Assembly (NCBI RefSeq): GCF_006345805.1 | Contig: NC_043011.1 | Coordinates: forward strand, 43,474,464-43,538,463 | Length of the DNA stretch: 64,000 nucleotides | Direction: 5' to 3' | DNA from: Octopus sinensis | Taxonomy: Eukaryota | In this document: in pieces, positions 1 to 64,000 of the stretch | How the letters are laid out: the number at the start of each line of letters is the position of its first letter | How positions within the stretch are numbered: position 1 is the first letter of the stretch | Translations under genes and position numbers: made by a program | Notes under the pieces: generated by a model | What the model was told of the DNA's origin: nothing | The model's database searches: none | What the model saw: only the letters and a program-made list of their open reading frames with translations

Positions 1-40
1 TGCATATGTGTGTTTGTATGTATATATATATATATATATG

Positions 41-88
<48 letters not shown>

Positions 89-587
89 CATCAGAGTTGT
101 TGTGGTCTGCTCTGGTAAATATAATTTATATAACGGTGTACATGAGCTTTAGCAGATGTTTCGCGGGAGACATTTCGTTAGGTAGAGAAGAGGAAACATT
201 TTCTCCGTCAGGCAACAAAAGTTAGTCCCAAAACGCCAGACTTCTTCTTACTTCACTGCTTAGTAACTTCCACAAACTTGCAGGCTTCACTATTTATTTA
301 ATAAGTACCAGTATTATATCAGGTTCTGATTATCAAACGATTAAACGCCATACCCTGGAACAAAATTTGACCACATTCTACGTTCAAACGAAAAACGAAA
401 TGAATAAAATAAACAGGTAGATGAACATATTTCCTTAGTCCATATCAAAGGAAATTTAATAATATCATAGAAATCCGATTTTAGATATCGATGGATTCTG
501 GTGTATATTTTGAGCAATTCATTTATTGGAATGAGCACATACAATCGCACGTATATTTCTACAAACACGAACACACACACAGATATA

Positions 588-666
<79 letters not shown>

Positions 667-1493
667 TATATTATGTATGTATATACATGTATGTATATAC
701 ATGTATGTATATACATGTATGAATATATATATATGTATATATATATATATATGTATATGCATGTATGTATGTGCACACTCATGGACGCGTGTGTTTTTAC
801 TGACGCATGCGCAGACCTACAAGTTATTAAGAATGTACAGAAACGAAATTCTCGGAAAACTAAATTATTTCTTATAAAAATAGAAGAGCTGTTTCATTGT
901 TTCTTTTTTTTTTGTTTTTTTTTTTGGTTCAAAGAAAGAGTTAAACTCCTCGGGTTAAGCAATAAAGTAGATTATGCACATACAAGTACACACACGAAAG
1001 ATAACTGAAGACTCATACACATACATACGCACGCACGCACACGAACACAGACATATCTGTATGTGCTTTGACAATTACATATTTATACATACACAGGTGA
1101 ACACACTTGTACATATGCATCCATGTCATAGAGTGTACGATCTTATATGATTACAAATAAACAGACAGCAGAACATTGACTTAACAAGAAATACACATTC
1201 ACAAACATATATTCTGGTGCGTTTGCGTAAATATATGCAGATGGATGCATGCATCTGTGCGTGTATGTGTATTTAAGTGTATGCGTTTATGTGTGAGTGT
1301 GTGTGTGTGTATTTAAGTCTATGCGTTTATGTGTGTGTTTCGTTTACAAAGTGAGAGATGAACGGAAAAATAATATAGGAAAGAGGTAGGAAAAAGAAAG
1401 ACAATACAACCGCATACAACCGGCCATTATCAAACGTCCACACACACATACACACGCACATAATCAATAGACGTACACACACCCGTATATGGA

Positions 1494-1878
1494 TGGAAGC
1501 ACTCCGTCAGTTATGACGACGAGAATTCCGGTTGATCCGAATCAACGGAACAGCCTGCTCGTGAAATTAACGTGTAAGTGGCTGAGCACTCCACAGACAC
1601 GTGTACCCTTAACGTAGTTCTCGGAGATATTCAGCGTGACACAGAGAGGGACAAGGCCGGCCCTTTGAAATACAGGTACAACAGAAACAGGAAGTAAGAG
1701 TGAGAGAAAGTTGTGGTGAAAGAGTACAGCAGGGATCACCACCATCCCCTGCCGGAGCCTCGTGGAGCTTTAGGTGTTTTCGCTCAATAAACACTCACAA
1801 CGCCCGGTCTGGGAATCGAAACCGCGATCCTATGACCGCGAGTCCGCTGCCCTAACCACTGGGCCATTGCGGCTCCAC
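1494..1878 (-). mobile_element. tRNA-derived SINE family A
   Basis: Reverse complement of the 16465 and 63292 copies; head has A-box-like TGGCCCAGTGG and B-box-like GGTTTCGATTCCC. Confidence 0.85.
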
Positions 1879-2177
1879 TCTCACACACATATATACATAT
1901 ATACACATGCTTTTGAGTGTAGGCTGCAACTAAAAAATATGTTGTATTTTCGTTTTATCAAGCTTATTTTTATATTTTCAAATGACTTTCTTGCAGTTTC
2001 TTTGCAACTATGTTTCTAAATTCATCAGCAAATTTTCTCGATCTCACCTTCTGGATGAAGCTCTGTTGGTGTACGTTGTTGCAATTTTATAATAGGCGGA
2101 GCCTATTGTTAACATTTCCATTGGCATTTAAATGTTTCATAGTTAGTTTATGCGTCCTGAATCTTTCATTGTTACCG

Positions 2178-2595
2178 TTTACTCTTTACTCTCTTACTTG
2201 TTTCAGTCATTTGACTGTGGCCATGCTGGAGCACCGCCTTTTAGTTGAACAAATCGACCCCAGAGCTTATTTTTTGTAAGCCTAGTACTTATTATATCGG
2301 TCTCCTTTGCCGAACCGCCAAGTTACGGGGACATGAACACACCAGCATCGGTTGTCAAGCGATGTTAGCGGGACAAACACAGACACACAAACACATACAC
2401 ACACATACATACACATATATATACATATATACGACGGGCTTCTTTCAGTTTCCGTCTACCAAATCCACTCACAAGGCTTTGGTCGGCCCGAGGCTATAGT
2501 AGAAGACACTTGCCCAAGGTGTCACGCAGTGGGACTGAACCCGAAACCATGTATTTCGTATGAAAACTACTTACCACACAGCCACTCCTACGCCT
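2178..2595 (-). mobile_element. SINE family B (internal TA/TG microsatellite, GTAAAAGA tail)
   Basis: Reverse complement of consensus aggcgcaggagtggctgtgtggtaag...gactgaaacaagtaaaagag, seen many times in the window. Confidence 0.85.
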
Positions 2596-2804
2596 ATAAG
2601 CGATTAGTGTATTTTATCAGTGTGTATTTTTTAGAATTGCTTTATGTCAGAAGTATTGCTTTCATTATCATTGTCTCTACTATAATATATTCTTGATTGG
2701 AATATATTAGAGAGATATGTTTTCTATTTATGCTTTACTCTCTTTTTTTTTTTTGTTTTGTGTAGTGTGGTGCATTGAAATTTTTTTTGTTGTGCGTTCA
2801 GGTA

Positions 2805-3135
2805 AGGCGCATGGCTCAGTGGTTAGAGCATCAGGCTCACAATCAGGGGTAGTGTGTTCGATTGCCGGACTGGGCTGTGTGTTGCGTTTTTGAACAAAAT
2901 ACTTATATTTCACGTTGCCCCAGTTAAGTCAGCTGTGGAAATGAGTTGCGACGTCACTGGTGTCAAGCTGTATTGGCTTTTGACTTTCCTTTGGATAACA
3001 TTGGTGGCGTGGAGAGGGGAGACTGATATGCATGGGCGACTACTAGTTCTGCATAAACAGCCTTACCTAGACTTGTGCCTCGGGGGGAAACTTTCTAGGT
3101 GCAATCCCATGGTCATTCATGACTGAAGAGTGCAT
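2805..3135 (+). mobile_element. tRNA-derived SINE family D (CORE-like central block)
   Basis: Head tggctcagtggttagagc...gttcgattgcc; inverted copy at 40875-41205. Confidence 0.8.
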
Positions 3136-3986
3136 TTTCTTTTACATTTACCTGTAAATTCAGGGTTTACCAACAGAAGTGACATAACTGTTTCGTCAAT
3201 AAAACAGTTAAAGTCGTGATGTTTGCATCATTCATTCTTGCAATCTCATTTAAGAATCAGATTTTCTTTTAATCGTTTCTTCATAGACTTAATAGTTTGT
3301 GGGTAGTGATCAGAAAGTAATTTTTAATAAGTATCGTTAATTAATAATATGGTACATATTATTTAATTTTAGGGTGAAAAATTTAAAATGCGTTAAAAAA
3401 GATGGGAATAACTTAACATGTTATTAAATATAGGATCTCATTCCATCCACTTGGCTGATATAGACTGGCGAATTTGAACTCAGAACACAAAGTGCCGGAA
3501 CAAGTGTATCATGTCGTTTTGTTCCATGTCCTAATCATCGCGCTTGATAGGTACTTTGTTTATGTAATTGAAAGGGACAAAAGACGAAGTTCATCGATGC
3601 AACATTTGAATTTAACGGGAGGAGCTAAAAATCTGTGGCATTTCGTCTGTTGATTTTGTTATAATGGTATAGTAACTATGCTCAAAGCTGTCCTCAAAGT
3701 AGTGCTTTCCACAAAACACAGATGTGTAATCACGAGAAAAGTAACAGCAACATTCCACATGGTTACACAATTGATGTTTACTATAGCAAAAGTATATGAA
3801 GCTTGAAAATGTATATATATATATATAATATATATATATATATATAAGACTATGTGTGTGAGAGCGAGTGTACGTATGTCGATCTAAAAGTGATAGCAGA
3901 CATACATATGTATATGTATGTGTACATATATATATATATACATATGAGTATAAAATATATATATATATATATATATATATGAGGCA

Positions 3987-4026
<40 letters not shown>

Positions 4027-4324
4027 GTATACAAATATACACTTATGAACACGAACACACGTAGATATACATACACACGTACACACACACGCATACACGC
4101 ATACACACACACGCATACACATACATACATACATACATACATACATAACATACATACATATATAAAATTCCTCATTCAAACATAAAAGAGAGATAAATCC
4201 AAAGATGAGAGAAATAAAAGGGTCAAGCAAAGTTTTATTTTATAGATTTACGGTTTTAATAAACAAACGCTGCTGTCGCAAATATTTAGTTGGCTCCATT
4301 CGCTATCTCTCTTTCTCATTCTCA

Positions 4325-4355
<31 letters not shown>

Positions 4356-4407
4356 CCTGAGTTTCTCTCACTTCCTTCTCTCCCTTTGCATATATCCACA
4401 TTTATAA

Positions 4408-4448
<41 letters not shown>

Positions 4449-4588
4449 CATATATACTGATACACACATTCATATTGTGCACGTATACATATAAACATAA
4501 CGTCTATTTAACAGAGCGCCCCTGTGTGCGTGGATGTGTACATTTTAGTGTGTTCATATATGTGTTTATGTACATATGCACGATTAAC

Positions 4589-4646
<58 letters not shown>

Positions 4647-5135
4647 CATATATACGTTTATCAGTGTGTGTATGTTTGTGTGTGTTTGTGTGTGTGATTG
4701 TGTATTTTATTGTCTGATTATTTTTATCTGTCTAGTTTCCCAATCTATTGTCTGCTGCTGCCACCTAGATGAAGCTACTGAGGCAGAGAACTATATGAGG
4801 GCTATAATCACCATTTGATCATTGCATAATGAACGTTGGACAGGGAGAGACATTAAAGACCAAGGAAAACAGATAAAGTGAAAGAAACAAATATGAAGCG
4901 AATTACCATACTTATATGACGAATATGTGTGGTCATATATAAGGAATATTAGCGTATATATATATATATATATATTCTTTTATTTTGTGTTATAGTCTTT
5001 TACTTGTTTCAGTCATTTGACTGTGGTCATGCTGGAGCACTGCATTTAGTCGAGCAAATCGACACCAGGACTTATTCTAAGATAACAAAAGAAAGAAAAA
5101 GACCTCAATATTATGTAAATAGACGAAATTTATCT

Positions 5136-5283
5136 GTAAAATAATATGTGACAATTATTCAACAGCCAAGATAACACTCTGAGTTTCGGATAACCGAAGA
5201 GACAGTGTTGTGGATTTCCACCTCGGCATCCGAAACTCAGAGTTTTATCTTGGCTATTGAATAATTGTCACATATTATTTTAC
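5136..5283. repeat. 56-bp inverted repeat (5136-5191 / 5228-5283)
   Basis: Arms match with 2 mismatches around a 36-nt spacer. Confidence 0.9.
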
Positions 5284-5287
5284 GAAT

Positions 5288-5349
<62 letters not shown>

Positions 5350-5375
5350 ATATATATATATTATATATCATTATA

Positions 5376-5429
<54 letters not shown>

Positions 5430-5670
5430 TATCAAGTAGAGGGGTTTAATACCTCTAAGGGATAATTGAATCCAGAGTCGCTCCTGGCTATTAGCTGGGT
5501 AGGTGTGCAGTCTTTAGGAAGGTTGTACGCTAGCAAGTTATTCGGTCGTAAACCCGAGTTTAGGTTTTATAGAAGAAAATGAATAAAGTAACAATGGAAA
5601 ACTCGTAGTTTACGCTGGTATGTCTTTAATTAAATAGGTAACAAAGAAGGAAAAAGCAGAGATGAGGGTA

Positions 5671-5721
5671 GCATGTACGATCGTTTCGATTTACTGCTTT
5701 CAGTAAATCTCTTCAGAATGC
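5671..5721 (-). ncRNA. Minimal type I hammerhead ribozyme with palindromic stem III
   Basis: Minus strand reads gcatt CTGAAGA GATTTACTG(aaag)CAGTAAATC GAAA CGATCG TA| catgc. Stem II is 9 bp; the first pair of stem I is mismatched. Confidence 0.65.
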
Positions 5722-6124
5722 GAATATAGAGTGATGCATCGGTTAGGATGCGAAAATAATTGATACATATGTGATAGTAATATAAACAAATGTAGTAATT
5801 TTTACATTAAATTTTTGTTCTAACACTGGTAAATACTGGGTAGAGGTTTGCTTGTAGTAGATTGGTTAGTTTCGTTGGGTAATTAGGGCGGGGTGAGTGT
5901 TATTTAGGTGCGGGTTTCCTCGTTTAATTAAGCACATTTCTTCGAGCGTGTTTATTCCGTTGTACAGTTACTGACACCGGCGGTGTAAGTGAAGGGGGGG
6001 GGTAACTCTAGCAGGGTGAAAAGGGATCTATCTCATACCAAATATTGGGTGGTTTGAAATGTGTTATGGCTAATAATTGTCTTATTGCTAGAGTTTAGGA
6101 AGTTCTTAATGCCTAGCATTAAGC

Positions 6125-6648
6125 ATCCAGTTCTGTTCAGCATACCAGATAAAGGTGTCAGTACCAAGCAGAAAAAGAGTGGGTAGAGCGTGTCTCCCTG
6201 GAACATTCCTCTTTTAATGGGGATGGCTTTGGTTTTTATGAGTCCCTCTTTTGTTTGGAGCTGTAGCACTGTCTACTATTTATTCATAGGGTGTTTTATA
6301 TATCTTATGATTATTGGTGCTACCTTGTTCATGGCTTGTGTTTCTAGGATCCATGTGTGGGGAATACTATCAAAACCCTTTCGGTAATTGATTCAGGCCT
6401 TAGACCCATCTTCGTTCTGCGGCTGTCTTCAGTTATGGCTTTATTGATCATTAGTTGATCTTTACAGCCGTATGAGCCCTTGCAACATCCCTTCTGCTCT
6501 TCTGGAAACAGGTTATTCTCTTCCAGATGCTTACTCATTCTCTGCGATATTATTGCAGTAATGGCTTTGTAAATTGTAGGGAGACAAGTTATTGGTCTGT
6601 AATTTTGAGGATTTGCCGTTTCACTGGATTTCGGAATTATGATGGCTA
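6125..6648 (-). pseudogene. Non-LTR retrotransposon reverse transcriptase fragment (R4/Dong-like)
   Basis: CLPTIYK...EEQKGCCKGSYGCKDQLMINK...FDSIPHTWI...KRGMFQGDTLYPLFFCL, with frameshifts; runs into the N gap. Confidence 0.85.
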
Positions 6649-6748
6649 NNNNNNNNNNNNNNNNNNNNNNNNNNNNNNNNNNNNNNNNNNNNNNNNNNNN
6701 NNNNNNNNNNNNNNNNNNNNNNNNNNNNNNNNNNNNNNNNNNNNNNNN
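6649..6748. other. Assembly gap (100 N)
   Basis: Run of n. Confidence 1.
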
Positions 6749-8004
6749 TTGAAGATATTCAATAAACGCAATGCCTTCTGCATCCCAAAACCTAAAGTCA
6801 TCATCTTCCCTGCAGGTGAAACCATTTTGGCTTTCTTTGGAGGGGAGAAGGAGTGTTTCTACTACATGGTTTGTCTCATTGTTTCTGGCTCAAGGTGATG
6901 AACCTAACACTTAACCTGTCTTTGGAAACGCTCAAAGAAACTAACTGATTCTGCCTCAAGCAATGTCAGATTCTACCGTGAAGGGATCAGCCTGATGCGC
7001 TATTGATCATGTGTCAGAAGACGAGGCACCCATCAAACAAAAAAGAAAAAGAACCTTTGTCATACCAACTTCGTAACGCAGAATATTCTCAGCTCTCCAA
7101 CGTGTTGTGCCTATAGCATTCGTTATTTCATTTATTTCAATCGCCGATTATCCATCATCATGTGGTGAACACGATCAATGTTTTGGTTGGTGGTGGAAAT
7201 TGCAGGACGTCCAGGCCTTGAATCATCTTCAACACTCTCCTTTCACCTCCCATATTCAGCTGCCTCCTTTTGCACTGTTGGTAAAACTGGAGAGCTATCC
7301 TCTAATGTAGCAACCGTGTCAGCATGAATGTCGCTTGGGACTGGACCCTTCTTCTGCAGGCACTTAATAACACCACGGTACTAAATTTTGTCTATTTTCA
7401 AGAGAAGTTGCCACTAGTTACTTATGAAGTCTTCTTTGAACAGTAAGATGTCAGTTTATCTGTAAAGAAGCAATGCAGTTATTAATAAGAAGTGATGAAA
7501 CTAATGCATGCAAGAATTCACAGCTCTAGTGTCACTCCTTCATAGACATCCTACGAACTTTTCATCCGAACTTCGTAATGCAATCTTAAATGCAATACGT
7601 CTAAGAAAAATACACGATAGTCATGGTTGGAATGCATTTTATTAGAGACGTATCCATCACAGCCGAACCACAATTCCCTAAGTTGTTAATCACCATTTTG
7701 TATAAATATTAGCAATATTTATATCTATACTACATTTAACGCTCTGTGCAACAAATTACGCAATTCCCATAAGTCATCTAATGTAGATTCGACCGAAAGG
7801 AAGTATTGATATGTAACTAATGTAAAAAGATTGAGTTAATAGCCATGATAATCACGATAATGAATTCGAATAAAAAAAAACAATGAATTTTAATAAAGAC
7901 AATTTTTGCATAAGAGCACAAATTTAGTATGGATATAGACGCATATACCTTAGCGAAATGTAAGATGTGTGAGTGCGTATGTGTGTGTGTGTGTGTGTGT
8001 ATGC

Positions 8005-8048
<44 letters not shown>

Positions 8049-8356
8049 TCCTCCTCCCTCCTCCCCTCTCCTTCCTCTTCTCTCCCTCCTCCTATCTCCT
8101 CCTCCCCCTCCTCCTCTCCCCCTCTTCTCCCCCATCCTCTTTCCCCCCTCTTCTCCTCTCTCCACACTACACCACACGAACTTTACATATCACATCATAT
8201 ATACATACACACGTCCAGACCTCTCATACGCACTAATACTCTCTCATACACACACACACCCACACCCTTATGTTCGAGTAGGTCATTCAACCCTATTATC
8301 TCCCCTAATTTCGCTCTCGCGTCTCATTTGATCTTTGACTTCTGGCCGAAATCAGA

Positions 8357-8566
8357 TCGCCATGTTGATTCGTTAGTTACTGCACGCACAATTTTTTCTC
8401 TCCTTCTTTCTGTGTTTTTTTTTCTCTGTGTATCTTTCTGTTGAAGAGCGTATGCTCGAAACGTTAAAGACTTGTTTTTTTATATTTCCTGAGCGCCATA
8501 CTAATACAATTGTTTGTTGTTTTCCACCTGCCTTCGTCTTTTGTCTATTTTCATAAAGCTTCCCTA
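8357..8566 (+). mobile_element. Short Penelope-like/non-autonomous element (family E) with variant minimal HHR at 8433-8470
   Basis: Similar copies at 31020, 38831 and 62413; contains tcttt CTGTTGA AGAGCGTATGCTC GAAACGTT aaaga; abuts (TA)n. Confidence 0.6.
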
Positions 8567-8571
8567 TATAT

Positions 8572-8605
<34 letters not shown>

Positions 8606-9899
8606 ATAGATATATATTATATATATATTATATATAATATATATATATGCATATATATGTACGTATGTATGTATATATATATATGTATACATACATATAT
8701 AACTCCTTACATACATATAAGCTTCTTACCACACAGCCACGATTTAAGAGAACTCAGTGTGACCAGTAGCGTGTATTTGATCAACATAGACAAATACAGG
8801 TATATCAAATACCATGCGACATACATTCTTGGTTTCTTAGAATTGTCTTCGCCTCCATAGGATGACGTAATTAGTAAATGTCAATAAAGACATGGCATAT
8901 ATTTCTCTGCATATATATATACCATTTATTCTTTTGAATAGTATCAGTGGAAACATGTGTCGAAAGTAAAAATATTTGACTTACACCTGCGTTAAACTCC
9001 ATTTATTTATTCATATATATATATATATACATATATATAGGGAGAGAGAGAGAGAGAGATACATAGATAGAAAGATAGATTGAGAGATAGATATTGTACG
9101 TATGTTTGTATGTATACTTATATATCAACATCATGACAGCAAAACAAACAATACAGGATAATTTCAATCTTGTGTTGAAAATTTGCTCACAGTTATGTCT
9201 TCAGAATTCTTCACCTGCTATAGAGAAAAAATATTTTCCGATAGACAAAAGTGTGAGTGATGTCTTAGACTCAAGGATTATCAAATTAGTGGGATCAATT
9301 CTTCGATTTTAGAACAAATTTCTTTCAAATTAACCAAATTTCAGAATCATCAGACATTTGAATATTTTTTTTAACATAAATCATTTGTACAAGAATGTAT
9401 CCAAATTCCTCTGTAGTGCACACAACATGTATCCACGTGAAGTGGATGTCATGCAACTTTGGCGTTGATTCTTCATTACAATTAAGCTCCCAGGACCATA
9501 TTGAAGATGTAGTGAGAGAAGAATGCAGTTTATAGCATGCCAGACCGACTTTACACACCCATACACATACACACACAAGCACACACACTCACGCACACAC
9601 TCTCTCTCACACACACACACGCACACATCTTGTTCAATTATATTCTAATGGTTTAGTAGAAATGTATTATCTTTTCATTACGCATACTAAAATCCACTTC
9701 CTTGTGTACATCCACAGCTCCACAAACTAACCAAACATTCGCATACATGCTTTACACACACGCACACACACAAACACACATATAGTAAATATATGTAGAT
9801 GCGCGCGCGCGTGTGTATGTTTTTATGTAATTTTGTGTTTATGTATGCAATTGTTAATAGTGTCACCCGCATACACACCTTATAATATAACTTATAATA

Positions 9900-9927
9900 T
9901 CCATGTATATGTATATATGTATATATA

Positions 9928-10020
<93 letters not shown>

Positions 10021-10106
10021 TATACTATACATATATATATATAACATATATATATACATATATATATGGACTATATATATATAATATATATGAAATATAT
10101 ATGAAC

Positions 10107-10139
<33 letters not shown>

Positions 10140-10544
10140 ATATATATATATGAACATATATATACATATACATACATACATATATATATAATATATATAT
10201 GAACATATATATACATATACATACATACATGCATACATACATGTATATATATTATTACATATATATATATATATATGTATGTATATATATTATATGTATG
10301 TATGGTATGTATGCATGTATGTATGTATATGTATATATATGTTCATATATATATTTATATATATATATGTATGTATGTATATGTATATATATGTCATATA
10401 TATATATTTATATATGTTCATATATATATTTATATATATATTATTATATATGTATATATATGTTCATATATATTTATAATATTATATATATATATGTCCA
10501 TATATATATGTATATATGTATATGTATATATATATGTGTATATG

Positions 10545-10581
<37 letters not shown>

Positions 10582-10614
10582 TATATATGTGTGTGTTGTG
10601 TGTGTGTGTATGTA

Positions 10615-10646
<32 letters not shown>

Positions 10647-10680
10647 CATATATATACATATATACATATCTACATAAATA
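9900..10680. repeat. (TA)n / (TATG)n compound microsatellite
   Basis: Direct inspection. Confidence 0.95.
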
Positions 10681-11046
10681 TATGCATTACATGGACATCC
10701 ATTAGTATTCTTCCGCAACATTACAAATTAGATGTCGCTGAAAGCCAATCATGTATCATATATTTTAATCACTCTTTCCCTTATACTTTTTCTTCTTCCT
10801 TTCGCCTTTCGATCCCTTCCTTCTTTACTCTCTTTCTCCCCCCCCCTCTTTCTTTGTTCTCTCTCTCTTCTTTCCTTCAATCCCTTTTTTTCCCCTTCCA
10901 TCTCCCTTTTAGCCAGTCACTTCCTCTTTGCAACATCACACCAGCGCGTTTATACATTAGATTAATTCCCCGAACGCTTAACAATTCCTCAGCTCCATAT
11001 AAAATTCAGAGCAGGAAGTTAAATATTTGTATCTATTTCATTCATT

Positions 11047-11053
11047 CGTCATT

Positions 11054-11085
<32 letters not shown>

Positions 11086-11782
11086 TATCATCATCATCAT
11101 CAGCAGCATCATCATCATCATCACCATCATCATTATCGCCGTCGTCGTCGTCGTCGTCGCCATCGTTATCAATACCATAAATATCGCTATCGTGGTCATT
11201 ATTATCATCATCATTATATTTATCATTATCATTATCACTATCACCATCATCGTCATCGTCGATTTCGTTGTCGTCGTCGCCGTCATCATCATCCTCATCA
11301 TCATCATCATCAGCAGCAGCAGCATCATCATCATCATCATCATCATCATCATTTTCAACATCATCATCACCAACAACATCATAGTGGTATTCATTATCAT
11401 CATTGCATTTATCATCATCATCATCAGTCATCATCATCGACATTAGCAGCACTGTCATCATCATCACCACCACCACCACCACCATCATCATCATAATCAT
11501 GATCATCATCATTATTATCATTGTCATTGTCATCATCGTCATCATCATCATCATGGTGGTATTCATAATCATCATCATTGCACATATCTTCGTTAGCCAT
11601 CGTCGTCGACGTTCGCATCATCATCATTATTAATCATCCTCATCGTCATCATCGTCATCATCATCATCATCATCATCATCATGGTGGTATTCCTAATCAT
11701 CATCATTGCACATATCTTCGTTAGCCATCGTCGTCGACGTTCGCATCTTCATCATTATTAATCATCGTCATCGTCATCATCG

Positions 11783-11813
<31 letters not shown>

Positions 11814-11980
11814 AATTATCATCATGATGGTATTCATTATCATCATCATTGCATTTATCTTCATCAGTCATCGCCGTCGTCGTTCGCTTCATCGTCTACA
11901 CTAGCACCCCCGTCATCACCATCACATCACCACCACCAACACCACCACCATCATCACCATCGTCGTCGTCGTCGTCGTCG
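11047..11980. repeat. Degenerate (CAT/CGT/CAC)n trinucleotide tract with internal duplications
   Basis: Visible periodicity; the block atggtggtattc..aatcatcatcattgcacatatcttcgttagccatcgtcgtcgacgttcgcatc is duplicated. Confidence 0.95.
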
Positions 11981-12394
11981 TCCAACGCAGCAATACTTCT
12001 TCACCTATATCCTCTTCTCACTCTATAAAGCATAGTCCATAACTCTCGCTGGTCACTCATCCGCAGACCAATCCATTCTCCCGCTATTTGTCCTTGCTCC
12101 TGGCAAGGTCAGTACGAACATTCCATCAGACGAAATCATGAATATTTATCGATATATTTCACCACTGTGTCTTTATTCTCCTTTTAAATCTTAACCCACT
12201 CAAAGATATTATCACCTCACTCTACTTTATGACGGTACAATCTTTGATATTTCCAACATTTTATCCTTCCATGCTCATTTCCATGTAGCAATTCTAAATC
12301 AATACTTAATTATTTACTACGAAATTTATTCCCTTTCTCACTCTTCCTCTCACTCTTTCACACACTCCACCCAGCCTCTAATTTATATAGCTCT

Positions 12395-12432
<38 letters not shown>

Positions 12433-12436
12433 ATCT

Positions 12437-12916
12437 CTTTTACTCTTTTTGTTCTTTTACTTGTTTCAGTCATTTGACTGCGGCCATGCTGGAGCACCGC
12501 CTTTAGTCGAGCAAATCGACCCCAGAACTTATTCTTTGTAAGACTAGTACTTATTCTATCGGTCTCTTTTTGTCGAACCGCTAAGTTACGGGGACATAAA
12601 CACACCAGCCAGCATCGGTTGTCAAGTGATGTTGGGGTGACAAACACAGACACACAAACATACACACACACACACACACACACACACCACACACACACAT
12701 ATATATATATATAATATATATATATAATATATATATATATATACATATATACGGCGGGCTTCTTTCAGTGTCTGTCTACCAAATCCACTCACAAGGCTTT
12801 GGTCGGCCCGAGGCTATAGTAGAAGACACTTACCCAAGGTGCTACGCGGTGGGACTGAACCCGGAACCACGTGGTTGGTAAGCAAACTACTTACCACACA
12901 GCCACTCTTACGCCTA
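12437..12916 (-). mobile_element. SINE family B
   Basis: Full-length copy. Confidence 0.85.
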
Positions 12917-13620
12917 TCTATCTATTTATTCATCTATCACTATCTCTCTAACTCTCTCGTGCTTTCTTGTCTATCGTTTCCCGTTTTACTATTGACCTAA
13001 CAATGGACACTCTCAGCCTCACCATATTATGTGATTATACTTGCTTTCATATTTTTATTTCATAGCCTCCTACTTCTGTCCCTTTAGTAACTCTCCTCTA
13101 TTTCATCTCCTTTAATCCTATCTGTTGAAGCCTTAACTTCCTCTTGTTATTCTCTCAGTATGTGGATAACCAAGGAAAAGCTCTCTTCACTAACAATGTT
13201 TATTACATGCAACCAGGTGTAACATTTGAAATATTTCATTGACATAATGTAATAATAGTAACATGCTATTGTACCACGGAAATTTGATGAACTAGCTCAC
13301 TTGAAAATCAGATGACTTCTCAGCGAACATCATGTGTGAAGATTTAAATTTCGATCAATAATCAGTAAGGGACTAAATCATTTTAGAATTGCTTTATTCT
13401 ATTATAGGTAGTTTTCTAGCGCTGTTCGGTTAAACACCTACACACACACATACATACGCATGCATATATATATTCAGTGACAATTATAATTCTCTTTTTT
13501 TTTTGGTGAAACATTGCAAACTGTTATTTATATTAATTTTATATATACACATTAGCGAATCGCTAAACTATCCAATAATTTGGATGACGAAAATATAAAT
13601 ATAAACAGTAATACAGAACA

Positions 13621-13689
13621 ATCGAGCGGTCTTAGCTGATGAGGCAACAGATATTGCCGAAACTGACGTCAGTATTAAGAATTCTCGAT
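13621..13689 (+). ncRNA. Type I hammerhead ribozyme, canonical core
   Basis: atcgag-cgg-tcttag CTGATGA GGCAA(cagata)TTGCC GAAA CTG(acgt)CAG TA| ttaaga-att-ctcgat. All core nucleotides and three stems are present; predicted cleavage after A13674. Confidence 0.88.
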
Positions 13690-13800
13690 CGGCACTTTTT
13701 GGAAGATTATGGTCCCTGTTAGTGAATATGATTTCATTAATGTGCGTTTACTACAGTATTAGAACGGTTTAGCTCTTATTTCTAGCAATGTAGGTGTTAG

Positions 13801-14035
<235 letters not shown>

Positions 14036-14106
14036 TTTACTTACCGATGTGTCTAATTGTGAACGTATTTAACTATTTTTCTTTTATATGTCTCTCTCTT
14101 TTCCAG

Positions 14107-14390
14107 TTTTGCTGCCAACCGAGTTTGATCCTAAACTACACACTATCGAAATTACCTGCCTTCCAGCTGAGTGAAGACAACACAAGCTTCACTGGAGATA
14201 GTCACCTGAGATGCGAACTACCACAATACATATATATGAGCTGTATCATTAGCTTCATTTGCGTGTCTATATTTCTGCGACTCTCGGCCTTGCTCAAACT
14301 TTTCATGATGTTAGCAATGGCCACAGTGTGCATTGTCCTAATGGAATACACGCATAGACCTCTTTTCCAGCAGTTTGACTATTTGCATCA
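14107..14390 (+). CDS. ADCY1: Adenylyl cyclase exon: extracellular loop plus two M2 transmembrane helices (FCCQ...CELPQYIYMSCIISFICVSIFLRLSALLKLFMML...FDYLH)
   Basis: Polypyrimidine tract + ttccag acceptor; CA|GTAAGT donor (phase 2). The C-x-x-P-x-Y and FLRLS..LK pattern is typical of the AC M2 region. Confidence 0.9.
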
Positions 14391-14553
14391 GTAAGTGGAC
14401 CGTCACTCATATAGATTGTATTTTTTCGTGTTTTTCGTCTTCTTTCTTTACGATCCAGAAATCAAACGGTCATGATGGGATCAACTAGTATGCAACTTCG
14501 CTTTTCCATGCCCATCCTTATGTCTGGTATATCATTATTATTATTATTATTAT

Positions 14554-14595
<42 letters not shown>

Positions 14596-14602
14596 CAGCA
14601 GG

Positions 14603-14662
<60 letters not shown>

Positions 14663-14996
14663 TGTAGTAGTATCATGATCATCATCATTCAGCGGTATCA
14701 GCGCCAAGCTGTGTTTATGCGCAAGCGAACTTTAGGTTAGTTAAAATGTGTTAGTAATATATTTCAGCTTTTAAAGGTAAATTCACTCCAGTTCCCGTGG
14801 AGAGAAACTACCATATCTGCCCAGTAATGCTTCTATCGGATCCCTAGACAGCGTTTGTTGCTATTTTGCGTTTAGAAGCTACAGTTTGTCACAAACGAAC
14901 TAAAGTTCGCTTTTGCCTAAACACTTCTTGGCACTGACACTGCAGAATTTCTTCCCGATAGGGAGCAAGAATGGACAGAAATGGTGATTTTACCCC

Positions 14997-15406
14997 TTTA
15001 CTCTTTACTCTTTTACTTGTTTCAGTCATTTGACTGCAGCCATGCTGGAGCACCGCCTTTAGTCGATCAAATCGACCCCGGGACTTATTCTTTGTAAGCC
15101 CAGTACTTATTCTATCGGTCTGTTTTGCCGAACCGCTAAGTGACGGGGACGTAAACACACCACCATCGGTTGTCAAGCAATGTTAGGGGGACAAACACAG
15201 ACACACAAACACATGCACATACACATACATACATATACATATACGACAGGCTTCTTTCAGTTTCCGTCTACCAAATCCACTCACAAGGCGTTGGTCGGCC
15301 CGGGGCTACAGCAGAAGACACTTGCCCAAGATGCCACGCAGTGGGACTGAACCCGGAACCATGTGGTTGGTTAGCAAGCTACTTACCACACAGCCACTCC
15401 TGCGCC
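14997..15406 (-). mobile_element. SINE family B
   Basis: Full-length copy. Confidence 0.85.
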
Positions 15407-15722
15407 AATCATCATAAAAGAAATTTTTTTTCAGCATGGTAACAACAGTTAATTTACCTTTAGAAATCCAATATATCACAAACTTTTTAACCAACCTAAA
15501 ATTTGCTGTGAATTTATTGAAAGGTGGGTGAAAGTTGCGAAAACGGCAACAGTGGGTGGTACCGTTCTGAGGTAGACCTGTGAGTCGGAGAAAGAGGATT
15601 GGAGGGGGTACTTGCCCTTGGTGTCCAAGGAGATCTTGGACAGTGAGGTTACTCGATTATCCCTAGAGTTTCTCCTGTTTCAGGATGACCACATCACCAT
15701 CATTTTTTTAAACCTTTAAATA

Positions 15723-16120
15723 TCTTTATATATAAAAGTGAGGTTGTGTGTCTGTCTCCTACGATTTAGATTCCTAACTATTCCCACATTTTGCGGTGCA
15801 GTTTAACCAAAACCGGGTATCTTGTAGTCGTGATTCATATCGAGCCCTTTTGGGTATTAGCGCGCGTCTACGATGAGTCTACGATTTTAAAAATAATTTA
15901 CCATCATTTTTTTTCCATTTTAATGCATTTTTTCGCTATTATATAAGGGAAGTAACTCTCTAAAAATGTCTACGATGAGTCTACGATTTAAAAAAAAATT
16001 TACCATAATTTTTTTTCCATTTTTAATGCATTTTTTGCTATTTTTTGGCTATAACTCTCTAAAAATGCTTATATAGTTATTTCCCTTACAAACCCGAGCA
16101 ACGCCGGGCGATACTGCTAG
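15723..16120 (+). mobile_element. Non-autonomous Helitron
   Basis: Inserted between A and T with no TSD; 5' TC, subterminal GC hairpin cccgagcaacgccggg (16093-16108) and 3' CTAG; internal ~70-nt duplication. Confidence 0.8.
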
Positions 16121-16288
16121 TTATATATACATCTCTTGGTTGTATACCGTATATAATTACTCCTTTTTATTTACCTGCTTATTTTATCATTTCATTGTAT
16201 GTAAACCCCATCATTTTATGTCTCTTTGTATTGACCCTTTATCTTTCGCCCTGATGGCATATAAAATAAATTGTCTTTTTTTTTATAG

Positions 16289-16409
16289 TTCGGTGATTCC
16301 GACGGATGTAGTTGGCATAGTTGCCCTTATTATCTTCATCATCACGTTTTATGTACATGGCAGAAAGCAAGAATGGACCTACAGACTAGATTTTCTCTGG
16401 AAAACTCAA
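16289..16409 (+). CDS. ADCY1: Adenylyl cyclase exon: last TM helix and start of helical domain (SVIPTDVVGIVALIIFIITFYVHGRKQEWTYRLDFLWKTQ)
   Basis: tttttatag acceptor; the first base completes the CA+T His codon; CAA|GTAACG donor; RLDFLW motif. Confidence 0.95.
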
Positions 16410-16464
16410 GTAACGACTTTTATATTTTCTTCCCACTTCGTCTTATTTTAAATGTTGTAATTGT

Positions 16465-16834
16465 GTGGAGGCGCAATGGCCCAGTGGTTAGGGCAGCGGA
16501 CTCGCGGTCATAGGATCGCGGTTTCGATTCCCAGACCGGGCATTGTGAGTGTTTATTGAGCGAAAACACCTAAAAGCTCCACGAGGCTCCGGCAGGGGAT
16601 GGTGGTGATCCCTGCTGTACTCTTTCACCACAACTTTCTCTCACTCTTACTTCCTGTTTCTGTTGTACCTGTATTTCAAAGGGCCGGCCTTGTCACTCTC
16701 TGTGTCACGCTGAATATCCCCGAGATACTACGTTAAGGGTACACGTGTCTGTGGAGTGCTCAGCCACTTACACGTTAATTTCACGAGCAGGCTGTTCCGT
16801 TGATTCGGATCAACCGGAACCCTCGTCGTCGTAA
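16465..16834 (+). mobile_element. tRNA-derived SINE family A
   Basis: Near-identical to the other two copies; starts ~55 nt after an exon donor. Confidence 0.85.
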
Positions 16835-17656
16835 TTGTGTTTATTGTTGATACTTTCTACACTTAGTGTAAGATTAACCTCAACAATGCAGCCTATGTGA
16901 GACACCCGTCATATCTATTGTGATCATTATTTATATAATTAGTTTGCTTCAGAATGGTTTATTTCCTATATTAGAATATTCTGAAGTACATAATAGCAAT
17001 TTTAAAGATATTTGCATTTCTTTAAATATTTTAAGGACGCCGTTACTCTTTAAATTAAATATTTCGAGGACATAGGCACTCTTAGATATGAACGTTCATT
17101 GAAAGATCTGTTCCCTGCCAGGGATGATTTTACACTCTTCTGTCTCATTTATAGGTTATTGAAATGAATGAAACTTCCTCATAGTAACTATTTATACCTA
17201 ACAGGATTGCAATGTAGGGAACTTCTACATTAACATACCTAATATTTATGATTAATTGGAGGATAATTTCCAGAGTATTTATTTCAAGCTAGACTGTACA
17301 TTTAATGGCACATTTTTATAGATATTGAAAACTAAGTGTTCTTTGCTAGTAAACGCTACGTGTCGTGAATATGGAAGGAGTCATTGACGGAATGCATGAA
17401 TCGTTAACACTAGTCTCAGTAAGCAGAATTTATATCAATTCAACTTGGTGCAGTTCTCATGCAGAAATACGTGCAGGCGTACATTAATACCCCACTTTTA
17501 ATATATGTCTCACCTCCTACTCCCTGTATTTCAATCGGGTTGCTTTGTGTAAAAGAATATATAAAATGGCAGATGTAGCATTGTAACTTAGCAATCAGTA
17601 TGAGGGTTGTCAACATTTGTTTAATTACTGAAAGTCTCTTAATATTTAGGATACTT

Positions 17657-17870
17657 AAGGCGGTGAGCTGGCAGAATCATTAACACGCCTGACAAAATGC
17701 TTAGCGGCTTATCTTGTCTTTACATTCAGAGTTCAAATTCCACCGGGATCAACTTCGACTTTCATCGTTTCGGGGTCGATAAAATAAGTACTAGCTGAGC
17801 ACTTCGGTCGATGTAATCGGCTTGCACCTCCCCCAAAATTGCTGGTTATGTGCTGAAAATTTGAAGTTAA
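17657..17870 (+). mobile_element. SINE family C
   Basis: aaggcggtgagctggcagaa...gagttcaaattcc...ctttcatc.tttcggggtcgataaaataagtac, repeated across the window. Confidence 0.8.
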
Positions 17871-18491
17871 TATCTAGGATATTTCATCGTATAAAATTAA
17901 ACGAAATTTACTGTGAAAAATATTAACTATTCGCTGTTAATGGTGTAGTTTTTTCATTAACAAGCACGAGACACACACACTTCGGTAGTTTTAAACTTGC
18001 TTTAGTATCTTCGGGGACCATGTATTTTGGTCATATCTGCCGAGTGCTCCTGATTAGATTTGCTAGATAGAGTCGTATATTTGTTAACAGAGAGACAGAG
18101 AAAGATGGAAAGAGTGGGAGAGAAAGAGAAAGATAGACAGAAACAAAGGGAAAGTGAAGATAACGTTTAAAATATTCAAAAGCTCTTAGACAGCAACTGC
18201 TTCGTAAACGGTATTTAAGAGATAAAAAGAAAATAGTGCTTCAAAAATTAAAACGGAAAAGTATAGTGAAGAATTATATTGATAATAGTTTGGGGTTGCG
18301 AAAATACATTTATCATCGACAAGAATAGTGAAACCGAACGTTTCACAATTGTTTAAGAATCTCAAGCGGAAGTATAATATCTGCCTATCTACCAAAAATG
18401 TTATTGATTAAATCATTAGCTAAAAATACAAAATTTTATATTTGTTTGTTATCATTACTGATATCTTGTGTCTGTTTCCATGTTTTTCTAG

Positions 18492-18611
18492 GCAACGGAG
18501 GAGAAAATAGAAATGACAGAACTACAAACTAACAACCGTCAAATACTATGTAACCTTTTACCGGCTCACGTAGCAGTCCATTTTATTGATCACCAAAATA
18601 ATACACATATG
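18492..18611 (+). CDS. ADCY1: Adenylyl cyclase exon: helical domain (ATEEKIEMTELQTNNRQILCNLLPAHVAVHFIDHQNNTHM)
   Basis: tttttctag acceptor, ATG|GTGAGT donor, 120 nt, phase 0-0; NLLPAHVA motif. Confidence 0.96.
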
Positions 18612-19284
18612 GTGAGTACAGGTACACACGTACACAGGTACATACACACGTACACACATACACAGGTACATACACACGTACACACATACACAAACACACA
18701 AATACATACACTTTAATTTTTTACAAAGTAAAGGTTGACTGTAATTCGGAGCTTCGGCTTGTTCTCCATCATCGAATTGTTTAATTACATTTCTATAAAA
18801 CTTCACATACAAACATTTAAAACTCACTACACACGCGTGCACGCGCACCCACACACACTGAGTGCATCTTGCGTGTCCAAGTAATGCACAAATGCTAATG
18901 TTAAATTTAGAGCTCTATGTAGATTGTCATCGTCCAAATCTGCTTCCACTATAGTGGGTTGAGTAACTACTGCACTTAGGAGTGTTTATTTCTCTTATAC
19001 AAACCAAGTCGGGAAGAAATTATAATAATCACAAGTTTCAATTATTTGCTCATACGTACGTTTCACCAATGTGGTTCTTTTGTAACAATGCTTTGCATGT
19101 TCCGGATTCAATTCTCAGTAACCAAATGTTCTGGATGCAATTCTCAGTAAAGTGTTCCCTGGTGAACCATTGTGATTAAGCATCAAACAGTATATTGGTG
19201 AAATGTATGTGGGAATTAATAATATAAACTTCTATCAATCCTAATTTTTCTTACAGACACACACACACGCATACATATATATGC

Positions 19285-19335
<51 letters not shown>

Positions 19336-19349
19336 CATATATATAACAC

Positions 19350-19382
<33 letters not shown>

Positions 19383-19444
19383 TATACATACGTATATATA
19401 TATATATATATAGATATATATGTTCATACACACACACACATATG

Positions 19445-19555
<111 letters not shown>

Positions 19556-19848
19556 ATTATAATTACTATGATTATTATTTGTTGCTTACATATTTGTATT
19601 GTCTTTTGAAACGTACGTATGTATTGAATCCCATTTTGTATTAAATCTAATTTTGATTCAACATCTTTTTCGCCTCCATTTTTTATACTTGTTCATGGTA
19701 TATTCATACCTATAACGATATTTATCAACTGTTATTTTCATATTCGTACTACTTGCTGTGGCTGTTTTTATGAATATAATGAATCTATTAGAAATTACTT
19801 TTTTCTCTCTTCAAAAATTTTGAATTGTTCTTTTTGAACTTATCCCCC

Positions 19849-19921
<73 letters not shown>

Positions 19922-20696
19922 TCACACAAACATGTAGTGGCTTCATGTTAGCATAGAATGCAATTAAACAAGAAGGAAAAAGAGAACCTATTCAATAGTG
20001 TAAAGTAAGGTAAAAAAAAATTATTGAAGGGTGAAACTATGTGAGCCCCTGATCCATATTTCTCAATTCCGATCTTCAGGCTGCTTATATCACGGATCCT
20101 GAAAAAGTCTTACGTAGACATCCGGTAGATCTGCATGCGTCCTCTAGAAAACAAGTCGGAGGAAATGATTGACATTTCTAATGGATACTGAACAATCTGT
20201 AGGACAACAGTTGAAAATTTTAAAATATATTTAAAAAACATTGAAAATATCGGTAAAACATCGAAAAATTGTAATGTGGCTTTTCCATTGAAACGCTTTC
20301 GGCAAATTGTCTGGAGAGTTTAAGGAAACTGAGTCGTGAATTTAAAAAAAAATAATTTGCAGTGATTCGGTTATTTTTCTTCTTTATTTTGTATTCCTAT
20401 ATTTCATTGTATTATACATTATTGTTGTTTGCTGGGGGTGGCGAAGGAGTAGGATTTGAATGGCATACATTCTCCATTGACTGAGAGTGTTAGCTAAAAT
20501 GTTTTAATCGTTTAGTTGCAGAGGGCCGTGCTAATTGAAAATTTGGTGTGAAGATAATGACACACAGAATGCATACATGACCAAATTCGTACCCACATAA
20601 ACAACACGCACGCACAAATAAGCAAATTCACAAGTAAATATATATACACTTATACATATACATACATACACAAACATACATACATATATATATACG

Positions 20697-21120
<424 letters not shown>

Positions 21121-21223
21121 TTTATAAATTTAACCTTTAATGGTATTTTTTAATATGCTGGCCATTGATAAAATGTTTTTGGGAAAAAATTTTATCCAAC
21201 ATTAGTTGTTATATATATATATA

Positions 21224-21387
21224 TATATTAGTGTGTTTATGTGCATGCATGGTTGTTATAAACACTCGTGTATATTACGTGTATATATGGGAGCATATAT
21301 ATCTATATATCTATCGATATATATATATACATGCGAATCTGTGCAGACAAAGACGGAAACATATACATGTATATATACATGCATACA

Positions 21388-21447
<60 letters not shown>

Positions 21448-21469
21448 ATGTATATATACACACATAATA

Positions 21470-21504
<35 letters not shown>

Positions 21505-21669
21505 GTATGTATGTATGTATATATACATGTATATGTTTCCGTTTTTGTCTGCACAGATTCGCATGTATATATATATCGTTAGATAGATAGATATACATGC
21601 TCCCGTATATACACGTAATATACACGAGTGTTTATAACAACCATGCATGCACATAAACACACTAATATA
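21224..21669. repeat. ~165-bp inverted repeat (21224-21390 / 21503-21669)
   Basis: Unique blocks such as gcatggttgttataaacactcgtg and catgcgaatctgtgcagacaaa are mirrored. Confidence 0.9.
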
Positions 21670-21794
21670 GCGTATATACACAATCATACATACGTTAATA
21701 TATACCCGCAGAATCGTTAGCACGCCGGGCGAAATGCTTAGTAGTATTACGTCTGCTGCTACGTTCTGAGTTCAAATTCCGCCGAGGTCGACTT

Positions 21795-22272
21795 CTTGTA
21801 GAAACTTGGTTCTCGAGGTGGTCATTAAGCTTTGCAGTACTTCTGAGAGCTGTACTTTTGTTATCCTTTCATACACTTCGCATAAGAGTCCGACAGTCCC
21901 TATCTGAAAGTTTTGGCCTTCTTCCGGAGTTTTGTTTCGAAGAGGAGGTTTTTTCCCATCTTTCTCAAAGGCTGTCATTACTTTCGAGACAGTACTTCTT
22001 GGTACACCAAATATTTCGGCTGTTTTTGTTACGCTAGCGCCTGCCATACGAGCACCAACAATTTGACCTCTTCGAAAGTCCGATAAATCTGTTACTTTAC
22101 TTTTTCTGATGATATCTGAAAAGAAACAGCAATTTTAGCAAAACATATTAAGCAATACTAATAATAAATTAAAGAACATAAAAATAAAGAAGCTTTTGAC
22201 GGTTTTTTTATAGATATTTCAAAATTATGATGCAATAATGCTAGGTGTTTCCATTATTGTGTCCAACCCCTG
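21795..22272 (-). mobile_element. Tc1-like transposon remnant (5' TIR plus N-terminal HTH of transposase)
   Basis: Minus strand begins TA|CAGGGGTTGGACACAATAATGGAAACACC and encodes DLSDFRRGQIVGARMAGASVTKTAEIFGVPRSTVSKV; frameshifted and truncated. Confidence 0.8.
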
Positions 22273-22353
22273 TACACACACACACATTCACACACACACA
22301 TATATACTATATATACACATATATACTATATATACACATATATATATATACAT

Positions 22354-22399
<46 letters not shown>

Positions 22400-23081
22400 T
22401 TGTGTATATGTATATATATACACATTTGTGTATATGTATATATATACATACCATACATACACACACACACAGTGAGACATATGTCAGACATACATATTGT
22501 TGATAAGGAAACAGAGAGACGTAAAACCATGTAGACACAGAACACACACATAACTAGCAGCCTACCTTCTACTTCTAACAGTTTTCTTGTTTTTTGGACG
22601 TTTTTTTTTGAGTAGTTATTCGCATTGCCAAACTTTATCGTTAACCGCACTTAACCATGCTGCTATCGACGATTCCTTCCATAAGACAACCGGACAATAC
22701 ATTGAAGAATGCAAACTTTTCGCAATATCAATTGAATCAAACTAAAAGACCGACCTACAATATGAAAGATACATTCATGAATACCATTCATAACGCCGAT
22801 ATATGATATAAGCCTCTGATAGAATTGAACTGTCCGGTTATTTTCTTATTTATTTTTGTTTTCTTTCACATCTGTTTCCTTTCATAACACAAACAATTGA
22901 ATCTAGAATCTAGAATTTAGAATCCGCCTTCAGTGTTCTTCGCTATAAAACCAGTTAATTTTATTGTTTAATCTTTATATTTATTTTATTTTCATTCAGC
23001 CAATCGTTATTTTCTAAGATAAATGGTTTGATCAAATCTAACATTCTTTCATTTTTTTGTTTTTGCCATTCTTTCTTGCAG

Positions 23082-23228
23082 GAATTATACAGTCAGCAAT
23101 ACAACCGAGTGGGCGTGTTTTTTGCATCGGTGTCTAATTTCTCTGAATTCTATATGGAACTTGATGCCAACAACCAAGGAGTAGAATGCCTACGCGTTTT
23201 GAACGAAATAATTTTTGACTTTGATGAG
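23082..23228 (+). CDS. ADCY1: Adenylyl cyclase exon: start of C2a ([49 protein letters not shown])
   Basis: ttcttgcag acceptor, GAG|GTAACA donor, 147 nt, phase 0-0; strong AC consensus. Confidence 0.97.
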
Positions 23229-24490
23229 GTAACAATAAAGCTTTTTTTCTGGGTTGACGCCTTGCTGAGTTATCTAAGCTTCATTTAAAGAATATTCTTT
23301 TGGAAGGTTTTAAGTGACATTGTTGCCAAGAACGGGACACAACTGAATCTAAACAAAATAGTTTCAGTTACGCGACATAATGAATACGAAATAATATTTC
23401 CTTTTGATTATACATAAAACCATGTTAGAATTAGAGAACGGGTTGTAGCCAATTGAAATGACTCCAATAATTTAACTCTGCTTATTTTAGATATCGCTGC
23501 GGGCTAAATTTATACATTGCAGTTTTTTGTCTGTGAAATCCAATCTTGCAATTGTCTCTTTCATCGCACAATTAACAAAGGGAGACAAGGAAATTGTGTT
23601 ACTGTAACGATCATTATTTTTATGCTTGTTATTTATATATATGTATTTGCATACATGTAGATCTACATAAACATCTATGGAGGCATGTGTAAATGTATGT
23701 ATATGTGTATGCATCTAGAGAGAAATATCGATATAGATAGACCACGTGGTCGGCCAGACTATTGAATGTTGTTACACATCGCTGGTCACACTGCACTTTG
23801 CATCGTTTTAGGTTTCGAATGATACCACCCGCTGGCTAGATGAGCAGGCCAACATTCATCTGATCGAAGGTAAATCTTCACAGTTACGCATTTACTGCTG
23901 AGTAGACTGCAGCAACGTGAAATGAGGTGTTTTGCTCAAGAACACAATGCGCTGCTCATCCAGGAATCGAACCTACAATCGTCGATCGTGAGTGCGACGT
24001 CCTAACCACTGGGCCATGCGCTTTCACAAATATAGATATATAGATATACTTTACTGGATTTCGGTTAGTGATATTATGGTTCATCGCTCTCTCTCCCTCT
24101 CGTATGATAAGAACTCTGCTTACCATCCACAGGGTTCCAGATTCAGTCTCACAGCGTGGACGCTTACTCAGATGCCCTAGTATAGCCCTGGGCTGACCAA
24201 AGCCTTCTAAGTAGACTTGATAGATGGAAACCGAAAGAATCCGGTCATCAGTGTGTGTGTGTGTGTCTTTTATTTTCTCCCGCTACCGCTTGACAGGAGT
24301 TGTGGTTTGTTTACGCTCTAACAGTTTCTTAAACCGGAACTTAGCGGTCTGGCATAAGAGAGCGGTATAACAAGAAGCAAGCTTCAAAATGATGTACATG
24401 GGTCGATTCGCTTAACTAAAACACTTCAACGAGGAGTTCCCGAATGGCCAGGTTCTAATGACTGAAAGAAGTAAAAAATATATATGTATG

Positions 24491-24570
<80 letters not shown>

Positions 24571-24602
24571 TATATTATATATTGTATATATATATATATA
24601 TA

Positions 24603-24644
<42 letters not shown>

Positions 24645-24872
24645 GGTGCTCCAGCATGACCGCAGTCAAATGACTGAAACAAGAAACAAGAAAAAGAAAT
24701 AATATAAGTGTGTGTGTGTACATATATATACAATATTATATTTGTGGGGGGTATTATATATATATATACATATATAGATAGATATATACACATACATATA
24801 TACATACATAAAAATATGCATATTTGTATGTATGTATGTGTATATATATATATATATGATTGCATATGTATA

Positions 24873-24920
<48 letters not shown>

Positions 24921-25395
24921 ACATATATATATATATATATTACATATATATATATAGATAGATAGATTATATACATATATAAATTGACCAGATAAGAGAA
25001 CTGACGAAACAGATGTTTATTTAATTTGTTAACAGCTGTTTTTTCTTTAAATCCGTGTGTGGTTACATCAACGTGGCTACACCATCCGCTCATATATATA
25101 TATATAAATATAGCCGCGCCCCAGGCGGAGAGCTTACTGTGAGCTCTGTTTCATTCGTCAAAACCCCTATATTTGTTGTGTGTATGTGTGTACGTGTAAA
25201 TAGGTAGAAATGAAAGCAAAATATAGAGAACAGGGAGTCATATAGAAAGAAATGCAGATAAAGCTAGAAAGAGCAAGGAAATAAATGAGAGGTACGCAGA
25301 ACAAGAGGGGTGAACGATGGAGCATGGCAAATTGAAAGGGTAGACAGAAAGGATTGAGTGTAAGAGATTGAGAATAGTATGTATTTCTCTCTCTT

Positions 25396-25456
<61 letters not shown>

Positions 25457-25537
25457 AATAATATATAAACATATGCATATATACATACATATATGTACAT
25501 ACCTACACATATATGTATATATATATATATGTATATA

Positions 25538-25720
25538 TGGGTACAGGACATCAAAAAACCGTTGAACACAATGAGAAACGAAAACATAAAAACAAAAACA
25601 TAGAAATGTACTCTTTTTTCGAACTACGAAAAAGAACAAACACAGAAACGAGACATGCAATATAAAGAATATTCTCTTTCTTCAGTTGTCCCTCTTTCAT
25701 CTACTCCACGTTTCGAAGGC
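25538..25720. mobile_element. Short interspersed element (family F), copy 1
   Basis: gggtacaggacatcaaaaaa...gagacatgcaa.ataaagaatattc...cagttgtccct...cgtttc is repeated at 32068; sits in TA-rich microsatellite. Confidence 0.6.
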
Positions 25721-26027
25721 ATAGATCTTTGTGTGTGTGCGTGATATATATATATATATATATACATTTCACATATCACGATTTTACTGCGTCGTTGCAG
25801 AGAGCAACGTCCATCAGGCTTTCGGGATCTCCGAGATTGAGATTAGAAGGAGGAAAGGAGGTTATCCTTTAGCCTGAGACACGGTCTGATCTGAAGGCTT
25901 CCTTCAGAGTGAACAATACTATCTCTCTTTCAAAGTGGTTTTAAATCCAAGTGATGGATTTAACCCGCTGCACTCGAGTAAATACCCTTCCATATATATC
26001 CATACACGATTCTATGTATGTATATAT

Positions 26028-26122
<95 letters not shown>

Positions 26123-26159
26123 ATTATATATATATATAATATATAATATATAATATATA

Positions 26160-26200
<41 letters not shown>

Positions 26201-26321
26201 TATATTATACACACATTGTGTGTTTGTGTGTGTGTGTGCATCCATTCATGCACTTATATGCATGCCATATCACTCGTGAATTTACACATGACACACACAA
26301 GACCAGGAGCAAGCTTACACA

Positions 26322-26357
<36 letters not shown>

Positions 26358-28399
26358 ACACATATATATATATATATATGCATGCATTCACTAATACATA
26401 TACATACATACATGCAAAAGGATGAAGGTCCTTCCCGGGCCATCGGCTCATAAGGCCGGTTTACCGGAATCTGTGGCGTAAATATTCCACTCGCTGGACT
26501 TGACGCCGATCTGTCGCAGAAATACTCCTTTTTGCCAGATGAGAGCTCAAGAACGCATCTCCCAATCCAGGAATCGAAACTATAATTTTACGATCACGAG
26601 TGCAACACCCTAACCACTAAGCCGTGCGACTCTACATGTGCACGTGTTCATACTAATAGACCTACATGTAGATTCACAAACATATGTATATATTACCCTC
26701 CCCATGTATCTTTACGTAACCCGTACATACATATTCACACATATACACTTATACATACGTACATAACTGCACACATACACACACTCATTAACTTCCATAC
26801 ACTTATATATATTTCCACATATATGTAAGCTTACATACATATGGTTCCATTCATACATAAATACGTATATGCATACATATAGGGATACACATACACACAC
26901 TTATGTAAGTATGTATACATGCATACATATATAAATATATATGTATATATATATATATATATACATATATACATATGTATAAATATATATATATATGTAT
27001 GTATGTATATATATATATCACTTTATATACCCATATCCATACACATGCATACGTCTATACACAAATGTCTAAATATACACGCGCACAGCACACACAACAT
27101 AGATACAGACAGAAAAAGTACATACCTACTCACACACACACACACACAGACTCACACACGTACACACACGCCCGAGCACACACACACACACACACATGCG
27201 CACACACCTAAATACATAATCTATTCTACAACAGAAGAGATTATGCAACACAAGTTCTTTTTTCCTTCTATTTTCTTCAATGCTGAAACAGAACAGAAAT
27301 CTGTTAATGTTTCTTAATGTCTTCTAATTAATTCTAGGAATCAACTGGAATTTCATAACATTTATTTTATTTTGAATTATTTGCATCTTTAATGTTTTTC
27401 TTCTTCATGCCTTTACAATAGTAATATCCTTCATTTTCTGTTCTATTCTAAAACTGCTGCGAAAATTCATACTATTAATTTTTCGTTTTCTTTTTACATT
27501 TTTAGGGTAGGGTGATGTTATGTTTAACTGGAAAACCTTTTACAATCTGACAGCTATAATTAATGTGTCCAGAACAATTTCTCGCTAATCATTAATATTT
27601 TCGTAGTGTATTTTCATGCAAAGCAAACGCAAAAGTTTAGCTGGTTGCTTAATTGTTCGATGTACACAATAGTTTAACTAACATTTGTGAAGAAGAGAAC
27701 CTACATCGGCTTAAATAGTGGCACTTATAATAAAAGATTGCATGACCCGGACAATAAATATATATGAATCGACGTTAACGTTTGTGACACAAAACTTCTT
27801 TATCGTTGCATAGTAAATGTAGAGCAAAGGACAAGCAGAGAGACCGTTAATAAATGTATAAATTTATAGACTTGTGTCTCTTATGCCATTGTGTTCCTCT
27901 CGAAACAGATAAGAGACATTGCAGAAATATATATTTGTAAATTACTGTCTCTTTTCTGCAACGTTTCTGATAAGAGCTTCATCCGTGGCAAACAGAAGTA
28001 ACAGAGTATGAGATAAACTCCATAAATATACATATATATGTTCCATCGGTCTCTCTCTACTTCCGGTCACTTGAACAATGTAGCTACACACGTTCAGTCC
28101 AGGAATGGAAACTAAAATGTTACGAACATGAGAGCAACAGCCTAACCACTAAGCTACTCATCACGACAATATATATTTTATCTTTTATTTTTTACTTGTT
28201 TCACTCATTAGATAGCAGCCATGATGGTGCACCGCCTTGAAGAATTTTTGTCGAATACATAGACCCCCTAGTATTTATTTTTTAAAGCCTAGTACTTATT
28301 TTATCGGTATCTTTTACCGAACCTCTAAGTCACAGTGACGTAAACACACCAGCGCTGACCGTCAAGCGGTAGTGGGGTGGGGCAAATACAAGCACAAAG

Positions 28400-28432
<33 letters not shown>

Positions 28433-29128
28433 AATATGTGTATACGTATGTATGGTGTGAGTGTATGTGTGTATGGAGTGACAGAAAAAAGGGGAGAGAG
28501 AGAGAGTTGGCGACTACTATCTGCTCTCTGTGAACGTATTCGAGACAAAGCCTTCATCAGCGGGATATAAAATACACATTGTAAAAGAAAGAGGCGACAA
28601 TAAATACCTGTTTATAGACTTATGTCGCTGATCTCCGTTCATTCTGTAAAGATATTGTTTAAAGATTTATTCCCACGGCATACAAACATATCTCACTCCT
28701 TCCCCGCTCTCCCTTTCAGATACAGACACACACACACGACGCGCGCGAGCATGCATGCACGCATGAACACATATACATACTGATACATGCAAATATATAT
28801 ACAATCAGGCCCATAAATACTAAGAATATAATTAACGCTTACACGTACAAGCACAAGCAGACGCATAAGAATACGCACGCATAACCACATCCGTAAATAC
28901 ACATAGACTGATGCACAGAGACGCAAACACACACTCACACATATGCATACATACACATGCGCACGCATGCACAGTTACAAACAGACACACAGACTTTGCA
29001 ACAAATGCACAGCGCATATAAACACACACACACACACATACGCGCGCATACACACGCACTAATATACGAAGCGACATAAAACATTTCAGAGTCACATAAA
29101 CAAGCATAGAAACACTCGGAGAAAGAGA

Positions 29129-29172
<44 letters not shown>

Positions 29173-29894
29173 AAGGGAAAGAGGTGAGGAGGGGGAGTGC
29201 TAGACACTTGTCTTGTTGAATTCTTATGATTATAATTCTTCAAATGCGATTGTTTGACAATTTCAACTGTAAGTGGTTCTGGCAACGCAGCAATTCTTGC
29301 AAATCTCATAAACCAACGATTACTTCTGCGACTTCTAAACGGATTAGATTAGAGAATTCTTTCTTCTCTACTACTACTTTCAAGTGCAGTTAAGGAAATG
29401 CGTTCCACTGGAAACGGCTGCCTCGTTGATAATCTCTGCTGTACCCCCAGAGACGAACATGCTCTCTCACCACCACCAGTAATACTACTTACGAGAACAA
29501 CATCTCCGGTCGCAATCACCACGAAGAGCAGCATCGTCATGTGTTGATTTATTTTTCTTTCTTAACCCGGTATCTCGCTTATCGCTGTTAAAGGAGGCAA
29601 ACGGATGTGATTTGAGAGAGATATCGTTAGCAAAGTCAACCATTCGAGCAGACACTGCTTTGTTAACACAGAATGCAGTTCATGTTGTTATTGGTGGTAT
29701 TGCCGCTGCTGCTGCTACTGTTGCTGCTGTTGCACTTGTTGTAGTTGTTGTTGTTGTTGTTCTAGAGATCCGAGCAAGTTTTGATTGAACAGACCTATAT
29801 GTTATGGCATTTGTTACACCCAGTAGCTAGAAATTATAGCCCAGTCTCTCGCAAATTTTATCATTACCTCTTTAAACAGATATACATACGTACA

Positions 29895-29965
<71 letters not shown>

Positions 29966-30069
29966 CATGTATATACCAACATACATGCACATATGTATGT
30001 GTGTATATGTGTGTTAGAATCCATGTATGTACATATATGTATATATATATATATATATATATGTATATG

Positions 30070-30101
<32 letters not shown>

Positions 30102-30524
30102 TGTATGTATGTATGTATGTATGTATGTACTTATGTACGTACGTACTCATGATTGTGCGGAGGCAAGTGGTTTGGTGAGAAGAGACCTGCACTCATGATC
30201 GTAATATACTGGTTTCGATTCCTAGACCGGGTATGCGATATGTCCTTGAATAAAACTCTTTTCACGTTGCGCCGGGCCACTTAGCTGGCAAAAATTAGTG
30301 ATCCGGCGACTGATCCGGTCATCTCAAAGAGATTTTACCATCCAAATTCCCCTGTTATATCCAGGGCTTCAGTGAAAAACCAAAGATGTTAGTTTCCCTT
30401 AGATGGATATGTGTGTACAAATGTTCGTGTATGGGAAAAGATTGAACAAATTCCATTCAGAATAACATCAATTGTTTCTCATACAAGAATATTCATATAT
30501 ATATATATATATATGCAAGAAGTA

Positions 30525-30612
30525 ATGCAGTACGATCGTTTCATGGAACTCCATTTAATTGAACAATGCAATCATTACATCATTTAAAATGCAGAGCAAT
30601 CTTCAGCTGCAC
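30525..30612 (-). ncRNA. Hammerhead-like motif with long irregular domain II
   Basis: Minus strand reads gtgcag CTGAAGA [~57 nt] GAAA CGATCG TA| ctgcat. Stem I is 6 bp and stem III is the palindrome ACGATCGT, but stem II is poorly defined. Confidence 0.55.
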
Positions 30613-30958
30613 AAAGACATAGAATGTAATTAAATTAGAACAGATGGACACATTAGTATAATTATGCCTAAAATCTCCGAGAAGTTAAGCAGATAGACAT
30701 AGAACATGCTGACTCACTCCAGCATAGAAGTTACAAAGTTTTCAAGAAGATATACATTGTTATAGACTCTGCCTGTCACTGACTTTTTTTGTTTTGTTTT
30801 CATGGGGTCAGTTTTAATTTATAGACTAGTTTATCAAATCCCTTGTACATCTAAGGCTGAGAGAATAGAGGACCGTATCTGTTAGGGGTAGGGCTGAGGG
30901 AGCAGACAGACATCATAGTTGGTATAGTCATAAAAATGGACATTTATAAGAAGCAATG

Positions 30959-30995
<37 letters not shown>

Positions 30996-31019
30996 CATTT
31001 CTTCCCCTCTTTTCATCAT

Positions 31020-31222
31020 TTGCAACCGTTAATCTCGACACCATTTTTTCTCTCTCCTCTCTCTTTCTCCATTATTTCTTTTTCTTCCTCTCATCACTTT
31101 CTGTCGAAGAGTGTAGGCTCGAAACGTCACAGACTTTTCCATTATTCCTGAGCGTCAAACGAACTCATTTACTTGTTGTTTCCTCACCTGTTTTTTTTTT
31201 TCTGTATAATTTGAACCCCCCT
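31020..31222 (+). mobile_element. Family E element (variant HHR at 31096-31133)
   Basis: CTGTCGAAGAGTGTAGGCTCGAAACGTC plus the downstream ttcctgagcg...cacctg block shared with the other copies. Confidence 0.55.
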
Positions 31223-32067
31223 ACACACACACACTCACACACAGAGAAAAGTGAGAGAGGAGCAGAGAGTCAGAGTCATATAAACACACTCACACATATA
31301 TATATATATATATTATATTGCTTGTGTGTGCTTAACATTTATGGGTGTATGTTATACAATGAATATACATTATCCGTTTCAGAACTCTATGGGAAATATA
31401 GAATACATACAAATAAATATATTAATATCAACAAAGATAGACAAGTACTCAGAGGTTTTGCCGTATAAATTCGCTGATAACCAGAGGAACCAAACAGCGA
31501 AAATAATAAGGAACTGTTATTCCTCATGATATTATAATATTTATATACTGAAATATGAAGGTAATATCGAAAGATAGATATAGGGCTTTCCTTTCAAATA
31601 CGCCGCTGGCACTCTATGGGGAACACGGAATAAATTATTGTTTCAGCTAAACAGAAACGAATGTATAGCCTTATCTGGAGCCAAACGTGTTCGGTTGGTA
31701 CTAGTAAATATCAGTAGGATCTAATGTCACATAGTTAATATACTAGTTGTGTAGTAAAGTAACTTGCTTCTTAACCACGTGGTTCGGGTTCAGTATCATT
31801 GAGTGCCACTTTTGGCATGTGTGTTCTACTGTAGTCCCTGGCCCATCAAATCTTTGTAAGTGAATTTGGTAGATGGAAACTGAAAGGATCCTACCATTTA
31901 TCTATATCTGAATATAATATCTATATAATCCTACCTACCTATCTATGTGGCTCTGTGTACATATATATATATATATATACATACATACATATACATATAT
32001 ATATATATATATACATACATACATATATGTACATGCCTACATATATATGTATATATACGTGTATATA

Positions 32068-32243
32068 TGGGTACAGGACATCAAAAAATGTAGAACACAG
32101 TGAGAAACGAAAACATAAAGACAAAAACATAGAAAACGAACTTTTTTTTGCAAACAACGAAAAAAAAAACAGAGATACGAGACATGCAACATAAAGAATA
32201 TTCCCCTTCATCAGTTGTCCCTGTTTCATCTACTCCGCGTTTC
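32068..32243. mobile_element. Short interspersed element (family F), copy 2
   Basis: Direct copy of 25538-25720, flanked by TA-rich tracts. Confidence 0.6.
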
Positions 32244-32278
32244 ATATATATATATATATATATACACGCGCGCACGCG

Positions 32279-32440
32279 ACGGATTTTGTTCAGTTTTCGT
32301 GAACCAAATCCCCTTGCAAGACTTTAGTTGACTCTAGGCTATAGAAGAAGATACTTTCCCAACGTGCTACGCAGTGGAATTGTACCTGGAACCTTGTGGT
32401 TGGGAAGCAAACTCCTTACCATACATCCACGCCGGCGGCT
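32279..32440 (-). mobile_element. SINE family B, diverged 5' half
   Basis: Matches the reverse complement of the family B head (ttcagttt...accaaatcc...ctaggctatagaagaagatact...gcagtgg...accttgtggttggga). Confidence 0.65.
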
Positions 32441-33146
32441 ACAGACACACACACTCGGGGGGGGGGGGCATAAAAAGTGTGGTGGGAGGAAAACACTTGA
32501 GAACGTAGCTTAGATTCTGCATTATTGTGAAAGATGTTTTTCATTTTACATTAATGCAGACAAGTAAATAATATATTTGCTATTAAATATAATAATAAAA
32601 TATATTTACATGTTTAAGTTACGAAACAATTTGTCGTGATATTAAAACTTTTTCATTGTTAAATAAAACTTCATCAAATCATTTCTCTATTATTTATAAC
32701 TTTGTACACTCCTCACGTTTTCTCTTGTATTGTACTACATGTTTTATAGAATGATACATTAAGGAGCATTTTTTACGAGTACTACTGAATTACATGAATA
32801 CATTCACATGCACACGTGTGTTTGTGTGGAGGGTGTATGTGTGTGTATCTATGTGTATGTACCTTTGTATTTTCCTTTCACCACCGCTTGACAGTCAGTG
32901 TTAGTTTCTTTTTCTATGTTCCCGTCAGCTAGCGTTTCGGCTTCAGAGACCGATGGAAGAAATACAAGGCTTCGAGTCGGTGCACCAGCATGGCCGTTGT
33001 CCAATGACTGAAACAAGTAAAAGATAAAAGATACAAATGCAGCTAGCTATTCCATATGCCACCTTCTCTCCCGTCTTTTTATTCGTGTTATGCTTTTATT
33101 ATTTTATGAATTATAACATTGTGTCTTTTTAAATATTGTTTTACAG

Positions 33147-33245
33147 CTCCTTACTGAATCCCGGTTTTGCGCCATCGATAAAATCAAAACGATCGGAAGT
33201 ATTTATATGGGCGCCGTTGGTCTAATGCCTACATTAATGATTGAG
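33147..33245 (+). CDS. ADCY1: Adenylyl cyclase exon: C2a (LLTESRFCAIDKIKTIGSIYMGAVGLMPTLMIE)
   Basis: ttttacag acceptor, GAG|GTAAGC donor, 99 nt, phase 0-0; KIKTIGS motif with the adenine-specifying Lys. Not in the ORF track. Confidence 0.96.
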
Positions 33246-33366
33246 GTAAGCATATATCATTAAACATGTCCTTCTTTATTTGTGTGTGTGTGTGTGTGTA
33301 GATCTGTGTGTATATTGCTGTGTGTTTGAGACGGTAAGTGTAGGAGTGACTGTGCGGTAAATAATA

Positions 33367-33780
33367 TAGGCGTAGGAGTGGCTGTGTGGTAATTAGCTTG
33401 CTTACCAACCACATGGTTCCGGGTTCAGTCCCACTGCGTGGCACCTTGGGCAAGTGTCTTCTACTACAGCCTCGGGCCGACCAAAGCTTTATGAGTGGAT
33501 TTGGTAGACGGAAACTGAAAGAAGCCCGTCGTATATATGTATATATATTTATGTATGTGTGTATATATGTTTGTGTGTCTGTGCTTGTTCCCCGAACACC
33601 GCTTGACAACTATTGGTGGTGTGTTTACGTCCCCGTAACTTAGCGGTTTGGCAAAAGAGACCGATAGAATAAGTACTAGGCTTACAAAGAATTAGTCCTG
33701 GGGTCGATTTGCTCGACTAAAGGCGGTGCTCCAGCATGGCCGCAGTCAAATGACTGAAACAAGTAAAAGAGTAAAAGAGT
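33367..33780 (+). mobile_element. SINE family B
   Basis: Full-length copy ~120 nt downstream of an exon donor. Confidence 0.85.
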
Positions 33781-33849
33781 ATGTGTGCATGTTGTGAATT
33801 CGCGTGCTTGAGTTTATATGTTTCGGTAGCATTGTCATCGTCTGTTACT

Positions 33850-34650
33850 AAGTGGCAATTCGACCGTTTTTACTTTCTGAGTTGAAATTCCGACTGTGTC
33901 TTTCATCTTCTCAGATTCGATAAAATAAATAGCAGTTGAGTACTGGGGGTCGATGTAACCGACCAGCCACCCGCCCACCTCCACCACTGCCCTAACTTGC
34001 GCGTTTTGTGCCAAAATACGAAACCAATATTTCAGGTTCTTTAACGGTGGCGAGCTGGCAGAAACGTTAGCACCCTGGGCAAAATGCTTAGCTGTATTTC
34101 GTCTGTCTTTACGTTCTGAGTTCAAATTCCGCCGAGGTCGACTTTGCTTTCATCCTTTCGGGGTCGATAAATTAAGTACCAGTTACGCACTGGAGTCGAT
34201 GTAATCGTCTTAATGTCTTTGTCTATCCTTGTTTGTCCCCTCTATGTTTAACCCATTATGGGTAGTAAAGAAATAAGGCGGCGAGCTGGCAAAAACGTTA
34301 GCACGTCGGGCGAAATGCTTAACGGCATTTCCTCTGTCTTTACGTTCTGAGTTCAAATTCCGCCATGGTCGACTTCATCACTTACGGGTCGATAAATCAA
34401 GTACTTGTTGCTTATGGGAGTTGATCTAATCGACTAGTGTCCTTCCCCCTAAATTTGGGCCCTTGTGCTTAGAGAAGAAAAGAATCTTTAACCTGCCGGG
34501 AAAATTGCTTAACGTTACTTCGCCCGTCTTTACGTTCTAAGTTCAAATTCCGCCGAGGTCGACTTTGCCTTTCATCCGTCGGGGTCGAAAAAGTAAATAC
34601 CAGTTGAAAACTCAACTGGCCTTGTGCCAAAATTTGAAATCAATATTTCT
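33850..34650 (+). mobile_element. Cluster of about four head-to-tail family C SINE copies or fragments
   Basis: The ttctgagttcaaattccgcc/gtcgataa block recurs near 33876, 34114, 34345 and 34535. Confidence 0.8.
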
Positions 34651-35799
34651 AGAGTTTTGAGTTCAATACCTCCTCAGAACTACGTGTTGGAGTCCCTGTT
34701 GTGTTTCCTTCTGTGAATTTGGGATCCTCCAATCGGTAGAAGGATGTTTGAATCGAGTTGGCCCATTAAACTTTCGTACCACGAAATGAAAAGGATGTTC
34801 TCAGTGTTGCTCATCTAATATAAAGTGATTCAAAATTATCTTAATTTAATGAATACACAACACATGTACATATATACAGTTATATATATCTATACGTTTA
34901 TGTGCGAATATTTACATATACACGTATATACACGTAGATATGTGTGAGTGTGTGTGCGCGTTTGTGTGTGTCTCTGTGTGTGTGTGTGTCTTGGCATTTG
35001 TGTTCTCCGACACCGCTCTACAAGCAGTGTTGGCTTGAATACGTCACCGTAACTTAGCGGTTCAGCATAAAGGCCCGAGAAGGCAAATACCAATCTTTTA
35101 AAAAATTAAGTACTGTGGCTGATTGTTTGAATAAACCCTTTAAGGCGGTACTCCAGTATGGCCGCATTCAAAGAGTGAAACAAGGAAAAAATAAAATATA
35201 AAAGTTGTGTGTGTGTGTGTGTTTTCGTGGTGTGTGTGTATATATATTCGATATGTGTAAGTGTGTGTCTTTGGTGTGTGTGTGTGTGTGTTCGCTCTGT
35301 GTGTGTGTGTTTTCACGGTGTGTGTGTGTATATATATTCGATGTGTGTAAGTATGTGTATTCGGTGTGTGTGTGTGTGTGTGTGTTTTGGTGTGTATGTG
35401 TGTGTGTTCGAGGTGTGTGTGTATGTGCAGTGCATACATATGCACAATTATCTGTGTTTATGTGTGTGCATATACAAATTAACAAAGCAAAATTTCTACA
35501 ATTCCTTAATATATACATGAGAGCGTGTCCAAAGTGTATATATTTGTGTTATGCGTGCGTAAGTATGTATGCAGAGAGAAAAAGTAAGAGAGGTGGTGTA
35601 AGGAGACCCATGTAATGTGTAACATGTAATTCAATCATTTTTCTTAACAAACTTGTGGATTTCTTGTAATCATCGACTTAAACAAAATAAATTAGTTTGT
35701 GAAATTAATTGAAAGCATTAAATAAAGATTGTAATCCTATTTCTCCCCCCCTCTCCGTCTCTCTCTCCCCTCCTTTCTTTCTCTCCCCTTCTTTATCTG

Positions 35800-35830
<31 letters not shown>

Positions 35831-36461
35831 CTTCTCTTCTCCTTCTCTCTCTCTCTCCTTCTCTCTCTCTCTCTCTCTCTCATCAATCTCTCTTCTTTTC
35901 TTTGACTTGGACATTTCCAAACTAATGGCTGGAGGTGCATTCCGGATTAAACATTCAAACCCCAGGTGTAAAACAAAGAAAAATGGAATTGGATGTCTAC
36001 AGGGAATGATCGTTACGCAAATACACAAACGTAATTAAAATAGCGACAGTAGTTCTATAATCTTCCAGATTAAGGAATGATAATTCTTGAAAATATCATA
36101 ATACGATCTGAATGTATGATATCTAAATAGATTTGTTGATTAATTTTCTGTTAAAATGTGATAAAAATACTGTATTCCTCAAGATAGTCATGTAAACGTG
36201 ATGTTGTTGATTATAATGATAATTGACTTGGTGTCTTTTTAAAGCGATGATGATGTCGATGATGATGAGGAGGAAGAACAGAAATGATAATGCTAAAACT
36301 GAACAGGAATGATAATGCTAAAACTATCTTCCAGTATTGCTACACTACCTCCTGAAGTGAAATAACTAAATAGAGAGCAAGGGATTTTTGTATGGTCACG
36401 TAATTTTGTTATCCAATATGAAATGATAATAATAATAATAATAATATAATAATAATAATAA

Positions 36462-36864
36462 TATCTCAGCGAAAGAGTTTGACAAGCTCAGAAAATATAA
36501 AGACCTACTCATTGAAATTGAGAAAATGTGGCATCTCAAGGCGGTTACAATACCAGTGATCGTAGGAGCACTAGGAATGATCAAGAAGGGAACCGAAATT
36601 ATATGAGAATGATCCCTGGCTTACCATCCTGCAAGAAGTGCAAAAGATTGTCTTAACTGGTACATCACACGTATTGAGAAGAGTATTGTCGATGTGAGAA
36701 CTGTTGCTGCTCATGTATTTTAATATAACTTAAAAAAAAAAAAAATGAACGAACTATTGAGTTTGGTTTAATGGCCTACCAATGTATACTATGAGTTTCT
36801 TTGCCCTAGGAGTCGGGAAGACACTCGGCAAGAAATGGAAGCAAATTTGAAAGAAGAAAAAAAG
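36462..36864 (+). mobile_element. 5'-truncated R4/Dong-like LINE 3' end inserted in (TAA)n
   Basis: KEFDKLRKYKDLLIEIEKMWHLKAVTIPVIVGALGMIKK...EVQKIVLTGTSHVLRRVLSM* resembles a restriction-like endonuclease C-terminus; (TAA)n on both sides. Confidence 0.8.
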
Positions 36865-37694
36865 TAATAATAATAATAATAATAATAATAATAGCCTTGA
36901 TGCAGTACCAGACAGTGGTTCTCGTGACTTCTTCTGATCTTAACTGATTGGAAGTGTTATCATGTACATTGTTTTGTCTTAGTATAAAAGATGGGTTACA
37001 GCAAATATTCTGCTCAATACCACAGATTTGCTTGTCAGTTGTTTGACCTTAACCAGTTGAGCATGTCCCTTAGCGGCTGACGATATGTGCATCTCTGATC
37101 ACAAGCAGAAGTAGTGGGGAGCACCATAGACATGTGTTGTGAATGATTCTTTAGGGTTTGAATAATTCACCCCTCAAAACATGAGTGTTTCGTTCATCGT
37201 CTTTAAACAAACCTTATTCAGGGACCTTCTTAGCGGCATGGGCTACTCGGATTGAGTAGAATTCTAACTGGACCTCTTGTGGAAGGTCATATGCTGTATA
37301 AACTAATGGGGAAAATACTCGAAGTTTTATAATGTAGTAATATATCCAGTCTTATAATAAATTCCGTTCTGTATTTACATATTACGTGTCTCTGCGAAAA
37401 GAGATAACTCTAATTGTATGAGAGTTTTGTCTCTTTGTTAGTATTACTGTAAACACTGAATCATATTTGTTTCTTTTTCCGATTCATATTTCAATATGAA
37501 GTTTGTTACAATGTGCGAATATCTACATTTGACATTAAGCATAGTTCTCTTTATTTTATGATTTCACCATTCCCTATACATTTAAATTAGGAAAGCAAAA
37601 TTAGTAACAGCACGGGTATGCTAGCATTCTTCTGTGTTTGCACCTTAAATTATTTGATGTTAATAAACTTTTTATGTTTCTATAACTTACCCAG

Positions 37695-37812
37695 GATACA
37701 GACGCTTCTGTTACACACTACTTATCCATTTTGATCGAATTTATAATGGGTATGAAAGAAAAACTGAAGAACATCAACGAAAATTCTTACAATAATTTCA
37801 TGCTGAAAATCG
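37695..37812 (+). CDS. ADCY1: Adenylyl cyclase exon: C2a (DTDASVTHYLSILIEFIMGMKEKLKNINENSYNNFMLKIG)
   Basis: cccag acceptor, G|GTAAGT donor (phase 1); IN..SYNNF.L.IG motif. Not in the ORF track. Confidence 0.95.
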
Positions 37813-37939
37813 GTAAGTTGTTAATTATGTGGAAATATTTATATTTATGTTAAAAATATATATATTAGCGACCGAGGCAGTATTTTTAACCAAGGGTTAA
37901 TATCTATCCCTACTTTAAACGTGTTCCATTAGACCAAAC

Positions 37940-38482
37940 TATTGGGTTGTCCGCAAAGTTCGTGCCGATTTTTAAAGGAAAGAAAAAGGTCAATAAATAC
38001 TTGCCATTACATTTTTAATCAACCAAATATGAACTATTTTGTTGCACAATACTTCTCCATCTTTCCTTAACTTGAAAATACCCTCTTCCCAGAATTGGGG
38101 TGGTTTCATAGCAAAGAATTCATCAAGATATCTTTTTACATCATCCAAGTAATTGAAATTTTTACCATTAAGACTATTCTGCAGAGACCTGAATAAGTGG
38201 AATCAGCAATATCTGGTGAATATGGAGGGCGGGGTAACACATCCCAGCCAAGCCGCAGCAATTTTTGTCTAGTTCCCACAGCATCAAGTGCCGAAAATTA
38301 ACTTTGTTATCTTCCATTTTAAAGGGTTACAGAATTAACACGGGTTATAGGAACATAAACCTTCTTCCACAAAAAGATAGCTTAAACTGTGCTCTAAATA
38401 GAGGTGTAGTCAAATCCTATTTTATGGACTCTACCATGTTCTAAAATAAGTCGAAAGGTAAGCTACTATAAATCGGTACGAA
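37940..38482 (-). mobile_element. Internally deleted mariner element
   Basis: Minus strand encodes TRQKLLRLGWDVLPRPPYSPDIA / HLFRSLQNSLNGKNF...FWEEGIFKL (mariner YSPDLAP region). TIR-like ends ttcgtgccgattt and aaatcggtacgaa. Confidence 0.8.
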
Positions 38483-38830
38483 TCCACGTTTAAAGTGGAG
38501 ATAAATATTTTGGTTGTGTGCGAGAAAATAGAAAGCGAAAATCCAGGGGGAAAAAGTTATCTCAAACCAAAGGCAGGTAAGACATATAAAGAGGGACCAA
38601 CTTTTCCACGAGACTGCATAAAGGGTATTGTTCTTTAAATAACCAACGAAGAACTAATGAAACAACTGAAAGAATGAACCCGTTTGGTATCCTTTTCTTT
38701 ATCATGACTGGGAGATATTGGGTGGGTCCTGATCTAAATAAAAAAAGTGATGTCTTCTCTCTTGTTTACATATATTTTTCTATGTATTTTTATCAATAGT
38801 TATTTGTATTTTTATCTAAACTTTTAATAT

Positions 38831-39021
38831 ATAGGGAGAGTTTACGAAAAAAACAAAAGACGAAGACAGGTGGTGTACAAAACAAACAGATGTATTAGTA
38901 TAACGCTCAGGAATAGAAAAAGTCTTTTACGTTTCGAGCCTACGCTCTTCTACAGAAAGGGACACAGAAAAAACAAGGAGAGAAAAAATGTGTGTAGTGG
39001 CTAACGATCTATCATGGCGAA
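38831..39021 (-). mobile_element. Family E element (variant HHR at 38923-38960)
   Basis: Reverse complement of the 8357 copy; core CTGTAGAAGAGCGTAGGCTCGAAACGTA. Confidence 0.6.
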
Positions 39022-39263
39022 TATACCTTAATATAGTTTGTAACATTCCTCTCTTTCTCAACCTGATTTTAGACAACTTCCTGAGTACCATAGCACTACC
39101 CCTGACCTCTTTGTAACACATTATTACAATAAGCAAATGGGTAATTATGACAAATAAGGCGATAAAATTTTATTAAAACATAATTCATACTAATAGGATA
39201 GTTGTTCGATATATGTTCTGTAATATTTACTCTTACTGTTATAATTATTTTTTTTAATATTAG

Positions 39264-39388
39264 GAGTCAATGTGGGCCCTGTTGTAGCGGGTGTAATCGG
39301 CGCCAGAAAACCCCAGTATGATATTTGGGGTAATACTGTAAATGTTGCCAGCCGAATGGAAAGTACCGGCCGTCCAGACCATATTCAG
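39264..39388 (+). CDS. ADCY1: Adenylyl cyclase exon: catalytic core ([42 protein letters not shown])
   Basis: attag acceptor completing G+GA, CAG|GTAAGT donor. The cyclase signature includes the substrate-specifying Asp and the catalytic Asn/Arg. Confidence 0.98.
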
Positions 39389-39848
39389 GTAAGTTGATTG
39401 GTTCTATCTTAACTTTGTAATTTCTAATACATCATCTAAATACTCCATTAAATACCCTCGCTATCACTGGCCGTAAACTGAAGAGTTCGCTAAAAATTTA
39501 CTAAATTTAATTCCAAGAACAGAGATATTTCGCAGGAATATTTATTGATAATTTGGGAACAACAAACTATTATACGAGTAGATGACTTCAATGTGGTTGT
39601 TTCTACATTGTTTCCGCGGAACCACCAAAACTATTGGAGACCATTTTCAAGTGTTATTAGCACAGTCTTTGCCACAATCGCTATCTCAAAGTTGCATTAT
39701 TCTAAATAAATTATTTTGCAACTCATTCGTCTTTTCATATTCCAAATTCAATTGACATCAGTTATATTTGCAGCTTCAATGTAAACAGTAAACTAGCAAA
39801 AACAGTCGACATGGTCGTTTCCTCTGAAGGGATGAAATACTAAGAAAA

Positions 39849-40082
39849 AGGCGGCGAGCTGGCAGAAACGTTAGCACGCCGGGCGAAATGCCTAGCGGTA
39901 TTTCGTCTGTCGTTACGTTCTGAGTTCAAATTTGCCGAGGTCGACTTTGCCTTTCAGCCTTTCGGGATCGATAAATTAAGTACCAGTTACGCACTGGGAT
40001 CGATGTAATCGAATTAATCCCTTTGTCTGTCCTTGTTTGCTCCCTGTATGTTTAGCCCCTTGTGGGCGATAAAGACATAAGA
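39849..40082 (+). mobile_element. SINE family C
   Basis: Full-length copy. Confidence 0.85.
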
Positions 40083-40345
40083 AATACTAAGAAATAATTC
40101 ATCACTCATTTTGCGATCTGTCGCATACTAATTTTCCTTGTGATGGCGGGAATATGGAGCTTCTTGTCAATTTCCAACAAACGTTCACTCTGTTAAAGAA
40201 AGCTGACAGAGCTTGTCGCGGGTGCTTTCTTCATTTTGAAATGGAGTCACATAACTACAGCTTACTATGAATATGAAGCTGGAGAAACGAAAACATCTTA
40301 ACTGGGCTGGTTTCTTGCTTCATTTTCGCGAAATTAGTGAACAAT

Positions 40346-40761
40346 AGGCGCAGGAGTGGCTGTGTGGTAAGTAGCTTGCTTACAAACCACATGGTTCCGG
40401 GTTCAGTCCCACTGCGTGGCACCTTGGGAAAGTGTCTTCTACTATAGCCTCGGGCCGACCAAAGCCTTGTGAGTGGATTTGGTAGATGGAAACTGAAAGA
40501 AGCCCGAAGTATATAAGTATATATATATATGTGCGTGTGTATGTTTATGTGTCTGTGTTTGTCCCCCTAGCATTGCTTGACAACCGATGCTGGTGTGCTT
40601 ATGTCCCTGTCACTTAGCGGTTCGGCAAGAGAGACCGATAGAATAAGTACTAGGCTTACAAAGAATAAGTCCTGAGGTCGATTTGCTCGACTAAGGTGGT
40701 GCTCCAGCATGGCCGCAGTCAAATGACTGAAACAAGCAAAAGAGTAAAGAATAAAGAGTAA
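40346..40761 (+). mobile_element. SINE family B
   Basis: Full-length copy. Confidence 0.85.
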
Positions 40762-40874
40762 ACGGTAACAATGAAAGATTCTGGTTGCAATATTGAGTTT
40801 CCAAATGGTGTTGAAGTTATATTCAATGAACATGAAATGATGAAGGATGAAAATCTGACAAAGTACGAAAAGAT

Positions 40875-41205
40875 GGGTAAAGACCCCCTTCGGTCATGAA
40901 TGACCATGGGATTGCACCTAGAAAGTTACCCTCCTAGACACAAGTCCGGGCAAGGTTGTTTATGGAAGACCAGCAGTCGCCCATGCATACCAGCCTCCCC
41001 TCTCCACGCCACCAGTGTTATCCAAGGGAAAGACAAAGGTCGATACAGCTTGGCACCTGTGACGTCGCAACTCATTTCTACAGCTGAGTGAACTGGAGCA
41101 ACGTGAAATAAAGTGCTTTGCTCAAGAACACAACACGCAGCCCGGACCGGGATTCGAGCTCACAACCTCACGATCGTAAGCTCGACGCTCTAACCACTGA
41201 GCCAT
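40875..41205 (-). mobile_element. tRNA-derived SINE family D
   Basis: Reverse complement of 2805-3135. Related head fragments lie near 23900-24030, 26560-26630, 30160-30310 and 59320-59440. Confidence 0.8.
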
Positions 41206-41874
41206 ACTAGTCTTTGTAGTAAAAAATTCAGATTCACAAACTGAACTCCTGTACAAACTTTCCTGTGGATAAAATCATGCTGTCGCAGCCAATCATCACT
41301 TTTCTCGTATTCCAGATTTCGCTGAACAGCACTAATCCATCTAATAATATCGATGATTTCTCTAAATATGGAAATTACTAATATATTTAATGGAGAAGAA
41401 GTCACATACAAAAGATTTAATCCCTGTGTCAATAAAGATCTCTAAAACTATCCAAAAAGCATGCGAAACTTTTATGGAATGTCCCGTTTCGCATGCTTTT
41501 GCCTTGTATAAACGAGTGTGTTGCCTCTGTTTCAATTTTCAACAAAGCAAATATTTGAATAACCTATTCCCATGAACGCATCGGTGTAATAATATAAACC
41601 ATTTCATTGTGTCAGAAGTTAAACTCCGATTTTCTGTCTTCGTTCAACGATTCACTCTTACTCAGATGTTGTTTTGAGCTCGAGTATCTTTCGCAGACAG
41701 TAAAAAAAAATCTTAATATCATTCCTTGGGTTATATAACAGAACCACACACGGAATTTTGGCATTCGTGATTCCATGTTCAGTAAATAAAATCTCATCTG
41801 CTTTATTGTCCTATAGAAAGTCCTATGTTGCTCAGTTAAAAACTAAACCAGATGCTGCAGTATTCTAACTATAT

Positions 41875-42040
41875 AGGCGTAGGAGTGGCTGTGTGGTAAG
41901 TAGCTTGCTTACAAACCACATGGTTCCGGGTTCAGTCCCACTGCGTGGCACCTTGGGCAAGTGTCTTCTGCTATAGCCACGGGCCGACTAAAACCTTGTG
42001 AGTGGATTTGGTAGACGGAAACTGAAAGAAGCCCGTCGTA

Positions 42041-42105
<65 letters not shown>

Positions 42106-42329
42106 ATATGTTTGTGTGTCTATGTTTGTCCCCGCCCCCAACATCGCTTGACAACCGATGCTGGTGTGTTTACGTCCCCGTAACTTAGCGGTTCGGTAAA
42201 AGAGACCGATAGAATAAGTACTAGGCTTACAAAGATTTGGGGTCGATTTGCTCGACTAAAGGCGATGCTCCAGCATGGCTACAATCACATAACTGAAACA
42301 AGTAAAAGAGTAAAAGAGAGAGTAAAGAG
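41875..42329 (+). mobile_element. SINE family B
   Basis: Full-length copy. Confidence 0.85.
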
Positions 42330-42469
42330 TCTAAAAACAAAAAACTTCGAAGTCTCAGTCAGCTTTCCTTCGTAAAATGACAAAATATTCTTTATACACC
42401 TACTAAAAATTTTTTGCATTCCTGTTTGAATCATTTATGTACAATTACAATAGTTTCAAACGTTCACAC

Positions 42470-42635
42470 AAGGTCAGCAAGTTAGGGGGAGGGGTAAGTC
42501 AATTATATCGACCCCTTTGGTCTAGTGGAGCTAATTTTAGCGACAGCAAAAAGATGAAAGGCAAAGTCGACCTCGGCGGAATTTAAACTTCGACCGTAAA
42601 GACGGACAAAATATTGCTAAGCATTTTGTCCGCCT
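42470..42635 (-). mobile_element. SINE family C, diverged
   Basis: gatgaaaggcaaagtcgacctcggcggaattt is the reverse complement of the family C core. Confidence 0.7.
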
Positions 42636-42755
42636 TATGTATGATTATAATAACAAGCACACCTTAATAGTGGATCGCATGTGTGTTTGTGCTTTTCGAA
42701 CGAACTATAATTCTTTACTCCCTAATTATTTCTCATTTTATTTCCTCTTTTACAG

Positions 42756-45700
42756 GTCACAGAAGAAGTATACATGGCCCTTAAAGATGTTTATGACTTC
42801 AAATGTCGCGGTCGGATAACAGTCAAAGGTAAAGGTGACATGGTTACCTATTTCGTGATGGGACTTAAAGGATCTGCTTCGAAGTATAGTCCCTGTAGCA
42901 CTGCAGAAAGCTTATCCAAATCTAGATCCCCGTCAAGAGATTTCAAGGAGAACGCGCCACTTGTACCACAAAGTCTCAGTGTTAGCAAAGACCTCGACCG
43001 ACAAGGGTCTCAAAAATCACAAGGAAAATCTCAATCCGTTTACGGTTCAATTAATATTGAACGAAAACCAAGCTTAGATTCTCTAAGGGGTCCGAACGGT
43101 ACTCCTACGAGCAGCCTGAATAAGAAAAGAAAAAATAGCACTGAGAGTCCAAGAGATTCGTCCGTTCGTAATCCATTGCGGAAACTGAGTAGTTCGTCTT
43201 TGACGAGTTGTATAACCGCTGATGTGTCTTACGGTTGCGTCGATTCTCCTGAACTACCAACAGTGCATTATATGAACGTTAAGATGCAGAACAACGGCAA
43301 TGCAAATATAGACAATGTTCATAGTCCAACAATTCAAAACGAAATGTTTGACCAACTTAAATCTAATACAGAACCAGAACTGGTCGAACGATCAGTGCAG
43401 CATCGAAGCTGTCCGCGACAAAATTTGTCTCCTGAAAGTGCAAAGAGCAGCACCAGTAAATCAGCGCCGCCACATCCAAGAGACAAAGTGTCAAAGATAC
43501 CATCTCCCTCCAGATCCTCTAATATGCCACAAGCAACATCATTGCCTGCTGTAACAGGATCGTCAGCCATTCGGAAATGTCTTCGTACGTCGACATCACC
43601 AACTCAGACGGAAGACTATTACGAAACAGGACCAATATTAGAGGAAATACCAGAAAGCGAAATTTTGGCAATGAATTGTATGTTAAAGGAACTGGGAGAG
43701 GTCGTAGATGAGACACAGAACGGTAGAGACAATAAAAGAAAGCAATCTCAACGTTCATTAGCGAAAAATAATAAACAATCTGGCGGTCACCTCCAAAGTC
43801 CTCAAAGTCCTGAATATGACAAAAATACAAGGAAACAACAGATCCCATCTGGCGCCAAATCCCCTCCAGCAAGACTGGATAAAAACACAGTGACTCCGCA
43901 GCCGATGTCATTGGATTCCATACCGTTGATACAAAAACCGAAACCACTGATATGTGATAGTCGTCGAACATCCTCAACAAGATCCAAATTAGCACCTTCT
44001 AATTTACCTAAAGCTTCGTCCATTCTTGCGAGTATTGACGGTAAAAATATGTCTATATTACCGGCTGCAGTTGTAAAAGTAGATAACGAAGAAAACCAAA
44101 AGATTAGCCTAATGCGTTCCCCGTCAGAGAAGACACGGGGGAAACCAGAATCCAATGGTCCTTCAGATAAAAGAAGAAAGTCTGATGGTACCATTCCGAG
44201 TTTGAACACTGCTGATAGCAATGTAAAAAAGATTCCGTCTGTAGGAGTTTGTAACCCAGTGGTTGTTCAGTCCCAGACAGAACCATGTTTTCTAAATACA
44301 ACTTCAGACGATGAATTAGAATCTGTCTCTTCCAACCAGTCTTCAGTTGTACTACTGAAACCAATAGAACTGAAGGTCAAATCTGGTATTAGACAACCAT
44401 TTACACGACAGGTTTCGTGCCCTGAAACTCCCCCTACGTCTGTAAGGAATGCAAGGGTAGATAACTCCGTCTGTCATTCTAAATCAAGTGATACACTCAG
44501 TAGCTGCCCTTATTCTTCACCATCGACACCAAAGTTCCCTATCCGCTTACACAGTGACAATACTCAACTGAATCGCTTGTTGCACGACCTCGAGCGAGAT
44601 GTTAATGATGATGATGACGGTGATGATGACGATGAAGAACATCACACTGAAAATCCAGTCAAAAAAGAACCAGTTCCATCTGAAGATTTAAAGCAACGCA
44701 AATTAAGAGCTCCTACAGGAATACCGAAGCTGTGTGTTACTCCGACTGTTGCAAAAGTCACTTCTCCATTGAAGCCAGCCACTGCTGTTGTGGCCCCAAT
44801 AGGACAGAAATCCTCTTACAACAGGAGCAACATATCTAGTAAACCCCCTGTAGGAGTAACTAACATGAGAATGCCGGGACCGGCAAATGATCGGAACAAG
44901 GCTTGTGTAAACGGTAGGAGCGGAAACTTTGGTGCAAAGCCGAGAGTACTGCTAGAACCAGTAAAGCATTCACGGTTGCCGACTGCTGTGGTCAGTAATA
45001 TAAAGAAAAAACGTCGGGAGAACTCTGTGGAAGAAAGTGATGAGGAACGAGTGGGTGTTTCTGTTAATCCTCAGAAGACCAAAACATCTTTCGCATGGCA
45101 ACCCAGGCACCGTTCACCTCCCACAGTGAGCTCAAACGCTAAACAACGCCCTTCTGGTGGGGCTGATACAGCTGGAGCAGGTGCTAGCGGTTCTGCTAAT
45201 GGTGCTGGTGGTGGAGGGGCAATTTCTCGTGTCGGTGCTGAAACAAGCACTGGTGTCACTAACAATAACAACAATAACAACAATAATATTAATCATTGCA
45301 GCAATACCAACAATACCAACAACAACAATAGCCTCCAGCAACGGATCGCGGTGAACCCGTTTCAAGTGAAACGAAGGCCCATATTCAGTATGCCTCCACG
45401 ATATTGCCGTAGCTTAGATTACATCCCCAGCGACAAGGAAGATCACGTGTCGTCTAACGCTTCCTCTGCGACCGGAAGTCCTCATATAAAACACACTTAT
45501 TTAATACCATATTTCGGTGGTGGTCGCAAACCCATGGCCATCGACAATATCAGCATATCGTCGTTTGCAAGCAGCAGTGAGATGTCGAAAAGTGACCCGA
45601 CTCTTAATTTCGACTCCGCTTCAACAGCCTATGAGTCTGAATACGACAACTACCGACCCGGTCTGGTCAGCGATGAGGAGTTCTTTGTCTCTGATGCCAT

Positions 45701-45815
45701 GAGTGACGTAGATTTGTTCGATGACATCAATATAGAGAACGTAACAGTCAGTGACAGCTACAGCCTTAACATACCACTTCCGCTTCCGACTCACAAAAAG
45801 ATAACTAACGTTTGA
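42756..45815 (+). CDS. ADCY1: Adenylyl cyclase terminal exon: end of C2a plus ~985-aa C-terminal tail (1019 aa)
   Basis: tttcctcttttacag acceptor, then VTEEVYMALKDVYDFKCRGRITVKGKGDMVTYFV, open to TGA at 45813-45815. The ORF-track Met at 42774 is internal. Confidence 0.95.
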   Translation, partial: VTEEVYMALKDVYDFKCRGRITVKGKGDMVTYFVMGLKGSASKYSPCSTAESLSKSRSPSRDFKENAPLVPQSLSVSKDLDRQGSQKSQGKSQSVYGSINIERKPSLDSLRGPNGTPTSSLNKKRKNSTESPRDSSVRNPLRKLSSSSLTSCITADVSYGCVDSPELPTVHYMNVKMQNNGNANIDNVHSPTIQNEMFDQLKSNTEPELVERSVQHRSCPRQNLSPESAKSSTSKSAPPHPRDKVSKIPSPSRSSNMPQATSLPAVTGSSAIRKCLRTSTSPTQTEDYYETGPILEEIPESEILAMNCMLKELGEVVDETQNGRDNKRKQSQRSLAKNNKQSGGHLQSPQSPEYDKNTRKQQIPSGAKSPPARLDKNTVTPQPMSLDSIPLIQKPKPLICDSRRTSSTRSKLAPSNLPKASSILASIDGKNMSILPAAVVKVDNEENQKISLMRSPSEKTRGKPESNGPSDKRRKSDGTIPSLNTADSNVKKIPSVGVCNPVVVQSQTEPCFLNTTSDDELESVSSNQSSVVLLKPIELKVKSGIRQPFTRQVSCPETPPTSVRNARVDNSVCHSKSSDTLSSCPYSSPSTPKFPIRLHSDNTQLNRLLHDLERDVNDDDDGDDDDEEHHTENPVKKEPVPSEDLKQRKLRAPTGIPKLCVTPTVAKVTSPLKPATAVVAPIGQKSSYNRSNISSKPPVGVTNMRMPGPANDRNKACVNGRSGNFGAKPRVLLEPVKHSRLPTAVVSNIKKKRRENSVEESDEERVGVSVNPQKTKTSFAWQPRHRSPPTVSSNAKQRPSGGADTAGAGASGSANGAGGGGAISRVGAETSTGVTNNNNNNNNNINHCSNTNNTNNNNSLQQRIAVNPFQVKRRPIFSMPPRYCRSLDYIPSDKEDHVSSNASSATGSPHIKHTYLIPYFGGGRKPMAIDNISISSFASSSEMSKSDPTLNFDSASTAYESEYDNYRPGLVSDEEFFVSDAMSDVDLFDDINIENVTVSDSYSLNIPLPLPTHKKITNV

Positions 45816-47014
45816 ATCACCATCATTTTTTAAAAAAATTATTATTTCTGATTTTCTGGAGGGGTGGGCTGATTGGGATAAGGATAGGGTTGGGAGATTC
45901 CTTTCTTACAAAAAAAAAAAAAAAGCACTTTGCTTCTCCCTTTAAATACGCTTTGCTTTTCTATGGTTTTGTTTGTTTTAATAATAAGAAGAAGTGGAGG
46001 AATGGATAAAAGGGATCTAATACCCCCGTGACCAAAATTGACAGATGAACGAGGCTTTGATTATAGAAACAAATGTGACGACAACATGAGAACGTTTTCT
46101 CCATATTTTGATTGGAGCAAGATGGACAACAAAGATTCGTCTGTTCTCACGCATTCAAAGTCGGCGACCGAGAGCTATGATAATTAAAGACTACTAGAAA
46201 TGACAAGATTAGTAACAGTTACAGATATGTGATTTCTAGACAACGATAGAGAGACAGAATAGATTTAAGATCTCAGATAAAGATTGTTGAGTGATCATAA
46301 AATATAGGCAATGTAAAAATTAAGGAAGCACAAGTATTTTACAGGTATTAGAGATATAGTAATGATACTGTAGATACGGGTATGTTATCCCACAGACATG
46401 GAAATAATATAAATTTTTACATGCAGAGAATAAATATTTATTCGCGGAATTATAACCGATGTTAGCGCCAAGTAGAAGTACCTATAATGTCCCAAATGGG
46501 CACTATGTAAGTAATTTTCTAGTAGCCGAGTTTGCTACATCCTCTACTCAATAGATGGAGCAGATAAGTTCGGCGTTTGAGAGGAAGAAAGATACTGGAC
46601 GAGGAGATAAAAGAGGTTGCCACAAGGAAATGGTGAATTGAAAGAGACAGTGGTGTAGAGAGTTATAGAGGGGAAATGGATTAGAGTGGAGATGAGAGGG
46701 TGATGAAAGATTTTCGAGTAAATTATAAAAAGAATAGCTTGAAGATATTTCGCTTTAATCTTTGCTAATAAGTTGAAGAATTCCTTAACTATTTATAAAC
46801 CAACTTTACATTCGTTTAAAGAATTCAAAAAGATTTGCGTACTGCCTGCAGGAATTGAGAAAATGAAATCTATTAAAAACAGAGAAGAAATATTACCAGA
46901 ATTACACACAGATTCATATAAATATGGTCATACGTATAAGTACATACATAGAAATAGGCACAGATGCACACATATGTATCAACTTACATCCATCCATAAG
47001 CATACACACACGTG

Positions 47015-47049
<35 letters not shown>

Positions 47050-47055
47050 CTGTAT

Positions 47056-47102
<47 letters not shown>

Positions 47103-47400
47103 GTATACATACATATATTTTTATATAATATATATATATATATATATGTACGTACACATTTATACACACATTTATATTCATATGCACAAGCACATAAAGA
47201 TACACAGACATACTAATATGTTGGTGGTATATAGGTAGATAAACAGTAGAATCTACCAATTTCACTCCCTCCCTTCCTATCCTGTCTCTATCTATCTCTT
47301 TCCTCCTGCATATATCACATACACACACACATATACGCAGACACCTATATATACATACATATATATATGTATATATACAGACACAAAAATATTCATAAAT

Positions 47401-47444
<44 letters not shown>

Positions 47445-47487
47445 AAAATATTCATAAATATATATATATATATATACAAAAATATTC

Positions 47488-47528
<41 letters not shown>

Positions 47529-48969
47529 TTTTTGGGGCATATCTTCACTGCCGGCAGCTTAGCCAATATTTAGAACTAAGGGTTGTTTTTAGCCATCTTA
47601 AGAGTATATCTCCCTCTATCACTTTGATATTTAGAAGAAACTGTTTTAAATCGATAAAGAGTATAGTTCTAGTTTTATTACAATTATACAAGAAACATAC
47701 GTTGAATAATACAGAAGATAAAACTCATAAAATATTTTTAAGAATATAGGGAAACGAAGGCTGGTGCTAAAACGACTTCTGATGTCACAATCGGCTTTAT
47801 TGCTTTTATCCTCTAAATACATTGCAATAAAGATAATATTTCATCATTTGAAGATATGAAATGACATAGTGATTACGTTATCGAATTATCGATCAGTTAA
47901 TAGGCCAGGAAAATATATTCATGTTGCAACAAAGTCCTGTCCTGTTTTTTTTTTCTTTCTGTTAAAAATAATCTTTTTGTGTTTGTTAAGTTTACTTTAA
48001 GGCTTCTTTGCTTCCAAGCTTGACATTTCAGTTCCAATCCTTGAGAGATTCGGTAATGAGAACCATATCGTTGTCATATACAGTTTCCTACGGCCAGCTG
48101 GACCTAAGCCTTTTCGTTTTTTTCCCTAGACAGGACACTCAAATTGTCTACGCTGTTTCAGTTCACCTAGCCAGAGAAGAGCTTTCATATGATGTGATTT
48201 TTTTCCTGGACATACTAGAACTAGCTCGTATTAAGTAAGAAATTTATATCACACCCGCTTTACGCATGGAGCATATTTCGACAAAAGGATTAACTTGTCG
48301 AAGGATTATAACAATACGGTTAACTTTACTAAAACTAATGTAAAGTCCAAACAATAATGTTTAGTTTTACTTGGTCTTATAAGATTTATGTTTCACAAAT
48401 AGTTTTTAATCCTTTACGTGGATATAATTTCTACACCCAGACGTGTCTTTAAACAACAGAACACCGTAACAACCTCTACTTCTGAAACGCTTCCTTATTT
48501 TATTTTGCATTTTTAAATTGGGAGTCAGCCCAAACTTTAATTGGTATAGCCGCCACATTTAATGGGATTTTTCTCCGGAGAAGAATGTTCGATGATAATA
48601 AAAGGTAGCATGATAAGGAGGAGGGAGGTTGACTTTGGCTGATAGAAGTATGTGTATGTAAGTGTATGTACAAGTGTGTGTGTGTGTGTGGTGTGTGAGT
48701 GTGTGTGTGCGTGTGTGAGTGTGTATGTGTGTGTGTGTGTGTGGTGTGTGTGTGTGGTGTATTTGTAATGGGATATAATGTGTTTAATCAGCTTAAAGCA
48801 ATATATTTTTTATTTATGCAACTGGGAAGTGATTCAAGACAGTGTTGATCTCGGAAGGGGTTAGAGACAAAGTCGTCTCCGGTCTGATATTACTTAAGAA
48901 ATGTGCTGCTGAACACGATACGATAAAGCACTTAGTCCGGCTCTCCGCCACCTACGCCCTCGCAATCCT

Positions 48970-49435
48970 CATGACGACATTAACGATGACGACGACGGCG
49001 GCGATGATGACAATGATGACGATGATGATGATGGTGACGACGACGACGATAGTGATGACGATGATGATGATAATAATAATAATATAATAATAATAATAAG
49101 AGGAGAATTATAAGTATAATAATAACAATAATAATAATCTTTTCAATAATATCAAAACAATGATGACGATGATGATGATGATGGTGAGGAGGATGACAAT
49201 GATGCTGATGATGACGATGATGATGATGACGATGACGATGACGACGATGATGTGCTGGTGATGGTGATAATGATAACGATAAATATAATGATGATGATGA
49301 CGATTACGACGACGACAATGCTGCTGATGATGATGACGACGATGACGATGATAATGATGATGATGATGATGATGATGACGAAGACGACGACGACGACGAT
49401 GATGATGATAATGATGATGATGATGATGATGATAA
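48970..49435. repeat. (GAT/GAC/AAT)n trinucleotide tracts
   Basis: Direct inspection. Confidence 0.9.
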
Positions 49436-51110
49436 TTTTTAACGATGCTAATTCGTAAAAAGACTATCAAAGCGTGATAAATAATACTTTTGCCCACTTG
49501 CACGTGAAACCCTGACTCTTGCGTATTTTTCTCTCCCAAATCATTATTTTAAAAAAAATGATAATAAACTGTTTGAGGAATGAGAAAAGAATGTCACATG
49601 ATTTACAATCGAGTTGCCCACATTGTAACTGTCCGGTCAAGTTGTTTACTGAAAAACTGTATTTTTGTTTTATGGTAAATTTTCGAGTATATGTAAAACG
49701 TTTATATTTTAACAGAGAATATTTTTTCTTTTATTTATATTCCTTCCTGAATTTTTTTTCCTAAATTGGAATCTTCGAATAATGTTCAAATATGAAGAAC
49801 ATGACTGCTTTTACTAATTCGATTCCCAAAATAATCTTTTTCTAATAAATTCAATAAACTGAAATATATTTTCAAAATATGAAGAAGAAAAAAAAAACAA
49901 AAACAAATTGTGTTGGATATTTGGATAGAAAATTATAATTAAAAAAATATAATAAAATAAAATAAGGTGGGTTTGTGTTGAAATAGGCTTGGGATGACAG
50001 CATCATCAAATAAAACTGTGAATAAAAGCAGCTGAGACCAATAACTGCATGAGTTGTAAAGGATGTTGAATAAGCTTCCGGGCTTTTATTGCAAAGGAAC
50101 AAAGAAATTTTGGCGCCGGTGTATTTTCTGTGTATATCGCAGTGCAATGATATTTGCTTAGATCAGAGTTCTAACGACAGATGAAGCCAGATATATGTGC
50201 ACAGTTCATCAAAGAATGTTAGATAAATTTTGGAAGAATAAAAGAGAAATGATAATAATAAGAATAATATTGATCATAAACAATCTTGAGAAATAAAAAC
50301 TGAGAAGATCAAGTATGGAGCTAATGTTTTCTTCGTCACGAGTATTTACCAGATAGCTTGCTTTGTAAACGACGGTGAATAAATATTGGCAAATAGCAGA
50401 ATTACATTATTCTAAACAAGGAAACAAATAAAGATTCTGTGTAATTTCGCAATAGCAAGATGGTGGACTGCAAAAAAGATCGGAATACTTCATGGTGACA
50501 TTTCACTACATGCTACAACTGTTGTCGCTGCAAAACACGATTGTAGAGCGAATTACCACATATTGGAGAGGATTCGGAAATTGATAAAATAAACAAATGA
50601 AAACATAGAAAGCAAGCTATTACCAGAAAAAAAATTATCAATGACAATTTTTAATTTATAACAAAATCAATGTCATCCTAAAAACTTAACGAGAGATAAA
50701 CAAAGAAAATGAAACTAAAAACAGCCAGAAAAAAAAACAAAGAAAGATTAACATTCAATTTCCAAAACTCAATTGTTATCATTATTATTATTATTGTTAT
50801 TGTTATGGTTAATATTATTAAATATCACTGCTGTTATTGTTAGCAATATTCTGTCGTCGGAGACTGGAGTAACTTTTTAAACTGTAATTACTTATTAACT
50901 ATTAACTCCAGCTGGGCCCTCTACGATAATTCGGCAAACAAACCAAAACTGAAATGGGTTCTTACATATTTCCTCTTTTTTTTTTATTTTATATTTTCGA
51001 AATACGGAAGTCATTGCGAGTGAGAGATGCAAACCGTCTCAACCAAATACATGAAAGTTTAAAATGAGTGAAAGTTTCAACGTCTAATCGGAAAGATTGT
51101 CTATAGTTTG

Positions 51111-51155
<45 letters not shown>

Positions 51156-51586
51156 TCAAATGTAAATATAAATACATACATATAGATATGTATATATATA
51201 TGTATGTGTATATATGTGCATATATATATATACATATATACATTTATATATTATATATATATATATAATGTGTATGTATGTATGTATGTATGTATACATG
51301 TATGTATGTATATATGTATGTATGCATGTATGTACATACATTATTTCATTAATTACACACAGACTATTATGATAACATTTATTTCTTTGTTATGAAAACT
51401 ACATGACATTGTTTTTTCTTGTTTTTTTTTTTGTGTTTTGTTTTTGGGGATTTTTTTTTCTCTTTTTGTTCGTTTGTGCTATGATTCGAAACTTTACCAC
51501 TGAATAAAATAAAACTCTCAATAAATATCAGAAACATGAACAAAAGAAGATAATAACTTAACATGATAATAATAATGATAATAATA

Positions 51587-51661
<75 letters not shown>

Positions 51662-52254
51662 TAATAATGATAATAATAATAATAATTGACACCCAAAAAA
51701 AAAAAAAACGAGGAAAAGAAAACATCACCTTCAAAGATATTAGGTATTTTACACTTTCCCCAAGATTTAAGAAATTATTCAAACCTGTCACAAGCATATC
51801 TTTATTTAACACCATACAAATGCATTTGTCTATATTCAAAAGAAGAACACAATAATAACAAAACAGAACGCAACTTAATTTACTATTTACAAGCGATTAC
51901 AGTCGAGGAGATTCAGAAACTGTATAATATTATTTTCTTTTCAATAGACCACACTTGGTGTTTGAAATACTTGGTGGAGTCTAGCTTATATTTCTGTACT
52001 TTTTATCATCTTTTTGTGTTTTGCAATCTTATCTTGTATTATTATTTCTATCTATTTATATCTGTTTGTGATTGTCAAATATGATTTTCATTTGCCGAAG
52101 AAGATTTGTTCTGTTAAAGTAGAGAGAAATATATGGAATATTTGACTGTATAGATACGGGAAAAGAAAAAAGTATGAACATTATTGATTCAAAACAAGAT
52201 CTATAAACATTTCAAACATCAGTCGATTCTGTATGCATGTGTGAGCACATACGT

Positions 52255-52263
52255 GTGTGTGTA

Positions 52264-52322
<59 letters not shown>

Positions 52323-52398
52323 TATGTATGCATGTATATATATGTGTGTGTATATGTATGTAAATCTATATGTACATATATAAACAAATATATAGGTG

Positions 52399-52432
<34 letters not shown>

Positions 52433-52527
52433 CATATATGTATATATATGTATATATATATATATATATATGCACATATACATATGCATATATATATATA
52501 TGCATATATGTATATATATGTATATAT

Positions 52528-52575
<48 letters not shown>

Positions 52576-52628
52576 CTATACATATATATGTGTATATTCA
52601 TATATATATATATGCATATATGTATATA

Positions 52629-52710
<82 letters not shown>

Positions 52711-52900
52711 TATACATATGCATATATATATATATTCTCAGAAAGTTGAACCCCAAAAAGAAATTCTATTTATTTTATATTCATTTCAAGATATTGAACC
52801 ACTTTCTGTTTCAACATTCATTTTGTTGTTATTCTTGTTACCGTTGTTGTTGTTATTATTATCTTTACTATTATGATTATCATCATTATTATTATTATTA

Positions 52901-52934
<34 letters not shown>

Positions 52935-52966
52935 CATTATTATCATTATTATTATTATTATTATTA

Positions 52967-53024
<58 letters not shown>

Positions 53025-53040
53025 CATTATTATTATTATT
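52255..53040. repeat. (TA)n tract followed by (ATT)n tract
   Basis: Direct inspection. Confidence 0.9.
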
Positions 53041-53176
53041 ACCCTTAGAATCTTGCTTGGTATATGCTTCCCAAAATAATATCAATAATTGTTTCCAAAC
53101 CTGAGTGTAAGCTGTGTTTTGAAGGTTGTACACACAATTATATACGCAGATATACGCAAACACAAAATGCATGCAC

Positions 53177-53213
<37 letters not shown>

Positions 53214-53393
53214 TGTATGTGTATATGCATGTATGTAAGCAAGTACATAAGAATGTGTCTACATGTAAGTGGGTATGCAAATGAATGTTTTTGTATCTCT
53301 GTTTGTGTGTATACCCACACACACAAACATGCATATTTATGTCTAGATTGATAGCTAGATAGCCAGGCAGGAGCCAACTAGACAGACAGACAA

Positions 53394-53495
<102 letters not shown>

Positions 53496-53531
53496 GGGTA
53501 GATAGATGGGTAGATAGATAGATAGATAGAT

Positions 53532-53571
<40 letters not shown>

Positions 53572-56089
53572 GATAGATAGATAGATAGATAGATAGACAG
53601 ACAGACAAACAGACAGACAGACAAATAGACATTCGTGTGTTTCACTTTGCAAGGAAGAGGAAAATTATCGTATTTGCCGGCGTATAAGGCGCGACAATTT
53701 TTTTTATTACTATTTTCAAATGTAGCAAAATATTGTCCTCTCTCGAACGCGGCCTTATGACGTGTGAGAGACAGCCTACTGTAGGCTAGGGATCCAGACA
53801 AGTATTACTCCATAAGGCACAATGATTGTTACTTGTAATAAAATATTGAAAATAAGCCAAAATTTCATGGTTTGCAGGAACAAATGTAAGAAAACTTGCT
53901 CCCAGTCCGTTAGCAGTTATGTGGGGAAGCTGTATTTTCTCCTTATACCAACTTGCCTGTCTGTTTGTCTATCGGTTTGTCTATCCATCTAGCTGTCTAT
54001 CAATTTGTAATTTAATCTATCTGTCTATCTGTCTGTCTAGTTGGCTCCTGCCCGGCTATCTGTCTATCAATCTAGACATAAATATACATGTGTGCGCGTG
54101 TGTGTGTGTATGTGTGTGTGTACACATGCACACAGAGCTACAAACACAGTCATTTGCAAGCAAAACAGCAGTAGTATGTCATCCTGGTGGACGATCGCTA
54201 CAAGAAAACAACATAACCAAGATACGAGTTTTACAGTCTTCATAGCAATTCTCTTGACCAAAATATAAACATCTGTACAGTTATTATGAAAGAAGAAATA
54301 ATTGAGACACATACTCATATAACATAGCATATTTTTGATAATTTATGGTTTCATACGTTATTTAAGTTTACTGCAACAACATCGTATTTACATTCACAGA
54401 ATCATACATTTTCCCCTGCAAAACAGCTTTAAAATATATTGCAACGGTGTATTATGAAACATATTAAATTAGTTTTTTCTGCTTTGAAATATACTTGTAA
54501 ATAGGAAAGTGTTCTATTGCGAAAATGCATCTTCTACGCTGGAATATACGGTGCTCAATATTATTCCTTATAGTGAAATGCCTAAAGACAAAAAATGTAA
54601 CTCACGGAAATAATACTTTGAATAATTAAGGACATGCATGCATACATACATAGATACATACACACACACATACACACATGTATGCATACATCTATGTATG
54701 CATGCATACATACATACATATATACATATATATATCGCAGTCCAATGACTGTAAAATTTAAACGATAAAAGATACACACGCACACACACACCAACACTCA
54801 CATACATCAACACACACACATACACGTGTGTGGTGTGTGTGTGTGTGTGTGAGAATGTTGTGCCCATAATTATATATGCAATCATATATATATTTTGGGT
54901 AAAACTGAATACAAAGCCAAAATTTAGTATTTTTGGAAACGTTTTAGATACAAAAGGGAAAACTAATTATCTACGAGGCTATCTACTAGATATTTACAAA
55001 TTAACTAATTAATACAATATATTTTGTGATATATGAATGATGAAATAGTATTCCTAATTTGATCTTACCGACATTTTGTATATTGCAAGCTACAACTATA
55101 TTTCATACGTTTATGGAATTTATGCCTAAAAAGTTCTCAATTGATGCTTTACATAATATTGAACTCACGTTTCAGGAAGGTTTTTATTCAAGTAAAGGTA
55201 TCTGTCGGTGCCATCCGGAAGGTTTTACCACGATTTTCTTCAAACTTCGTACCACAACAAGTCCTATGATTCTTGATTTTACTCGTTTTTCTTTTTGCGT
55301 TTCCATTCTCCTTACACACACCAGTTGCCATGTAATCAGAGTATGACCCTAAAACATTAATTGTGGGGAGATTCTCATACAGTTTGCAAGCTGTTCAAGA
55401 AAGAAATTATTACAATTCTCTCATGGACGAACGACTCGGACTGTCTGCAATTTTGTTTGGGTCGTAAAACGATTAAGGATGAATAGTTTCGAGACGAGTT
55501 TACCAAGGAATCATGCATTAAGCTAATTAAATCTAATGCTCCTTTCCGCCAACATCATGCATCAAGTTCAAATTGCAATTCTAGGTACACACATGCAATA
55601 GTTAAGCAATGCATATACGTTATATACAGTGATCCATTCAGTAAGGGAAAAACTAGGAGTAGGTTATCTCCTCAAGGTATTGCCATAAGCCCTAAAACAA
55701 ATCTAATATACTAAGAGCATAATGCATCATGTCATTGTAAAAAGAGCAAAATGCGTGAGAGAAGGACTTAGAGCTAATTATATTACGTTATTTGGACAGA
55801 ATTATCACTTGACGTGTACTCGAGAGAAAATGCATATTGCTTTATAACAAATATAATTGCAAGTGTTCCATCTATTTGAGGTGTAAAACAGAAGATACCG
55901 CATGTTTTCACTCTCGAAATAATATAAATTGTTACAAAAATCTCATCGAATGCATACTTAACTGCACTAATGATAACTGAAGGCAAAGTAGTATCGTGCA
56001 CACAGCTTTAACATTTGTGCTCCTGTTGAATGTTCTCAGGTCGTATGAAGGTAATAGTTTCGGCAAGGTTTTCTGCACTTTGTATGTTA

Positions 56090-56487
56090 CTACTCTTTTA
56101 CTCTTTACTCTTTTACTTGTTTCAGTCATTTGACTGCGGCCATGCTGGAGCACCGCCACGACTTATTCTTTGTAAGTCTAGTACTTATTCTATCGGTCTC
56201 TTTTTCCGAACCGCTAAGTTACGGGGACGTAAACACACCAACATCGGTTGTCAAGCGATGTTGGGGAGAGGGACAAACACAGACACACAAACATATACCC
56301 ACACATATATATATACATATATACGACCGACTTCTTTCAGTTTCCGCTTGCCAAATCCACTCACAAGGCTTTGGTCGGCCAAAGGCTATAGTAGAAGACA
56401 CTTTGCCAAGGTGTCATGCAGTGGGACTGAACCCAGAACCATGTTGTTGGCAAGCAAGCTACTTACCACACAGCCACTCTTGCGCCC
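56090..56487 (-). mobile_element. SINE family B
   Basis: Full-length copy with a small internal deletion. Confidence 0.85.
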
Positions 56488-56829
56488 ATGACAATGTCTT
56501 TAATTTTTATCTAAATCTTTAATTTTTACCCAAAAGTTCATCTAGTAAGATTTTCACCCTAAAATTAGTCTACAAACATGGTAGAAACTGGGACAAAGAA
56601 TGTCCCACAACGCAGTTGCTCCACAGGGAACCTTAATAGCTAAGGCAACATAGACAGCCAAGAGTAAATTATCGTGGAGCAACAACCAGACTATTAAATC
56701 TTACATTGAAGGATGCGATTTGTGCAGGTAGTACACTTTGATGCATCGACTAATGCAGATTCTGTGAAATTAATATCCAACGAACCATCCATATTATAAA
56801 CAACGATCAAAAAGTGCCATTGCGATACT

Positions 56830-57672
56830 ATCCACCATACATATAGCCTTCCTGTGGTAATCCACTCCAGCCAGGCTTTGACCACGGTTGCCAGCAAATT
56901 CACATAGCCGTTTGAATTGAACCTAAGGCTCTGTTCAAAGATGTAGGATGGCATGTCTTTACCCTCACGGAGACACACCTAAAGACCATCACAGTTTGGA
57001 TTTCGTGATTCGTGGGACATCACATGGATTATAGGTAAGAGACCTGTCTTCTGCGTGTTCATCAACTGGTTCTGGCAGAATTTCTTTTCATCTGAGAGGA
57101 ATCAGATCATCCCCGGCTCAACAGGATGTCTCAGCCCTTTTGGAGGCTTCATTGCTCTCGTCAAACGGTTCCCCTTGCTCTTGGCTGTCAGAATTTGTCT
57201 CATGCGGCACCTCTTGTACGAGTGGTAGCAAAGGTCCTCATTTTGAGCCAGCTTTATGGTGGTGGTTTCAACAACTCTTTCTCACCAAATACCAGATTCT
57301 TCCGTCACCTTTTTTTGCAGTTGTAGGATTAATTCCGGTGTAGAGACGCAGTCAGAATACCTGCTGTGTCTCTCTTCCTACTAAATCACAGCTTCATAAT
57401 CTCCGTTGCTGCTGTCCATGTCACACCTTAGAGAGCAATGAACAGCAGTCATGATGTCGGCATTTAAATACACGGTTCGAATCATCATTATACAGGGAAC
57501 TCTTTTCCAAAAATTCTGATAGTTTCCAGTCCTCTATATCAGGTAACTTCTTCTTGACAAGATCTTTAATCTTTATGCTCTTCAATGCTGTTGAGTTTTC
57601 ACAAATATATCGGATTGTTTCTGAAAAAAGGAAACATAAAAAAAATCCGTCAAATTTAACCCGAACACCCTG
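56830..57672 (-). mobile_element. Degraded Tc1/mariner-superfamily transposon (DD37D/maT-like)
   Basis: Minus strand starts TA|CAGGGTGTTCGGGTTAAATTTGACGG; broken frame with SDEK...EGKDMPSYIFEQSLRFNSNGYVNLLATVVKAWLEWITTGRLYVW. Subfamily assignment is from memory. Confidence 0.65.
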
Positions 57673-57869
57673 TATTGATTGTGAGGCGAAACATTGTACA
57701 GAGCAATCCAGGGACTAGGTTATGGCCTACACTATGAAGTGAAGACTTCTCGTGTTAAGATTGCAGTAAAATACAATGTGAGGTTAAAGAAAGAAACTGT
57801 GCGCGATAATGTAAATATGTCTGCCTTGCAACTGTTAACATACTATTCCTTTCTACTACAGGCACAAGA

Positions 57870-58282
57870 CCTGAAATTTCGTGAGTGGAGGACAGTCGAT
57901 TACATCAAACTCAGTGCTTAACTAGTACATATTTTATAAATCCCGAAAGGAATATGGCAAAGTCGTTTTCAGCGGAATTTGAACTCAGAACGTAAAAACA
58001 GACGAACTGCTGCTAAGCATTTTGCCCGGCGTGCTAACGATTCTGCCAGCTCGCCACCTTGAAAAAGATTGAAGGGGGCACAAAGCCAGCAAGTTCTGAG
58101 GTGGGGGATAGTGATTACATCGACTCCAGTGCCCAACTGGTACTTATTTTATCGACCTCGAAGTGATGAAAGGTAAAGTCAACCTCGGCGGAATTTGAAC
58201 TCAGAACGTAAAGACGGACGGAATACCGCTAAGCATTATACCCTGCGTGGTAGCACTATCAGTTCTGCCGGCTCGCAGCCTT
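57870..58282 (-). mobile_element. Two tandem family C SINEs
   Basis: gcggaatttgaactcagaacgtaaa occurs at ~57972 and ~58188, each followed by the reverse-complement head. Confidence 0.8.
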
Positions 58283-58389
58283 CAAATGTTAATATAATAT
58301 TAAATATCAGTGAAAACAAATCAGCTGTACCGCATTAATGAGAAATCTGAAGTTATTCTGGAAACAGCAGCCAAACTTGTATATATATA

Positions 58390-58391
<2 letters not shown>

Positions 58392-58420
<29 letters not shown>

Positions 58421-59100
58421 TGTATGTATGTTGCATGCATGCATGTATGTATGTATGTATGTATGTATGCATGTATGTATGTATGTATGTATGTATGTAT
58501 GCATGCATGTATGTATGTATGTATGTATGTATGTATGTATGTATGTATGTATGTATGCATGCATGCATGTATGTATGCATGTATGTATGTATGCATGCAT
58601 GCATGTATGTATGTATGTATGCATGTATGCATGTATGTATGTATGTATGTATGTATGCATGTATGTATGTATGTATGTATGTATGCATGTATGTATGCAT
58701 GTATGTATGTATGTATGTATGTATGCATGTATGTATGTATGTATGTATGCATGCATGCATGCATGTATGCATGCATGCATGTATGTATGTGTGTGTGTAT
58801 GTATGTATGCATGCATGCATGTATGTATGTATGTATGCATGCATGCATGTATGTATGTATGCATGCATGCATGTATGTATGCATGTATGTATGTATGCAT
58901 GCATGCATGTATGTATGTATGTATGCATGTATGTATGTATGTATGTATGCATGCATGTATGTATGCATGTATGTATGTATGTATGCATGCATGTATGTAT
59001 GTATGTATGTATGTATGTATGTATGGATGGATGGATGGATGTATGTATGGATGGATGGATGGATGGATGGATGGATGGATGGATGGATGCACATACATAC
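58392..59100. repeat. (ATGT/ATGC/ATGG)n tetranucleotide array
   Basis: Direct inspection; source of six spurious ORFs. Confidence 0.95.
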
Positions 59101-59582
59101 TAACATGTTTGTGTACATAAATACATTTTGTATATCGTGGATTTTACTGTCAAAGACGGCAGATGAGGGATTATAACATTTCTTGCTGAACAATCGTGCG
59201 CAGATGATTTGTTTATAGTGCTCACATTTTCTTGCTGTATATTAGCTTAATCCATCCATCAACTCGACATACATCTCTTTTAAAGGCGTACAGTTTGCCA
59301 CACGTCAGATGTCGAAGTGACCGCAAAGCAATGTGAGATGAAATGTTTTGCTCAAAAACACGATGCACCCTATGGTACGGGAATCGAAACCACGGTCTCC
59401 AGGTCATTATTGCAACAACCTATCCACCAGGCCACGCGACCTGGACCATACGTGTAAATAGAGAAGACTATTGATGTGCTGTTAATGAGATGTAAGCTGG
59501 GACCTGATCGACCTCGGCTGGATAAACTGGGCGATTGGGTCTGATTTTGAAAGACTCGACACATCACTGAAGATACATCCCA

Positions 59583-59785
59583 GAGCGTGGCTGTGTGGTG
59601 AGAAGCTTGCTTCCTAACCATATAGTTTGAAGTTTAGTTCCACTGAGTGGCCACCTTTGGCAAGTGTCTACTACTAAAGCCTCGAGCTGACTAAATCCTT
59701 GCGAGTAGATTAGGTAGACAGAAACTGAAAGAAGTCCTTCGTGTGGGTGTGTGTGTGTGTGTTGTGTGTGTGTGCGCGCGCGTGC

Positions 59786-59828
<43 letters not shown>

Positions 59829-60040
59829 GTGTTTGTGTCTGTGTTTGCCCCACTACCACCACCACCGCTTGACAACCAGCTTTTTGTGTTTACGCCCTCC
59901 CGTAACTTAGCAGTTCAACAAGAGAACCCGATAGGATAAGTATCGAGCTTAACAAAATAAAAGTACTGGGGTCGATTTATTCGACTAAAACATCTTCAAT
60001 GCGGTGCCCCAGCATGGCCGAAGTCTAGTGACTGAAACAA
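59583..60040 (+). mobile_element. SINE family B, older diverged copy
   Basis: Head, central microsatellite and tail are recognisable with many substitutions. Confidence 0.75.
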
Positions 60041-60683
60041 TATATATACACACACACACACACACATGTTTGTGTGTGCGCGCCGCTGTGTGTTAATATT
60101 GAAGTAAAATGAAAAAAAGACGACATTGATAATAATCTAATTACTCCACTGTAATTATTGATTTCAAATTTTGACTCAAAGCCAGCAAGTTCTGGAGAGG
60201 AGTTAAGTCGATATGCTTAACCGGTACTTATTTTATCGACTCCGAAAGGATGAAATGCAAAGTCGACCTCAGAGGAGTTTGAACTCAGAAAGTAAAGACG
60301 GATGAAATGCCACCAAGCATTTTGTCCGGCTTCTTAACGATTTTAGAGTGTATAATTTTAGAGTGTAATAAGTGCGAATACAAACATCTCGACATAAAAA
60401 CCTATGTATGCATATATGTACGTACAGAAGTGCATATATATATACATATATTACTAAGCCGTAAGGGCTACAAAGCAATTCAAAGGCTGAGATTTCGTTC
60501 ATAACACACGCACACACACATACATACATACCTACATACATACATACATACATACATACATACATACATACATACATACATACATACATACATACATACA
60601 TGCATACATACATACATCATATATATATATATATGTATATGTATATATATAATATATATATATATATATAATATATATATATG

Positions 60684-60798
<115 letters not shown>

Positions 60799-60829
60799 GC
60801 ACACACACACACATAATGATTATGGTTTC

Positions 60830-60985
60830 CTGTTATTTATAGATCTATTTAATCAATAAAAGAATTGTGGATACAGTGAAGCACCACGGCAATTTGGCTG
60901 TAATGTGGTCAGTCTGCCAGAAAGCCTTTGATAGTGTACCAATGGGTGGATTAACAAATCAATACAATTACCCAAAATTTGAGAT
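60830..60985 (+). pseudogene. Small degraded RT fragment
   Basis: LINKRIVDTVKHHGNLAVMWSVCQKAFDSVP resembles the RT KAFDSV motif. Confidence 0.55.
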
Positions 60986-61138
60986 CCAAATTCAACTCAG
61001 AAACCATTCTTAGTACAGCACTGTTGCCAAGTCGATAACAAAAATCAATCAATGATACATGACCGACAAGGCACTCTGCAAGTGTTCGTTATCCTCTCAT
61101 TAAACCTGTTATGCCGCCTGTTCAGAAAATATATGCCC

Positions 61139-61995
61139 AGGCGTGGCTTTGCAGTAAGAAGCTTACTTGCCAAGCACATGGTTCCCGGTTGTGTTCCACT
61201 GTGTGGCATCTTGGGCAAGTGTTTTCTACTTACTGTAGCCTCTGATCGACCAGAGCCTTGTGAGTGGATTTGGTAGACGGAAACTGAAAGAAGCCCTTCA
61301 TATATATGCTGTGTGAATGTGCACGCATGTGTGTGTGTGTGTGTCATTGTCTGTGTGTCTTTGTGCCTGTGTTTGTCACCCACCAGCGCTTGACAACCGG
61401 TGTTGACAAGCGGCTCGGCAACAAGAGACGGGTAGAATAACTACCAGGTTTAAAAGCAAAAAGTAGTGGGTCGATTCATTCGATTAAATTCCTCAAGTGG
61501 GTGCTCCAGCATGGCTGCAATCTAATCACTGAAACAAGTAAAAGATAAAATAAAATAAAATATATAGAAATGAACATAGGCGCAGGAGTGGCTGTGTGGT
61601 AAGTAGCTTGCTAACCAACCACATGGTTCCGGGTTCAGTCCAACTGCGTGGCATCTTGGGCAAGTGTCTTCTACTATAGCCTCGGGCCGACCAAAGCCTT
61701 GTGAGTGGATTTGGTAGACGGAAACTGAAAGAAGCCTGTCGTATATATGTATATATATATATATGTGTGTGTGTGTGTATGTGTGTGTTTCTATGTCTGT
61801 ATTTGTCCCCTTGCATTGCTTGACAACCGATGCTGGTGTGTTTACGTCCCCGTCACTTAGCGGTTCGGCAAAAGAGACCGATAGAATAAGTACTGGGCTT
61901 ACAAAGAATAAGTCCCGGGGTCGATTTGCTCGACTAAAGGCGGTGCTCCAGCATAGTCGCAGTCAAATGACTGAAACAAGTAAAAGAAAGAAAGA
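61139..61995 (+). mobile_element. Two tandem family B SINEs (61139-61560 diverged; 61578-61995 young)
   Basis: Two consecutive head-to-tail matches to the consensus. Confidence 0.8.
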
Positions 61996-62312
61996 ATATA
62001 TCAGTCACCTTATACTTGTAGAGAACCTGAATCGGTAATAAGCTAAGAACTACATCAAAACCTAATTGGATCTAATCTGATAATATTCCACAGGTCGTGG
62101 AAAGACGGGCGGGATTGTTCTTCCACTAAATGCTAAAGTTATCCTTGCAGACATTTCATTCGGCTGCGAACTACATTATTCACCGCATTTTACCCTGTTG
62201 ATATTAACTAAATTCAAATGAAAGAGCAGAGCTTTTTTCTTGGTTAGAGACTTGGTTTTTCTCTTTTGGTTAGAAATTTGAAAATTTAATAAGTGCATAC
62301 ACATATATATAT

Positions 62313-62354
<42 letters not shown>

Positions 62355-62377
62355 ATATCTATATATATATATAATAT

Positions 62378-62411
<34 letters not shown>

Positions 62412-62412
62412 A

Positions 62413-62620
62413 CGGGATGCTTTATGAAAATAAACAAAAGACGAAGGCAGGTGGAATATAAACAAACAGATGTATTAGTGTGGCGCTCAGGAATATAAAT
62501 AAAACAAGTCTTTTACGTTTCGAGCCTACGCTCTTCAACAGAAAGATACACAGAAAAGAAACACGGAGAGAAACAAGGAGAGAGAAAAAAATGCGTGCAG
62601 AAGCTAGCGAATCAACATGG

Positions 62621-62623
<3 letters not shown>
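62413..62623 (-). mobile_element. Family E element (variant HHR at 62509-62546)
   Basis: Reverse complement of the 8357 copy, with (TA)n on both sides; core CTGTTGAAGAGCGTAGGCTCGAAACGTA. Confidence 0.6.
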
Positions 62624-62673
<50 letters not shown>

Positions 62674-63291
62674 TAGAAACATAGATACAATGGTACATAC
62701 ATACATACATACAAACATTGATCCACCCCTCCAAACACACATACATTCATCTATCTGTCAGTCCAGACATCTATCCATAAATAAACATCCATACATACAT
62801 CCATCTATACATGCATGTATACATACATACATACTTACATACATGCATATATACGTATATACATGCACACATACATGCATACATATATGCGTGCGTGCAT
62901 GTATGCATACATAGTAGCATACATACAAACACTCGACGCGAGCAATTACATAACTGGCGTGGAAGACTATTCATTGAATCAGTGATGAGTATTATCTCCA
63001 ACATTAATACCACAGCTGTCATCCTCGTTAAAATAATTGATTATTCTTGCTATTATCGGCATAGGAGAAACCTTTTTATTGAAGCTCGTAGTGATATCCA
63101 ACTCAAACTTGTATTCACCCTTCGGAGATTTGCCACAGACATCGTGGTTGAACATGTCAAGAACAAACAATACCAGCGAAGAAACGCGGAAAAACAAAAC
63201 TGAGGAAGCCAATTATAATTTTATTTGCTGTAGTTAAAATAGAAGCAGAAAGTATGAAGTGAATTTTATTAAATGTGTATTTAATAAAAGG

Positions 63292-63673
63292 GTGGAGGCG
63301 CAATGGCCCAGTGGTTAGGGCAGCGGACTCGCGGTCGTAGGATCGCGGTTTCGATTCCCAGACCGGGCACTGTGAGTGTTTATTGAGCGAAAACACCTAA
63401 AGCCCCACGAGGCTCCGGCAGGGGATGGTGGTGAACCCTGCTGTACTCTTTCACCACAACTTTCTCCCGCTCTTTCTTCATGTTTCTGTTGTACCTGTAT
63501 TTCAAAGGGCCAGCCTTGTCACTTTCTGTGTCACGCTGAATATCCCCGAGAACTACGTTAAGGGTACACGTGTCTGTGGAGTGCTCAGCCACTTACACGT
63601 TAATATCACGAGCAAGCTGTTCCGTTGATCGTATCAGCAGGGACCCTCATCGTCGCAACCGACGGAGTGCTCC
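63292..63673 (+). mobile_element. tRNA-derived SINE family A
   Basis: Full-length third copy. Confidence 0.85.
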
Positions 63674-64000
63674 TATCCTATTTAATAAAGATAAGAGCAG
63701 GAGTGACAGTATGGTAAGAAGCTTGCTTCCTAACTCATGATTCATAACCTCCGGATTCAGTTCCAGTACGTGGCACCTTGGGCAAGTGTCTTCTGCTATA
63801 GAATCGAGCCGACTTCATACCAAATTGTCTAGCCTTCTAAAGTGGAGCTGTTTTTAATTGTTATTTGATAATTATGACACATCTCGAGAAGTTGATTTTA
63901 ATAAATCAAAAAGTCATGTTGTATGGTATTTGATATACCTATATCTGTCTACGTTGTTCAAGTACCTACCGCTGACTACACTGACTTATTTATTTTAGTT

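Follow-up and report, generated by a model that had tools for sequence, protein, structure and literature searches.

Does the hammerhead ribozyme motif in an intron of an octopus adenylate cyclase gene serve that gene, or did it arrive there as part of a mobile element? We addressed this question in a window of 64,000 nt (64 kb) from Octopus sinensis contig NC_043011.1, to which all positions below refer. A sequence-only reading of 13621–13689 had described an intact, sense-strand type I hammerhead about 430 nt upstream of a cyclase exon, and had suggested that it might cut the pre-mRNA co-transcriptionally in competition with splicing, or equally be a recent passenger from a Penelope-like element (PLE). 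Cyclases of the AC1/rutabaga class are linked to learning. A regulatory role, if true, would tie a retroelement-derived ribozyme to this learning-linked class in cephalopods; as a passenger, the insertion itself would matter little, and the find would add an octopus family to the metazoan non-LTR retrozymes.

A type I hammerhead motif at 13621–13689

The following elements were located in the motif.

13621–13689 (+): type I hammerhead ribozyme motif, core bases all intact
13621–13626 paired with 13684–13689 (+): distal stem I, 6 bp
Between distal and proximal stem I (+): 3 × 3 internal loop of stem I
13630–13635 paired with 13675–13680 (+): proximal stem I, 6 bp, with a G-U pair adjoining the core
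13636–13642 (+): core segment CUGAUGA (C3–A9), its first four bases predicted to pair with 13669–13672 in the monomer (inactive fold)
13643–13647 paired with 13654–13658 (+): stem II, 5 bp, with a 6-nt loop ending in A (13653)
13659–13662 (+): core segment GAAA
13662–13673 (+): stem III, a perfect palindrome of 12 nt that is predicted to form the helix joining two copies in a double hammerhead
13672–13674 (+): GUA triplet, with predicted cleavage at 13674/13675

The perfect core, the bipartite stem I, stem II with its 6-nt loop and the GUA triplet of the sequence-only reading each lie where it had placed them, and its 4-bp stem III with an ACGU loop is correct if A15.1–U16.1 is counted. The conserved core (CUGANGA, GAAA, UH) is present in the correct order, all three helices can pair and stem I is open-ended, as in type I. 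The predicted cleavage at 13674/13675 follows established hammerhead numbering.

A motif descriptor returned no match in 200 block-shuffled 64-kb windows searched on both strands; on the real window, it returned 13621–13689 and one other motif. Across 47 copies of the repeat family described below, standard pairs occupy 89% of the hammerhead stem cells. Two-sided changes occur at 8 of 22 pairs, all 8 in stem I, and give modest support to the hammerhead fold, slid controls yielding similar counts. An Rfam search, which had been proposed as a check, gave no hammerhead match at gathering score over the window, and none of the six matches at E ≤ 10 within 13400–13900 was a hammerhead. Rfam hammerhead models are built on particular families and miss others. 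The miss argues that no curated model is matched; it does not argue against the hammerhead fold. The best Rfam match over the motif, snR64 (E = 0.75; 18.4 bits against a gathering score of 38), was rejected as chance.

A chance match to the hammerhead consensus, or a snoRNA-like sequence, would agree with the Rfam result and with snR64 heading the local matches, but the shuffled windows never yielded the motif, which is moreover the common state of a large family whose stem I changes on both sides. This explanation is already effectively refuted, and we regard 13621–13689 as confirmed, at the level of sequence, as a real type I hammerhead motif.

The host cyclase gene and its introns

14107–14390 (+): host exon, adenylate cyclase type 1-like, second membrane region, residues ~493–587 of protein P0002

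The downstream exon is real: 14107–14390 is 100% identical to P0002, whose source name is 'adenylate cyclase type 1-like [Octopus vulgaris]', and its acceptor (14106/14107) lies 432 nt after the cleavage site on the same strand, as claimed. P0002 has seven further + strand exons in the window and five in the 60 kb upstream; with exons on this strand on both sides, the hammerhead is both sense and intronic, as the earlier reading had supposed. The exon also matches adenylyl cyclases 5 and 8 in the PDB, and AC5 and AC8 are the best solved relatives. The AC1/rutabaga label comes from the source's name for the protein. The exon for P0002 residues ~463–492 was not found in the window or in the 10 kb before it, and a 100-N assembly gap at 6649–6748 may contain it. 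The last coding exon (42750–45812, +) encodes ~1,020 aa, comprising the end of the catalytic domain and a long low-complexity tail with no Pfam match; the Argonauta protein P0003 is 74% identical over this exon. The long tail presumably resembles that of Drosophila rutabaga. Two copies of a ~450-bp interspersed repeat (12439–12917 and ~15030–15410), which we take to be SINE-like, lie on either side of the exon region; this repeat is common and was seen in several other loci.

The second motif returned by the descriptor, another type I hammerhead at 20931–20991 (+), lies within 20785–21132, two introns downstream within this gene. Its repeat family is a second, younger one with 1,926 candidates, the best of the scored copies being 93–95% identical. 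The copy in the window, which has (TA)n at its boundaries, carries 87-nt inverted arms (92% complementary). Of 14 other loci from this second family, 9 yielded the motif with the descriptor. By the same descriptor, the 60 kb upstream contain no hammerhead motif and the window contains two, both sense, an orientation that chance would give one time in four.

The motif lies in a dispersed ~356-bp repeat

The hammerhead is embedded in a repeat copy with the following parts.

13472–13798 (+): 327-bp monomer, nearly complete, of a hammerhead-bearing repeat (~356 bp, dispersed), with a single hammerhead and microsatellites on either side
13472–13547 (+): homology to the fixed 3′ terminus of the family, placed at the 5′ side in the manner of a partial tandem
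13801–14036 (no strand): (AT)n/(AGAT)n/(AGAC)n microsatellite, which cuts off the element's 3′ side

This is the sole copy in the window. Genome-wide, a 221-nt query gave 780 first-look candidates, 40 of which were scored and showed 77–88% identity (window excluded), and a 176-nt query taken from the 3′ half, which lacks the hammerhead, gave 1,803 first-look candidates. One family 17-mer has 155 exact matches in the genome, its reversed control none. The 17-mer is exact in 6/27, 4/36 and 6/32 sampled sites, and scaling by these fractions puts the repeat at ~700–1,400 genome sites, so that the copy-number check proposed by the earlier reading returned many dispersed copies.

The unit measures 335–357 bp in seven tandem loci, has a GC content of 37% and shows no ORF of at least 150 aa. 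In 78 non-redundant loci, the 5′ starts of copies scatter over the unit and the 3′ ends gather at one place, this fixed end frequently continuing into (TA)n or similar repeats; an adjacent inverted piece accompanies 31 of the 78. Partial tandems are common, with a period equal to the unit and each 3′ end abutting the next 5′ end, and no long tandem arrays were seen among the loci examined. Two same-strand hammerhead regions are present only in L044 and L048, and in neither are both intact. Duplicates were removed before counting (11 loci for the structure count; 12 for the intactness, CpG, unit-length and conservation counts), and L057–L092, which comprise host upstream DNA and PLE loci, were also excluded from those counts. 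The two commonest stem III variants, in 15 and 7 of 56 rows, are both perfect palindromes. Subfamilies were noticed among L043, L044 and L045, and among L097, L098, L101, L113 and L122. In one, proximal stem I is compensated and the palindrome has a different centre; in the other, a U is added after A9 and the triplet is mostly GUC.

A description of the family was not found among the papers listed by literature searches on octopus or cephalopod hammerheads and retrozymes, and Repbase, Dfam or supplements may already name it; in the excerpted part of PMC8557442, cephalopods appear only in connection with Naiad elements.

A likely Penelope-type non-LTR retrozyme

The family has the sequence-level features by which non-LTR retrozymes are recognized: a non-coding unit within ~170–400 bp, a GC content below 45%, a type I hammerhead and a tandem arrangement, here in the form of partial tandems. 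Its insertions show the Penelope-type traits of 5′ truncation, adjacent inversion, partial tandem and a microsatellite-bounded fixed 3′ end. Partial tandems, inverted 5′-truncated copies and a bias towards microsatellites are described for PLEs (10.1101/2021.04.23.441226), 350–390-bp repeats with type I hammerheads for the non-LTR retrozymes of mussel (PMC7229834), and a 2026 preprint derives non-LTR retrozymes from PLEs (10.64898/2026.07.22.740005). The same preprint recognizes an active retrozyme copy by two consecutive units with intact hammerheads; at 13472–13798, the window holds one unit only. As judged from its sequence, the octopus family is likely a non-autonomous, Penelope-type non-LTR retrozyme, and Penelope-type insertion structures in a retrozyme would fit the proposed origin of retrozymes from PLEs.

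A search for an autonomous partner found no sense-linked RT/GIY-YIG frame in the flanks of 86 element-bearing loci; it involved pieces of two PLE families, the loci all came from best-scoring matches, and the flanks were mostly 1.5 kb, with up to 5 kb for 26 loci. The one candidate frame, in L039, L054 and L056, was rejected: it is antisense to the element and the arrangement is a nested insertion. The three loci are a single insertion (94–98% identical including flanks), other copies of this PLE stop matching before the retrozyme element, and only one of 27 other loci of the L039-type PLE (L077) has a piece of the element (47 bp). The frame itself (L039:2650–4580, +) is a broken Penelope-like RT and GIY-YIG-type frame from a family with 2,867 candidates, with the retrozyme antisense in its 3′ region. 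A further Penelope-like fragment (L035:7866–8726, +; Pfam GIY-YIG, E = 1.3e-4) lies more than 2 kb from the retrozyme copy. Two minimal hammerhead motifs without stem III, of pseudo-LTR type, were seen at L131:2253 (+) and at a second place, on the − strand.

The 356-bp unit could instead be a solo pseudo-LTR, that is, the terminal repeat of an autonomous Penelope-like RT and GIY-YIG element with a coding part that is rare, old or absent from the assembly. Tandem and inverted structures of Penelope type would be expected of such a unit, hammerheads do occur in pseudo-LTRs (PMC4209133), pseudo-LTRs are related to retrozymes (10.64898/2026.07.22.740005), and the extra base between A9 and stem II in one subfamily is a trait of pseudo-LTR hammerheads (PMC4209133). 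The tandem period, however, equals the unit, with the 3′ end joining the next 5′ end directly; no sense-linked RT frame was found in the searched flanks (mostly 1.5 kb) of 86 loci; and a 5′ flank is shared by only two pairs of loci, both short. We consider this origin quite unlikely.

Predicted folding and cleavage of the single copy

The first four bases of the core recur in the 5′ arm of stem III, so that the 3′ arm can pair with the core. In the monomer, this misfold is preferred by 4.4 kcal/mol in all five contexts folded, and the unconstrained fold of two copies is an exact double hammerhead (−50.5 kcal/mol, against −43.6 kcal/mol for two misfolded monomers). Core bases are paired in the best monomer fold of all 19 intact copies, and a clean double hammerhead forms in only 6 of the 19. 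Similar misfold gaps, of 2.4–6.8 kcal/mol against 4.7 kcal/mol for the motif at 13621–13689, were obtained for nine copies of the second repeat family, which argues that the folding model, which takes no account of tertiary contacts or Mg2+, disfavours hammerhead folds generally. With the 19 intact copies and the second family giving similar gaps, auto-inhibition of the monomer was dropped as a strong argument. Dimer-dependent cutting is described for metazoan type I hammerheads (PMC4209133; PMC7229834).

Three bases are needed for the known fast tertiary contact: the A at the 3′ end of loop II, a U at the start of loop 1 and a pyrimidine in extrahelical position (PMC2632901). The loop II A is present (13653; 46/47 copies), but the loop-1 U is replaced by A at 13681 (46/47 copies) and the pyrimidine by G at 13629 (40/47); a contact in shifted register via U13682 or U13630 is conceivable. 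A mussel retrozyme that also lacks most of the contact bases cut at ~0.1 per minute (PMC7229834). The distance of 432 nt corresponds by simple arithmetic to ~6–7 s at the mammalian elongation rate of PMC10919898, a rate that may not be that of octopus; for the CPEB3 ribozyme, the same source gives a distance of 9,931 nt to the following exon and a half-life of 2–3 min. Hammerhead-cut introns were still spliced in vivo, whereas a faster HDV ribozyme blocked splicing (cited second-hand from PMC2995048). On the loop bases, the folding model and the timing, rapid cleavage of the 13621–13689 monomer is unsupported and probably does not occur.

Decay of the family and conservation of the intronic copy

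Family copies diverge from the per-column majority by 9–21% depending on the region, CpG sites more so (23% against 11% elsewhere), and G12 is lost in 11 of 21 copies. Intactness was scored with a descriptor that demands the core and 4, 4 and 2 pairs in stems I, II and III, and that disallows an extra base after A9; rows with such a base also fail on other grounds when read by eye. The fraction of intact hammerheads depended on how loci were chosen: 0/20 (0/13 fully covered) by the 3′ half, 8/33 by likeness to the window copy and 10/28 for an intact core. Core and stem II are retained letter for letter in 55 copies. Per-site retention in the least biased set predicts this for ~5% of copies, so tens of such copies are expected without selection. 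The family is old and mostly decayed, and the window copy belongs to an intact minority about as large as neutral decay predicts.

The window copy itself differs from the family majority by 7.3% (24/327), with 3 of 69 hammerhead positions and 21 of 258 others affected (p = 0.21). A search of sequencing runs, which recovers near-identical sequence only, returned from run X8 an 828-nt contig over 12960–13691 with 23 different letters, pointing to a ~3%-diverged ortholog that also has this insertion. All 22 listed substitutions lie in ~620 flanking nt, outside the 69-nt hammerhead (p = 0.09, or 0.31 if one unlisted difference falls inside the hammerhead). In this sequence comparison, the direction is that which selection would give, yet it is not significant, and about half of the ortholog differences lie on the branch already chosen for intactness. 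Runs X1 and X3 gave near-identical pieces of the window allele, and run X7 covered only 13233–13431 and short repeat pieces. X8 is an RNA run by guess only; its contig reaches only 17 nt beyond the cleavage site, which is not enough to bridge it, and contigs cannot reveal RNA ends, strand or level. The gap in cover after 13691 proves nothing.

The interpretation given in the sequence-only reading is thus upheld in part. An origin as a Penelope-like passenger is favoured by the dispersed family, but 'recent' does not fit a copy that is 7.3% from the majority and common to a ~3%-diverged lineage. Many dispersed copies together with absence at the orthologous position had been named as evidence against domestication: the dispersed copies exist, and the X8 ortholog carries the insertion.

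Passenger or regulator?

Our preferred explanation, which we hold to be very probable, is that the hammerhead is part of a copy of a dispersed ~356-bp non-autonomous retroelement, and that its place in the cyclase intron is a neutral passenger insertion. Copy number, unit length, fixed 3′ and variable 5′ ends, tandems, inversions and decay are direct observations on the family, from which we infer how the element would work. Tandem copies would be transcribed together, and two hammerheads would pair through the palindromic stem III into a double hammerhead that excises a unit-length RNA, which may circularize. An RT/GIY-YIG enzyme of Penelope type, acting in trans, would then copy the RNA back into the genome at AT-rich microsatellites. 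A lone intronic copy would be transcribed passively with the cyclase pre-mRNA; it would have no second hammerhead for unit release or for pairing in cis, and its core would be mostly sequestered in the predicted fold. Lacking a cis partner and with its core sequestered, it would be a slow cutter, acting for the most part once the next exon has been made or the intron is gone, and slow cutting would have little effect on the cyclase mRNA.

The opposing view, that the retrozyme arrived in this way and is now kept for cutting the cyclase pre-mRNA and tuning its output, as the CPEB3 ribozyme does in mammals, draws on the sense orientation within a cyclase intron, on a core and stems that are intact here and not in most family copies, and on a ~3%-diverged ortholog with no listed change in the hammerhead. 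The X8 contig, from a guessed RNA run, is a weak hint that the intron is transcribed, and loop II is one base from the Schistosoma loop in PMC2632901. Against this stand conservation that is not significant (p = 0.21; p = 0.09–0.31) in a motif chosen for its intactness, and the 55 copies that keep core and stem II. A domesticated intronic ribozyme should also have few copies, and this family has ~700–1,400 sites. In place of the U and the pyrimidine that loop 1 supplies to the canonical contact, this copy has A and G; ~6–7 s to transcribe 432 nt is short beside the CPEB3 distance and half-life (PMC10919898); and introns cut by a hammerhead were still spliced in vivo, splicing being blocked by a faster HDV ribozyme (PMC2995048). 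We judge such a regulator quite unlikely. The fast co-transcriptional cutting in competition with splicing proposed by the sequence-only reading is not supported, given the many copies, the lack of significant excess conservation, the missing loop-1 bases, the predicted misfold of the monomer and only 432 nt to the 3′ splice site.

A conditional form of regulation can also be imagined, in which selection keeps the copy as a cutter of the AC1/rutabaga-like pre-mRNA: stem III would hold the core shut in the monomer, and a family transcript pairing with the palindrome would activate the copy in trans. If true, this would be an invertebrate counterpart of the CPEB3 ribozyme under the control of retroelement expression; we consider it very unlikely.

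Comparison with known systems

The octopus motif resembles the HDV-like ribozyme of CPEB3 (PMC10919898) and the RECK hammerhead (PMC6155905) in being a sense self-cleaving motif in a gene intron, its cleavage being predicted. Amniote intronic hammerheads such as that of RECK are of type I and thought to derive from retroelements (PMC6155905). The CPEB3 and RECK ribozymes have few copies and are conserved across mammals or amniotes (PMC10919898; PMC6155905); the octopus motif, in contrast, has about a thousand paralogs, retains the whole unit, shows no significant excess conservation and lies 432 nt rather than ~10 kb from the next exon.

Its architecture is close to that of Schistosoma Sm-alpha (PMC2632901; PMC6155905), with a 6-bp proximal stem I, an internal loop and a 6-nt loop II of the form C...A. 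It differs in the first base of the 3′ strand of the internal loop, which is A and not U, and in the last base of the 5′ strand, which is G and not a pyrimidine (PMC2632901), so that the reverse-Hoogsteen contact of Sm-alpha would be unavailable in the same register. With the hammerheads of Penelope pseudo-LTRs (PMC4209133), the family shares tandem and inverted structure, microsatellite-bounded ends, a palindromic stem III and, in one subfamily, the extra base after A9. Unlike the minimal pseudo-LTR hammerheads of the same source, it has a full stem III and an extended bipartite stem I, and no linked RT/GIY-YIG frame was found in the flanks searched.

The closest counterparts by description, rather than by sequence, are the retrozymes of Mytilus galloprovincialis (PMC7229834), which likewise occur in a mollusc, have a ~350-bp unit of low GC content and carry a type I hammerhead without most of the archetypal loop 1–loop 2 bases. 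In both cases PLEs co-exist with the family, and copies are dispersed monomers and short tandems. The octopus family, unlike that of Mytilus, looks old and decayed and consists mostly of monomers and partial tandems, and the 5′ arm of its stem III duplicates the first four bases of the core. At 4–5 bp (a 12–14-nt palindrome), this stem is also longer than the 1–2 bp usual in metazoan type I hammerheads. The satellite-2 hammerheads of amphibians and those of axolotl (PMC7229834; PMC4209133) similarly combine a palindromic stem III and loop 3 with a predicted weak monomer and an active double hammerhead. Their monomer is weak from too short a stem III, whereas the octopus monomer is predicted to be weak from its core out-competing the 5′ arm for the 3′ arm of stem III. 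A long palindromic stem III that repeats the first four bases of the core would thus form a latch, predicted to be off in the monomer and on in the dimer.
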